Shown: positions 1 to 64,000 of the stretch, one piece after another
How the letters are laid out: each line of letters starts with the position of its first letter
Numbering within the stretch: the stretch's first letter is position 1
Assembly (NCBI GenBank): GCA_030390025.1
Contig: CM059427.1
Span: forward strand, 99,138,001 to 99,202,000
From: Squalus acanthias
Taxonomy: Eukaryota
DNA: 64,000 nt
Reading direction: 5' to 3'
Program-made: the position numbers and the translations under genes
Notes under the pieces: model-generated
The model's database searches: none
Seen by the model: the letters and a program-made list of their open reading frames with translations, nothing else
What the model was told of the DNA's origin: nothing

Positions 1-420
1 TTATCTTTCATGCAATAAAATCTCCCAAGCTGCTTGACAGGGAATTGGACAGGAAGAGGGAGAGAACTTGGGGGAGGTGGCTGAGAGCGAGGTCAAAGGG
101 ATGGGTTTGAGGAGGCTTTTTTGAAAGTTGGTAGATAGGTGGGAGGGTTTAGGAAGAGAATTCTAGAGTAGAGGGGCACCGTGGTTGAAAGCTGTGTCAC
201 CTATCTTAGAGCTGAGTGGAGAGGAAGGGGGAAGAACAGAAAACGTGGGTCAAAAGAATTGTGGGTGCATACTGGGATGTAGGGTGGAGGGAGAGCATGT
301 GGGATTTGAAAGTAAGGATAAGGATTTTAAGTCGATGCACTGGGAGTCAGTGGTGGTCAGTGAGGAGAAAGGTGATAGAAGCGCAGGACTTAGTACGGGA
401 TTGATTACAAGCAGTAGGGT
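1..420 (-). mobile_element. Decayed L2-type LINE 3' fragment
   Basis: GGGAGGGTTTAGGAAGAGAATTCTAGAG...GTTGAAAGCT...GGATTTGAAAGTAAGGATAAGGATTTTAA resembles the better-preserved L2 copies at 12085-12470 and 32020-32432. Confidence 0.55.
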
Positions 421-1119
421 ATAAGTTGAAGTTCATGTAAGATAAAGAAAGGCTGGCAAGCAGAGCAATTGAGTATGTGACGAAGAGTCGAGTGTTTGAG
501 TAGTGGTGTCCCTTCTGACTGGGAGATTTGACATGACTGGTCTCCATGAGGCCACTTTTAAATGATAACAAACAGCAGCATCTGTTAGGAAGAGATATGT
601 CAATCATTTTTAAGAAGCGTTTCTAGGCCAGTAATTCACATTGAAATAACTTCTCCCCCCACCTTCCTCCGAATCAAGCGATATCCCCCTTTCACAATCA
701 AATTTTGAAGCGTTGAGGCTTTATTGCACCCCAGTTCAGTCATTAAACTGTTCAGTGAGGAGTGCAGTGAATTTTATAGAGAGTGGTGCTATAGGCTTAG
801 GTTGTTTTAAAGGAACTCTTACAAAACCCTTTTATTTTCTATCTGTCGGGGATATACCCAGAACATGCAGTTGATTCCTTTGTTCCATTTTAGCGACTAT
901 TTAATTGATTTAGCACTATCGCCAGTTGTTGCTTCAAACACTTGACAAAATGTCAACTTTTAATTCTCTTCCTAAACCCTTCTACTGAGTTACCTCTCTT
1001 CCAACTTTCAAACGTCTCCTCAAAACCATCCATTCAACCTTGCCTTTGGTCAACTCCCCTAATTTCTCCGCCACTTCTTGCCTGATCCCTTGTAAAGATG
1101 AAGAGCCATAGTGCACATC

Positions 1120-1760
1120 ATCACCAAGGTTAAAAGGAATGAAAGAGAAGACAAGATAATTCACAAAAGTAGTGAATAGATGATGCCAAGCTTGAAAATT
1201 ATAGGATGGAGGATGTTGAGTTCCACAATTTTGAGATTGTGGGAAAGAACAATTTGGTGTATAAGATTGCCCAGTGAGTCTTGATTTCAACATGTGGGGA
1301 TGCAGGGAGGAGGAAGAGTGCAAGGTGGCAGATGTGGAACTAGAAGAAATGTGAGATGGAGCATCGACCATAATAGTGCCAATAAAATAGAGAGAGACTA
1401 AAGGTGAGAGAGGAATCGCCTATCAGATTGATAAACTAGGAGTACAAGGGAAGTGCTAGAAGAGCGAGCAATATTGAGAATTTGGACAGACATGGGCTTC
1501 AGAGACAGTTAAAGTTGTTGAGTAAAAAATATGTGTTTGGCTGAAAGAGGAAAAGCAGCTTTAGCAATGGAGGGGATATGGGAGTTCCACTTGAGGTCAT
1601 AGGAGATAACGAGACCATGGATGTTGATAAATGAAGGAGGACCGAAGATGAAGATATCAAAGGTGATAATTAGACTAAGGAGGTGCATGAAAATACAATG
1701 GGGTTGAATTTCAATGGGGGTTTCACCCGAACATCCACTGTAACTGGCGGGAGATCTGTG
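1120..1760 (-). mobile_element. Ancient non-LTR retrotransposon RT C-terminal remnant (CR1/Jockey-like)
   Basis: Minus-strand translations give INIHGLVISYDLKWNSHIPSIAKAA, HIFFTQQL*..AHVCPNSQYCS and LFYWHYYGRCS, which are degenerate LINE RT thumb and C-terminal motifs. Stops and frameshifts are present. Confidence 0.6.
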
Positions 1761-4019
1761 GAAACACCAGAGAAACAGCTTAAATGGCATTGACACGTTT
1801 TCTCCAAGTTTCCGCGGAACATCTGCCCAAGTTATATTGGACGATCGGGAGATCCCCTCGCAGAAATTCAACCCCCCATGTCTTTGTCTTTGAGAATTGA
1901 AAGAAATAAATGTTTATTGAGGGAAAAAAACTAGAGCGGCTTGTGAATATAAAATGTTTCTGAAACAAGTAAATTGACTCCAAATTATTTTACATAAAGG
2001 TCATTCAGACTTCCCAGAAATCAATGGTGGATACATGTCTGGTTGTTAATATGCATTGAATTTGAACAAATGGGCTATATAAGTGAGGTTCACAGTAACC
2101 ACTTTTCCTTTGCCAAGCTGATTAAAGCACTATTCTCTTTTTTTCAGTTATGTTCTGTATTGTTCTATGATGAGGACTCGAAGCTTAGGTCAATTTTATT
2201 AACTGTTTTGCCTAAAGTCAAGTAAAGAGAATTGTGGCCAAACTAAATTATGATCCAAAGCTTTAAAAGCCATTGGTTCATTATTTTTTTCACCAGTGTA
2301 GGCAAAACCCTGAGTGATAATTTGGGTTTTGTATTTTTCCTGCAGCACGTTATCGCTGTTGAGAAACCCTTTTCATAATGCATGCCATAGATAGATTATG
2401 AATGGCAATCAGCAGATGTAGGAATCAATCAGCTTTCCTCTTTGGGAAGTACATAATCTCTTTCTAGGTTCGAAAGCATTTTCAAAGGTTTTAATCACTT
2501 CAGATACCCCTAGTGGCCTAGTGAGCCCACTCTTTGTTCTTATGCAGTTTTTTGTGAAATCCGTTAATCAGTCAATTTCATTCTTTATCCAGAGTAAATT
2601 AATTGTTACTGTTAAAAAAGTAGCTGTCTTTACCTTGATAATAGTGAGTGCGTGCTATTGGTGAGAAATCTGACTCTCAATTGCCTTGTGATTACATTTT
2701 GCCATTGTAAAAGTAGGAAGTAAAGAAGCCAATATAGTGTGAGATCCCTCTATCAGCTCCCCAGGCCATGCATCTCCAGTGCCCAAGAGACTAAATGGGT
2801 TGGCAGGCAGGTGGTGACCTGCTTTCAGCCCTCTGTCAATACTGCTTTGGGTCAGCTTCAAGGAGGTATATTGGAGCAGCTCAGGGAGATGACTCCCTCT
2901 CTCCCCCCCCCCCCCCCCCCCCCCAAACAATGAAGCGTAGATGGAAACTCAGCAGAGTGCAAGGATCTAACCTGCATCCTATCATTCCATGACGCACTGT
3001 GTTGGTTACCCCCACATAAGGAGCTGCTTTGTTTTTCTGCTTGGTGTCATCAGTTGTGATAATATTCAGACTTTTCAGTGTAAATGTGCAGTTGTGGAAA
3101 TGCTTAACCCTGGGCTAGCTGTGCAGGGTGCAGAGCAGAGTGGTGGCATAACCATGCAGTACCTGGAAGCTCTTAAAATTGTTCTTTTACTGTGAAACTT
3201 ACAGCACCTAATGGATACCTTTTTAAATGTTAGATTTTGCTTCCTTGATGGTACAGTGAATAAATACACCATGTTCTGTTGGACTACACCACTCAGTCCC
3301 CATAAAGCAATGACATGCTTTGCATTGCAATATTAGATGCCCTCTTGCTAATTCTTCTGGTAAAATTGCAGCAAATACTCCCAAATTAAACATGGTCTTC
3401 TCATGTCTGTTTGGAATGTTCTAAATAAATCATCTTTGCAGAGAAATGTAAGGTTTCACCGGGGCAAAATCTGTGTACCTGTGACACACTCTGAATATTG
3501 GAGAATTGCTGTAGTCCAATGCAAGTGTCTCATTTTCTTATTAATCCTTTACAATGGTGCAGGTAGATGTGGATTTACCTTTTGCAGTATTTGTATATTC
3601 TGCATCTAGAGAAAATTGTAAATCTGCATATTCATCTGGTAGCAATTTTGGAATATAGCATTGCAGAAATCCAGTTTTGGCATAAAGTTATCCGAAAGCT
3701 TCAGGAACTCCCTGTTTTATTTGAAAGATGGTATCTTCCAGAAACTGGCCTGAGACTCCTCACACAGCTCATTTAAAGTTTGCTGGAAAATGAGAAGTGG
3801 ATTTCAGTTTTTGTTGTACAAAGAAATGTAAAATGTATTTAAACATGTAATCATTGCTCACAGAGCGAGTGTTTTGTCAGAGGCATTTTGCACTGGAAGC
3901 TTTTCTGGAAAAAGTGACTAAACAAAGTGAAAAACTGAAAATTTTGTGTTAATTTGAAGATTATTTTACTGAAGAATACAGTTTTTTCTCTACAACATTT
4001 TTAATACTTTGGAGAACTG

Positions 4020-4300
4020 GATGATATGGAAGGTTAGACAGTGACTTTTCACTTTTTTTCCAGACTAATTGAGTGAAGTCTGTTCTTTCTGCTGGCTGTA
4101 AAAGTCCCATGTGAAATAAGTTTGGGCAGTTTCAATTTCAGTTCCTAGTGAGTGTGGGCCTACAGCACAAAACTGCCCCAAATTCTGCACTAATTGGCAG
4201 TGGCACTCAGGCCTAGAGATGGTTGGTGGGAAATGGAAAACCATACACTAGTACAGTAGGACGTGTTTCTGAGGCTGTGCTGAGGTACTTTAAATGTGGA
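4020..4300 (+). mobile_element. LF-SINE-like SINE copy
   Basis: CATGTGAAATAAGTTTGGGCAGTTTCAATTTCAGTTCCTAGTG...CACAAAACTGCCCCAAATTCTGCACTAATTGGCA matches my recollection of the LF-SINE core. Related copies occur at 19955, 32490 and 42040. Confidence 0.55.
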
Positions 4301-4301
4301 C

Positions 4302-4361
4302 ATAGGAGATTGCAATGCAAATATAAAATTAATAGGAGATTGCAATGCAAATATAAAATTA
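4302..4361. repeat. Perfect 30-bp tandem duplication
   Basis: ATAGGAGATTGCAATGCAAATATAAAATTA x2. Confidence 0.95.
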
Positions 4362-5509
4362 AGGACAGAATGTATGACTTAAAATTGGGACGCAAATCTA
4401 TCCAGCCTAGCCCACTTATCTCCCGGCCTCTAACCCCCGCTTCATCTGAAGACTACACTTGATCTTCAGTTAATGTGTGCAATGCCACAGGAGATTAACC
4501 AAGATCTTCCGTAGTGTTGCACATGGGGTGTCAAGACCAAATGTAGTCTTCAGATGAAGTGGGCTCAGGCCGGGAGGTACTTGAACCAAAGTGTGAAGCC
4601 ATAATTCAGTCCTCTTTTTAAAGTTAGACATTTTGACCTTTTTTATATTTCCTTTGGCACGGGTGTGCAAATTGCAGCATGAAAAGTTTACATAGACAAT
4701 GTGGATATAAGAACTGATAATGCAAACAATTGACAGGAAATGCACTTTGTCCAAATGACTAAAACTTGAAGTTTAGAACCAATATTAATGGATCACTACA
4801 ACCATCAAAAAACAAAATGCTTGACAGTTTTTTTTATGGAGGAACATTCTGTTGCTTGCTCTCTTTGCTCTGCTGGAGAGGAGAGCTAGTGCTTAATGTA
4901 TGTACAACTGTGGAGAGTGTTAAATGGGGAAAAATACTAATGCTATCTATCACTTCGCAACGGCTGATGTTACAGGATCTGCACCTCAGCTGGCTCCTGA
5001 CAAGTGTTAATCTGCAAATGGCACTTTTATGGGAATCTGAGTTGGAAGAATCCAATCATTGGACTTGAGACTTCTATCTCACTGCACTTTGGGAACTGGC
5101 CCATGGTATGTTTTATAGCTGCTGCAGTTTCATTGTGAGCTATGCAAAGCTGAGACTCTGGAAAGTAAAGCAGCAGTCTTTTTTGTACAGTTTGTCCAGC
5201 ATCCAGTTGCAGTGTAGCTGCCTGCATCTTAATTATTGGATTGCATGCCCCATACTGCTTCACACAGTGATGGGGATGGCATCGGTTAATACTGGGTGGG
5301 TTATGTTTGTGCAGTACAATCTTTTATATTTTTCACAAACTAGTGTAATTGGCATCCATTGAAGAAAGCTGCTTCTGGTGGAAACAGGTGGAAATTGCAG
5401 CTGTCTCAGATTCTGGCATCAGAAACCAACATAAACAAGTGAAATCCTACAAGGCTTTGACAATGCAAATCTAGGAAAGCTAGTGGACTAGGCATCTGAT
5501 AATGCCAAA

Positions 5510-5915
5510 AAAAAAATCCCCACCAGATTTCTGTTCTCTCCTGAAATCAGCGACTCCGTGATGGGGTATGGCTACATTGGTGCTTGGCACCCCTCAGTAC
5601 CTCACCCAAGTGGGCATTATTCATTTAGGAGCCGCATCTGTGAGTGATGATCTATTCAACCACAGCGGGCATGGTAACTGATTCCGATCTTGCCGTTGTC
5701 CAACATACACACACCTAGCAGGCGTCATTGGATAGAAGTTAGCAGCAGCACCTCTGCTGACTTTTTGTCCCTCCCTGGCCCTGGGGTATAGAGACCAGTT
5801 GCAATGCATCCTACTGCCTGTCTGCCTGAGATCAGCTAACTCAGCACAGATCTGGATTCTACTTGGGACCTTAACAGTTTGTATGACTCAGTAGATGATA
5901 CATTTACTCAAGTAG
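5510..5915 (-). mobile_element. tRNA-derived SINE, LmeSINE1-like family
   Basis: Reverse complement contains ACTGAGTCATAC...AAGGTCCCAAG...TCTGTGCTGAGTTAGCTGATCTCAG...CACTTGGGTGAGGTACTG, shared with at least six other copies in the window. Confidence 0.7.
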
Positions 5916-6134
5916 GTCATTTGCACCAATGTAATAGAATCTTTATTCAGATAGCCTGCAAAATTCCCTGCCTAAGCTTAGAAATGAAGAATCGCCATTT
6001 AGGTGAGTTACAGGAGGATTGCTGGTGCTTGTGGGATGAGTTCCTGGCTTGAGGATGGAAGAAAAGAGATGGTAGGGGAAGGCCAGTAATAAATCTTCAG
6101 TGTTTTCTATCTAGCATTCTGGTTCTGACCATTT

Positions 6135-6590
6135 GTTAGCTGTGGCTCAGTTGGTAGCACACCCACCTCTGAGTCAGCAGGCTGTGGATTCAAGTCCCAC
6201 TCCAGAGACTTGCGCACAAAGTCTAGGCAGACACTCCAGCGCAGTACTGAGGGAGTGTTGCACTGTTGGAGGTGCCGTCTTTCGGATGAGACATTAAACC
6301 CGTCTGTTGTCTCGGGTGGATGTTTAAGATCCCATGCCACCCTTTCGAAGAAGTGCAGGGGAGTTCTCCCCGGTGTCCTAGCCAATATGTATCCCTCCAT
6401 CAAAATCACAAAAACAGATTATCTGGTCGTTATCACATTGCAGTTTATGGGATCTTGCTGTGCACAAGTTGGCTGCTGCGTTTTCCTACATTACAACAGT
6501 GACTGCACTTCAAAAGAACTTTTGACTGTAAAATACTTTGGGATATCCTGAGGTCATGAAAGCCGCTGTATAAATTCAAGTCTCTCTTTT
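6135..6590 (+). mobile_element. Full-length Deu-domain SINE (SacSINE1-like)
   Basis: tRNA-like head (TGGCTCAGTTGG A-box, GATTCAAGTCC B-box), Deu core GCAGTACTGAGGGAGTG...CTTTCGGATGAGAC...AAGATCCCATG...GGTGTCCTAGCCAATAT and an L2-like tail. Confidence 0.85.
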
Positions 6591-7156
6591 CTGACTGATA
6601 GCTAGATTTGTGAATTTCAGCTGGCACCACCATACAGTTAATTGGAAAAATTATCCTCTGTGTGTTTAACATCATGTGTTTTAGATTCCCAGTAACGCCT
6701 GAGTATTAAGAAGAATTCATTCTTAGGATTCAAATTATTATGTTGTGTTTATTCCATTGTGAAGTTTCTTTTGAAACTTCCCTCTTTAGGTTTCCTTGCA
6801 TCATGTACCTTTCTTGACAAGTCAGTTGGGCAACCTATTCCCAAACATGGGCTAATGGCTTGGAGGAATTGTGCAAGACAACCTTAGATGATTCGCGCAC
6901 CAAATTTTATAAAGTTGTAAAGTGTCTTGACTTTGCTGTCATTCATACAGTGAAGGGACTGAGATCAAGATCTTGCGATTTTGGAAATGATGGATGTTAA
7001 CCTGTTTCCTGTCTCTCTGCACTATAGGTAAACCTCTTTGTTTGGGGGGGGGGGGGGGGGGAACAAGAAAATTTGAGCTCATTTTAATTTAAAAAAATGC
7101 TATGGTGGCAATAATTGATGGTTGTACTAAAGGCTATCCTGAAGAATATCTCAGTA

Positions 7157-7820
7157 GCAAGCCATTAGGAAGGCAACTGGTATGCTGGCCTTCATTACAA
7201 GAGGATTTGAGTACAGGAGTAAAGAAGTCTTACTCCAATTATATAGGGCCTTGGTGAGACCACACCTGGAGTACTGTGTACAATTTTGGTCTCCTTACCT
7301 AAGGAAGGATATACTTGCCATAGAGGGAGTGCAACGAAGGTTCACGAGATTGATTCCTGGGATGGCGGGACTGTCGTATGAGAAGAGATTGAGTAAACTA
7401 GGCCTGTATTCTCTTGAATTCAGAAGAATGAGAGGGGATCTCATTGAAGCATACAAAATTATTACAGGGCTTGATAGGGTGGATGCTGGGAGAATGTTTC
7501 CCTTGGCTGGGGAGTCTAGAACCAGGGGCCACAGCCTCAGGATAATGGGTAGACCATTCAGGACTGAGATGAGAAGAAATTTCTTCATACAGAGGGTGGT
7601 GAATCTTTGGAATTCACTACCCCAGAGGGCTGTGGAGGTTCAGTCATTGGGTATATTCAAAACAGAAGTCGATAGATTTCTGACTAGTAAGGGCATCAAG
7701 GGATATGGCGATAGGGCCGGTGAATGGAGTTGAGGCAGAAGATCGGCCATGATCTCATTGAATAGCGGAGCAGGCTCAAAGGGCCGAATGGCCTACTCCT
7801 ACTCCTATTTCTTATGTTAT
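7157..7820 (+). mobile_element. 5'-truncated CR1 LINE (ORF2 C-terminus plus 3' UTR)
   Basis: ORF 7182-7733: [19 protein letters not shown]...RMRGDLIE...RTRGHS...RNFF.QRVVNLWNSLP. Tail GGGCCGAATGGCCTACTCCT...TTCTTATG. Confidence 0.93.
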
Positions 7821-7831
7821 ATAATTAATTC

Positions 7832-9150
7832 ATAGTTCCTTTGGTGGCCTAGTGGATAGGTGCATTGCATTGTGTGATATTGAATGAGTTCTTCAGGGCA
7901 GTGTCCTAGGCCCAACCATCTTCAGCTGCTTCATCAATGACCTTTCCTCCATCATAAGGTCAGAAGTGGGGATGTTCGCTGATGATTTCACAGTGTTCAG
8001 TTCCATTTGCAACTCCTCAGATAATGAAGCAGTCCATGTCCGAATGCAGCAAGACATTCAGGCTTGGGCTGATAAATGGCAAGTAACACTTGCACCACAC
8101 AAGTGCCAGGCAATGACTATCTCCAACAAGTGAAAGTCTAACCACCACCCCTTGACCTTCAATAGCATTACCATCGCCAAATCCCCCACCATCAACATCC
8201 TGGGGGTCACCATTGACCAGAAACTTAACTGGACCAGCCACATAAATACTGTGGCTACAAGAGCAGGTCAGAGGCTGGGTATTCTGCAGCAAGTGTCTCA
8301 CCTTCTGACTCCCCAAAGCCTTTCCACCATCTACAATGCACAAGTCAGGAGTGTGATGGAATCCACTTGCCTGGATGAGTGCAGCTTCAACAACACTCAA
8401 GAAGCTCAACACCATCCAGGACAAAGCAGCCTGCATGATCGGCACCTTATCCACCACCTTAAACATTCACTCCCTCCACCACCGGCGTACCGTGGCTGCA
8501 GTGTGTACCATTTACAAGATGCACTGCAGCAACTCACCAAGGCTTCTTCGACAGCACCTCCCAAACCCGCGACCTCTACCACCTAGAAGGACAAGGACAG
8601 CAGGCCCATGGGAACACCATTACCTGAAAGTTCCCCTCCAAGTTACAAACCATCCTGACTTGGAAGTATATCGCTGATCCTTCATCGTCGCTGGGTCAAA
8701 ATCCTGGAACTCCCTCTCTAACAGCACTGTGGGAGTACCTTCACCACACAGACTGCAGCAGTTCAAAAAGGTGGCTCACCACCACCTTCTCGAGGGCAAT
8801 TAGGGATGGGCAATAAATGCTGGCGTTACCAGCGACGCCCACATCCCATGAACAAATATTTTTTTAAAAACTGAGACCTACAGACCAGGAAAGTACCAAG
8901 TTTGATTCTTGGTCAATGATCTCAGCTGGGCCAGCAGTTGGAGTGTTCCAGGGTCTCTGAGGCCAATTGTGTTAGGGAGGGTTAAAAATAAGCTAGAATC
9001 CTTGCTCCTGATTGCTTTCCAATGACAATGCTAGAAAGGATGTGGATGTTGGGTCAGGACAAAACTGGGCTCACTCAAGTAGCATTCGGGCAAGGTGCCA
9101 GCTCACGGAAGTGTACTCAACAGTCGGGACCTTCAGGAAGCAAAAAGAAA
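7832..9150 (+). mobile_element. LmeSINE1-like SINE split by a LINE insertion (head 7832-7883, body about 8869-9150)
   Basis: Head GGTGGCCTAGTGGATAGGTGCATTG...GTGATATTGA resumes after the LINE as ACTGAGACCTACAGACCAGGAAAG...GATCTCAGCTG. Confidence 0.65.
7884..8860 (+). mobile_element. 5'-truncated LINE (CR1 group, second family) with RT motifs, disrupted
   Basis: QGSVLGPTIFSCFINDL...MFADD, ILGVTIDQKLNWTSHI and YNAQVRSVME motifs with stops and frameshifts. 3' end GGGCAATTAGGGATGGGCAATAAATGCTGGC. Confidence 0.9.
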
Positions 9151-11214
9151 ATTGATTAGTGAATTTTAAAAAATTGAACCTATGAAGGACTATAATTTGG
9201 GTGTAAGGTTCAAAATATTCATCTGTCTCCCATTATTGAAGGGTGGAGCTGATTACTTTGTCTTGCAAAATATGATGGGAAGAATGACAATGGGAAATAC
9301 AGAGATGCTTTTTGCTTTATAGAGCCATTGTATTTTGCAGATCAGCTCTTGAGTACCACAGCATCATGCTCCTTGTGGTAGATTGTGTGCAGGAATTGCT
9401 GATGCACATCATTTCCTGCCTGCAGTAGTCCTTGCCAACATGCTTTCCTGCAACCTGTCAGTTTCTGGTAATATCAGCAGGGTGCATCTCTGAAGAACAT
9501 ATGGTGAGGAAAGAAAGAAAGGAAGCATAAAAGTAATACAGTGAAAAGCCAGGAAAGAGCTTCAGTATAGCCAGATAATTTCAAATAGTCTATGGAACAT
9601 GATGGCTTACATGCTGCAGAAGGGACCATGGACATGTCAAACTTCCAAAGTAACTGGTCAGGTTAAGGGTAGATAAATATTTTGGAGTTTTATTCAACTA
9701 TCTTTGCGATGAAGAAGAAATCTAGTTTAATTTTTCTTCAGAAGATTTCAAGCATAGGACAAATTGTATGTGGTAGGAGGAAAGAATGGGTTTCATAGAG
9801 CACTTGACACCAATCCCATGAATGAATAATGAATGAAGTGATGGCTGTGTCTTTGGAGGAGTTATTGTGGGCTTTTTTGTTTTTGTGACTTATTTTGGCT
9901 CAACAGTAAGGTCTGTTTGCAGTGCATGTGTTAGAAATATATAAAAGTATAGAAATTAATAAAAGCTATGGGGAATTTTTTTTTAAAGTTCCTTTTACAA
10001 GTCTGCCACCCTTTCAACTCAGCCAGCTGATTTCAATTATTTTGTCAACATCATTGCAATAGTCAAGTCTTTAGGTAGCAGTGAAACAAATTTCTTCAAA
10101 CAAGGTAACAGTATTTGGCCTGAAACCAAGTGCCTTGGTTTGTTTGGCTGTTTACTTTCTTAGATTGTGAGTTCCTTTCCTCTCCCTTAAGAAAATTTGG
10201 CTCATTCACAAACCTTGTTTTTAGTAAGCAACTCTTACAGCCTCTTTGTGAGAGTTTCATTAATATTCATTAAACGTAGCATCAGTCAAAAGGTGTCTTC
10301 TGATTATATTTTTTGTATCTTGCTGAACAACGAAGTACAAGAACAGTCCACTTGTACACAAGTCCACTCGTACACATAGTCACACTAACTATCCTTCTAT
10401 AACTGCATCTTTAATATCGCTGTGAAACAGCATGCAAGTTGCAATGTAACCCTGGAGTCATGGCTCCATCTGACTTGAGGGAGGAGCAGTGCGAGACCTT
10501 CTGGAGGAAGCTGTCTCAAACAACTTACATTTAACATCGCATCAACTCCAGTTTAGTTGGTGCCAAACCTGCTTTAAAAAATGCCCGGGAGTCTCTCTTG
10601 GACCCTTGTATATCTGCCTGAAGTTGATTTAAATGTTGAGTGTGTGGGTGCAAGGGTAAAGCTTCGTCTTGGCCAGTAGAATTGTAGTTTGGGCTGGGCA
10701 TTATAAATGAGGTACTACCTGGCTGGAACTGATACTATTACTACTGGTCTCGGTATAAATGAACCAACAACCAATATAAGGTTGGTTAATGTTTGGGGGC
10801 CCTCTATCACACCATAAATACTGGGCAGAATGTATTCTATAAACCTAATTAGATGGACCCTGTTAAATAGAGTTGTCATGGTTCAGTAATAAAGCACGTT
10901 AAAAACCTGTATGGAGGTTTTCCGTTACAGATATGTCTCAGCTATTCTGTTCAAACTCTGCTCAAGATTTGTTTTATCTTTCAACTGAGGAAACCTGAGA
11001 TTTTCAATTTCTGATCATCTAAATATCTGAAATACCCATCTCAGCATTAAGTCGCATACTTCTGTATTCTGTCTGATCTCTTCTGGATTTGCCACCGTGT
11101 AATTTCAATTGTGTTTCTGTCTCGTTCTCTGCTCCTGATTGGGTTTGTCTCGCTTGTTATCTTGGTCTGCCTGTATTGCTTTTTTTTTACTCCCATCATC
11201 ACATCACCATGACA

Positions 11215-11555
11215 GGCGCGGGTGGCTCTGTGGTAGCACTTTCGCCTCTGAGTCAGAAGGTCCCAGTCCAGAACGAAAGGTCATCGACCTGAAACGTTAA
11301 CTCTGTTTCTCTCTCCACAGATTCTGTCTGACTTGCTGAGTATTTCCAGCATTTTCTGTGTTTATTTCACTAGAACAGATTATTTGGTCATTATCACATT
11401 GCTGTTTGTGGGACGTTGCTGTGTGCAATTTTACTGCCACATTTCAAACATTACAACAGTGACTACACTTCAAAAGCACTTAATTAGCTATAAAACGCTT
11501 TGGGACATCCTGAGGTCATGAAAGGCGCTATATAAATTAAAGTCCTTTCTTTCTA
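11215..11555 (+). mobile_element. SacSINE1-like SINE whose centre is replaced by a Penelope-like fragment
   Basis: Head GGTAGCACTTTCGCCTCTGAGTCAGAAGG and 3' half ACAGATTATTTGGTCATTATCAC...GGCGCTATATAAAT flank a foreign 100-bp segment. Confidence 0.75.
11271..11369 (+). mobile_element. Penelope-like element terminal fragment with a degenerate minimal hammerhead motif
   Basis: ACGA-A-AGGTC(ATC)GACCT-GAAAC-GTT followed by CTCTCTCCACAGA...TGCTGAGTATTTCCAGCATTTTCTG. Confidence 0.6.
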
Positions 11556-12084
11556 TCCTATCTGCAGTATATCTTTCTAACAGCCAGTTTATACTGTACA
11601 GAACGAAGTTAAAGCAGGCCTGCTTGTATTAGCTCCAGTGCTGTAGAATCTGCCTCATTTGGATTGCAGTAAGGGTTTCAGAGTGCTGATGATGATATAA
11701 AAAGTTGGCACTGCAGCTTTAATATTCTGGTTGTGGTCCACCTTCAATGATCCAGGCAAGAGAGCTTACATGCGGCCAGAAAGAATGCTGCTGTCTATAT
11801 GTGTCTCTGGGACAATACCTTTAGTGGTGTGAAGGAAAACCATTGTTTAAGCTGGCATTTCTTCCTGCTAGAGACACGAGCACCATCTTATTTGTAATGC
11901 AGCAATGTAATGTCAGAATTATGTTCTCTCACCTTTGCCTAATCTTACTGCTGAATCTAAGGTAACATCCTGCAGTATTTGAAAATTAATAATCTTGTAA
12001 GTCTCATTTTAATACAGAAGAAAACCTACTGAAATGGAAAATGAAAGCTGTACAATGCCAACAAAAATATTGTATAGAATGACG

Positions 12085-12470
12085 ACAAAACAACTTGCAT
12101 TTATATAGCCCCTTTAACGTAGAGCAACGTCCCAAAATGCTTCACAGAGGTGTAATCTGACAAAAAAGGATGCTGAGACAAAGGAGATTTTAGGAGAGTG
12201 ACCAAAAGCTTTGGTTTTAAGGAGGGCCTTAAAGGCGAGAGGGTGGGATGGCTGCCAATGGTGGGGCAAAAGGAAGAGGTGGATGCACGAGAGGCCAGAG
12301 TCAGAGGAACAGAGAGTTCTGGTGGAGTCTAGTGATAGGGCTGGAGGAGTTTACGGATAGACGGGCAAGGTCATGAAGTGATTTAAACACGAGAATGAGA
12401 ATTTTAAATTTGACGTGTTGGGGATCGGGAGCCAATGTTGGTCAGCAAGGACAGGGGTGAGTGGGACATG
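12085..12470 (-). mobile_element. L2 LINE 3' fragment
   Basis: AACAACTTGCATTTATATAGC...CGTCCCAA...GAGAATTTTAAATTTG...GGGAGCCAATG; same family as 32020-32432. Confidence 0.75.
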
Positions 12471-14454
12471 GACTGGGAAGTAATTACATCTCCTAGCAGG
12501 GTGTGATTCTTTGGCAGTCCTATTCACACGATACTAGTGCAATAAGTCCTTGGTTTTGAGGCTGTGTGGAGCTTTACAGTCTAGCTTAATGTAATTGCAT
12601 TATGTTTTGTCCCGTACACCATTAACTTTGTGTTTCAAGGGAAAAGACTTTGTGTTAGGAATTTCCCATGAGGATGAGATTGCAATAGATTTGATTTGAT
12701 GACCTTCTGGTGAGGTTAGCTCATGGGCTAGTGAACATCCAGAGACTACCAAATCTGCCACATATGTTTTATTTCAAAAAATTATTTAACCACATATTTT
12801 GGGGACAATAGTTTGCTGCATTTCTGCTCTGACTAATGTAAGCTTTCTCCGCATAGATCAGGCGTATTTGTTATACTTTTTCCTTTTTGTGTCTTTCTGT
12901 TTGTAATACCGTTTCAGTTCTCCTTTAATATCTTCATTCTTTCTCTCTCTTTTTAAAGCTGCTTTACTTTGCTCAGTGATATTTTTTTCTTTATAAACTT
13001 GTAACAAGGAGGGCTGGTCCAGGTTTCTGCATCCCTATTGGAATCTTACGAATTACTAAGCTTAAAAAAAGTTTTGTCATGTCACAAAGGCAAACTACAA
13101 CAAATAAGACTAATAAAAATACAGGAAGGGGAAGAAATTAATTTTGTTTACTCAGACTTTCTCAGTCTCTAATTATTTCCTGCTCCCATTCTGGTAATTG
13201 CTGAAAGTTCTTGCAAAAATAGATCTCATAAATGCTGGATAGTGACCGATATATATTTTTTCAATTGTTTATGGCATGGTTAATGACTAAAACTGAATAT
13301 TTTAACATACATTTTTAAATCAAATATATTCTGGTTCTCACTTGAGCTAGCGTATAGGACATTTGCAAAAGGGACAGAAGTTGACTTGGTTGCTGATTTA
13401 CATTTTTTTCTACTTCCTTGTAACTTGGTATCTCCCTTGATGGCATCACTAAGATTAGGAATTCATCATGTGTGTAATTTAGGAGTGTACTAACCGCCCC
13501 TTCCCCATAGAACCTTCCTTTCACTCAGTGACACAGAACATTACAGTGTCCGTATACAACTTGGGCAATATCATTTATGGGGCATTAAATGGCTTTAATT
13601 ACAAATATAGCTGGTTTTTCCTTCATTGAAGCTCTCGGTGATGAATGTAGCTCCATAAATGCAATGAGTCCCAGTCTATTAATAAGGGACTCATTAACCT
13701 CTGGAAATCGTTTGTTTTGTGAATAATGTATTTTCTAATTTCTTCTAGAATATCAGTAATATTTTACACCTCAGCATTTAGTTATTATTGGATACATCTT
13801 ATATTAATGGAATTCCAGTTACTTTTCCCACTAGCCTTGCAGTGCTATTTCAGATGTTTTAATGCCATACATTATTTTTGTGTTCAAAATCTTTTTTTTG
13901 GCAGTGAGATTGTATTAACAAAATTTTAAATCTCACTGAGGGTGGGTTGATTGCAAGCACTTTCTCACTTGGTTAAAAATGTTTGTATATAAACTTCTAG
14001 ATAATATAAAAATAACTCTCAGTGCAGCAGAAATATGGATTTTATTGCTCTGGTTCTGAATGAGCAGTAGCATGAATAGCTCCTGAAAGAATCGTGTGTT
14101 TCTAGTCTTTGGCATGTAAAGCAATCTAGATTGTAGCATTGCAGTATGCTCTGAGAATTTCTTCCTCTCCTCAGTGTAAATGTACAGAGAGAACCATGTA
14201 GGGGAAAGTTTAACTCAACAGAGCAGGGAGGAGGAACATTGTAGGAAATATATTTTGCCATGTAAAACTAATTTCTTTCCCCACTCATCTCAATTTTCAA
14301 CTTCTACTCCTGAAAGTTTAATGGACGATTCCATAGTGCGGAAGATCAGATACCGCTCCAATTCTGTCCTCATCTGACATACATGTGCACATTTTAGCTG
14401 GGTCACTATACAGGACCAAGGCTGAAGATTTCCCTCTGTAGCTGAGTGTTGCTG

Positions 14455-14865
14455 CAGGCATGCCTTTGTTACCTCTTGACTTGCTATTTCAATGCTCTTC
14501 AAGTCCCGTTCACCATCATCCCTGTGCTCTCTGACCTACATTGGCTCCTGGTCCAGCAATGCCTCGATTTTAAAATTCTCATCCTTGCGTTCAAATCCCT
14601 CCATGATCTCATCCCTCCCTATCTCTGTAACCTTCTCCAGCCCTACAACCCTCCAAGATCTCCACGCTCCTCCAATTCTGTTCTCTTGTCCATCCCCAAT
14701 TTTTATCGCTCCACCATTGGCGACTGTGCCTTCAGATGCCTAGGCCCTAAACTCTGGAATCCCCTCCCTAAACCTCTCCATCCTCCTCTCAAAATGCTTT
14801 TGGTCACCTGTCCTAGTATCTCCTTATGTCAAATTTTGTCTGATAACACTCCTGTGAAGTGCCTG
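14455..14865 (+). mobile_element. L2 LINE ORF2 C-terminal fragment, apparently inserted into a minus-strand LmeSINE1-like copy (about 14300-14950)
   Basis: PVLSDLHWLLVQQCLDFKILILAFKSLH...AFRCLGPKLWNPLP. SINE head CTGAGATCAACTAACT...GAACCCAAGACCTTCCTG follows immediately. Confidence 0.8.
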
Positions 14866-15243
14866 AGATCAACTAACTTGGCAAACACCTGGGATAGAAC
14901 CCAAGACCTTCCTGATTGGTTTCACCTCATATTACAGCATATACTGCACTGAGACAACATTTCTTCCTGGTATTAATTTTGGATGGAGCCATTGAAATGA
15001 AGAGCCAAGTGCCAGTTTGATGAGGCTTGCAGTTTTGGGATTATTTTCACAGTTTCAATGGATATAGTTTAAACTTTATTTTATTGGAGCCCTTAAGTGA
15101 TACTCTTTTGTTGGAATCATGCAGGTAGTTGACGTTTGTTCCTACTTTCTATATTAACGTAGGCATTTAAAATAAAATGGTCAGTGTCTCTGCTAACATA
15201 CTTGATCTCGGAGTTTGATGGGAGCTTGTTGTGCTTGAACTAT

Positions 15244-15298
15244 TACAGTAATTTGCAGGCTATTATTCTACAGTAATTTGCAGGCTATTATTCTACAG
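15244..15298. repeat. 25-bp tandem duplication
   Basis: TACAGTAATTTGCAGGCTATTATTC x2 plus TACAG. Confidence 0.95.
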
Positions 15299-15559
15299 CC
15301 AGGGCTCCTGTCAGAGGTGGCACCAGGTGAGGTTACAGACTGGAAAATACAGCGAGATTTGCAGATGGTTCAGCCAAACGAGTCAACAACCTCCGTGGTC
15401 CTTTAATAGATTTTTTAAAATTTCATTTCTGCGTTTTGAAAAGCGGAGTAGGTTAGCCTTAGTGCAGCAAAACGTTGATTTTATTTAAAGAGAGTGTCAT
15501 GTTATTTGAAAAGCTGGAGGTTTGTGCCCTTTAGAAGTCCATTCCCATGGTGTGGAGGA

Positions 15560-16049
15560 GATCCAGGCCGGTGTTTGGAGCTCGCTCTCTCCCTCTTCCC
15601 CCCGCCCCCGGGAGTCGGTGCTTGTACACGCCGGGCTGGCGGATTGTAGTTGGTTCTCGGCTCATTGGGAAGATGCTCGGCTTGCTCCGAGCCCAGACAT
15701 ACTCTTTCATTGCCCGGTGCCCCCGCTCACAGGGGGCGGTGTAACATTGAACCCACTGCACGTCTGCAGCTCCCAGGAAGAAGGGAATTAATGGCATTCA
15801 ATCCCCGAGCTCGCACTCTTCACACACCTGAGTCTGTCTCTGTGCTGCATCCTGTATAAAGTCGATTTACGCACACCTAGGATCCGCCTGGTGTCGGATG
15901 TTCCGCCGCTGATCCGCCTGGTGTCGGATGTTCCGCCGCTGATCCGCCTGGTGTCGGATGTTCCGCCGCTGATCCGCCTGGTGTCGGATGTTCCGCCGCT
16001 GATCCGCCTGGTGTTGGATGTTCTAGGAACAGAGGCGGTGGAAGGAGCC
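15560..16049 (+). promoter_or_regulatory. CpG-rich candidate alternative promoter and 5' UTR of the long AGAP isoform
   Basis: Local CpG/GC enrichment against an AT-rich background, GC box CCCCGCCCCC near 15598-15609 and TATAAA at 15855-15860, directly upstream of the coding exon. Confidence 0.6.
15881..16023 (+). repeat. 30-bp minisatellite, about 4.8 copies, each unit carrying a mini-uORF
   Basis: GATCCGCCTGGTGTCGGATGTTCCGCCGCT x4 plus a partial fifth unit. Confidence 0.97.
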
Positions 16050-17553
16050 ATGTACCTGCTGGACAGCGAGCCGTACCCCGAGATGATGAAGAGGGGGACT
16101 CCTCAGAGGAAGACTGTCTATCGGATCTCCCTCACTCTCGTCAAACGGGAGGCCACCACGGCCGAGGCCGGCGGCAAACCTTCTCATTCTCCCCGATCCG
16201 AAGCTTGTCCCGACAGTGCCCACCAGCCTGGGAGCCCGTGTCAGGCCGAGTGTAGCGAAGCTGAGGACGAATTCGAGCCGCAAGCGAATCTTCGGAGCTT
16301 TCGGACCTTCAGCACCGGCCACCTGGAACTGGGCAGGCTGAAGGTGGCCAGGAGGTCCCGCGATTTGGGCTTCAAACTCAAGGACAATCCATCCAAAGAC
16401 CTGGTCACATTAAGGCGCAGAGATGGGACTTCAACCAGACCGAGCAGCATGCTGGCGACGGTGGATGTGGAATTAAAGAACAAAAAAAATTGGAGCCCTT
16501 GCACTGAGGGGTTGAGGACAGGGGCTCAACCCAGAGAACAGGTTACTGGGACTATCAATATCTCAAACCAGGGAAAGGACCACCAAGGAGGCAGAGGTTG
16601 CACTGAAGGAAGTGAACAAGGAGATGCGGCCAGAGCCATTTGTGTGAAGGAGCTCACGGCACCTTTACAGTCCATTGATACAGAGGCGCTTTATCCAAGG
16701 AAATCACCAAGAGCAGATGGCAAATCGGCTTTGAGGAAAATAGAGACAACCATCAAAAGAAACTCAAATGATTCATTGAAGAGTCCTTTAGGGGATAAGG
16801 AGCTAATCACAGTGTCATCTCCTGGTTCAGAGCCTGACTTTTCTAAGCAACTTGTTCCTAAAGGAGAGTATGGTTTACTATCAGTAGCCCCTGTAGTGGG
16901 ATCATCTCTGCCATCTGATTGTTCATCCATTTGCATAGATGCCATCAAACAAACTCCCCCGACGTCTTTGGCAACAGACAAGAGGCATCCAAGTTTACTC
17001 AGAAGAAGCTTCAGTTTCAGGCACTGGAATGGAGAACTAGTGAGGTTTAAAGCGTTATCAAAGACAAAACATCATGGCAGCTCCAGCTGTCTCTCTGGTG
17101 TGGAAGCTGGAAGTGAATTCAAAATCCAAAAGCCCGAGTCTTCCTGTGGGGAATCTTTAACGAATGAGAAGCGGAACACCTTGGATGTTGGGGAAGTGCT
17201 GAACAAAACGGATCCACTCTCCGAGCCTGGACGTTGGGAGAGGGGGAAAAGAAAGAACAGGACTTTAGACAATAGTGACATTCACAAGCTTTCTGAAAAC
17301 CTGGAGATGGGGAAGGATGGCTTTTTAACAGGTGCTGTGAGGTCCAGTTCCCAAGAGCACAAACTCTTCAGGTTTTTTAGTGGTATTTTCTCAAAGCGCG
17401 ATGGTACTTCAACACCTGTTACAAGTCCTTATGGAAAATCACACAGGGATTATGTTGCCAAATCCAAAGGATATGCTAGCAGCCAGAAGAAGGGTATACC
17501 AACCCTTGAGCAGTCCAGCAGTGAGAGCATTGATGAAAATACTTCTCAAAACG
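16050..17553 (+). CDS. AGAP1: Alternative long first coding exon of an AGAP ArfGAP (PIKE-L-like N-terminal extension, about 501 codons)
   Basis: Long open frame. Motifs QRKTVYRISLTLVKRE, KNRTLDNSDIH and KLFRFFSGIFSK correspond to PIKE-L RRTTTYLISLTLVKLE, KSKTLDNSDLH and KMLKFISGIFTK (from memory). Donor G|GTATGG after 17553 leaves phase 1, giving G+AT=Asp with the 60659 exon. The start could be ATG 16050, 16083 or 16086. Confidence 0.82.
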
Positions 17554-18565
17554 GTATGGCATTGATGGTGTTTTGCTCTTTGATGAAACTGTGTAACGTC
17601 TGATAACTTAGAAATTTTCTGAAAATTTGTTCAGTAGGTTTGCATGATTTCACGTAACCTAACAAGTCTTCAAAAAATAAATAGATAGAGGACACCACTG
17701 GGTTGCAAATCAGAAGGTTAACAAATGGTTACTGGGGTCCTATATTAATGTAGATAGGAAACAATGAATTAATGAAATACATTACCGTACTGTGTTTAAG
17801 TCAGTTAGGAGGAAATGTTGGCCTTAATAACTGGTGATGTATGATTGACGCTGAGGTGTTTTCTACAGTAGCACGAGGGTTTTTAGTTCTGAGCATGTAA
17901 ACACCTCATGGATTTTATGCCATCCCTTTTCAGACGAGAGAAAAACCCAGACAATTAGCTTTGAGATGGCAGGTACTTTTTGTGCATTCAGTAATCCACA
18001 TGATGGGTGCTGGGAAGCTTGTAATTGCAGGATGAAAATATGTTAAGTGTGGCATTTTATGAGCAGCAGAAGGCAACAATTTTGTGAAATTGTACGGAGG
18101 AGTATTTTATTTCATTGCAGTTGTCTGGGTTTCTACTACACAAATAAATAATAATTTGGTGTATGAAATATTTGAGATAGAAATAATGTCTTCAGTTGAA
18201 TTTTTATCATTCATTTGGCTAAAATTGAGAAATGAGAATTGTGTGCATTTCTATTTAGCCCTTGTGTATTGGATAGCTTTTATAATTGTGAGACATGTAT
18301 CCTGTAATATCTACAAAAATATTTTCAGTAAATTGCTAAATTTGAATGCTTTAAATGAAGTTTGAAATGTATAGGATCTTGAAACTTAAAAACACATTAT
18401 TCTCTCACCCAACATTTCTTTAGTTTTAAATCTCCCCATTATATGCTACACACTATTCTCTGTAGTTATTATATTTTGGGTATAATCATAACTGACTGAC
18501 AAATGAAAATGAGTTTATGGTTGCAAGGTATTAATCAAATGTGCACTTTTGAAAGAGAGAAAATA

Positions 18566-18615
18566 TTGTAGCAACGAATCTTGGGTGAGCTTGTAGCAAC
18601 GAGTCTTAGGTGGGC
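18566..18615. repeat. Imperfect 25-bp tandem duplication
   Basis: TTGTAGCAACGAATCTTGGGTGAGC / TTGTAGCAACGAGTCTTAGGTGGGC. Confidence 0.85.
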
Positions 18616-19954
18616 ATGCAGATAATCATAAAGACTCCTATAAATAAATGGGAATGTAATACAGTTTAGGACCCATCAAGAATTGGGTACGGTATTCCTT
18701 TTCTAAAAAGCTATCGTCAAGTGGGATTTGATTTGTAGAAAGCCTTGTAATTTGGTAGTCACATGGAGAATGGTATTGGGGTCTCTGCCATGTTGAGATC
18801 TTTATCCACAGATGATTAAGGTCGGATAGAATTAAGGTCAGGATCTGTTTAGGGTTTGAAGCCTGCATGAATATTCAAAGACAAGCCAGCTGCTGAGGGT
18901 TAATATAGGGTACTGGCTTGGCAAAAGTCAAATCCTAATTTGATGTTGCATTGTCATCTGCAGTGGCTAGGGGAAAATCCCCTGTTAAATTTGAAAAGTG
19001 AAAAGTCATTTGGTCACATCTCAAGGCTAAATAATAACTGAAAATGCTACTTCAAAAGATTTAGCTTTAAAAACTGAAAGCACCATTATTTAACTCCCAC
19101 ATCAATATTTAAAGAATATAATTAGTTTCCTATCAACAGTTTGAATTCACTTTTGATAGTTAATTCAAAAATAATGTAGGTATTCTTTACTTCTAAATCA
19201 ATACACTGGTGTTGCTCTTTTGTGTAGTGTTCTTGGATCAGGAGAACGCAGAGCTCGTTTCTAGTGTGGGACTGCAGAGAGACGGAAGGCATCGGGTCAT
19301 TTGATGACCTGCACAGAGATGAAAGGCAGAGAGCAAAGAGGGGAAACTGGTGGTTGGTTTTGTAGAAAATTAACCCATTAGTTACTGGGCAGGGTGGTGA
19401 GAGAATTATGCATTGTTACTGAAGTTCGATTTCAACAGAAATACCCATGTCCTTATGAGATTTGGATTTCACAGTGAGACTGGCTCTAGTTTTCAACAAG
19501 TTATTTGGGTGAGGGAGTACTAACAAATGGTTTAAGCCTGGCTCCTAAGCGAGTTGACCATAGGCAGTCTCCATTGTACTATCCTCGCTTCCCCCTTGAA
19601 GGAGGAGATGTGGGGTGGGGGAAGATAATCAGGATTTTACATAATACAAAGAAAGTATTCTTATGTAAGTATAGATTACAATAAATTATAGCACTATATC
19701 TCAGGGTCTGAATAGAAAAGTTTATACAACATTGTTGTATTCTGGTGAGTTAATCATTTCATTCCTGCGACAGTTCCCAGAATGAGTGTTCACTTTTCCA
19801 AGCTAAAAGTCTGAAGTATTGCACACCCAGTACTCCACTTCTGAAACAGTTTTATATTAAATAATTCTGCAGATACTCATTTGTGTCATGTTCATGATAT
19901 GATTCTGTTGGTACAAAGGTTTGCAAGTACATATATCAGAAGCTGAGCTTTTGG

Positions 19955-20220
19955 GGGCTGGGTGGTGCAGAAGGTTAGACGTAGACATTTTATTTCTCAG
20001 ACCTGGATTCAAAGCTACCCGAAACTGATGGGATCAAAGTCTCCTCTGTGTGCTGGCTGCAAGAGCCCTACGTAAAAAGATATGCTTTCGCAGTCTGCAT
20101 CCAGTTCCTGGTGTATTTGAACAACATCACAACACTGCCCTGAATTCAGCACTAAATTGACAATCTCCATGAAGCCACAGGATAGCTTGCATGAGAAATG
20201 GAAACATGGCATGTTGGGCA
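19955..20220 (+). mobile_element. LF-SINE-like SINE copy with tRNA-like head
   Basis: GGTGGTGCAGAAGGTTAGAC...GACCTGGATTCAAA...GCTGGCTG...CCCTACGTAAAA...TCCAGTTCCTGGTG...CATCACAACACTGCC...GCACTAAATTG. Confidence 0.55.
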
Positions 20221-20234
20221 GATGTGAGTATTTA

Positions 20235-20830
20235 AAAAAAAAATGAACTTGCATTTGTACAGCACCTTAATGTGTTATGGGCGCTCCAAAGTGTCAGTGT
20301 TATTTAGTCAAATATGTAAACCAATTTGCACACAACGTGCTCTCCAAAATAGCAAATAAGATTAATCTCTAGTTATTTCATTTTTGGTAGTGTTGGTTGA
20401 GGGAGGAATGTTCATCAGGGCACAGGGACAACTCCCTGCGACCCTTCAAATAGTGCCATGGGCTCTTTTACATCCACCTGAAAATTAGGACGAGGCAGAT
20501 GGTTTTTAGTTTAATGTCTCATCTGAAAGACAGCACCTCCAAAAATGCACGACTCCTCAACAATGTTCACTGTAATTTTGTTTGGTGCTGTGCGGCCCCT
20601 TTAAGGGGCTGCGCGGGCCATTCAAAATACCGTGCATGCGCGGTTCTTCCTCATTGAAAAGCCAGTTGCGCGGGGTCCCTGGAGCGCTGCATGGCTGCGC
20701 AGCTTACAGGAACGTTATCCTGAATATTGTGTGTATCACACTAGATTATGTATTCAAGTCCTGTAATGGGTCTAGAACCCAGAACCTTCTGATTGAGACA
20801 CAAGAGTTTTACCAAATGACGTAGGTTAGC
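20235..20830 (-). mobile_element. SacSINE1-like SINE interrupted by a small MITE
   Basis: GAACTTGCATTT...AATAGTGCCATGGGCTCTTTTACATCCACCTGA...TTTAATGTCTCATCTGAAAGACAGCACCTCC...GAACCCAGAACCTTCTGA. Confidence 0.75.
20561..20717. mobile_element. Short hAT-like MITE
   Basis: Imperfect TIRs CAATGTTCACTGTAA / TTACAGGAACGTTA, flanked by TCCTCAA / TCCTGAA (7-8-bp TSD-like), with a CpG-rich interior. Confidence 0.55.
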
Positions 20831-21529
20831 TGTGATTAAAGGAAAATTCACTCGAATCTAATTGTGTTCTGAAAATGTTGCATTCCCTAGCACTACTGCT
20901 ATACCTGGCCTTAGTGAGAACAAAATGCACGTGAAAAAGGTGTTTCAGAAGTATTTCTATCATTTTACTAATACTAGACTGTGAATATCACAATCACACG
21001 GAAAGTGAAGTGTTTGTCATTTCTGCTCATTTTGGACCCCAATATATGAGATTCTTTACTGTTTTCTCTTTTTTAAAAGCAGGACAGTGGTGTCTTCATA
21101 TTTTTAACTTCAAAGACTAAACTTCTCTCTGACACAGCACTTAAAGGTTTAAGCCACAAGTACTGGAATTTCAAGTATGCCATTGAAAATAATGGGTAAT
21201 CTGATATAATTTTGCTTAAGAATGGAAAGAGCTTTAATCAGTTTGAGAATTTGAAGTGAATATGGTGTACCCTGATGGAATTTAGTGGACAAATTAATTA
21301 CTTCAGTGTTATACATGTAAAATTTCTGTTCTGTGCAGGTTTAACTTTATATTTATGTTATACCATGCAGTGTCATACTGCTGGAACTTGGTGATTTATA
21401 TTATTCGAATTAAACCAATTTAATTTATCTTAAAGTAAATCTATTAAGTGTGCCATGATGTACATTTGTTTGCTTTTATAATTAAAATAAACCCTGTGCA
21501 AACTCTCTCAATATTGCCTCACATCCAGA

Positions 21530-21895
21530 TCAGTATGCTGTTAAATGCACTGTCCTGTGTGGAACTGAACCCTACAGATCAAGATTAATGAGTTGTGTGC
21601 ACTGCGTTAGCTGTTCTCAGTTGGAGTTGCATTTAGAGATGCAGTGCTTCTGGGTTAGGTAGAGAAAAATCAGCCAGAGTGACCACTCCTGACCGACCTC
21701 CAGCGATCCTTGCTGTAGAAATTGCGTTTGTGTGCACAGTGGGTGAGGACAAGATAGGGTTCAACTGCGATGTTCTCCCATCAGCAGATATCCTGCTGAC
21801 GGTTACTGTCTAGACGAAGAATGGATGCTTGGATCAGGTACCAGTGGAACTGTACCCCAAGACGTGTCCGCGTTTTCAAAAGAGGAGGGGAGAAC
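21530..21895 (+). mobile_element. LmeSINE1-like SINE
   Basis: GTTAGCTGTTCTCAG...AAAAATCAGCCAGAG...GGGTGAGGACAAGAT...GAAGAATGG...GGAACTGTACCCC. Confidence 0.7.
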
Positions 21896-24800
21896 ATGGT
21901 GGGAAAATACTACCTGCACACTGATATTTTGGGAGGTATTTTAGTAATGTGAGTCCTATGTCTCTGTTCATTGTGCAACAAATACCGGCTTTTCGAAAGC
22001 AGCTTGCTAGGCTGCTGGGTGTTGAGTGACAGATATGGTTAGTTGTGGTAGGCAGATATGTGGCAAGATTCAATCAGGGTCTTCATACATGCCAACCTAG
22101 AAAGCTATCAAAAGCTGACCAACCACTTCTAAACAAGCTACCAATTGAAGCACATCCCTGAAAACAAGTAGTTCTACTGGCTTTGGAGCTTAAATGGTAT
22201 TGTCAGAATAAAATAATAAGTATGTGAGAACCTCAAGGGGAAATTTAAATGTTGAAATGTCTAAGTAAAACGAATGTGATTTAAGTTTAAAAATTAAGAC
22301 CTACAATTCGAGGGGGCCCCAGGAACATGCTCCACTGGCGAATGTGACTTTTTAAATTAGAAATGATGCGCTATGATTAATTTGAAGAACTTTTATATTT
22401 CATAATAATAGGTGTTAAATCATTTTTAAAAGAAAGGAAAAGCAAAGTGACGTTTGTATTTTTAACAAACTAACCAGATTGTAACTTACCTCAAAAATTT
22501 CACTATCGTCACACTCCTGCATTCCAACCCCCCTCAGTTCACAAAAGCACTCTACACCCACCCACCCCCCAGACTCCGTTCAGAAACATAGCCCTCCACC
22601 CAACTCCTCACCCTTTCATAGGGACACTCTTCTTCTCCTTGAATCCTCCTAGTTCAACCTGGCACTCTTCTCCCTCTTAAAACCAAGTTATGCTGGCACT
22701 TCTAAGGTCCTCTTGGTCTTTTATGCCCCAAGCACCTCCTCAAGTGCTCCAGCTCCTTTCCTTCCACTGGCGTCTGCTCTTGCTCTCCACGGCTGTCCCC
22801 CACTCTATTATTGTAAGCAGCAGGAGATTCCCAAGTTATAATTCCCTAACAAGATGACCATCGGCCTATTATATTTGTATTTTCCTGACGCTGTTATTAC
22901 TTTAGAAGCAGAAATACCAGATTCTTGGCTAGATTACCAAATTTGCGATTTTAATAACCTGACAGATCATGTAATCAGGATTTACGACCATAAGTCAGTG
23001 TCCTGGCATTACAGAATCCCCAAAAAGTTCTTGTGTGGAGAGAGATTTATTTTGGATGCTAATATTTATTTCAGTATGAGCTAATGAAACAGTAATTGTA
23101 GTTTTATAGCTACATCAACAAAGAAAAGGTGTTGCCCATTAGATTCCAGTTGATTGCAGAAATGGCTTTTCAATGTCTCATATTAGGAATGCATCAATTA
23201 TGTTCTTTAACGCTCTTAATTAATTAATTGGAATGAAGAACGTGCTGCAGAAAGATATTTTTGTGTCAGTGACATTTTTTACATTGTACTCTACAAGTTG
23301 ACTTTATTGAATATATTAAATTTTATGCTGTTTATTATGTTCCACATTACGAATACTTTCAAGCTGCCACTGTACCTCATGATTCTACATGCTTTATTGA
23401 CTTGTCTATCAACTGTTAAGCTACTTCAGTAATGTGCATTCAGTAATGTCTTTCCACTATTGCACGATTCCAGCCGTACACCAGACAAACCAAACTGATG
23501 GTCCCTCTCGTTCATTGGTGATTAGAACTTCAGCAGTAATGTACACATTGTATTTGGGGCAATTGTTTATTTTAAAGAAAGAAAGGCTTGCATTTATATA
23601 GCGCCATTCACGACCACCGGATGTCCCAAAGTGAAGGACAGAAAGATTTCAGTTATGTGGGGGGCTTATCACATTTCTCGCACAGGTCTGAAAGCCCCTC
23701 AATGTACAATGAGTTATTTTTGAAGTTCAGTGAATGTTACTGTATAGTCAAAGTTTTAGATTTATTAAAAAGTGTTTGATAGCTGTAATGTTGATTTTTT
23801 TTTAAATAATCATTTGTAACCTAAAAGGGAAAGGAAAATTGTCAGTGTTGCAAAATGCTTGTCTGAAGGCTTGATGTACATGTTCATATTTTTTCAGTGC
23901 AATACTTAATTATGTTACATAATGTGTCTTTACAGCAAAGGCTTTTAGTATTTTTTTGTCAGTGGGCAGGAGAGGAAGATTTACTGATTGTTTGCCCCCA
24001 TCTCCCCCTCCCCCCTTGCTCTATCAGTGAACAATCTCTGGAATGCAGCATTGTATCTACCTTTTCAGGCATCTCGCTGCTCATTGACCCATCCACCTTC
24101 TTTCCTTTCGTAGCTGTGCTGTGCTTCATCAAGCTCCATTGTTTTGTCAGATGTGTTTGTTTGCTTGATAAGTTTAAAAGATAAAATCTACATCATTAGG
24201 CAAAAATAAGGCCCCTCCAAAAAAAAAGTCCTGTCTCAGGTCATTGCTTGTGTCTGAAGAAAGCCTGCAGCTCTCCTCTTCCTCCCTACACCGATTTGTT
24301 CTGGTGTTGTGGATTATGGGAGTGATGCACATTGAATAAACAGAATTGCAGTTTGCACCTTGCTTTGTCTGGTTAAATTAAAAAGAGCATTTATGGCCGA
24401 CAATAGTTTGAGTTGTATGAGAAATGGAAGATCTGTTGTGAAGCTGTGGAGATCCGATTTATACCTCACTGGAACACTGGCCTGGTAAGTCATGGGCAGT
24501 GGGTGTGAGAGCAATGCTAAGTGCCATGAGTTAACTATAAATCATACCTCACAGGATGTCTTTACATATATTTGTATTATATGTAAAAACATTATTTAAA
24601 CCATTTTAATTGTAATATTACAGGATTTGAATGGTGAGGGACACCCAGCTGTACATTTACAGAGTTTGTCTTTTCAAACTTGTATTGGGAAAGAGAAAGT
24701 GTAACATTGTAACACCAGAATGAAATATTGATGGTTATAGGTCCACCACTGGTGGAAGTAATGATGCGAGCAATTTGAGGTGACAAATTAAGTGCATCAC

Positions 24801-26139
24801 ATTTCCCTAATCGCTTTCCCTCCTGCACCAGTGCTGTTGCTGCTTCCCACACTGGCCAGTCTTGTGGCCTTTCTTGAGTGAGGCAGTTAATTATGTGTCA
24901 GTTTGTGCTTAGTTCAAGGCAGTTTTATGCTTTGGACTTGCACCCACTTGGAAGCGGGTTAAGATTTCCTAAAGTAATTTCCCTACCACCATCAGTGGTA
25001 CAGCCTTCAACCATCTTGACCCTACTCTTCAGCACTCGCTCCCTAAACCCTTCCGTATTATCTCCCTATCTTTAAAAACCTCAAAACCTATCTTTTCAAT
25101 GGCGGAGCGGGCTCAAAGGGCCGAATGGCCTACTCCTGCTCCTATTTCTTATGATCTCTCCTCAATCCCTAATAATGCTGTTTCTCTTCTGTCCACCATG
25201 GGCCATTTTCTACATACATTCATGTAAGTTCTTCACAGCTGCTTCAAAGAGATGGAGAATTTCTTCCTATGCTTTCAGTTGGGGTTCATTTCAAGTTGGA
25301 TCACCCCAAAAGAGTGGGGAAGTCAAAAGACTTTGGTTCCACTTAGAGTAGCATACAGTACTAAAGGACACTGTTCACAAATATTATGAAATACTCGCTC
25401 TGATTTTCGTATTTTCTACCAGAGATTAATGACGGAAGGAGGAGAGTAACCTTCTGTCATGTAAGAAGAGAAAAAAAGGTATTGTGTACCTCATTGTGGT
25501 TGTCTGTCTTTCTAAAGGCCAAACTTGCATGATAATTTTCTCACCTGCGTTGGATGATGAAGTGATTCTGGCAGTTGTTACCCTCCTTCCTGGGAGGTGC
25601 TATTTTAATTGCAGCAGCAAAATGCTACAGTGTGGTGATGGTGGGCTTTCTGCACTTGTCATTCTCCTAGGGTTGAATCATCCTTCTGTTATCGGTTGCA
25701 TGAAAAGGCACTGGTACAAATAATAGGTTTGATGACTAGCTCAAGCCCAGATATCCACTTGTGTATGATAATGCAGTCAGGCTTCCTTGAATCAGTTCTT
25801 CCATTTAAACCCTATCACATTGAGTTTCACAATGTTTGACTAGGATTCTGTTAATTTGAAAATACTATGCAATAAACTTGGAGGATATATACTTCTGTAT
25901 TCCGACTTGTATTATGTGAAAATGAGAAACTTGGAAGATAAAGCTGCAGAAATGTAATTCTTCCATAAATCTTGTCTAATCCTAATGCCTGCAGTCTCAA
26001 GACTGTAATAATGTTTACAATAATAGTGTTCGATAACTTACATGTACATTGTTGCAGTAAAATAATACTTTTGAACATATAAGGTAGGACATTTCCCTCA
26101 AAGCTGCTGTAAAAATAACCTATCTCTTATTGATTAGTG

Positions 26140-26620
26140 GATATAAATGCTGCATTGTATGGTACTGAGTCTTATAAACCTGCCAGTTCCTCGGTTTGAT
26201 CCCTGTCTATGCTGTTAATGTTTCTAAGGCACAGCACTGGAGATTTGGGAGTTGGTTACGATTCACTTTGGAGGGATGGGAAAATCAACTCTGGTTCTTG
26301 TTGCACCTGATTGCTGTCCATTATGTCCTGCTACACAAATTGTGTTATCAGTACCATTCTGAGCAGCTATAAATATGGCTGAAGTGGGAACCTTGGTTGA
26401 TTTTCCCATCCCACTGAGACATATGTGTGGATATCGGGTGAGAGCAAGGTTGGTCTGTGGCTGTGACTCCCCTTCCTTGGTCTGAGACCCTCACTATTTA
26501 GATTCATGTGAAGAATGGTCCCTTGGATGAGGCACGGATGAGCTGTTAGCCAATCCAGCGTCCAACATGAACCCCTTGTTTTGAGAAGCGGGGTGATGTT
26601 TGGAAGTCCTGCCATGTGAT
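26140..26620 (+). mobile_element. LmeSINE1-like SINE, decayed
   Basis: GGTACTGAG...GGTTTGATCCCTG...GGGAAAATCA...GGATATCGGGTGAG...GTGAAGAATGGTC. Confidence 0.55.
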
Positions 26621-29524
26621 CCAAAACATGTAGTCTTAAGGCGTGAGATTAGTAACCACCTTTTATCCTATCTCTTGTAATACGTCCTCAAAAGACAGCT
26701 ACACAAAGTTACTATTTCAAACAAATATGGCAAACAATTTTTTTTTTAAATCGCTGTTTTATGTAATTATCCATAATACTGCAAAATGAAGTCATCACTA
26801 ATCCAGTATTGGGGACTGACTTTCATAAACAGCACCAGTTTTGCGTTATCTGTTTAGAACAGCATCTGAATCTTTCAATAGGATGACTGTCTTCTGGTTC
26901 ACAAAGAGAGCGCCATTATCATTTCTATAGTAATATCAGTCAAAATCAGCATGCAAATAACTTCAAGACTGCGTTCTGTAATTATTGGTGATTTGTGACC
27001 TCATTTACTTTATGTACTTTGTAACATTATGATCCAATTGAAGAAATAGAGGTAACTGTTACCTTTGTAATTTTTGGTTTTGAAAAAGTAAGGGTGGGGG
27101 CATCTGGGATAATGGATTGCAGTTTTGAATTGTCAAAATGAAAGAAAAGATTTTTCTCCTGGGAGCTTTATATTGAGATGGCTGTTATTGCACTGCATTG
27201 ATGTGGCCAGCAGTGGTTTTCGTTATGTTAAATGCAATTCACAAGAGGAACGAGAGGGCTGGGATCAGATGATCATTGTATTTACTCTCTATTTTCAGGC
27301 TTGTCCACAGACTGCCTTCTGAAGCGTACCTATTTCACTGTTTGATGTAGGATTGTACCCTTCACTGTGACAATTTGTGTCCTTGATAGCCCACAATAAT
27401 TAGGGTAATTTTATGGCAAGAGTGTTTCAATTTTTTAGCAAGCAAGTTATTGAGAATGTTTTTTGTGAAACTGCATTTTGGTTGGTTGACTCTACTCAAG
27501 GATGATTGGCTTTTAATCCTTTGTTTAAATTCTCTATCTGTAGTTTAAATAGTTTTTGTTCATGTCAGTCGTTGCCATATTTGTTTCTCTCTGCAGTTAC
27601 TTGAATATTTTGCTGAGAGGGTGTTTGTAATTTGGAGCTTAAAGCTATAGAGAAAGTAGATAAATGTTTTGTGTGTGCATTCCTTGTACCATCTTAACTC
27701 CGCAATGGAGAGACTGCCTTTTACTTTCAAGGCTCTGACCATTTGATTTGACATGCACATCTAAACTGTTCAATCTTTTTGTTCAGCATTTCACATAATT
27801 GCTTAAGGTTTTAGCCATTTGGCTGCAAAACATTTCTTGTCTGTTTCTGCCAAAAATGATCATTTTCCTCGTCCCATAAAAAGCTCAATTCTTTCCCATT
27901 GTTGGCTATTAATCTCCTGTATCTGTTGAAATTCATTTTGGAATTTTACATTTTTTTTGCATGAGTGCATGCATCAACATGACGGATGTCAGTGCTGACA
28001 CATTTTGCACTCCGCATTGTCACTTAGTGCTTTCAACTCAATCTAACATCGGCAGATTCAAAGTAAAGCCTCTGAGCTATTGATATTTATAATTGAATAC
28101 AATTTTTGTCAAATTGGGGGCAGATTTTGTGCTGTGGGCCCATATCAATTAAGTACTCCACATTCACTGCAGGTGGTACAGTATTCTTGCAGCCAACGGA
28201 GGGAGAGAGCTTGGACTCGAATCCACGTAGCAAAAACAAGTGTTTTAGCAGACTTCAGTGTCCAGTCCCTCAGCTTTCAGAAATTGTATAAGTTTGGGGC
28301 AGAAATATTTTGACCCTCTTTCCAAGGCGATGTAAGTGGTGAGCCCTCCATGGGTTGTACTGAGGTTAGAATGGTTTTAAAGGGAAAATTAATTTTAGAA
28401 TTTTTTTTGTGCAAAGTAATAACTAGCAGACAGATACTTACGCTTTTGACTTTGCTTTGTGTATGTATTATGAATGAGTTAAAAATAACTCTTCTGGCCA
28501 AAAGTTAAGAGGCTACTAAGAGTATTGTTTTAGGGCCACGTTAGCACTGGTTTGGTCGGCACTCCATCTTTACTGCGATGTAGTGTGTGCTCTGTGCTGT
28601 GGTTAGGAAGCTCTGTAGTTGCAATGCTTTGTGCTGCTTGTACATGCTTGAGTAATCAAACCAGTTCTAGCCTAGTCCACTAAGCAAGATAATTGGATGG
28701 TTGAGAGTAAAGGTTATGACAAAAGCGCATTGTAGAGGCCATCTTCAGTGTGTATGTGTTTGTGATGCACAACCCAAGTATTTAGGTGCATTTTGTAAAT
28801 CTGAAGGCTGAGGGCATCTAGTTGAACGGTGAATGATCACACAGGCTTTAAATGTCAGCTTGCAGTGTTGTGGGCTACATGGTTGCTAACAAAGCTTAAA
28901 TATCTTTTCTTTTGTCATCCCCAGCCTCCCCGTTGGAGGCTTGTTTATGGTTCAAAGCACTAATGTTAGGGGTTAAATTGCATGAGATTTTCAATGAGTC
29001 GCAACTCAAATAATGCAATTTTGATTTTTGCATTATTGTGAAGATTGCAACCTTTTTGTAAACTTTCTATATCATTGTTTATACCACAAGTCCTAACGTG
29101 AAGTCACTTAGACTATAATTTTAATTATTCAAGGCATGGAAGCTTTGATAGTTTGGTTAATAATGGTTAAACGCTTTTCAAAGTTAAGAAAGTGTAACAC
29201 CTTTTGGCTAAAATAAAAAAATGACAGTGGCGCAGCTTCTGTAAACCTAGAGTTTCTTCTTCCTTGAGGGCGAGTTGGTAGAACACGCTCTTTCGGCATT
29301 TTTCCATTAATAAAGTACTACCGATGCCACATGCATCACTCTTGCAGCATCAGGCGCCCTAGCAGTGTGACACCACCGATTGACCGTGCTTGGGCAGCAG
29401 TGGGAGCTCACTTTTACACAAGTCTTGGGAATTGTTACTGGATCCGATGACTGCATTTTCATATGGTGTCTGATGCAGAATGGTATTGGGTGGGAGCTGT
29501 GCATATATAGGAGATAAATATAAC

Positions 29525-29625
29525 TTCCTTTCTTTCTTTCTCTCTCTCTCGCTCTCGCTCTTGCTCTGTAGCACTCTTTTTTTTCTCTCTTTCTCACTAC
29601 TTCGCATTTCTCTCTCTCTCGCGCA
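29525..29625. repeat. CT-rich compound microsatellite
   Basis: (CTTT)n, (CT)n and CTCGCT runs. Confidence 0.8.
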
Positions 29626-30814
29626 CACATTGGTTTTGTGCCCCTGGCAACTGGAGCCCAGCAACTGTAATAAGTGGAATTGCTGTTGTACGAATTAAAT
29701 AAGGGAAGTGAGAAGAGGTGACACCTTCTTAAACTAATGCTATCTCATAAATTTAATGAGTTACTTCAGGCATGTGTTTTCATAAATTGCAGCTTATATT
29801 TAAATACGTTCACATCCAGCTAATGTTTGGGCTGTATGTTTTTCAGTAAGGAGTGATTTTTGGAGCTGTGTTCAGTGTAGTTTTTGTATTGAGATTGAAA
29901 TGGTAATTCCCCCTTTTAAAAAAAAAAATGTCAAAAGTAAGAAGCTCTGAAGAATTGAACTTCAAAAATAATTAGATGCAAGTGAGTTAAAAGGGTTTAA
30001 ATCCTCTAGATATGAGCGATGTGAGTATGACATTAACTAATAGTTAAACATTAGAGTTGCTTGCACTGAGGTCCATATATGTCCTCTGGTCTATTGGAGG
30101 TCTAAGCATGACATATTTTGATGTTTAATGTAATATATACAGGACATCAAATGGCAGCATAAATCTGATAATTCCCTGGTTTATTAGTTCTAGCGGAACA
30201 AGGCTTGTGTTGGATATGTTTTATTGTATAGTCAGGTAGATTTATGGCTGATTTCTCACCTCACTGTACGTGTGAAAACCTTGAAGATATCTACTGTACA
30301 CCTGATCTCTCTTGTTTAGAACCAAATCTAACTAAATAAGCTATTGCGTTGTGGCATAATAAGGGGTGAAATTATTAAGCAGTTGGCTTTTATTAGATTA
30401 AGGAGATTAAAAACAGTATCTGTGCTTATAAGGTTATTGTATAATGAACAATATATGTATGGGAAGTGGAATCTTGTGTGCTTTCTTAATGCTTAATTCT
30501 TAACATAATGAATACAATGTCGTTGCTATTATTTTTTATGTAGTCTTTGTACTCTAGCTGAAATAACCTGAAATTTTGTTCAACTATCTGATATCTGGAC
30601 AGTGAGACCTTGCAATCTGTAACAGCAAGAGTAAATTTGGAGTTATATATGTATGTGGGTTTTCACTCATGCCTGTGCCCAGAGTATATGTCATGGTGTT
30701 TACCATGGCCATGTAGCTGTTCTTCATGTATGCATCTGGACAGCGAGCATCTTTGGACTCTCAGACCAATGGTACCATCCCAGCTCAGCTTGATCCTGTG
30801 CCCGTAAACACATA

Positions 30815-31604
30815 GGGCTGGATTTTGTCAATGGGAAGCTTTTGGAGGTGGGACTGCTGCTTGCCGGCTTTCAATCCCGCCTCAGTCAGCTTCTGGCCAA
30901 CCAGCGGGATTTTCCCCTGATTGACCTTGTTAAGCCCGCCCAGCGGGCTCAGCAGGCCAATTAGGGGGAAGTCTGTGACAGAGCACGTCAACGTCTGACG
31001 TCCCATCTGTCAAGATTTCTTGAAAGAAGAAATGTCATCGTTTGACAGCTCTGTGAAGCTGTCAAACACTGACATTCTGTGTAGTTTGATGAGTCCTTGT
31101 GTTCAGGACTCATCAAACCTTTCAACTTTGCAGAAATCACCTGGAGGATCCAACAGCCAGTCTGTGAAATCTACAATGGAGATGTCGGGACTCCGGCTCC
31201 ACAGCGGCTGAAGGCTGTAGGCAGAAACAAAGGTAAGTGAACATTTTATAACACTTTACACTCACCTTACATACTTACCACTCCACACTTGCACCCATCA
31301 CTCACCTCTACATCTCACCTTTCAAACCCCTCCGTTCCCCGCTGACCTCCTTCTCGTCTCCTGCACACTGGCGGGGTTCTCCGAGGTCGGGAAGCCTGCA
31401 CTTCGGAGCTAAAAATAGGGATAATCCTTTTTTCTAGGATTTAATCCCTTTCCTGCCTCGAGGAGACGGGACCCGGGGCAGGACGGCTTCCCACCTCCTG
31501 GCAAAAGGGCACGGAGGCGGGTTGGGGGCAGGTTTGCCAGCCTCCCCAAAATCCTGCAACTTTACCGGCAGACCCGCCTCCTCGGGGCTGACAAAATCCA
31601 GCCC
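30815..31604. mobile_element. Non-autonomous DNA transposon (PIF/Harbinger-like MITE), 790 bp
   Basis: Perfect 16-bp TIR GGGCTGGATTTTGTCA (30815-30830 / 31589-31604), 3-bp TSD ATA on both sides and internal hairpins. Confidence 0.85.
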
Positions 31605-32019
31605 ATAGTTCCAGCAGGAGGTCAGTGGATGATCAGGAGGTGATGGGCAGTATAATGTGGGAGAGCGATGCAGAGGATGGTTTTCTGTTACTATCCCAAA
31701 TCCCAGGCTAAGAGTAAAAAGCTCCTGGCCTCTGATATAAAACTTGACATACTGGAACTGGACTGTAATGTTGCACATTCCATTTTTTTTGGACTGTGCT
31801 CCACACAGCACAGGGCTCACAACAGAAATATTTGGAGAGAGTAAATTGTGATCCTTGGAAAGATCCCAGGGTATTTCTTTGTAATCTGAGGAGTATTGTA
31901 CTTGTATGGCTCTGCATGGACTGAATAGTGCCAGGAAGCCTATTTTTTTTAAAGAAGCTGTGATGCATCTTTATCCCTGGAAGAGCCTGTAGGCACTCGA
32001 ATCTTGTGTAACTCATTGT

Positions 32020-32432
32020 TAAAACAACAACTTGCATTTATAGAGCGCCTTTAACGTAGTAAAACGTCCCAAGGCGCTCCACAAGAGCGTTATCAGACAA
32101 AATTTGACCCTGAGCCACGTAAGGCGGTATTCGAACAGATGGTCAAAGAGGTAGGTTTTAAGGAGGGGAGAGAGATTTAGGGATGGAATTCCAGAGCTTA
32201 GGGCCGAGGCAGCTGAAGGTATTGGCGCCAATGTTGGAGCGAAGGAAATCGGGGATGCACAACAGGCCAGAATTGGAGGAACATCGATCTCGGAGGGTTG
32301 TTGGGCTAGAGGAGGTTACAGAGATAGGGAGGGGCAAGGCCATGGAGGGATTTGAAAACAAAGGTGAGAATTTTAAATTTGAGGCGTTGCCGGACCGGGA
32401 GCCAATGTAGGTCAGCGAGGACAGGGGTGATG
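32020..32432 (-). mobile_element. L2 LINE 3' fragment, well preserved
   Basis: Minus-strand SSNSGLLCIPDFLRSNIGANTFSCLGPKLWNSIP and tail GGCGCTCTATAAATGCAAGTTGTTGTT. Confidence 0.85.
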
Positions 32433-32489
32433 AGACATACAATCTGGAATTATGAGAGGACTGAATGATGCAGTGAACTTGCAAATATT

Positions 32490-32750
32490 TCTTTCTTCTC
32501 TAATACCTGAGTTTAGAATTCAGTCCAGGCTGATTCGATAAATCTCTATTTGACCTGAAGGATCCTATGTGACGTGAGTGTGTGACGGTTTCAGCTTCTT
32601 GTAGATGTGAGTTCATCAGCACAGAACTGCTCATAATTGAGCACAATTTTTCACAAATTGTCTTGCTCTAAGTGATGGCAACTGGGGTAGGAAAAGGAAA
32701 TACCACTGTGGTCAATTATAGGAGCACATCTGAGGTTAAGTTGCATCTTG
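32490..32750 (+). mobile_element. LF-SINE-like SINE copy, decayed
   Basis: CCTATGTGACGTGAG...CAGCACAGAACTGCTCATAATTGAGCAC, colinear with the 4020 copy. Confidence 0.45.
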
Positions 32751-33574
32751 TAGCAAAGTAGAGAAAATGTTGCTGTATTTTCCTGTCCGTGGAAGACGCT
32801 GACCTGCAGATATTTGATCTGGACAGTTAGTATGAGAAGTGTAAAGTGTTTATGCCCCAGCGCTGACATCCCTTACCTCGATGAGCAGGGATCCCACCCC
32901 CTACTTCCTCCCACCTCCTCCCCCTCCCTCCCAGGCCCCAACACCTGATAAAGAAAATGTAATGTATACAGAATACCCTTTCACCAGAATAAAGGCTGCA
33001 TTACTCCTTCACTGCTAAAAATGTTTTAACTTTCACTAGAGCTCGTTTAAAAAATTCCCATCGTTTTTTTCAATCGGAACAGAATTGTTCTGATATGTTC
33101 ATTATTTGTAAATGAGGTCCTTAAAGCAGCCCAAGACTGAAGTGTTTACGCCTTTCTGCTTCATTCTCGATCTTTGTAAGCACTCTTTTTTTCTGCGCAC
33201 TCTATTGAAATCCCAATGGGAGCAATAAGTCTGACTGTGACAGTTTGATCCATGAATACTGCCCTATTGCAGTGAAGTGTGTGCGAATCTTACTAGAATT
33301 TCTCAGGATCAACGCAAGAGAAACTTTGTAGAACAGGGAACTGAACTTTTCTACAAAAAAGTAATGGAAAAGCTAACCCTTTGGTTTTGTTGACGTGTTT
33401 GATAGGTGAAATATCAGAAAATAAATAGTGCTTTAAAGGACTAACTGTAGAACATTGATTCTAAAGTGGAGGTAACAGGGTTGTGTGAATGCTAAATATT
33501 CAGTTGGTTAGATTTCAGTTTCCACACAAAATTCAATGCAGTGTATTTGAAGTTTTCCTTCAAAAGCAAGCTCC

Positions 33575-33785
33575 TGTCATGTGGATCCATGTGCAATATG
33601 GTGTGGTGCTGAGGCCAGAAAGATCCCAGATTAGATCCCTGGTCTATGCCGAGCTAGCTGATTTCAGCCAAGTAGGCAGTGCAGAATTGGCTTCAGTATC
33701 CCTGGGCTAGAGAGGGGAAAGATCAATTCAGATTCCCACTTCTGTCCAGTGGTCCTAGCTGGAAAGTGCAAGTTTCTGGATGATC
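33575..33785 (+). mobile_element. LmeSINE1-like SINE, 5' half
   Basis: GTGGTGCTGAG...GATCCCTGGTCTATGCCGAGCTAGCTGATTTCAGCC...CCCTGGGCTAGAGAGGGGAAA. Confidence 0.7.
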
Positions 33786-34839
33786 CCCGACTGTATAATC
33801 AGATAATTCAGCAGTGTACAGTATTTTAAGTTGAGGCTTATTTTTCTAAGAAATGGCTTCCTTTGTACACACTCATACAATGATCAGTGTTCCCTAAATC
33901 TAGCTTAAACACAATCCATCATTCCTACATCTTGCTTACAGTCTGGAACCCATAGCTAATCCTTGTGTTTGGAGAATGTAGTGTGGGCATCGGAGTTGCC
34001 AACATTCCAAAGTGATGATTATTTCATAAGTACTGTTTTGGAAGTTCTGAATTGCAAACTCATGCTTTCCTTTGTTGATAGGGTTAGTGCACAGTTGCAA
34101 TGAGTATAAATAAGGCAGTGCCCCTTGCCCCCATTTTCACCACCTCCATGTAAAGGCATTGCCACAGTGAGATGGATGTGATGTCTCTGCTTTCCTTCAG
34201 AATGCAAGCACATAGCTTGTGAGTGCTGAACCTAGTCCAGAAGTGATTCAGTCATGCTACCTGCTCAGGAGGCTTCCAGCTGGGCAATTTGGAGGATCTT
34301 TCTCATGTGTTTTCTCTGTTTGTTTGTTTATTGGAATCTACTTAAGTTAATCCCCCAATTTGTTAATGGAACAGTATTGGAGAAGGAGTACAATTCTAGT
34401 TTAAAACAGCACTTTGAGCCTAGGCACATATTTGCTTGCTCTGTTACCATATACCACAAAAAGGATGGTTTAAGAAGAATTGCACTGCAATGTTATTTAA
34501 ATTTGACTTCCATTCAAATAAAGGGATATTTGAATAACTGATCAAACCAGTCATCAATGCCAACAGTTACTGTGATGAGAGGGTACTATGTAATTGCGAA
34601 GAGGGGCCCTTTTTCCTCATTTTCAATTATTTTAATAGTGAATTAAAGTGCAAAGAGGCCAGAGTTGCCCTGAGAACTCTTAATTTGTATGAATAACCAT
34701 TTGATAATTTTGAAAATTATGTTTGGATTGCTGATCTTAATCCAATCCCTCACACTGTGGAGATCAGTAACCCTTCTGAGCTAGGTTCCTACGTATCATC
34801 AACACTCCCTGTTCTAAAAATGTATATGTTCTGCTGAAC

Positions 34840-35950
34840 AGGAAATGGACATTAAGCACAATAAGCCCATCCTTTGATAGATAACCCCACTTACCCGCCT
34901 GCTCACCAGCTCTCTATCTCCCTCTCACTCTCAATTTATTTGATTATCTCTTCTTTGGTAACTTGTCCCACAGCTCTGATACCCTTTGGGTAAAGAAATA
35001 CTTGTTTGACTTCTTTAATTACTCCTATCTTCCCACTTTTTAAACTTGTGTACCCTGCTCTTTTAAGCTTTTACCACAGTAAACAATTTACTTGAATCAG
35101 CTTTATCAATTTCCTTCATAATCATGAACATGTAAATTACCTTGAATCCTCCTATTAAGCCCGACTCACTTAACCTTTCTTTTTAAATTTGCTTTCTGTA
35201 GCTTCTCGAGGATAATGTTCTTCCGATCGACTGATTAAAATTTCACACAGTATTTCAGTGCCTTATACAGCAACAATACAACCTATTTAGATTTGTATGC
35301 TATCCTTCTGTTAATGCAGCCAAGTACCTCTTTACGTTTTTACCAAGGCCAAGAATTGAACTTGCCATTTTATAATTTTATCCACAATAGCCCTTCGATC
35401 TCTTTCCTGATCACATTGTAGAACTTTTTCATTTAATATTTGTTTCCTCTTTTGTTCCTTGCTTCGTTACTAATTATTTTACACTTATCCACGTTGAACT
35501 GGTACTTTAGAGCTCTGAGTCCTTCTGAATGTGTTCACATTGTTTCTGATTATTTGCTCTGTCTCCTGTTTTGGTATCTGCTACAAACTTGGATGTTTTG
35601 CTTCATCCAAGTCACTAATGTTTATTAGCAATAATAGCGGTCCCCATGTAACTTCTTAACAACCTGAAAAGTTCTTATTTATTGCTATACTCTTTTTCCT
35701 GTTTTTAAGTCAATTACCTATCTAGTGCCATATGTTATTGCTATAGATGTGACTCATTTTCTTAGCTGTCAATTATTGATGTGGAACCTTGTTAGAAACT
35801 TTCTGCGAAACTGTATGTATACTGTCGACTGTGCTTCCTTTGGCCACCTGGTCAGTAATATCTCGAGATCTCCAGTGGGTTAGATGAGCGCGACGTGCTT
35901 ATGCTGAATCCACGCTGACTGTCCTTTTAAGAAGTTATTCTTTTCCAAAC
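34840..35950 (-). mobile_element. Highly decayed CR1-like LINE
   Basis: Colinear with the minus-strand CR1 at 55003-56170, e.g. ACCCTTTGGGTAAAGAAATACTT, CACACAGTATTTCAG and TTACACTTATCCACGTTGAACT. Confidence 0.6.
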
Positions 35951-36019
35951 GTCAGCAATCAACAGACGCTGATTGAGAAAAGATTATTAAAGTTAGAATT
36001 CATTGTAACAATTTAACTT

Positions 36020-36325
36020 CTTTTGGATGAGACGTTAAGCCCTCCCAGGTAGATGTAAAATATCCCATGGCACTATTTTAAAGAAGAGCTGGGGAGTTCT
36101 TCCATTGTCCTGGCCAATATTTATCCCTCAACCAACACCTAAATCAGATGATCTGGTCATTTATTTCATTGCTGTTTGTGGGAGCTTGCTGTGCACAAAT
36201 TGTCTGCTGCGTTTCCCTTACAACAGTGACTACACTTCAGAAGTACTTCATTGGCTGTAAAGCGCTTTGGGATGTCCTGAGATTGTGAAAGGTGCTATAT
36301 AAATGCAAGTTCTGTCTTTCTTTAA
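36020..36325 (+). mobile_element. SacSINE1-like SINE, 3' two-thirds
   Basis: GGATGAGACGTTAA...ATCCCATGGCACTATTT...GTCCTGGCCAATATTTATCCCTCAACC...GCTATATAAATGCAAG. Confidence 0.85.
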
Positions 36326-37279
36326 CTAATTGTTGAAAATGAAAGTTTCACCAACAGTGCTGCTTTTAATAATCGTGTAAAGATGAAGATTCATGGAGGA
36401 CCCTCTTTACTTCCCTTTGAAGTATCTGCATTTAGGATGAACTGATGCTGCCTAGAACATCAAGTGCCATTCACAGTATTGTGCAGTCGGAACGCAGTTG
36501 CTTTTTAAGACCACTCTTCAGGAAGCAATTAGCTTAAAAGTGTATTCATCTTTCTTAAAGACTTTGTGTCCCCGCAGGAACATTATCCGATAGAAAGCTT
36601 GCCCAGCCTTTGTTGGGAGGTTTAGGGAGCTTCTCTTGCAATAAACCTTTCTGCCAAGGCAATTCTTCAGTGTCGTAGAAGAGTTGGAGAACTGGGTCAA
36701 GAGGGTAATGTTCCTGCTCTTTTGTCAAATAACTGCAGGGAGAGCTTAATGAGCTTGGTAGCACTTTATAGCCATAAATGCTTTCAATTGTCATTTGGAA
36801 TTGCGAAGAACATGACAGTACATTAATCTCATTATAAATACAAATAAAAATATTAGGTTATTTGAATATTCATGGATTCTATGCAACATGCCATTCCTCC
36901 ATGTTTTTAAAGGACTGTGTCTGATTTACATGTTTACAGGTTGAGATGTATGGGAAAAAAACTTCACAACTAACCAATTGTGATTGAGTCCTTGTGAACT
37001 TTTCTAGTAAGACCCGACTTTAATGCTGTTCTCTCACACCCACAGTCCATTGAGAGGTTTAAAGTGGTTTGCTAAATAATGTAATTTTACAGATGTTCCT
37101 TTCTAAAGTCACTAAACATGATTGGACTTCAATATTAAGCAAGTTCTACTTCTTAAATATACCGCAAAACCTTTGTTTCAAATGCAGTTGACATGAGAGC
37201 TACATACTGCAAGAACTGTTCATCTCTTAGAATTTCACTTTTTTCCCCCCTCTTTAATTATTTCCTCTTCTGTAGGCTA

Positions 37280-37645
37280 TGAATCATGATTGGATTTCAC
37301 GAGATGGGTACAGGGCAACCCCTGGTACCTTGCCCAAATGGCGATTTTTCACGTTGGCAGTAGACAGTGATTGTCAGCAGGCTACCCGAACAAAGGAAAC
37401 CTGATCCTGTTGTCAGACGATCAATGGTCAAGATGTGAACTTTCCAGCAGGCAGCATTTGGTAGTAATGAGGGAATTCCTGACTGATTGCCCGTCCCTCC
37501 AGTCCAAGGGTGCAGAGGCCAATAATTAACAGTCCAACTATTGCAGTGACTGAGATCAGCAAGCTCAGTGCAGAACAAGGATTGAACCTGGGACAACCTT
37601 GGTCCGTGCAGGTCAATAACATACTGCGTTTACTACCTCAGCCAT
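37280..37645 (-). mobile_element. LmeSINE1-like SINE
   Basis: CTGAGATCAGCAAGCTCAGTGCAGA...GAACCTGGGAC and GGTACCTTGCCCAAATGGC. Confidence 0.7.
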
Positions 37646-38994
37646 CAGAGAACTCTGTTCCATTTTGTTTGAGGCTTTGTAGTAATTGCTGTTTTATTTT
37701 CTTCAAGGTTGTCAAAGCAGGTGATTTGTTCTTTACAGTAAAACCTGTGGTTTTCAGTCTAAAGATCTTGGGCATTTTGTGCACACACACAGGTATGCTC
37801 CCTTTCCCACCTGGTAACGTTTCTACCTGACCAGGTATTGCAGTTCCACAGTTCTGTGTTCTAATTTTAACACCTATCTCTGGAGTGTCAACAGAAACCG
37901 ATTACTTTAACATGAGTCATAAAATAGCTTATCTCACTTGTGAATAGCTTTATGATCTTCTATTACTTGGAAATTTTTCAAACCGAAAAGGTTTTATTGT
38001 ATGCTCTTTACTGCGTTGAAAAGGCCACAATTTATTGTCTACAATAATGCAATAAAAAAGCCCAACTTAACTGTTGATATTGGGCCTGCGGAGGAAAGAT
38101 GGAGAGGGAGTGCCAACTAACTGCACCACACTCTTGATCCTGCCTTCAATTACCGTCGAATTTTGCAGTAAACCATCGCAGTCGTGGCTAACTCTTTTGT
38201 TGCAAGAAGATCCTCCTAGATAAGCGATTCTGCTCCAGAATTAAAATAATGCACATTTGCTGCAGCTATTCAGACTATATGCCGTAGGAATACCTTTTTA
38301 TTTTAGAACGACCATGTGTCCCCCACCTCCTCCCGCTCGTTCCAAATCTCTATTCCATTACATTTTTTGGTCACAACTTTGAGCAGTTCCACAGTGCATG
38401 TTTCAGCACCACACTGGTGCATTTACCCACAAACAATGGGAGAGCCTGGTCCCTCCTTTCTAGGTGTGCCCAGGCTGCATTTTAAAATGATTTTGGAAAA
38501 CCTTCAGGAAGCCTGTATGATTTAAATTTAAAAAAATACTTTGAACACTGAAGGACAATATAATGATGAGCCATGAAAGAATTCTTTTTACTTGCTATAA
38601 CAAGATCCCATTTGCATGTATGTGATTCCGACACAGGGAGTTGCTAATCTGTGCTGTTCTATTGGGGAAGGGCCTCGTGAATGAAGGACGATGGGGTAGT
38701 AAATCAGCACAAGCTACTTTATGCTTTTCCCAGAGCTTAGCTGCTTTTATCATGGCCTTGTTTTAGTTTGGATTCTGGGAGACTGAGTGGTGCTTACATT
38801 ACTAAATCTGGCTCACTCATTCTGGCGGCTGATGTAGCTATTTGTGGTTTTATGATTACGCCACCAGAATAAGGGAACTGCATTTAGTTCTGTAAATGCT
38901 GGGTACCAGTTCTTGGATGCCGGTATCCTGAGATCTTAACAAAATCACTACCAGAATAAAATTGGCTCCAAATTGGCAGTGATAAAAAGAACCA

Positions 38995-39100
38995 TGATCT
39001 GGAAATCTGAACTAAATACAAAAAATGCACAGCAGGTCCACTAGCATCTGAAAGGGAAAAAATGTTAATTGTTTGGCTATGACCCTTAATCAGAACTAGT
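38995..39100 (-). mobile_element. Penelope-like terminal fragment, decayed
   Basis: Reverse complement AGTTCTGATTAAGGGTCAT...CAGATGCT...GACCTGCTG resembles 11271-11369. Confidence 0.5.
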
Positions 39101-39511
39101 TTTGGCCATGGCCTGGGAACCAGGCCACTTGCTCTCCCCCATTGCCTGTACTTAGCATGGGAAGACCCACAGAAATGAGGGGGGATCAAATGTGTCTCAG
39201 TTGTTTTTTAATTGTATACTTTGGACAGTTTGAGATAGTTAGAAATGCGTGGAAAACTAGTTTGAGATATAAGTTATTGTTGGTATCTTGTTTATTTTAC
39301 GAAACTGTGCATGTTGATTCTGCTTCAAAAAGAAGATGGAAGTAATGCAAAGGAAAACTGTTTGTTTCTTTTACCTAGCTAACCACAGACTCTGTTTCTG
39401 AAGCACTGTACTTCAGAGCCCCATTTAATGAGAGTTGAGTTATCTGTGTGGGAGTCATGAGCCATGAGGGCAAGCCTACTTCCTTACACCAAACAGCGCA
39501 GCTTGGAATGT

Positions 39512-39812
39512 TAAAAGAAAGTCAGACTGGCATTTATACAGCGCCTTTCACAACCTCAGGACGTCCCAAAGCGCTTTACAGCCAATTAAGTACTTTTGAA
39601 GTGTAGTCACTGTTGTAATGTAGGAAACACGACAGCCACATTGTGCACAGCAAGCTCCCACAAACAGCAATGTGATGATGACCAGATAATCTGTTTTTCA
39701 GTGATGTTGATTGAGGGATAAATATTGGCGAGGACACCGGGGATAACTCCCCTGCTCTTCTTCGAAATAGTGCTATGGGATCGTTTATATCTACCTGAGA
39801 GAGCAGGTTCTT
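39512..39812 (-). mobile_element. SacSINE1-like SINE, 3' part
   Basis: CGCCTTTCACAACCTCAGGACGTCCCAAAGCGCTTTACAGCC...TGAGGGATAAATATTGGC. Confidence 0.85.
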
Positions 39813-41744
39813 CAACATACTTGCGCGCTCGCGCTCCCTCGCTCACCTCACGCTCCCTCGCTCACCTCGCGCTCCCTCGCACTCCCTCACTTACCTCACC
39901 TGCTGTTAATCGGCCAACTGTGACTATGTAGAAAAGAGTGTTGTGCTGAGGTCAAAAATAAGCATGATACTTTTTATCTCCTAGTGCTTTGCCTTTATTA
40001 GAGATGTACATTTTTGTGTGACTGAAATTAAAAGTAGTACTGTGAAATTTCTTGAATGTTAGGATCCATTTATTTGCCAGCCATAATTCTGATCAGTAGA
40101 TGAGTCACCTTGGACCCCACTGCTTGAATTGTATATCTTGAGGAATTTGCACAATTCCAATTTCTATTCCATTAGATGATAGAATTTAATAGTACTGAAG
40201 GAGGCTATTTGATTTGGTTGGCATTTCTGCACATAAACTTGTGTTTTTTTTTACATGTCCATTTTTCAAACAATTTTTTGTTCCTCTGAGTTCCATTCGT
40301 CCTTTCAAAGACCGTAGCCTAATAATGCTGGAATGGATTAGGAGTGGATCTCCAAGGCCTCATACATTAAAGTATAATTAGAAGCACGCTGTATCTGTCT
40401 GCTTGACAGTACGAGAGACAAAGAGCTGCCCCCAGATTGAGCACTTAGTAAGATGGAGTAGGCAGTACCGGTGATGCCCAAGAACAATGGTGGCAATATA
40501 TCCAGGTGTAAAGTGAGAGGAATGTTAACGGCAGGGGTTGCACACACAGGCCTGTACAGTACAGCTGAACCAGAAGGTGGAGAGCAGTGCCTGCCTTTAG
40601 GTGATTCCTTCGGACAGTTCGTATCTTTTCCTTGTGGCTTTTTGTTTAACAGAAAAGTTGAATTTTTGTGTAAAGTCCCTCTGCATCTGGCTCCAGTCAA
40701 TCTGCACTTGGTTTATTTTTGTCACGATGATTTAACGTCGCTTTGTCATGGTTTCCATTATATTCTGATGGAGCGGGGGTGAGAGGAAGAATACAAATTA
40801 AACTGAGACCTGTGGTTTCCAAATCCTGTGGTTCAGCCCCAACAAAAGCCTGAAAATAAGTTAGCTGGGTTCGAAATATAGATTTTAGGCCACAATTATC
40901 AGCTACTTGAGGCAGTTACTGATTTTTTAAAAGTAATGCAATCCAACAAATCTGGTGCAGCATTCCAAATAATACAGGACTGTATGTGCCTTAACCAAAT
41001 GCAGTTTCAATGAATAGTCTTTGGTTGGATTAACTTCAGTATATAATGTGTTTATTTCTTTATCCTCCTCTTTATGCGCCACGCACGATTCCTCAGGTTA
41101 CCCCAGTATCGAGCTGTGTGGCCATGAGAAACTGTATATGAGCAGTCTAGGTTACCCTCTCTCTCCCGCCCCAAATGATACTGTACATAAACCTAGTGTA
41201 GTACTTGGCTCTAGCAGTACTCCTGGTGCTCTAGTACTTTCACAGTTGTGAGGGTTGAACTCATGTCCTCTGTCTCAGTATGAACGACTGAAAAATGCAC
41301 AAAATCAGAATGGCAGCACCACGTATAATTTATAAAAAGGCCTACTAACAAGTTCAAAAGGCACAGTTGATTTTAATAATCTCAAAGGATCTTTGTGCAG
41401 GATGTATCTGTAACCCTTGCCCTTACAAGGGAGTCTTTTCCCACTAAAGTGATATTAACTTCAAAGAAATGCTTATTTTTTTGAATAAATATCTCTTGCA
41501 AGGGTGAAAGGTTATCCTTTCTGACCAGTACTGTTCTTTAGCTGAAATATATTGATGTAGATGAGATGAAAGTTGGCTTTGTGTTGTGCAGATGCCAGCG
41601 ATCTCTTGCAGTCAAGAAGCTGATGTGCCGGAGCAATGTAGAAAAGGTGTATTAGTGCACATGGAGAGGGCAGGAATGTATCTGGTTGTGTGCTGATTAT
41701 GGTTGTATATGGAATTTGTGTAAATTACTTTTGTATTCATCAAG

Positions 41745-42025
41745 GTATGGTTTTAAGGTAATTGGCAAAAGAACCAGAGGGGAGGTGAGGAGAATTTTTT
41801 TACACAGCGAGTTGTTATGATCTAGAATGCATGGCCTGAAAGGGTGGTGGAAGCAGATTCAATAGTAACTTTCAAAAGAGAATTGGATATATACTTGAAA
41901 AGGAAAAATTGGCAGGGCTATGAGGAAAGTGCAGGGGAGTGGGACTAATTTGGATAGCTCTTTCAAAGAGCTGGCACAGGCACGATGGGCCGAATGGCCT
42001 CCTTCTATGTTGTAAGATTCTAAGT
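41745..42025 (+). mobile_element. CR1 LINE 3' fragment
   Basis: GAGGAGAATTTTTTTACACAGCGAGTTG...GATGGGCCGAATGGCCTCCTTCT. Confidence 0.85.
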
Positions 42026-42039
42026 GTCCTATTGCCGGG

Positions 42040-42425
42040 GAATTACATTTCAGACACCCTGGCTAGATACAGCAAGTTAGATGGAGGTTTTAAAGCTCCC
42101 TCTTCTCCTTCCCAACAATGTGCTTTTAGTCTCAACCTCAGAAGAACATCTTCGTACAACACTCGTGTAGCATTATTCCATTTCCCACACCAGCCATCCT
42201 GTACTTTTACTGAATGAGATTGACAGTATGTGGAGAATTGGGGTCTGTTTTGTACTCTGGGCCCATGAACGCTAGAAACTGGATTAACACTGTCCAAACT
42301 CATTTTACATAGGGCCCTAATATCCAGCAGACACACGAGATACTGTCCCATCAGACTGGAATGAATCTAAACCCAGGTCCCAGAGGGTACAAAGTCCGTG
42401 TCTAACCTGATCTATCACTCAGTCC
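42040..42425 (-). mobile_element. LF-SINE-like SINE copy
   Basis: Reverse complement GGTTAGACAC...GACCTGGGTTTAGATT...GGCCCTATGTAAAATGAGTTTGGACAG...TCCAGTTTCTAG. Confidence 0.55.
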
Positions 42426-42539
42426 TTGCAATTTCCCTTTTAAAGCATTGTATATGTTATTTCTAAAGCCTGCAGTAATTACATTAAAAAAGTGTATGAT
42501 ATCCCTCTATGAATGTCACTAGAATAAACAGAAACTATT

Positions 42540-43304
42540 GGCCCGAAAATTAAACCTAATACGCGAGAGTACGCACTGTGTACTCTCGCGTATTAGGTCC
42601 CGAATTGCCGGTTTCCTGCATGCACTGCGCATGCGCGGGAAACCGGCACTTCGTGTATTGCAAAGGGGGCGGTTCCTAAGTGAACCGCGTGCGCACTACA
42701 GGTTGTGCGCACGCAGTGCACTTAGTTTTTTTTTCAGGTTTGAACGCGCAGGTAAGTGGTGAAGATTTTACACATAAAGAAAGCAGGCGTAAGACCCCCT
42801 TTTAACAAGGTAAGTAGTTAATTAAGTGTTATTTTAATTTTTTTTCAACAGGTTTATCTTTTTTAGAGACTTTAAAGAAAGGTAAGTTTATTTTTATAAC
42901 TTTTAAAAAGATTTAAAAAATTTTCAAAAATTTAATTTTTTGTTTAAAGTGGTTAATTTATTTAACTATAGTAATTTTATTAATGTGATGGCTTTTTTTT
43001 TTAATTTAATTGAGGTTTAGCTGTTCTTTTGGGGGCTTGTAGTATTCATAGCTTTGACAGCCCTTGCTGTCAAAACTATGAATGAAAGATGGTGTGCTGC
43101 CATTGGCTCTAACTGAATCACGTGATCCCAGAGCTCGCACGAACTAATTGCGCCTATAGGACACGCAAGCACTGCACGCTGGCAACAGGGAGAGGCCCTG
43201 AAACTGAAGTTCGTGTGGGCCCGAAACAAAAAGGTAGGCGCAGAGTGCGATATCGCGGGGAATCCTTACCCCCGCGGGAACCATCGATGTTTAATTTCTG
43301 GGCC
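42540..43304. mobile_element. PIF/Harbinger-like MITE, 765 bp
   Basis: TIRs GGCCCGAAAATTAAAC / GTTTAATTTCTGGGCC (14/16 match), 3-bp TSD ATT, subterminal palindromes and an AT-rich core. Confidence 0.85.
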
Positions 43305-44582
43305 ATTGTGTTTCAGGTGTCTTTGCCTGCTTTGCTGTGGATAGGATCTAGCCTAGGTATCTGTTATTTTATGAGATGTTTGAGTTAAAGTTATCTTTAA
43401 AGGGGTTAGTTTCTCAGGATTGCTCCATGATGGATTGGGAATCTAAAGTCAGAAGAAAGGTGGTTAATATGCCAATTGGATGTTTTTGCTTAGCTACTCA
43501 ACAATAAGTAATTCAGTCGCTTGTCTTTGCAAGAAATAAATATATTCCAGCCATTGTGTTGGGAGAGCTTTGATCTCCTGTGGACTGCTGCAGAACACAC
43601 ACACCAAGGAGAACAGCCTGTTTTTTGGAAATAAGGCTACAGAGGCAGTTAAACAACAAGAGGCTGCGAAGAGTGGTTCTGCCCCGCACTGCAGGACAGA
43701 AAGCAGAGACATTATTCTGTATAAGTTAAGTAAGTCCCCACTTGAGTGGGAAAGTGTGTGTTCATTATTTTGTATTATTACATGAATATAAGATGTACTG
43801 GTTGAGCCAAGTGACCCTGGTCATTGCTATTGTTTTCTATGTTACACCCTACGATGGCATAAAGCAGCTTACAATTCAAATAAGACTTTGCCTCGTTTAG
43901 TGATGACTGGAGCTGCTTTCGGAGAGATTCAAGAACCACATGTGAAGGCAGCAGATCCAGTCCCGATCAGGAGCGAATTTCATTGTAACACTCCTGGGTC
44001 CTGCTACTGTACAAGCAGATGCTGGGCAACTCCCATAAAAGTGAGGCGCTCACACTGCTAATGAGAGCAACAGTGGCAACACTGAGCTCAGATTAAAATA
44101 GGCCCTTCCCTGGGACAAGGGCACAATTTGTTGCTTTTAGCCATGTTGGTTTTTTGCCGTGAGCCAATGTTTGGTCATACTGCCGATTTGAATCTGGAAA
44201 TGTCCATTTTGGATTTGCCCAATTCTGATAGACCTGCCAATAACTTGACATTATGCACAAGAAACTGATCTACTCTACACTCTGTCCTGGTTCTTTAAAT
44301 ATATTACCAAAATGCTGACCTCATCCAAAATTGCTTTTCCCCAAAACAAAGTTAGTTCCTTAACAAAACAGCAGGATTAAGGATGTAAACATTCCACATT
44401 CTCTTAGGATGAAGCCACCACTGTAGCCCTGAATTACTGCCATTGCTAGTTTCCACATTTCTCTGAAATGACCAGGAACTGATCCAGTTACTGTTATTCC
44501 TTGGAAACTGACAGTGTGGGAGGGTCTTTTGCAATCCTCCTATTTACAACCTAATTAGATGGAGAAAAATTAAGTTGTGCTC

Positions 44583-44840
44583 CGACAAGAGCAGCAGGCG
44601 CATGGGAACACCACCATCTCCAAGTCACACACCATCCTGACTTGGAAATATATCGCCGTTCCTTCATCGTCGCTGGGCCAAAATCCTGAAACTCCCTCCC
44701 TAACAGCACTGTGGGAGTACCTTCACCACATGGACTGCAGCGGTTCAAGAAGGCAGCTCACCACCACCTTCTCGAGGGCAATTAGGGATGGGCAATAAAT
44801 GCTGGCCTTGCACCCACATCCCATGAATGAATTAAAGAAA
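44583..44840 (+). mobile_element. LINE 3' end (same family as 7884-8860)
   Basis: Near-identical to 8590-8850. Confidence 0.9.
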
Positions 44841-45634
44841 ACATTTGAACTTAACATTTTTAAAATATATAAAAGCAAGTGGGTCATTAATTCTGCTGAC
44901 TGTTCACAACATGTCTGTTACAACTGCAAGTTAGCTTGAGAGAAGACACTTCTGTATAACTTTCTTTGATGTGAAGACATGAAGTTTCTGCTCCAGTAAC
45001 ATGATGGGAACTGTGGGAAGCATTCCCATTCATGATCGCCCAGACTTTTCCGTTCAGAACCTGGGCTCATGCTGCTTTATTTGGTACAGTACGTCTAAGT
45101 AGATGTGTCTGAATTGGCCCAAACAGAGATCTATTATGTACTTTTCTGTACAGCTTTATTCATAATTGTGTGCAAGATCATCTCATCGGTTGGTTTCACT
45201 CAACATTTTGAAATGTGCGGGGAAAGAAACAAGCTTCCTGAAGGTTTATTTTCAGGTCAACACTGGACTTCATGAGCATGAAAAACATTTTCCAGTGCCT
45301 ACTACATCTGTTGACTTCATGTTTACCAAGAGCAAATGAGTTAAACAGACAACAAAAATCTATTTTTTTTCCTCCTTCCCATGTGCCTGACAGCATGGCA
45401 TTATTGCAATTTCAGGTGCGAGTCTGTTTTCCGCCTCCTTATCCTAAAAACAAAATGTATGCAGTAAGTCCCGTGTTAATGCGTTGTCTGTGTCACTTGT
45501 CAGGATGTCAAAATGAGTAAGATGTTCACATTTTGTATTACTTTGTCGAAGCTGAAGTGCATGGTAGCAAGTCTGGCCACATCTTTGCTGGGGATAGCTG
45601 CCAAAAAGTAAAATAATGGAATTCGGATGAAAGC

Positions 45635-45828
45635 NNNNNNNNNNNNNNNNNNNNNNNNNNNNNNNNNNNNNNNNNNNNNNNNNNNNNNNNNNNNNNNNNN
45701 NNNNNNNNNNNNNNNNNNNNNNNNNNNNNNNNNNNNNNNNNNNNNNNNNNNNNNNNNNNNNNNNNNNNNNNNNNNNNNNNNNNNNNNNNNNNNNNNNNNN
45801 NNNNNNNNNNNNNNNNNNNNNNNNNNNN
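45635..45828. other. Assembly gap (194 N)
   Basis: Run of N. Confidence 1.
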
Positions 45829-46799
45829 CCTACCATTAACCGAGTGATTTTCAGTGAGCTCACTCTGATTTTAATTATTTCAAAACTATTTGTCGATTAG
45901 TCCAGGTTAGATTTAATTCAGAAGGTTTAAAAGCACCACTTGCAACAGAGTGGAGAATCCTAACTGCCTATGAAGTTATGATGATGCCTTTATTGAAAAC
46001 TGAACAGAATTTGGAGATCAAAACACTGAACTGACAGGAGGATGAGAGAACCAATACAAATCAGAACTGGTTATTTAAAACAAAAATAACTGACAACGGA
46101 TTCAACTGACCACTGACGATTAAGCAGGGCTTCAATCCTCCCCCCACCAATCCCATTCCCAGACACGACTGATCCCAGAGACCAAGAAAAATGAGTTACC
46201 TTGACTCTGACCTGCATTGCTCCATGTGCGAGCACAGTCACATCAGAAACTTGCCTGTGTCAGTGCACTCCTTTTGCAAGCACTGTGCAATCAAAATGTA
46301 CAGCGGTTTTGTAAAATATATACATCAGTGTACACACTCCAGAACTCAGTTTAAAAATAAAACTACAGGGAAATTACTGGAACTCTGCCCAAAGGCATGA
46401 CCATTCTATGTGCAAGTTATATCCCTCAATAGGTAACTGAACAAAACCAGTGACAGGCACAGATCATACATCTCTCAATCTACCTTACAACAGTGACTAC
46501 ACTTAAAAAAAAAGTACTTCATTGGCTGTAAAGCGCTTTGGGACGTCTCGATCATGAAAGGCACCATATAAATACAAGTTCTTTCATTTTACCTAAAGAT
46601 TCTTAACTCCTATTTAGAGTGGGTGTATTGATTATACTTTTTCTCCGTGATAAATCTCTCCCGGATCATGAGCTATAACTGTGCCCTGTTGTTCTTTGAA
46701 ATGATGCTGTCAGATGTTTCACAATATTGCATGGTGCTGTATTAGCTCACATGTTTTAGAATTTCCATAAATGTGGAGGAGGGGGCAAGGTGAGAAAAT

Positions 46800-47330
46800 A
46801 CAGCACCTTAACCAGAGAAACTATCTGGAGAGCATAGGAGTTTTTTAATTGTCTATATGGAGGCATAGGAAAAGTAAGGAGGTAATGTTGAATTTGTGCA
46901 AGATCTGAGTTGGACTGCAATTGGAGTGTTGTGTACAGTTTTGCGTACCCTGTTATAATAAGGATGCAATAGCAATGTAAAAGGTGTAGCGCAGTTTATC
47001 TAGGATGTTACCAGGGATACGGGATTACAGTTATGAAGAGACTTGGTGCTTTTTCTCTATAATTAATATAATTAAGCAGCGACCTGAGTTCAAGATTCTG
47101 AAAAGTTATGACAAGGTGATAACTGTTGCCAATGGTCAATGAGATAACAGGAAGGCACCAAATTATGATAATCACACAAATAATTGAATGAGAGTTTTTG
47201 AAAAAAATTCTTCATACTGAGGCTGTAATGTTCTGTAATTCTGTACAGATTATGCCAGAAATTTTTATAATCATAAAATGTATCTTGTACATCCACGTTT
47301 GGAATTGTTGTGGATGTGAAGTAGGTAATA
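46800..47330 (+). mobile_element. Decayed CR1 LINE fragment
   Basis: TTGGAGTGTTGTGTACAGTTTT (LEYCVQF-like), GATTACAGTTATGAAGAGA and AAATTCTTCATACTGAGG. Confidence 0.6.
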
Positions 47331-47394
47331 TGATCCTAGGAGTGAGTTCCAACGGTGTTGGTCTCCCATCAACAGGAGGTTTGTTCATCGCAAT

Positions 47395-47605
47395 GCAACA
47401 ACAACTTGCATTTATATATCGTCTTTAATGTAGTAAAACGTCCCAAGGCACTTCACAGGAGTGTAGTCAGACAAAATTTGACAATGAGCCACATAAGGAG
47501 ATATTAGGACAGGTGGCCAAAAGCTTGGTTAAAGAGGTAGGTTTTAAGTAGTGTCTTAAATGAGGAAAGAGAGGCGGAGAGGTTTAGGGAGGGTATTTCA
47601 GAGCG
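47395..47605 (-). mobile_element. L2 LINE 3' tail
   Basis: CAACAACTTGCATTTATAT...AAACGTCCCAAGGC...AGAGGTAGGTTTTAAG. Confidence 0.85.
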
Positions 47606-47804
47606 ATGGGGAAAACTGGGTAATTATCAACTGTAGAATTGGAACAAAATAAATTATATGAACAATTTAAACTGGGCTAATCTGGTAGCTTTGTGAGAAG
47701 TAGAACTTGTGATGTAGTGCGTACAGGAAGATTACTGATTCTCTCCTTGGTCTGCATTGAATTTGCTTATTCCAGATGGGGAACGACAGTAGCCAATGAT
47801 ATTT

Positions 47805-47965
47805 TAATTCATTCTTGGGATGTGGGCGTCGCTGGCAAGGCCAGCATTTATTGCCCATCCCTAGTTGCCCTGAGATGGTGGTGGTGAGTTTCTTCTTGAA
47901 CTGTTGCAGTCCGTGTGGTGAAGGTACTCCCACAGTGCTGTTCGGGAAGGAGTCCCAGGATTCTG
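47805..47965 (-). mobile_element. LINE 3' end (family of 7884-8860)
   Basis: GCCAGCATTTATTGCCCATCCCTA...GAAGGTACTCCCACAGTGCTG. Confidence 0.85.
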
Positions 47966-48799
47966 GCCTCATTGTGCCTAAAATATGTGGTTCTATTCTG
48001 GAACTTGAACACAGCTGGCCTAAGCAAGATTTCCACCCCCATTTAGAGAAATTCTCATTCAAATTTGATTTGCTGCTCTTTGCAGTAAGAATCCAGCAAT
48101 ATTCTCATGTGTAAATGGCATGAGATCAATTTGTTTAAATACAGCTCAAGATGGAGAGCATTTGTGATGTTATACCACTATTGTTGGAAAATAATAGCTA
48201 TCGTTATGTAATGATCTGGGATTCTTCGTAAACCTCAATCATTTTCAAGGTGGTTTTATTTTATTCTGAATTAATATCTTTTGAGCATGGCTTCTGATCC
48301 TTTCTGTTTTAACGATTTTATGATGCTTGGGAGCTGGGGCGGAGTTGATCAGAAATTCAAATTCAGTTACCATGGTATCCATGATATTAAAGGTTGCTTT
48401 AAACAGTAACAGGTTAATAAATAGGGTGAAATGAAGAGACACTTCAATTAGCACCTCTTCATGCGCTTGGCGTGGCTCAAAGTAAGCCTATGGCTGATCC
48501 CATGCTGGGAAGGCGTCCTGGACCCTCTGCATGTCTGATGAGCACAGTTGGGTCTCAGTGGGAAACAAAAGCTGCACAGAGTTAGCGGTCGGGATGAGAG
48601 AGACCTTCAGGCAAAAAAACAAAATCTTATCTTGAGCCTTTGCACCAACATCCGAGTCACGTGAATATGCCGTGTCGCTCGTCCGATGGCCAGTCTTATC
48701 GAAAAACCTACTGAAGGCAGCCTGAATGTTTCTGAAGATTTGAGAGAAGTGAGGTTTGTGATGATGAAAGCATATGTGTTGAGTTTGCCAAACTGTACA

Positions 48800-48813
48800 G
48801 TTGCCATGGTAAC
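48800..48813. promoter_or_regulatory. RFX X-box motif
   Basis: GTTGCCATGGTAAC, a near-perfect X-box palindrome in apparently unique sequence. Confidence 0.4.
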
Positions 48814-49762
48814 ATACTTGCTAATGACTTGCCTTTGAAAACGGCTGAGATTTAAGTGTCTGTAGGCGAGCTGTGCACAATTTGCCCTGACTTATAACAC
48901 TGCAGAATAATGTTTCATGAGCTTACACATGATTATTTATTTTTAGCCAGGTACCATGTCACCAGCTAGTTGAGTCAACCACTTCTCTATTTGGCTAATC
49001 CTGCACTAGAGTTTATAGATTTAATTGGGATTTTTGAAATAGCACACTTAATGAATACAATGTGTCCTTATGGGTGGACAGAATAATTTGGCACCTAATA
49101 TTTCCCTTGGTTGGGCTGGCTCCGATTCATTTTGTTTTGAACAGTGGTTTTCAAAACTTGTGTGTGAGGAAACCTTTACTGACGCACTCCCTTGGAACCC
49201 CATCCCTAACTTCCAAATGGCAAGGTCAGTTACGCAAGAGAAAAACAGTGCTATCATTGCAAAAATGTTTTTTTAATTAATATGCAGCAACAGAAAAATA
49301 TTGCTCGTAACCAAAAATATACAGATATCTGAAGACCTCTTGGGGCCCAGGAAACTCGGTTTGAAAACCTGTGGGTTTTTTTTAAAGCCAAGCCAGGGTT
49401 GGCATTTAATGTACTTAGTATAAAAATCATACATTTTGCCGATTTTTACAAGATGGCTGTCACTCTTGCCGAGACAAAGCCTACAGAGTATTGGGATGTT
49501 GCAGCACACCAACAAAGGCACCAGTATTTATTTGACTGCGTACTATTTTCATATGCCTTGAGCAGTAGAATGCCGCCAAATTCTAGTCTTCGTGGTATTT
49601 CTAATTATGCTTTTACGTGCTGCTACTCGAGAACTTCAAAACCAAACATAGTTCTTTCATTTATTTATCAATTCACATATTTTTCAAGATATTTCTTCCC
49701 ACTCGGGTTTATTTTGTGCATACACTGTTTCACAGATATGTGAAATATATATGACAGGTACT

Positions 49763-50205
49763 TGTCAGCCGTGGCTCAGTGGGTAGCATTCTCGCTTCCT
49801 GAGTCAGAAGGTTCTGGGTTCAAGTCCCACTCCACAGACGTGAGCACATACTGTGAGTCAGCTGTCACTCCAGTGCAGTACTGAGGGAGTGCTGCACTAT
49901 TGGAGGTGCCGTCTTTCAGATGCGATGTTAAACCGAGGCCCTGTTTGCCTCTCAGGTAAAAGATCCTATGACACTATTTTGAAGAAGAGCAGGGGAGTTC
50001 TCCTGGTGTCCTGGCCAATATTTATCTTTCAAAGCAGAATATCTGGTCATTATCACATTGCTGTTTTTGGGAGCATGCTGTGCGCAAATTGGCTGCTGCT
50101 TTTCCAAAATTAAAACAGTGACTACACTCCAAAAGCACTGTAAAGTGCTTTGGGGAGTCCTGAGGTTATGAAAGGCGCTGTAGAAATGCAAGTTCTTTTT
50201 TTTTT
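49763..50205 (+). mobile_element. Full-length SacSINE1-like SINE
   Basis: GTCAGCCGTGGCTCAGTGGGTAGC...GGTTCAAGTCCC, followed by the Deu core and an L2-like tail. Confidence 0.87.
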
Positions 50206-52493
50206 CTGTGACCTATTCCAATGTCTCTGCTGGTCTTCAACCAGATATATGTAACCAAAGCCTAACAATGTAGAAACCATCTTCTCTCTACCTCCATTTC
50301 ACCCTACTCTCAATAGCCTTGGCTGAGATACAAATTTGCTTTGCAGGTAATCACGGGCATATTGTGGCTCTGAACATTGAGGCATTAATATGCGACCTAC
50401 ATTAACATACACCACTATGTCTCCCTTTCGTGAGCTGGGTTTTGCAGCCACACTCTGACCTAGAGCACGGCGATGTACCATTCTGGCCCTTGACGATGGG
50501 CTCCAACTGGCAATCTGCAGTTTTTGACCTTGGAGAACCTTATATTAATGTTCATTTGGGGACTTTGTACATAGTCTACAGCAACACAAACTGGGAAATG
50601 TGTCTAGGAAAATGGATCCCATTGATTAAGGACATATTTTTTTTTTAAATTGTAGCAAAGTTTTCAATTTAAATTCGATTTATAATATACATTATATAAT
50701 GACATGGTAAAAATTGGTCTTTATGGTGTAGAATAGCCTTGCAATTCAGTATCTAGTCACAATGTAGGATTAAGGCCTGAGGCAATAAAAAGAATTTTCC
50801 TTACCCCCCTCCCTATTCTCAGTCCTTCAGCATGATGACAAACCTTCTTTCACAAAATGTATAGGACAATAGGCTCTTCTCTCGAGACAATCTGTGGTTT
50901 ATTAAATGTGTAGCTCTTTGCTCTAACACAAGAGCTTATTTTTGGTTTGGAGATCAGATTTTTACTTTGCAGTCCCAGTATTAAAGACTGGGCATGTTGA
51001 GGTAATGTTTGAACCTGTTTTGAAACACCCAACATTTGGCAAAGTTATTCTTGATATACTTTATGAAATTCAATCGAGATGCATTACAATTCTACTTTTG
51101 CATATGTATAAATGTGCTTTTTGATTTGTAAATCCTTATTAACTGCAGTGGGAATATATCTGCACTGTCCTGTTGTGTAGGTAAGGCATGCATCACACAT
51201 ACAACACTGATTTTGCTGTGCACAGTCTTAGCCTGTCATTGTTTGGCTCAGTGGCTTGCTGTCATTGCCATGTAGATGTAACATTGTGCCAGTTACTACC
51301 TAGCACTGCACTGCACTAGAGCCAGCAACTTTCCAAGATTGTATTTGGGCCACGAGAAAGCAGATGTTCTTCAAATCTCTTGTGTATGAGCCAGCTCCAT
51401 GTAACAGTCCTGGGATTTTTACAGATCTAGTTAGAAGGAAGATTGTTGTGAAACATTGAGAATGGATGCCTGCCCAGTGGCCACAAAGTGTGCATTTAAC
51501 TACATTGCACATTTTGAATTATGAAAATATTACAACGGCAATGACAGTCTTATCGGCATTGGCCTATTAGTCCACTAATAGAAACCTTGTGCAAACGCAG
51601 TCTTTCTGTATGCACATGTAAAAAAAAAAAGGTCGTATTAGTTTACAGATCGGCTTTAATCTAGCGCATTTCTGATGGCTGCATAATCTTCTGGCACAGT
51701 GATTAGTAAACGTGATTTAACTCTGATTGACGGACCTGGGTTGCTAATACTGAAACGTTCTTTACCTAGCACTTTTATAGTAAAAGTTGCTTAGGGTAGC
51801 CACTGATAGAATAATTTGGTGGTTGTGATAATTTTCAAAATAAAACCCATTTTTGAAAATTTGAAATTATATTTTCTTTCTGTGTATGCAGTAAGCTCAT
51901 CATGCAGGTGGCGTGAAAGAGTTTGGGTCTCTTGATGGCGACCTGCAGTATGGTAAAATTTGGTTAGTTGATGTAATAAATTTACCATCTTTATTCTGCG
52001 TTCATTTCAACTCATAATCAAGTGCTAGCATGCAGCTTAAAGGCATTCATTGCTAGTTGAAGTAGGTTAAATTGATAGATCACTGGTGCGATCACATTTA
52101 AAACACGGCAATTTTGGGCACCTTTCCTTCAGAAAAATGTTGTTGCAAGGATGATTCTTGGACTTAGACTCTTAAGTTATGAGAAAAGACACAGAACAGA
52201 ACTGGTTTTTGTTCGAAAAAAATTGAGGGGGCAGTATCCAGGTCTTTAAAGAGATGAGAGATTGGAAATTTCGTGAAAGAAGCTTATTTACCTTAGATTG
52301 TCCGTGTAGGACTAGAGGTCACAAGTGAAAAATTAACAAACTTCAAGTAAGATTCAAGATTAGAAGCACATTTTTTTCCTTGCTGGATATATGGAACAGA
52401 TTCTGAGTAAGAGTAACTAATATGCCACTTAACAAATTAAAAAATAAAATAAAACTGGGTGGTTAGCTGGTTAGGAATGGAATTGAAGGTTAT

Positions 52494-53215
52494 GGGGTCG
52501 AGTTTACGCTAGTAATATCAGCATAATCCAGGCAGAATCAGCCGAACCAGCGCAAAGATTGGGGAATTTTAAACTTAAGTGAGTTGCATCCCAAACCACT
52601 AACGTTGGTGTTTTCCACTATCTTTTCTGCTGGTTGAAGATTCAGTTTGCTGGATCAGGCCCTGTCCACAAAACTGGCCATGCCCCCAGGCCAACATTGC
52701 GAGATTCTGCCGATTGCGCTGGATTGGAAAGGCGCTTCAAATTACGCACATTTACATCGGCACACAGGCACTAGTAGGCAGGTTTTAAAAGTTTATTCAT
52801 ATCAAAAAATATTTAATGTACTAAGAAACTGACTAGTAATGAACGTAGTAACTGGTCCAGTATAGTTTTTTTTAAGTCTTTTCAGTGATTTTTAAATCAG
52901 GCTACTCAGGTGGAGGTCTGGACACTTTTTAAATTAAAAATGCTTAGTTTTTGTGAAAAACCAATTTCAACTGTATTGATAAAACTGCACCAGGTTACCA
53001 CTCTTAAATACATCAAGGAATAATGTTTAAATGCAAAGTAAAACAAATAAAAAATAAACAATTCCGTTCTATTACGCTGCCCGATTGCATTGTTCATGGA
53101 AGATTTTACGTTTGTGATTATGAAAATCATTTTTATTGGAAACTTAAACTGTAACCTAATCAGCGCAATTTTGGGCACAATTTCCCGATTATGCCCAAAG
53201 CGGAAACTTTAAACT
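52494..53215. mobile_element. Harbinger-like MITE, same family as 56279-57024 in opposite orientation
   Basis: Degenerate TIRs GGGGTCGAGTTTACGCT / AGCGGAAACTTTAAACT. The end AGCGCAATTTTGGGCACAAT...GCCCAAAGCGGAAACT is the reverse complement of 56286-56345. Confidence 0.65.
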
Positions 53216-53254
53216 AATAGAGATGATTAAATATTTCGTAGAGGATAATGGTTT

Positions 53255-53555
53255 CTGAGCATGGAAAGGTCAAACCTCAGTGGGGCATAGTAGTTGTTGG
53301 GTACTACTAGTGGCTGCCTTACCACGGGTTAGAGAAGAGAAAAATGAAGCATGGGGATTGGCTCCTCATCTACTGGCTGTTGCTGGAAGTGCATGTGTGT
53401 GAATGTCAGGCTGGGCAGGATCAAGTTCGGTTGTGATGACCTCCAATATGGAACACTTGCTGTCAAGGCTCACGCGTGAAGAATGATCTACCAATGGGAC
53501 TGGACTCCATCAAGGGAGTTGATGATTTCACAATGGGAGGAGAAAACATTGCCAG
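53255..53555 (+). mobile_element. LmeSINE1-like SINE, decayed
   Basis: GCTGGAAGTGCATGTGTGTG...GTTGTGATGACCTCC...CTGTCAAGGCTCACGCGTGAAGAATG. Confidence 0.6.
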
Positions 53556-53630
53556 ATAATTTTTTTTTAAAGTGGAAATGCCAAAGAAAGAAACGAGTCT
53601 GGAATGAACAATATAGGGTATAAGGTTATA

Positions 53631-54310
53631 AGAAGGTAAGCATGCAGGTGCAGCAGGCGGTTAAGAAGGCAAATGGTATGTTGGCCTTCATAGCGAGAGG
53701 ATTCGAGTACAGGAGCAAGGATGTCTTGCTGCAGTTGTACAGGGCCTTGGTGAGACCACACCTTGAGTATAGTGTGCAGTTTTGGTCGCCTTATCTGAGG
53801 AAGGATGATCTTGCCATGGAGGGAGTGCAGCGAAGATTCACCAGACTGATATCTGGGATGGCAGGAATGACGTATGAAGAGAGATTGGGTCAATTAGGCT
53901 TATATTCGCTGGAGTTTGGAAGAATGAGAGGGGATCTCATTGAAACTTAAAAAATTCCAACAGGACTAGACAGACTAGATGCAGGAAGGATGTTCCCGAT
54001 GGCGGGGGAGTCCAGAACCAGGGGTCACAGTCTAAGGATAAGGGGTAAGCCATTTCGGACTGAGATGAGGAGGAATTTCTTCACCCAGAGAGTGGTGAAC
54101 CTGTGGAATTCTCTACCACAGAAGGCAGTTGAGGCCAATTCATTAAATATATTCAAGAAGGAGTTAGATATATTTCTTAAGGCTAAAGGGATCAAGGGAT
54201 ATGGGGAGAAAGCAGGGACAGGGTACTGAATTTGGATGATCTCATTAAATGGCGGAACAGGCTTGAGGGGCCGAATGGCCTACTCCTGCTCCTATCTTTC
54301 TATGTTTCTA
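53631..54310 (+). mobile_element. 5'-truncated CR1 LINE with one in-frame stop
   Basis: KKANGMLAFIARG...RPHLEYSVQFWSP...GDLIET* then RTRGHS...WNSLP, followed by the CR1 tail. Confidence 0.93.
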
Positions 54311-55002
54311 AGATATTCTAGTTTTTTGGTTGATTTAATGCGGTAGAGAGAGACATTTTCCCAGAGGATTATATTATTTGGGTTGCACGTGGAAGGAACA
54401 GGCTCAGTATCATAGAATCTTACTGCATTTGGACCACCTTGCGTGTACCAGCTCTTTGAAAGATGTGTCCACTCAGTCCATTCCGCTGCGCTTTTCCCAA
54501 TACTCTTATTTTCAATTTATGTTCTTATCCGCTGGACTAATGGGTAGATTCAGCAGTCCAGTAGTGTTTATGTGTAAGTGGATGCTTCTTCAAGTTGTAT
54601 TTGGCCATGACATTTGCTCATTGCTTTGTGCTCGTTTGTGCAGATATTTAGAAACTGACAGTAATTGACACCTATGTGTTAAAGAAGAGCTAATTTCTCA
54701 TTTCTTAAATTAAAGCCTGCCTATCTTCTTTTGTCACTTAGTTGTGTTATGTACAGTAAATAAGCCTGAGCAAAAAGGTTGCATTTGATCTGTATAAATG
54801 CTTGACCTACACACAGCATGGCACCTGCTAGAGCAGTACAAATTAAAAATATATTCCGTTGCTGAAGTGTCCGCCATGGTTCAGTGATAGTTGACTTGCC
54901 TCTGAGTCACAAGGTCGTAGGTTAAAGCCCCGCTCTGGTGACTTGAGCACAGAATCTAGCCAGACACTTAAGTGCACTACTGAGGGAGTGCTGCACTATG
55001 GA

Positions 55003-56170
55003 TTACATATGATTACATATGATATATGGCTCAGAAACAGCCCATTCGGCCCAACCAGTCCATGCCAGAGTTTATGCTCCACTCGAGCCTCCTCCTGTCT
55101 TTCCTCATCTAAATCTATCAGCGTAACTCTCTATTCCCTTCTCCCTCATATGCTTGTCCAGCCTCCCCTTAAATGCATCTATACTATTCATTTCAACCAC
55201 TCCCTGTGGTAGCGAGTTCCACATTCTTACAACTCTTTGGGTAAAGAAGTTTCTTCTGAATTCCCTATTGGATTTCTTGGTCACTATCTTATATTGATGG
55301 CCTCTAGTTATGCTCTTCCCCACAAGTGGAAACATTCTCTCTGTATCCACTCCATCAAAACCTTTCTTAATTTTATAAACCTCTATTAGGTCACCCCTCA
55401 GCCTTTTTTCAAGAGAAAAGAGACCCAGCCTGTTCATCCTTTCCTGATATGTATACCCTCATATTTCTGGTATAATCCTTGTAAATCTTCTCTGCACCCT
55501 CTCGAGTGCCTCTATATCCTTTTTATAATATGGTGACCAGAACTGCACGCAGTACTTCCAAGTGTGGTCTAACCAAAGTTCGATACCGGTTTCACATAAC
55601 TTCCCTACTTTTCAATTCTATTCCCCATAGAAATTACCCTTGGATTGCATTTTTAATGGCCTTGCAAACCGCAAATTTTAGTGATTTGTGTATTTGTACT
55701 CTGCGATCCCTTTGTTCCTTTACCCCACCTAGACTCGCACCCTCCAAGTAATAAGTGACCTCCCTATTCTTCCTACCAAAATGTAATACCTCACATTTAT
55801 CTGTGTTGAACTTCATTTGCCAATTATTTGCCCATTCTGCAAGTTTATTAATGTCCTCCTGTAATTTGTTGCAGTCCTCCTCAGTATAGACTCCACCCCC
55901 CCCCCCCCCCCCCCCCAATTTGGTATCATCCGCAAATTTAGAAATTGGGTTTTTGATTCCAAAGTCTAAATCGTTAATGTAAATTGTGAACAGCAGTGGT
56001 CCCAGCACTGATCCTTGTGGAACACCACTACCCACCTTCTGCCACTGTGAATAGCTACCCTTTACTCCCACTCTTTGCTTTCTATCTTGAAGCCAGCTAG
56101 CTATCCATTCTGCTACTTGTCACCTGACTCCGCATTCTCTGACCTTATTCATTAGATTCACTTATCATTC
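55003..56170 (-). mobile_element. CR1 LINE with RT core, 5'-truncated
   Basis: GVPQGSVLGPLLFTIYINDL...FADDTKL and RRNFFTQRVVRMWNSLP. ATGGA is duplicated at 54998-55002 and 56171-56175. Confidence 0.92.
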
Positions 56171-56278
56171 ATGGAAGGTGCTGTTTTTCGGATAAGACGT
56201 TAAACTGAGCCCCATCCATCTACGCTCTAAGGCGCTAAGGTGGATGTAAAAGATCCCACCATACTATTCAAAGAAGAG

Positions 56279-57024
56279 AGCCAAGAGTTTTCGCTTTGGG
56301 CACAGTCGGCGATCTGTCCACACATTGTGCTCAAAATTGCGCTAGTTTTTACAAGTGTTTTTTTCCCCTCAAGTTTCCGTTCAAACTCATTTGCATATCA
56401 TCAAATGTAAAATCTTCCATGAACCAGTGTAATCGGGCAGCATTTTAGAATGTAATATTTTTTAAATGTTTGCATTAAAACTGTTCCTTGATGTATTTAA
56501 GAGTGGTAACCTGCTGCAGTTTTATTAATACAGCTGAAAATAGGTTTATCACAAAAACTAAGCATTTTTAATCAGTGTCCACCACCTGTGAGTAACCCAA
56601 TTTTAATTAACTAAAATTACTTAAAAAAACTATATAGAACCATTTACTAGTTACATTGGTGCACAGTAGTCAGTTTCTTAGTAAATTTAAAAAAAAGCTT
56701 TTTAAAACTTGCCTTTTAGTGTCCTTGCGCCTAAAAAAAATAAAAAAAAAATCTTAATTTTCAGAGCCTCATCGAAGGGCCACAAATGAGCACAATTAGT
56801 GGAACCTTGCCGTGGTGATTAATTCGATCTCGGGGCATGGCCAGTTTTGTGGGCAGGGCTGGCTTCGAGCGCGATGTTTTTAAACTAGCACAAAAGGTTG
56901 CGGAAACTCAATTTTTTACTGGACCTTATTCTGTGCTTAAAATTCCTCGATCTTTTGTGCTGGTTTGGCTGATTTTGGACGTTTGGGCTGAAAAACCAGC
57001 GGAACCGAGCAGAAACTCCAGGCC
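56279..57024. mobile_element. Harbinger-like MITE, 746 bp
   Basis: TIRs AGCCAAGAGTTTTCGCT / AGCAGAAACTCCAGGCC, with GAG on both flanks (56276-56278 and 57025-57027). Confidence 0.7.
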
Positions 57025-57339
57025 GAGAAGTTTACCCAGTGTCCTGGCCAATATTTATCCCTCAACTAACAAGACCAAAATAGATGATTTGGTCATTATC
57101 TCATTGCTGTTTGTGGGATTTTGCTGTGCGTCAGTTAGCTGCTGCGTTACCTGCATTACAACAGTTACTACGCTTCATAAATTCTTCATTGGCTAAGAAG
57201 TGCTTTGGGATATCCTGAGGACGTGAAAGGTCCTATACATATACAAGTTGGTTCTTTCTTTCAAGTTGACTTTGATCTGTAATTTAATTTCAAATACATA
57301 GCTGTAACTGGCAATTTTCATCCATGTTGGTGAAGTACT

Positions 57340-57965
57340 TGTAGGTCCTTGTTAATCTCTGTTCCCTAGCCACTGATTTATCCCCATCCCTGGCCACTGT
57401 CTCGGGCTGAACTAGATGGTTTGCAACCTTAGCATCCTACTTGACCCTGAGTTGCATTTTCAACCCCATTCCTCTCCATCACAAAGACCACCCACTTCAC
57501 CTCTGTAACATGATTGGTCGCTGCCGCTCCCTCAGCTCATCAGCTGCTGATACCCTCATCCACGCCGTTGTCACCTCCAGACTCCACTATTGCAATGTTC
57601 TCCTGGCCAGCCTCCCATCCTTCACACTTCAGCTCATTCTATATTTCTAACCTACTCCGGCCCTACAATCTCTCCCAAACTCTCCGTTCCTCTGATGCTG
57701 GCTCTCATGCATCTCTTTTCCCTCCTCCATTCATCCCACTATTGGTGGCAGTGCCTTCAGCCACCCACACCCCATGCTCTGGAATTCCAGCCTATCCTCC
57801 TTTAAGACCCTCCTTCAAACATACCTCTTTGACCAAGATTTTGGCCACCCCTTATAATAGCTCCTTCTTTGGCTCAGTATCCATTTTCTCCTTATGCCTC
57901 TGTGAACTGCCTGAGATGTGTTTATCCTTGCATTAAAGGCGTTGTATAAATGCAAGTTGTTGCTG
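57340..57965 (+). mobile_element. L2 LINE ORF2 3' fragment with internal deletions
   Basis: AADTLIHAVVTSRLHYCNVLLASLP and tail GGCGTTGTATAAATGCAAGTTGTTG. Confidence 0.8.
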
Positions 57966-59734
57966 TTGCCAGCACATGCCCATTCAGCCACAAGCCCTTG
58001 ATGAAAGCATTCATTGTTGCCTGATTTATTATTGGCATTTTAAGAATGTCCCGCAGCATTAAAACAGTGTTTGCGCAATTTGATCCTAGCTCTACACATG
58101 TCATTAATGGTTGGAAAATATTCTGTCTTGGCATGAAGTGAGTCACAATGAAAGATCACTTCTAGTACGCGGTGTCATACGTAGAAACAGCAATTTGATT
58201 TTCTTGAATGAGGGAGCAGATCAGTGTGGCAGTTTGTTACTGTAATGTGACACTAATTGGAAATGTTTGCTGCTTTCGTTCCCGGCCAAGTGACCAGCTG
58301 TTAGGGAGAGCTGTGCTTGGATTAACTGGATCTGTCTCAGGAGGGAATTCAAACCTGACTCAGGTATCAGGCTAGTCACGACATAAAGAGCATAGACTAC
58401 ACTAACCTGCACATGGTTCACTGAGAAGGCTGCTCAATTTCCCCAGCCACCTGTAATGGCTTTGTAATGAAGTGTGTTCACTGGCAGTACTTTCCTCTCC
58501 ATTGTAAATCGTTTCCTGCACTATATGATATCTCTAACATGAATAGGTACCATTACTTGTAGCCCAAGGGTTCAATTTGTGCACGAACATTCATTAACAA
58601 ACTCTTCGAGTCAGGTTGTATTATTCCACAGCATATATTTTTCTTCAGTCTCTATAATTTGACCCATTTACTTTACTCAAGGGATATGTCTCTGTAATAG
58701 AATGTGATCTCGTCTTATTTCCTTTGCCAATACAGGGGTCAGCTATGTTGGTAAAGGCATTAATTCTCTGCTGGCTTCTCATAAATAGGAACAATAGGCT
58801 ACCCCACGGTCTCCTGGTCCACAGGGAGTGAGTAGGAGAGACCCATGCCATAACCTCTGCCAATGCTGGCTGCGACGGATTGGAGATTTGTCTCGTTTCA
58901 AATCATAGAAGACCATACTTATAATATTTCTTTTAGATTATGGTTGCTGGCAGGCTGGTGATTATTTTAAAGTGGTTACTGCTTGCTGGGCTCAGAAGGT
59001 CTATATGTAGAGGATATTCACAATGCTGGCTAGTTTGTAGGCTCCCACTTCAAAGGCAGGTGCATCACCTCTGTCTCGATAAACTGCCTATCAAGTGTGC
59101 GATGCAAAGTTCACCCATCTGTTAGAGAGAGTTAATATTGATTATTGGGCTGCCAGAAAGAGACGGAGCTGATGGTTTGGGATTGTTGACCCAGGAAGGA
59201 GGGGGAGAGTTATCATTTCCTCTGACAGTTGCTTAGTTTCACACGTATGAACATTATATTAGGGAAACCTGTCGAACAGTCCGTGTGTTTTTGAAACCTA
59301 TCTTTTTTTTGACGGCGGTATTTGTTTGTGAACGACACATATTTGATCTCCCGTTGTCCCAGTTGTGTCTTCAAGGAAAAGAGACAATATAATTGGGGAT
59401 CAGTATGAAGGCTTCTCTCTCGAATCACTTTGCCAGGCAGTTGACTGATTTTGGGGGGGAAATTCCTGGCAGCTTTTAACATTTTTGTGTCTGGGGCTGC
59501 TATTATGGATCCTGGGTCATTGTTGTAAATGAAGATGGTTACAACCATTGGTGTGGATTTATGGATTAGAAACTGGACTCAAATAACGACATTTGAGCTG
59601 CTGTACATAGTTTTAAGATGTTCTTTACACATTTTAATTTGCACTATGGGTAGGTAGAGGTTTTTAATCACCATTCTCACTGATGACGTGTTTTTTTTGG
59701 TCTGGTATTTTTTATGATAATCCTATAAAAAGTT

Positions 59735-59945
59735 TCAGATGTGGCTCAGTTGGTAGCGCTCACACCTTGTGGGTTTGAGTCCCATTCGAGACTTGAGCAC
59801 AAAATCGAGGCTAACATTCCCAGAGGGAGTGCTGTACTGTCAGAGGTGCATCTCTCAGACGAGATGTTAAATTGAGGCCCAATCTGCCTCCTCAGGTGGC
59901 TGTAAAAGATCCCATGGCACTATTTGAAGAAGAGCAGGGGAGTTT
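59735..59945 (+). mobile_element. SacSINE1-like SINE, 5' half
   Basis: TGTGGCTCAGTTGGTAGC...AAAAGATCCCATGGCACTATTTGAAGAAGAGCAGGGGAG. Confidence 0.8.
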
Positions 59946-60658
59946 AATATTAAGTCCTCGGGAGCAGAGAATGCACGTCTATCTTTTGTTTTTGCATCAG
60001 TGGGATTATTGTTCACTTGGGTTATGCTACCTTCCAGATTAGTTTGTGCATGTCATGTTTCAGTTTATGGGGATTGTGGACTTGTCTGTAGAAGAAATTC
60101 TTTGTGCTGAGTACTAGAAAAAGTATGCAGAGAGCACCCGAGCCATGATCTTGAGTCAGGTGTTCGAGAGTGTTTGGACTGATTCTCTCGTTGTGAGAAA
60201 GCGTCTGACCTCTGCTGACTTCCTCTGACACCACAGCTGAGATCAGAAACTTGGGGAGTTATGGAAGGAAACCCATTACCCTACCCTATACACTGAGCAC
60301 AGATCTTGTGTTTTCTCACATCCGTGAGCAAACTTTAAGATCAGCTGTTTTCGTTCATTTCAGTTTTGTGGCGTGCAGACTTCGCATTGTAAAAATGGGC
60401 AGAGAATATCATAGTTTTGGGGGGAAATACCGAACTTTGTTGAATGAGTTATGTGAAGATTGGGGTTAGCCCATAGGATGGGGTGTAGATTCAGTACTTA
60501 GCAAGCCTTGTATAACAATTGCCTGCTTCTTCCCATCTTTGCTCCCAAAATTGAAATATTTTCAAAGGGCAGCCTTAATGTTGCTTAGCCATTTTCAAAT
60601 ATTGCATCTCTTGGTTTTCAGAGTTTATTAACTTTGGCTATGGCCTTGTGTTTTGCAG

Positions 60659-60717
60659 ATGCATTTGTGAACAGCCAAGAGTGGACGCTTAGCCGATCTG
60701 TGCCAGAACTCAAAGTG
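60659..60717 (+). CDS. AGAP1: Conserved 59-nt AGAP coding exon leading into the GTPase-like domain
   Basis: Acceptor TTTTGCAG| and donor |GTGAGT. Encodes (D)AFVNSQEWTLSRSVPELKV, matching AGAP1 as I recall it (AGAP3 has DSFVN, AGAP2 has AVINSQEW...IPELRL). Confidence 0.92.
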
Positions 60718-61409
60718 GTGAGTACTGTCACCAGCACGTTCAAATAAGGACATGGGCGTGATTCCAACAAAAATAATCTTCCTGGCCGGTTCCGATGATG
60801 TCCTGAACACTAAGTGTGAAGCTTGACTGTTTTTATTTTGTTGTCTGAATCCTTGATGAGATTATTTTCATTATGCTCTCTTTTTTTACTCCATCTTTCC
60901 AATTTACCCACCGAGGTATTGGAAAAGTACAGTGACCGTACTTCATTCTAATTTCTGCCGCAGATATTGACTGGCCTGCTAAGTGTTTTCAGCACTTTCT
61001 GTTCTTTATTACTTCAGAGAGGTTCTATCATGTAATTGTCTTTTTCTCTTGATACGTCTGATCTGTATGTGTGGTGTGTCGATTTGATCACTCTAACTTA
61101 TAGTGTGTATTATTGGTTTTAAAACTGCTACTGTAAAATAGAACTGCTAGTATTTTCCGCATTTGATATGGAATTGGCTGCTCAGTTATTAATTAGAAGA
61201 ATGATTTTGTAAAAAAATAAATTACTTTCCAAATTGTAGAATTTTGTTAGGTGCCTGCAATTTTTGTTGATTAAATGAGCAAGGCTAGGTTATGGAAGTG
61301 GTTTCTCCATAACCTGAGTTTAGAAATAAACTAAATCATCAAATGTTTTTATTTTTGTGTGTGACAGAAAAAGATTTATTTGAGCAATGGAACAACTTGA
61401 GTGGAACCT

Positions 61410-61885
61410 CTGACTCTGGCTCGCTCTCGCCCTGACTCCGGCTCGCTCTCGCCCTGACTCCGGCTCGCTCTCGCCCTGTCTCCGGCTCGCTCTCGCCCTG
61501 TCTCCGGCTCGCTCTCGCCCTGTCTCCGGCTCGCTCTCGCCCTGTCTCCGGCTCGCTCTCGCCCTGTCTCCGGCTCGCTCTCGCCCTGTCTCCGGCTCGC
61601 TCTCGCCCTGTCTCCGGCTCGCTCTCGCCCTGTCTCCGGCTCGCTCTCGCCCTGTCTCCGGCTCGCTCTCGCCCTGTCTCCGGCTCGCTCTCGCCCTGTC
61701 TCCGGCTCGCTCTCGCCCTGTCTCCGGCTCGCTCTCGCCCTGTCTCCGGCTCGCTCTCGCCCTGTCTCCGGCTCGCTCTCGCCCTGTCTCCGGCTCGCTC
61801 TCGCCCGGGCTCCGGCTCGCTCTCGCCCGGGCTCCGGCTCGCTCTCGCCCGGACTCCGGCTCGCTCTCGCCCGGGCTCCAGCTTG
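61410..61885. repeat. 22-bp CpG-rich minisatellite, about 21-22 copies
   Basis: Unit CTCCGGCTCGCTCTCGCCCTGT, with variant units at both edges. Confidence 0.96.
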
Positions 61886-62034
61886 CGCTCGCGCTCCCTC
61901 TCGGTTTTTATCTCGATGGAGGCAAATAGCTAGATGCATTTAAGGGGAGGCTTGATAAGTACATCATGGAGAAAGGAATCTAAGACTCTGTTGATGGGGA
62001 AGGAGAAGGACTAGGAAGATGTGGTGTTCGGGCT

Positions 62035-62103
62035 GCTCATGCAGGCTGCAGACTTTGGAAGTATACTGGCTGGATTCTTCCAAAGTCTGCAGCCTTCATG
62101 AGC
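62035..62103. repeat. Inverted repeat: 27-bp stem (1 mismatch), 15-nt loop
   Basis: GCTCATGCAGGCTGCAGACTTTGGAAG (62035-62061) / CTTCCAAAGTCTGCAGCCTTCATGAGC (62077-62103). Confidence 0.93.
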
Positions 62104-62882
62104 TGTCGTTTATTTGCTGTGCCAAAATAAGTCTGGTTGACATCCATGTTACACAGGACATTAGTTAAGATAAGTGCTTATAGAGTTTATCCCTTCTAAC
62201 TCGAGGTATGTACAGTACTACATGGAGCTGATTACTAAACAACCTTGTAATACCACTCTACCCAGTCACACAATGGTGTAATTCTCAGTTGCTTATCTCA
62301 CAGACTCTTATAATAACACTTCTTTACTATCTTGCAGCATTTTGAGAACAATAAGAAACATTTAACTTCCACAGTATTGTGTTAATTTATTGCAGTTTTG
62401 AAACATTTTGCTGCCCCATCCTCTGACCAAAAAAATTGTGATTTATCTGCATTGATAGATGATGCATAATGAGGTGCTGTGAGACAGATGATTATTTCTG
62501 CTCAAAGGGCAATCTCCTAACTTACCACTAGTGAGTTATAAATGTCTTCCTGATGAGGAGAATAAGCAGTGCTTCATTGTGCATTTCTTAAATCATTTTG
62601 CTGCATTGCAAATCTCTCACTCTTTACTTTTTGATAAAACTTGAAGCTGTTGCCTGATTATTCTCCTGTAATTTTGCACCTTTAGCTTTGGGAGGGGTCT
62701 CTGATGGGTCTGATGTTTCAGAGAGAAGAAGAGCAGTGTGCTTTGTAACAAACCAGTTCCACATGCTGGTAGCCGACGTGCCCAATATTTTTCAGTGCTC
62801 CGCATACCTTACAAGGTTGCCTCCAATGACCAGCAGGCCATTAGAAGTAACTCTGTCATGTAATTATCCAGCAATAATTTTA

Positions 62883-63310
62883 AAAAGCTAATGGAATGTT
62901 GGCCTTTATCTCGAGGGAACTAGAATACAAATGGGTGAAAGTTATGTTAGTTATATAAAGCTCTGGTTAAACCCTAGCTGGAGTAATTGCATTCAGTTTT
63001 GGGCACCACACCTCAGGAAGGATATCTTGGCCTTGGAGGGGGTGCAGCGCAGATTCACCAGAATGATACCGGGGCTAAAAGATTGTATAATTAGGCTTCT
63101 ATTCTCTTGAGTATAGAAGATTAAGGGGTGATCTAACTGAGGTGTTTAAGATGATTAAAGGATTTGATAGGGTGGATAGAGAGAAACTATTTCCTCTGGT
63201 GGGTGAGTCCAGAACAAAGGGGCATAACCTTAACATTAGAGCTAGGCTGTTCAGGGGTGATGTCAGGAAGCACTTCTTCACGCAAAGGGTAGTGGAAATC
63301 TGGAACTCTT
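62883..63310 (+). mobile_element. CR1 LINE fragment interrupted by the LTR element
   Basis: AAAGCTAATGGAATGTTGGCCTTTATC...CACTTCTTCACGCAAAGGGTAGTGGAAATCTGGAACTCT, then an abrupt break. Confidence 0.88.
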
Positions 63311-63504
63311 TGTGGTAACACAATACAGCTTCCTGTGACTCGAACTTTATTGCATCACTTCCTGTGATTAGTCCAGGATAAATACTGGACTGATCAGTTG
63401 AATCCTGGAGAGGCATAGAGTAAGACCTCTTTTGTATGTAGCACCTTTTTAGTTGATTAAAGCTTACTTTAAGTTCACCACGCGTAAGGCTCATTCTTAC
63501 GACA
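63311..63504 (+). mobile_element. 5' LTR of a Ty3/Gypsy retrotransposon (194 bp)
   Basis: Starts TGTGGTAA exactly at the CR1 break and ends TTACGACA (7/8 terminal inverted repeat, TG...CA). Contains ATTAAA at 63456-63461 and lies upstream of gag. Confidence 0.78.
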
Positions 63505-63582
63505 ATTTAATCAACTTTGAAAAACTTCGCACTCAAACTTTTTGAACGAACTCGGAACTAAGGATCCAGGGAATCACCCATC

Positions 63583-64000
63583 ATGGAAAACATCCTTAAA
63601 CCATCGCGTCTTGACTTGGACCCAAACACCCCAGCAGCCGGTAAGGTGTGGAAACACTGGTATCGCACGTTTGACAATTTTCTCGAATATTGCAAGGCTG
63701 ATGATGACTCAAAATTGCGGATACTCATCAACTGTGTCACCCCGAATGTATTTCAGTATGTCGAGGAATGGGGCAGTTACGAGGAGGCAATTCGGACGCT
63801 TAAAAGACTATATACTAAGACACCGAATGAGGTCTATGCCAGACATCTACTAGCTACAGCCCAACAAGGGCCGGAGGAATCCATTGATAAATTCCTCCAA
63901 GAGCTTCGCAGACTTAGTATGGACTGTAACTTTCAGGCGGCCTCAGCTGAGCTGTACCGTGAAGAAATGATCCGTGATGCTTTCATCTGCGGGCTTGCCT
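63583..64000 (+). CDS. gag: Ty3/Gypsy gag N-terminus, open to the window edge (139 codons)
   Basis: MENILKPSRLDLDPNTPAAGKVWKHWYRTFDNF...ARHLLATAQQGPEESIDKFLQELRRLSMDCNF...EEMIRDAFICGL contains the QxxxESxxxFxxxL gag homology motif. It is missing from the ORF track, presumably because no stop lies inside the window. Confidence 0.88.
   Translation, partial: MENILKPSRLDLDPNTPAAGKVWKHWYRTFDNFLEYCKADDDSKLRILINCVTPNVFQYVEEWGSYEEAIRTLKRLYTKTPNEVYARHLLATAQQGPEESIDKFLQELRRLSMDCNFQAASAELYREEMIRDAFICGLA

Follow-up and report, generated by a model that had tools for sequence, protein, structure and literature searches.

Self-priming of reverse transcription has been demonstrated in the fission-yeast element Tf1 and is, among Gypsy elements, regarded as a mark of the Tf1/sushi chromoviruses. 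It is established for LTR elements that minus-strand synthesis must begin beside the 5' LTR, and in Tf1 the first 11 bases serve as primer, with RNase H cutting between positions 11 and 12 (both according to PMC7175516). Tf1 and Tf2 from Schizosaccharomyces pombe, Tj1, Tosmo1-3 and the Tf1/sushi elements share the Ty3/Gypsy domain order with the element described here, and the Tf1/sushi group resembles it in having a primer-binding site (PBS) next to the 5' LTR that is complementary to a segment of the LTR and not to a tRNA (as described in PMC7175516, PMC4600332 and bioRxiv 2022.12.06.519325); the length of the core, 11 nt, is also the one given for Tf1 (PMC7175516). Self-priming has further been predicted from PBS-LTR complementarity for the plant Ty1/Copia lineage TAR (Houba, Osr-1) and for moss Tcn1, which, in contrast to our element, belong to another superfamily or to the chromoviruses and live in plant hosts, and the same source predicts it for 12% of plant elements, Copia TAR included (PMC6317226). 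Since TAR lies outside the chromoviruses, this prediction implies that a recurrence of self-priming would not be unprecedented. A tRNA-type PBS is likewise absent from fungal GalEa, which has a Conserved Hairpin Site (PMC5445492), and from Dictyostelium Skipper, which has a polypyrimidine site (PMC5006619), but according to these sources the inverted repeat of GalEa lies within the internal region and the Skipper site has no complement in the LTR.

The element studied here lies near the end of the window, i.e. the whole stretch of 64 kb of Squalus acanthias DNA that was analysed, at 99138001-99202000 of contig C3. It is of the Ty3/Gypsy type, 4,433 bp long, and its 194-bp LTRs show one difference in 194 positions (99.5% identity); a neighbouring stretch, L031, spans the whole element (LTRs at L031 112-305 and 4351-4544). 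A sequence-only reading of the window had claimed that the element carries no TGG-initiated PBS but an exact 11-nt complement of its own LTR, and this is confirmed in the sequence, the positions given for the CA, the spacer, the PBS and the arm all being exact on re-check, with TTAGTT at 63449-63454. The CA of the LTR end (63503-63504), whose position is set independently by the 3' LTR copy outside the window, is followed by the spacer A (63505) and then by the PBS TTTAATCAACT (63506-63516), the reverse complement of the LTR arm AGTTGATTAAA (63451-63461). The duplex comprises 11 Watson-Crick pairs, nine A-U and two G-C, and is not extendable, the next pair being mismatched on both flanks. In the 64-kb window the PBS 11-mer occurs twice, only at the arm and PBS sites, as compared to 0.06 expected occurrences, and two occurrences were reached in none of 100 shuffles. 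Folding of 63451-63516 yields -15.3 kcal/mol (z = -3.64), a value equalled in 1 of 200 shuffles, and the loop of this fold holds a hairpin at 63483-63501 with seven pairs including one G-U. The CGTAAG/CTTACG hairpin that had been claimed for the loop is thus there in the fold, but it is family-specific: no constant counterpart is found in the relatives (23 families), and we do not regard this U5 hairpin as a conserved element.

Table 1. Features of the element and its surroundings (positions refer to the window unless L031 is named)
Feature	Position	Strand	Basis
Left copy of the target-site duplication, 5 bp, CTCTT	63306..63310	+	Same 5 bases after the 3' LTR in L031
5' LTR, 194 bp, TG...CA	63311..63504	+	99.5% identity with the 3' LTR (L031 4351-4544, outside the window)
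TTAGTT, initiator-like; putative start at A63451	63449..63454	+	INR consensus TCAKTY (as given in PMC3601003); A/G conservation in relatives
LTR arm, 11 nt, predicted self-primer	63451..63461	+	Exact PBS complement; covaries across families
ATTAAA, poly(A)-signal-like hexamer, 3' end of the arm; putative function	63456..63461	+	Hexamer counts in 23 families
Short predicted hairpin right after the arm, at the putative cleavage point	63462..63474	+	MFE fold; weak
U5 hairpin, 7 pairs, CGTAAG/CTTACG	63483..63501	+	MFE fold
LTR-to-PBS spacer, 1 nt (A)	63505..63505	+	A in 23 of 26 families
PBS without TGG	63506..63516	+	Same in 99 of 100 listed of 1,200 genomic junctions
gag start, 288 aa in this copy, runs past the window end	63583..64000	+	Reading frame
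pol (PR-RT-RH-IN, YLDN, without chromodomain), after gag	L031 1234-4332	+	Pfam scan

The element is bounded by the CTCTT target duplication, its 3' LTR is preceded by a purine tract (L031), and the domains follow the order gag, then PR-RT-RH-IN, as seen in a Pfam scan of the pol protein (P0002), the top PDB sequence match of which is Ty3 Gag-Pol (E 3e-61). No env-like frame is present among the open frames of the L031 element. In this copy pol lies in another frame than gag, which stops after 288 codons; as all 506 codons compared are read through in 20 of the 30 best-matching copies, the copy at this locus is probably frameshifted. A pattern in which the PBS was left open found 1,200 LTR-PBS junctions of the family in the 3.7-Gb S. 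acanthias genome, and one identical PBS is present in 99 among the 100 junctions listed. The element represents a young and very abundant family of this genome.

Several observations concern the family and the surroundings of the insertion. A tandem array of the same family (contig C1:562278-575212; L242, L243) consists of four LTRs and three internal units with a period of 4,247 bp and has a single 5-bp target duplication at its bounds. Near-identical element sequence occurs in sequencing runs (X1-X15) of five organisms. These runs also contain a subtype of the LTR that differs at about ten positions and has an unaltered 11-nt arm. Of 16 runs listed, the single one with raw RNA reads gave no read on the element, and the contigs of the others, which may derive from RNA or from DNA, show neither ends nor poly(A) loose ends. 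The insertion site is the 3' part of a LINE copy (window 62900-63310), which we take, from its motifs, to be of the CR1 type, and 1.5 kb downstream there follows a further LINE RT frame, 532 aa in length (L031 6008-7606). Elsewhere in the window there are a 22-bp tandem repeat of about 21 copies with a core that is 98% identical (61400-61880) and a perfect 30-bp tandem repeat (15881-16015) that opens a 570-codon frame (15891-17603).

For comparison across families a metagenome scan was carried out with the pol alignment, the gag alignment being too divergent for a scan, and 80 of 565 confirmed stretches were kept. The gag start was located in 36 of 81 loci, L031 included; five loci were dropped, either for want of a recognisable LTR (L045, L061, L091) or with less than 100 nt upstream (L056, L062), L076 was added, and removal of six same-family copies reduced the resulting 32 loci to 26 families. 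The LTR end was defined by an LTR pair in 12 of the 26 families and by eye, at the CA before gag, in 14, and as the by-eye ends were set after the inverted repeat had been seen, they carry a bias toward the pairing result. For scoring, pairs were counted from the second base past the CA, which was taken as the fixed inner end, i.e. position 1 is the inner edge and position 11 the outer end of the arm (A63451 here). Pairing of the PBS with its own LTR reaches 10-11 of 11 in 24 of the 26 families (11 in 17 families, 10 in seven, 9 in one and 5 in one, the last being L087, which is apparently degenerate), with 22 distinct PBS 11-mers among the 26 families. When LTRs were swapped between families, scores of at least 10 were obtained in 76 of 650 cases, and a single one of the 636 pairs with non-identical PBS attained 11/11; with shuffled LTRs at least 10 was reached in 13 of 5,200 cases. 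The families with a pair-defined LTR end score at least 10 in 11 of 12 cases. Resolved by position, Watson-Crick pairs are formed in 23-26 of 26 families at positions 1-11, in 22-23 at positions 12-13, in 18-19 at positions 14-16 and in 5-9 at positions 17-20. The spacer is an A in 23 of the 26 families, and since in 25 of them it makes no Watson-Crick pair with the base that follows the arm, the inner edge, which would be the 3' end of the primer, is constant.

In a MAFFT alignment made independently for 20 loci, in which L050 and 19 of the 26 families are represented (L038, L044, L076, L085, L087, L088 and L099, mostly mismatch-bearing, were left out), two-sided changes are found at 13 of 16 pairs, amounting to 61 cells as compared to 17.7 after shuffling, in counts that ignore relatedness and include the close kin L033, L034 and L036. 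The covariation of this alignment, 0.541, exceeds both the 0.157 of shuffled versions (0 of 500) and the values obtained by sliding, which do not go beyond 0.136. All 20 rows form pairs 1-10, 19 rows form pair 11 and 12-17 rows form pairs 12-16. L050 and L054, two copies of one family, differ by one compensatory change with both sides matched. A second, older family of the clade in the same genome (L182-L211) has the same 11-nt core within a 12-bp duplex and scores at least 10 in 26 of 30 loci, taking the best of one to three candidate ends per locus, and TGG-PBS elements of this genome, which we take to be Mag from their gag and PBS motifs, score 6-7 against their own LTR (3/3). Covariation between LTR 11-mer and PBS, which the sequence-only reading had put forward as a check, is thus observed across the families as well as in the alignment, and these comparisons strongly support a pairing that is clade-wide, real and maintained by compensatory change.

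The letters of the arm, counted in 23 families (without L038, L076 and L087), are constrained. Position 11 is an A in 21 of the 23 families, position 10 a G and position 9 a pyrimidine in all 23, and the last six bases read ATTAAA in nine families, AATAAA in five, GTTAAA in four and otherwise in five. The consensus of the initiator (INR) is TCAKTY (PMC3601003), and the arm can be read as an AG(T/C) of initiator type running directly into a hexamer that resembles a poly(A) signal, both assignments being putative. The sequence after the arm begins with RCCT in 14 of the 23 families, and the stem predicted there measures 3.65 bp versus 3.02 bp in shuffled sequence, with at least four pairs in 12 families; this excess is weak, and we make no claim for a second, conserved hairpin at this place. 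In the MFE folds of the 23 families local hairpins are predicted, and the two further duplexes known from the Tf1 "pretzel", in which a PBS flank pairs with the LTR, are absent. A TATA-like GATAAATA can be read at 63377-63384, and a scan for bacterial promoters, irrelevant here, was empty.

Homologs of the element are present in crustaceans, cnidarians, Trichinella, Trichuris, flukes, molluscs, insects, a spider and a catshark, and no relative was found in the viral contigs searched. Their RTs commonly carry YxDN, i.e. 96 of 120 homologs, with YxDD in 17 and an unmatched motif in seven; in P0002 the motif is YLDN (residues 343-346). The second Asp of YxDD is normally a catalytic carboxylate. 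The family of the present element has YLDN instead of YxDD, yet counts 1,200 young junctions. Neither Chromo nor SH3_Tf2-1 was recognized in P0002 at E<=0.01 or in any of 17 full-length homologs at E<=0.05, and neither is listed in the precomputed domains of the 120 homologs; a chromodomain is also missing in some chromoviruses (PMC6317226). The gag protein (P0003) has no Pfam match, and its model is helical and capsid-like (pLDDT 81.9) with weak PDB matches to dArc1 (E 2e-3) and PNMA2 (E 3.9e-3), none of them reaching E <= 0.001. The gag profile recognizes Mag-type gags at six loci with E values from 6e-32 to 9e-11, gives nothing better than E 0.8 on five chromodomain-bearing polyproteins and is also strong on two multi-element chelicerate gene models; a double zinc-knuckle layout is found in 71 of 120 gag homologs.

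Trees of the RT-RH region comprised no authentic Tf1, sushi or named Mag reference (Mag, SURL, Gulliver), and env-bearing retrovirus-like loci from an SH3_Tf2-1 search of the same genome served as outgroup; the 62-row tree was calculated in quick mode, and five rows were dropped for short coverage. In these trees the self-complementary families and the named homologs come together as one group on a long stem, with an SH-aLRT of 97 for 62 rows and of 100 for 26 rows. In the 26-row tree this group is sister to, and not within, the TGG-PBS Mag-like elements (SH-aLRT 94), a position unresolved in the 62-row tree. In the best trees the clade falls outside the rows that carry a chromodomain. In the AU test a pairing with P0252 is rejected (p 0.04), and pairings with P0254 (0.155), with P0262/P0267 (0.26) and with the whole chromovirus branch (0.29) are not. 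A DUF4939 search of the same genome for sushi-type references was empty and uninformative. Loci L162-L170, on several contigs, are retrovirus-like proviruses with a YVDD RT and a long, envelope-like third frame after pol. The earlier view that gag and element are not sushi-like is supported by the missing chromodomain, the Mag-type gag and the best tree, but it is not settled statistically, as three of four chromovirus placements have AU p values of 0.16-0.29. Domain content and gag thus support the clade not being a member of Tf1/sushi, with a tree that does not reject chromovirus affinity.

Compared to Tf1/sushi elements the clade is without chromodomain and SH3_Tf2-1 (0 of 18 proteins), has a Mag-type gag and a YxDN RT and is hosted by animals; the LTR is 194 bp here, the loop measures 21-77 nt in the clade, no three-duplex pretzel appears in the MFE folds and the arm doubles as poly(A)-signal-like hexamer. 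With the Mag lineage (A, B and C clades), represented by the TGG-PBS elements of the same genome, it shares the gag profile and the double zinc knuckle, and in the 26-row tree it is sister to these elements. Nevertheless, the Mag-like elements of the same genome have a TGG tRNA-type PBS 3-6 nt after the LTR without an LTR complement (3/3), carry YxDD and show an RT-RH identity of only about 27-31%, with a long stem between the clades. Candidate prior names are MolGy1-16, PolGy and LGF, large metazoan Gypsy clades outside the named lineages (PMC6238403, PMC8556966, PMC8220671), and Schistosoma Saci-2, which is described as having an unusual zinc motif in its gag and as standing in a unique position (PMC2582038), and the clade, compared with these by description only, may already have been named as MolGy, PolGy or Saci-2. 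The term "PBS" is absent from the main text of both MolGy papers (PMC6238403, PMC8556966), and no sequence motifs by which the clade could be named were found in four of the five supplementary files of the mollusc paper (PMC6238403). In the full-text literature searched, outside of which lie most subscription papers, Repbase and GyDB, neither self-priming in a chromodomain-less animal Gypsy clade nor a YxDN Gypsy RT was found.

Based on these findings we consider it likely that the element primes reverse transcription with a stretch of its own LTR, similar to Tf1, and not with a tRNA, since the sole complement of the PBS tracks the own LTR from family to family and the first 11 bases of Tf1 provide a precedent. 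The predicted mechanism would then, with good probability, be the known self-priming logic at work in a further clade. Following the example of Tf1, transcription would start at or just before A63451, and the first 11 nt (up to about 16 in some families) would then pair back with the PBS. Cleavage after 63461, probably through the RNase H that the element encodes, a domain identified in pol by the Pfam scan and of predicted activity, would create a 3'-OH to be extended through the spacer, U5 and the remaining R. The PBS would later be recopied from the primer during plus-strand synthesis, which would explain the matched changes on both sides, and starts that now and then lie further upstream would account for the decaying pairs at positions 12-16. 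As the arm ends in a poly(A)-signal-like hexamer, its duplex would also mask the poly(A) signal in the 5' LTR, whereas the copy in the 3' LTR would be left free. We infer start site, cleavage and priming step from the sequence and from Tf1, and three observations fit less well: pairing continues past position 11 in most families (12-13 in 22-23 and 14-16 in 18-19 of 26), unexplained by a start fixed at 11, the TATA-like sequence at 63377-63384 could shift the start about 40 nt further upstream, and the two additional pretzel duplexes are missing from the MFE folds.

A tRNA-free primer could also be provided in a way that differs from Tf1, i.e. by the arm copy in the 3' LTR, if the RNA was cut just past the poly(A)-signal hexamer and this end, of the same or of a partner RNA, primed at the PBS. 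The same arm is present in the 3' LTR, where the preceding U3 would account for the pairing at positions 12-16 (18-23 of 26 families). However, after such a cut the 3' end would retain hardly any R sequence with which to carry out the first strand transfer, and the initiator-like AG(T/C) is located exactly at position 11, beyond which pairing falls from at least 19/20 to 12-17/20, rendering this route unlikely. We deem it quite unlikely, too, that the duplex solely masks the 5' LTR poly(A) signal against premature polyadenylation and that another primer is used. Masking would agree with an arm that ends with ATTAAA, AATAAA or GTTAAA in 18 of 23 families and with a PBS partner that exists solely at the 5' LTR, but for masking the partner need not begin one base past the CA, the place from which minus-strand synthesis must set out, and yet it does so in the 12 pair-defined families. 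Moreover, the element has no alternative primer site, and pairing is maintained, with compensatory changes, even at a poor hexamer (TGAAGA in L077). Masking can, however, come as an additional function of this duplex.

Priming by a host RNA of the same sequence, e.g. a tRNA half or fragment or another small RNA, would make the LTR match secondary. Half-tRNA priming is known in Copia lineages (PMC6317226), and the set of host tRNAs compared is small (63 matches at 30 loci, representing seven distinct sequences and two isotypes), but mature tRNA ends need TGG and the PBS starts with TT or TC in 26 of 26 families; in addition, 22 different 11-mers each track their own LTR, and the top match among the seven host tRNA sequences of two isotypes is 7 of 11. 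A host primer is thus very unlikely. Chance complementarity in AT-rich sequence, with which the nine A-U and two G-C pairs of the duplex would be compatible, is refuted by the controls with swapped, shuffled and slid sequences, by the count of the 11-mer and by the z-score of the fold, and its probability is practically negligible.

Returning to self-priming in the manner of Tf1, we tentatively propose, at slightly less than even confidence, that an animal Gypsy clade, widespread and still multiplying, gained this ability independently of Tf1/sushi from tRNA-primed Mag-like ancestors, that the start of R, where an initiator and a poly(A) signal are joined, became the primer, and that one 11-nt duplex both primes and silences the 5' poly(A) signal, in elements with a YxDN RT. 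The natural compensatory pairs constitute a ready test set for priming, and 1,200 near-identical junctions in a vertebrate-sized genome should provide abundant RNA for end mapping. Annotation tools that depend on a tRNA match would overlook such elements, which would presumably also escape control by tRNA fragments directed against the PBS. Whether self-priming originated repeatedly or is ancestral and was lost is a question raised in PMC3601003; a second self-priming Gypsy clade, pan-animal and with a Mag-type gag, would mean that tRNA-free priming either arose again or is ancestral with repeated loss.
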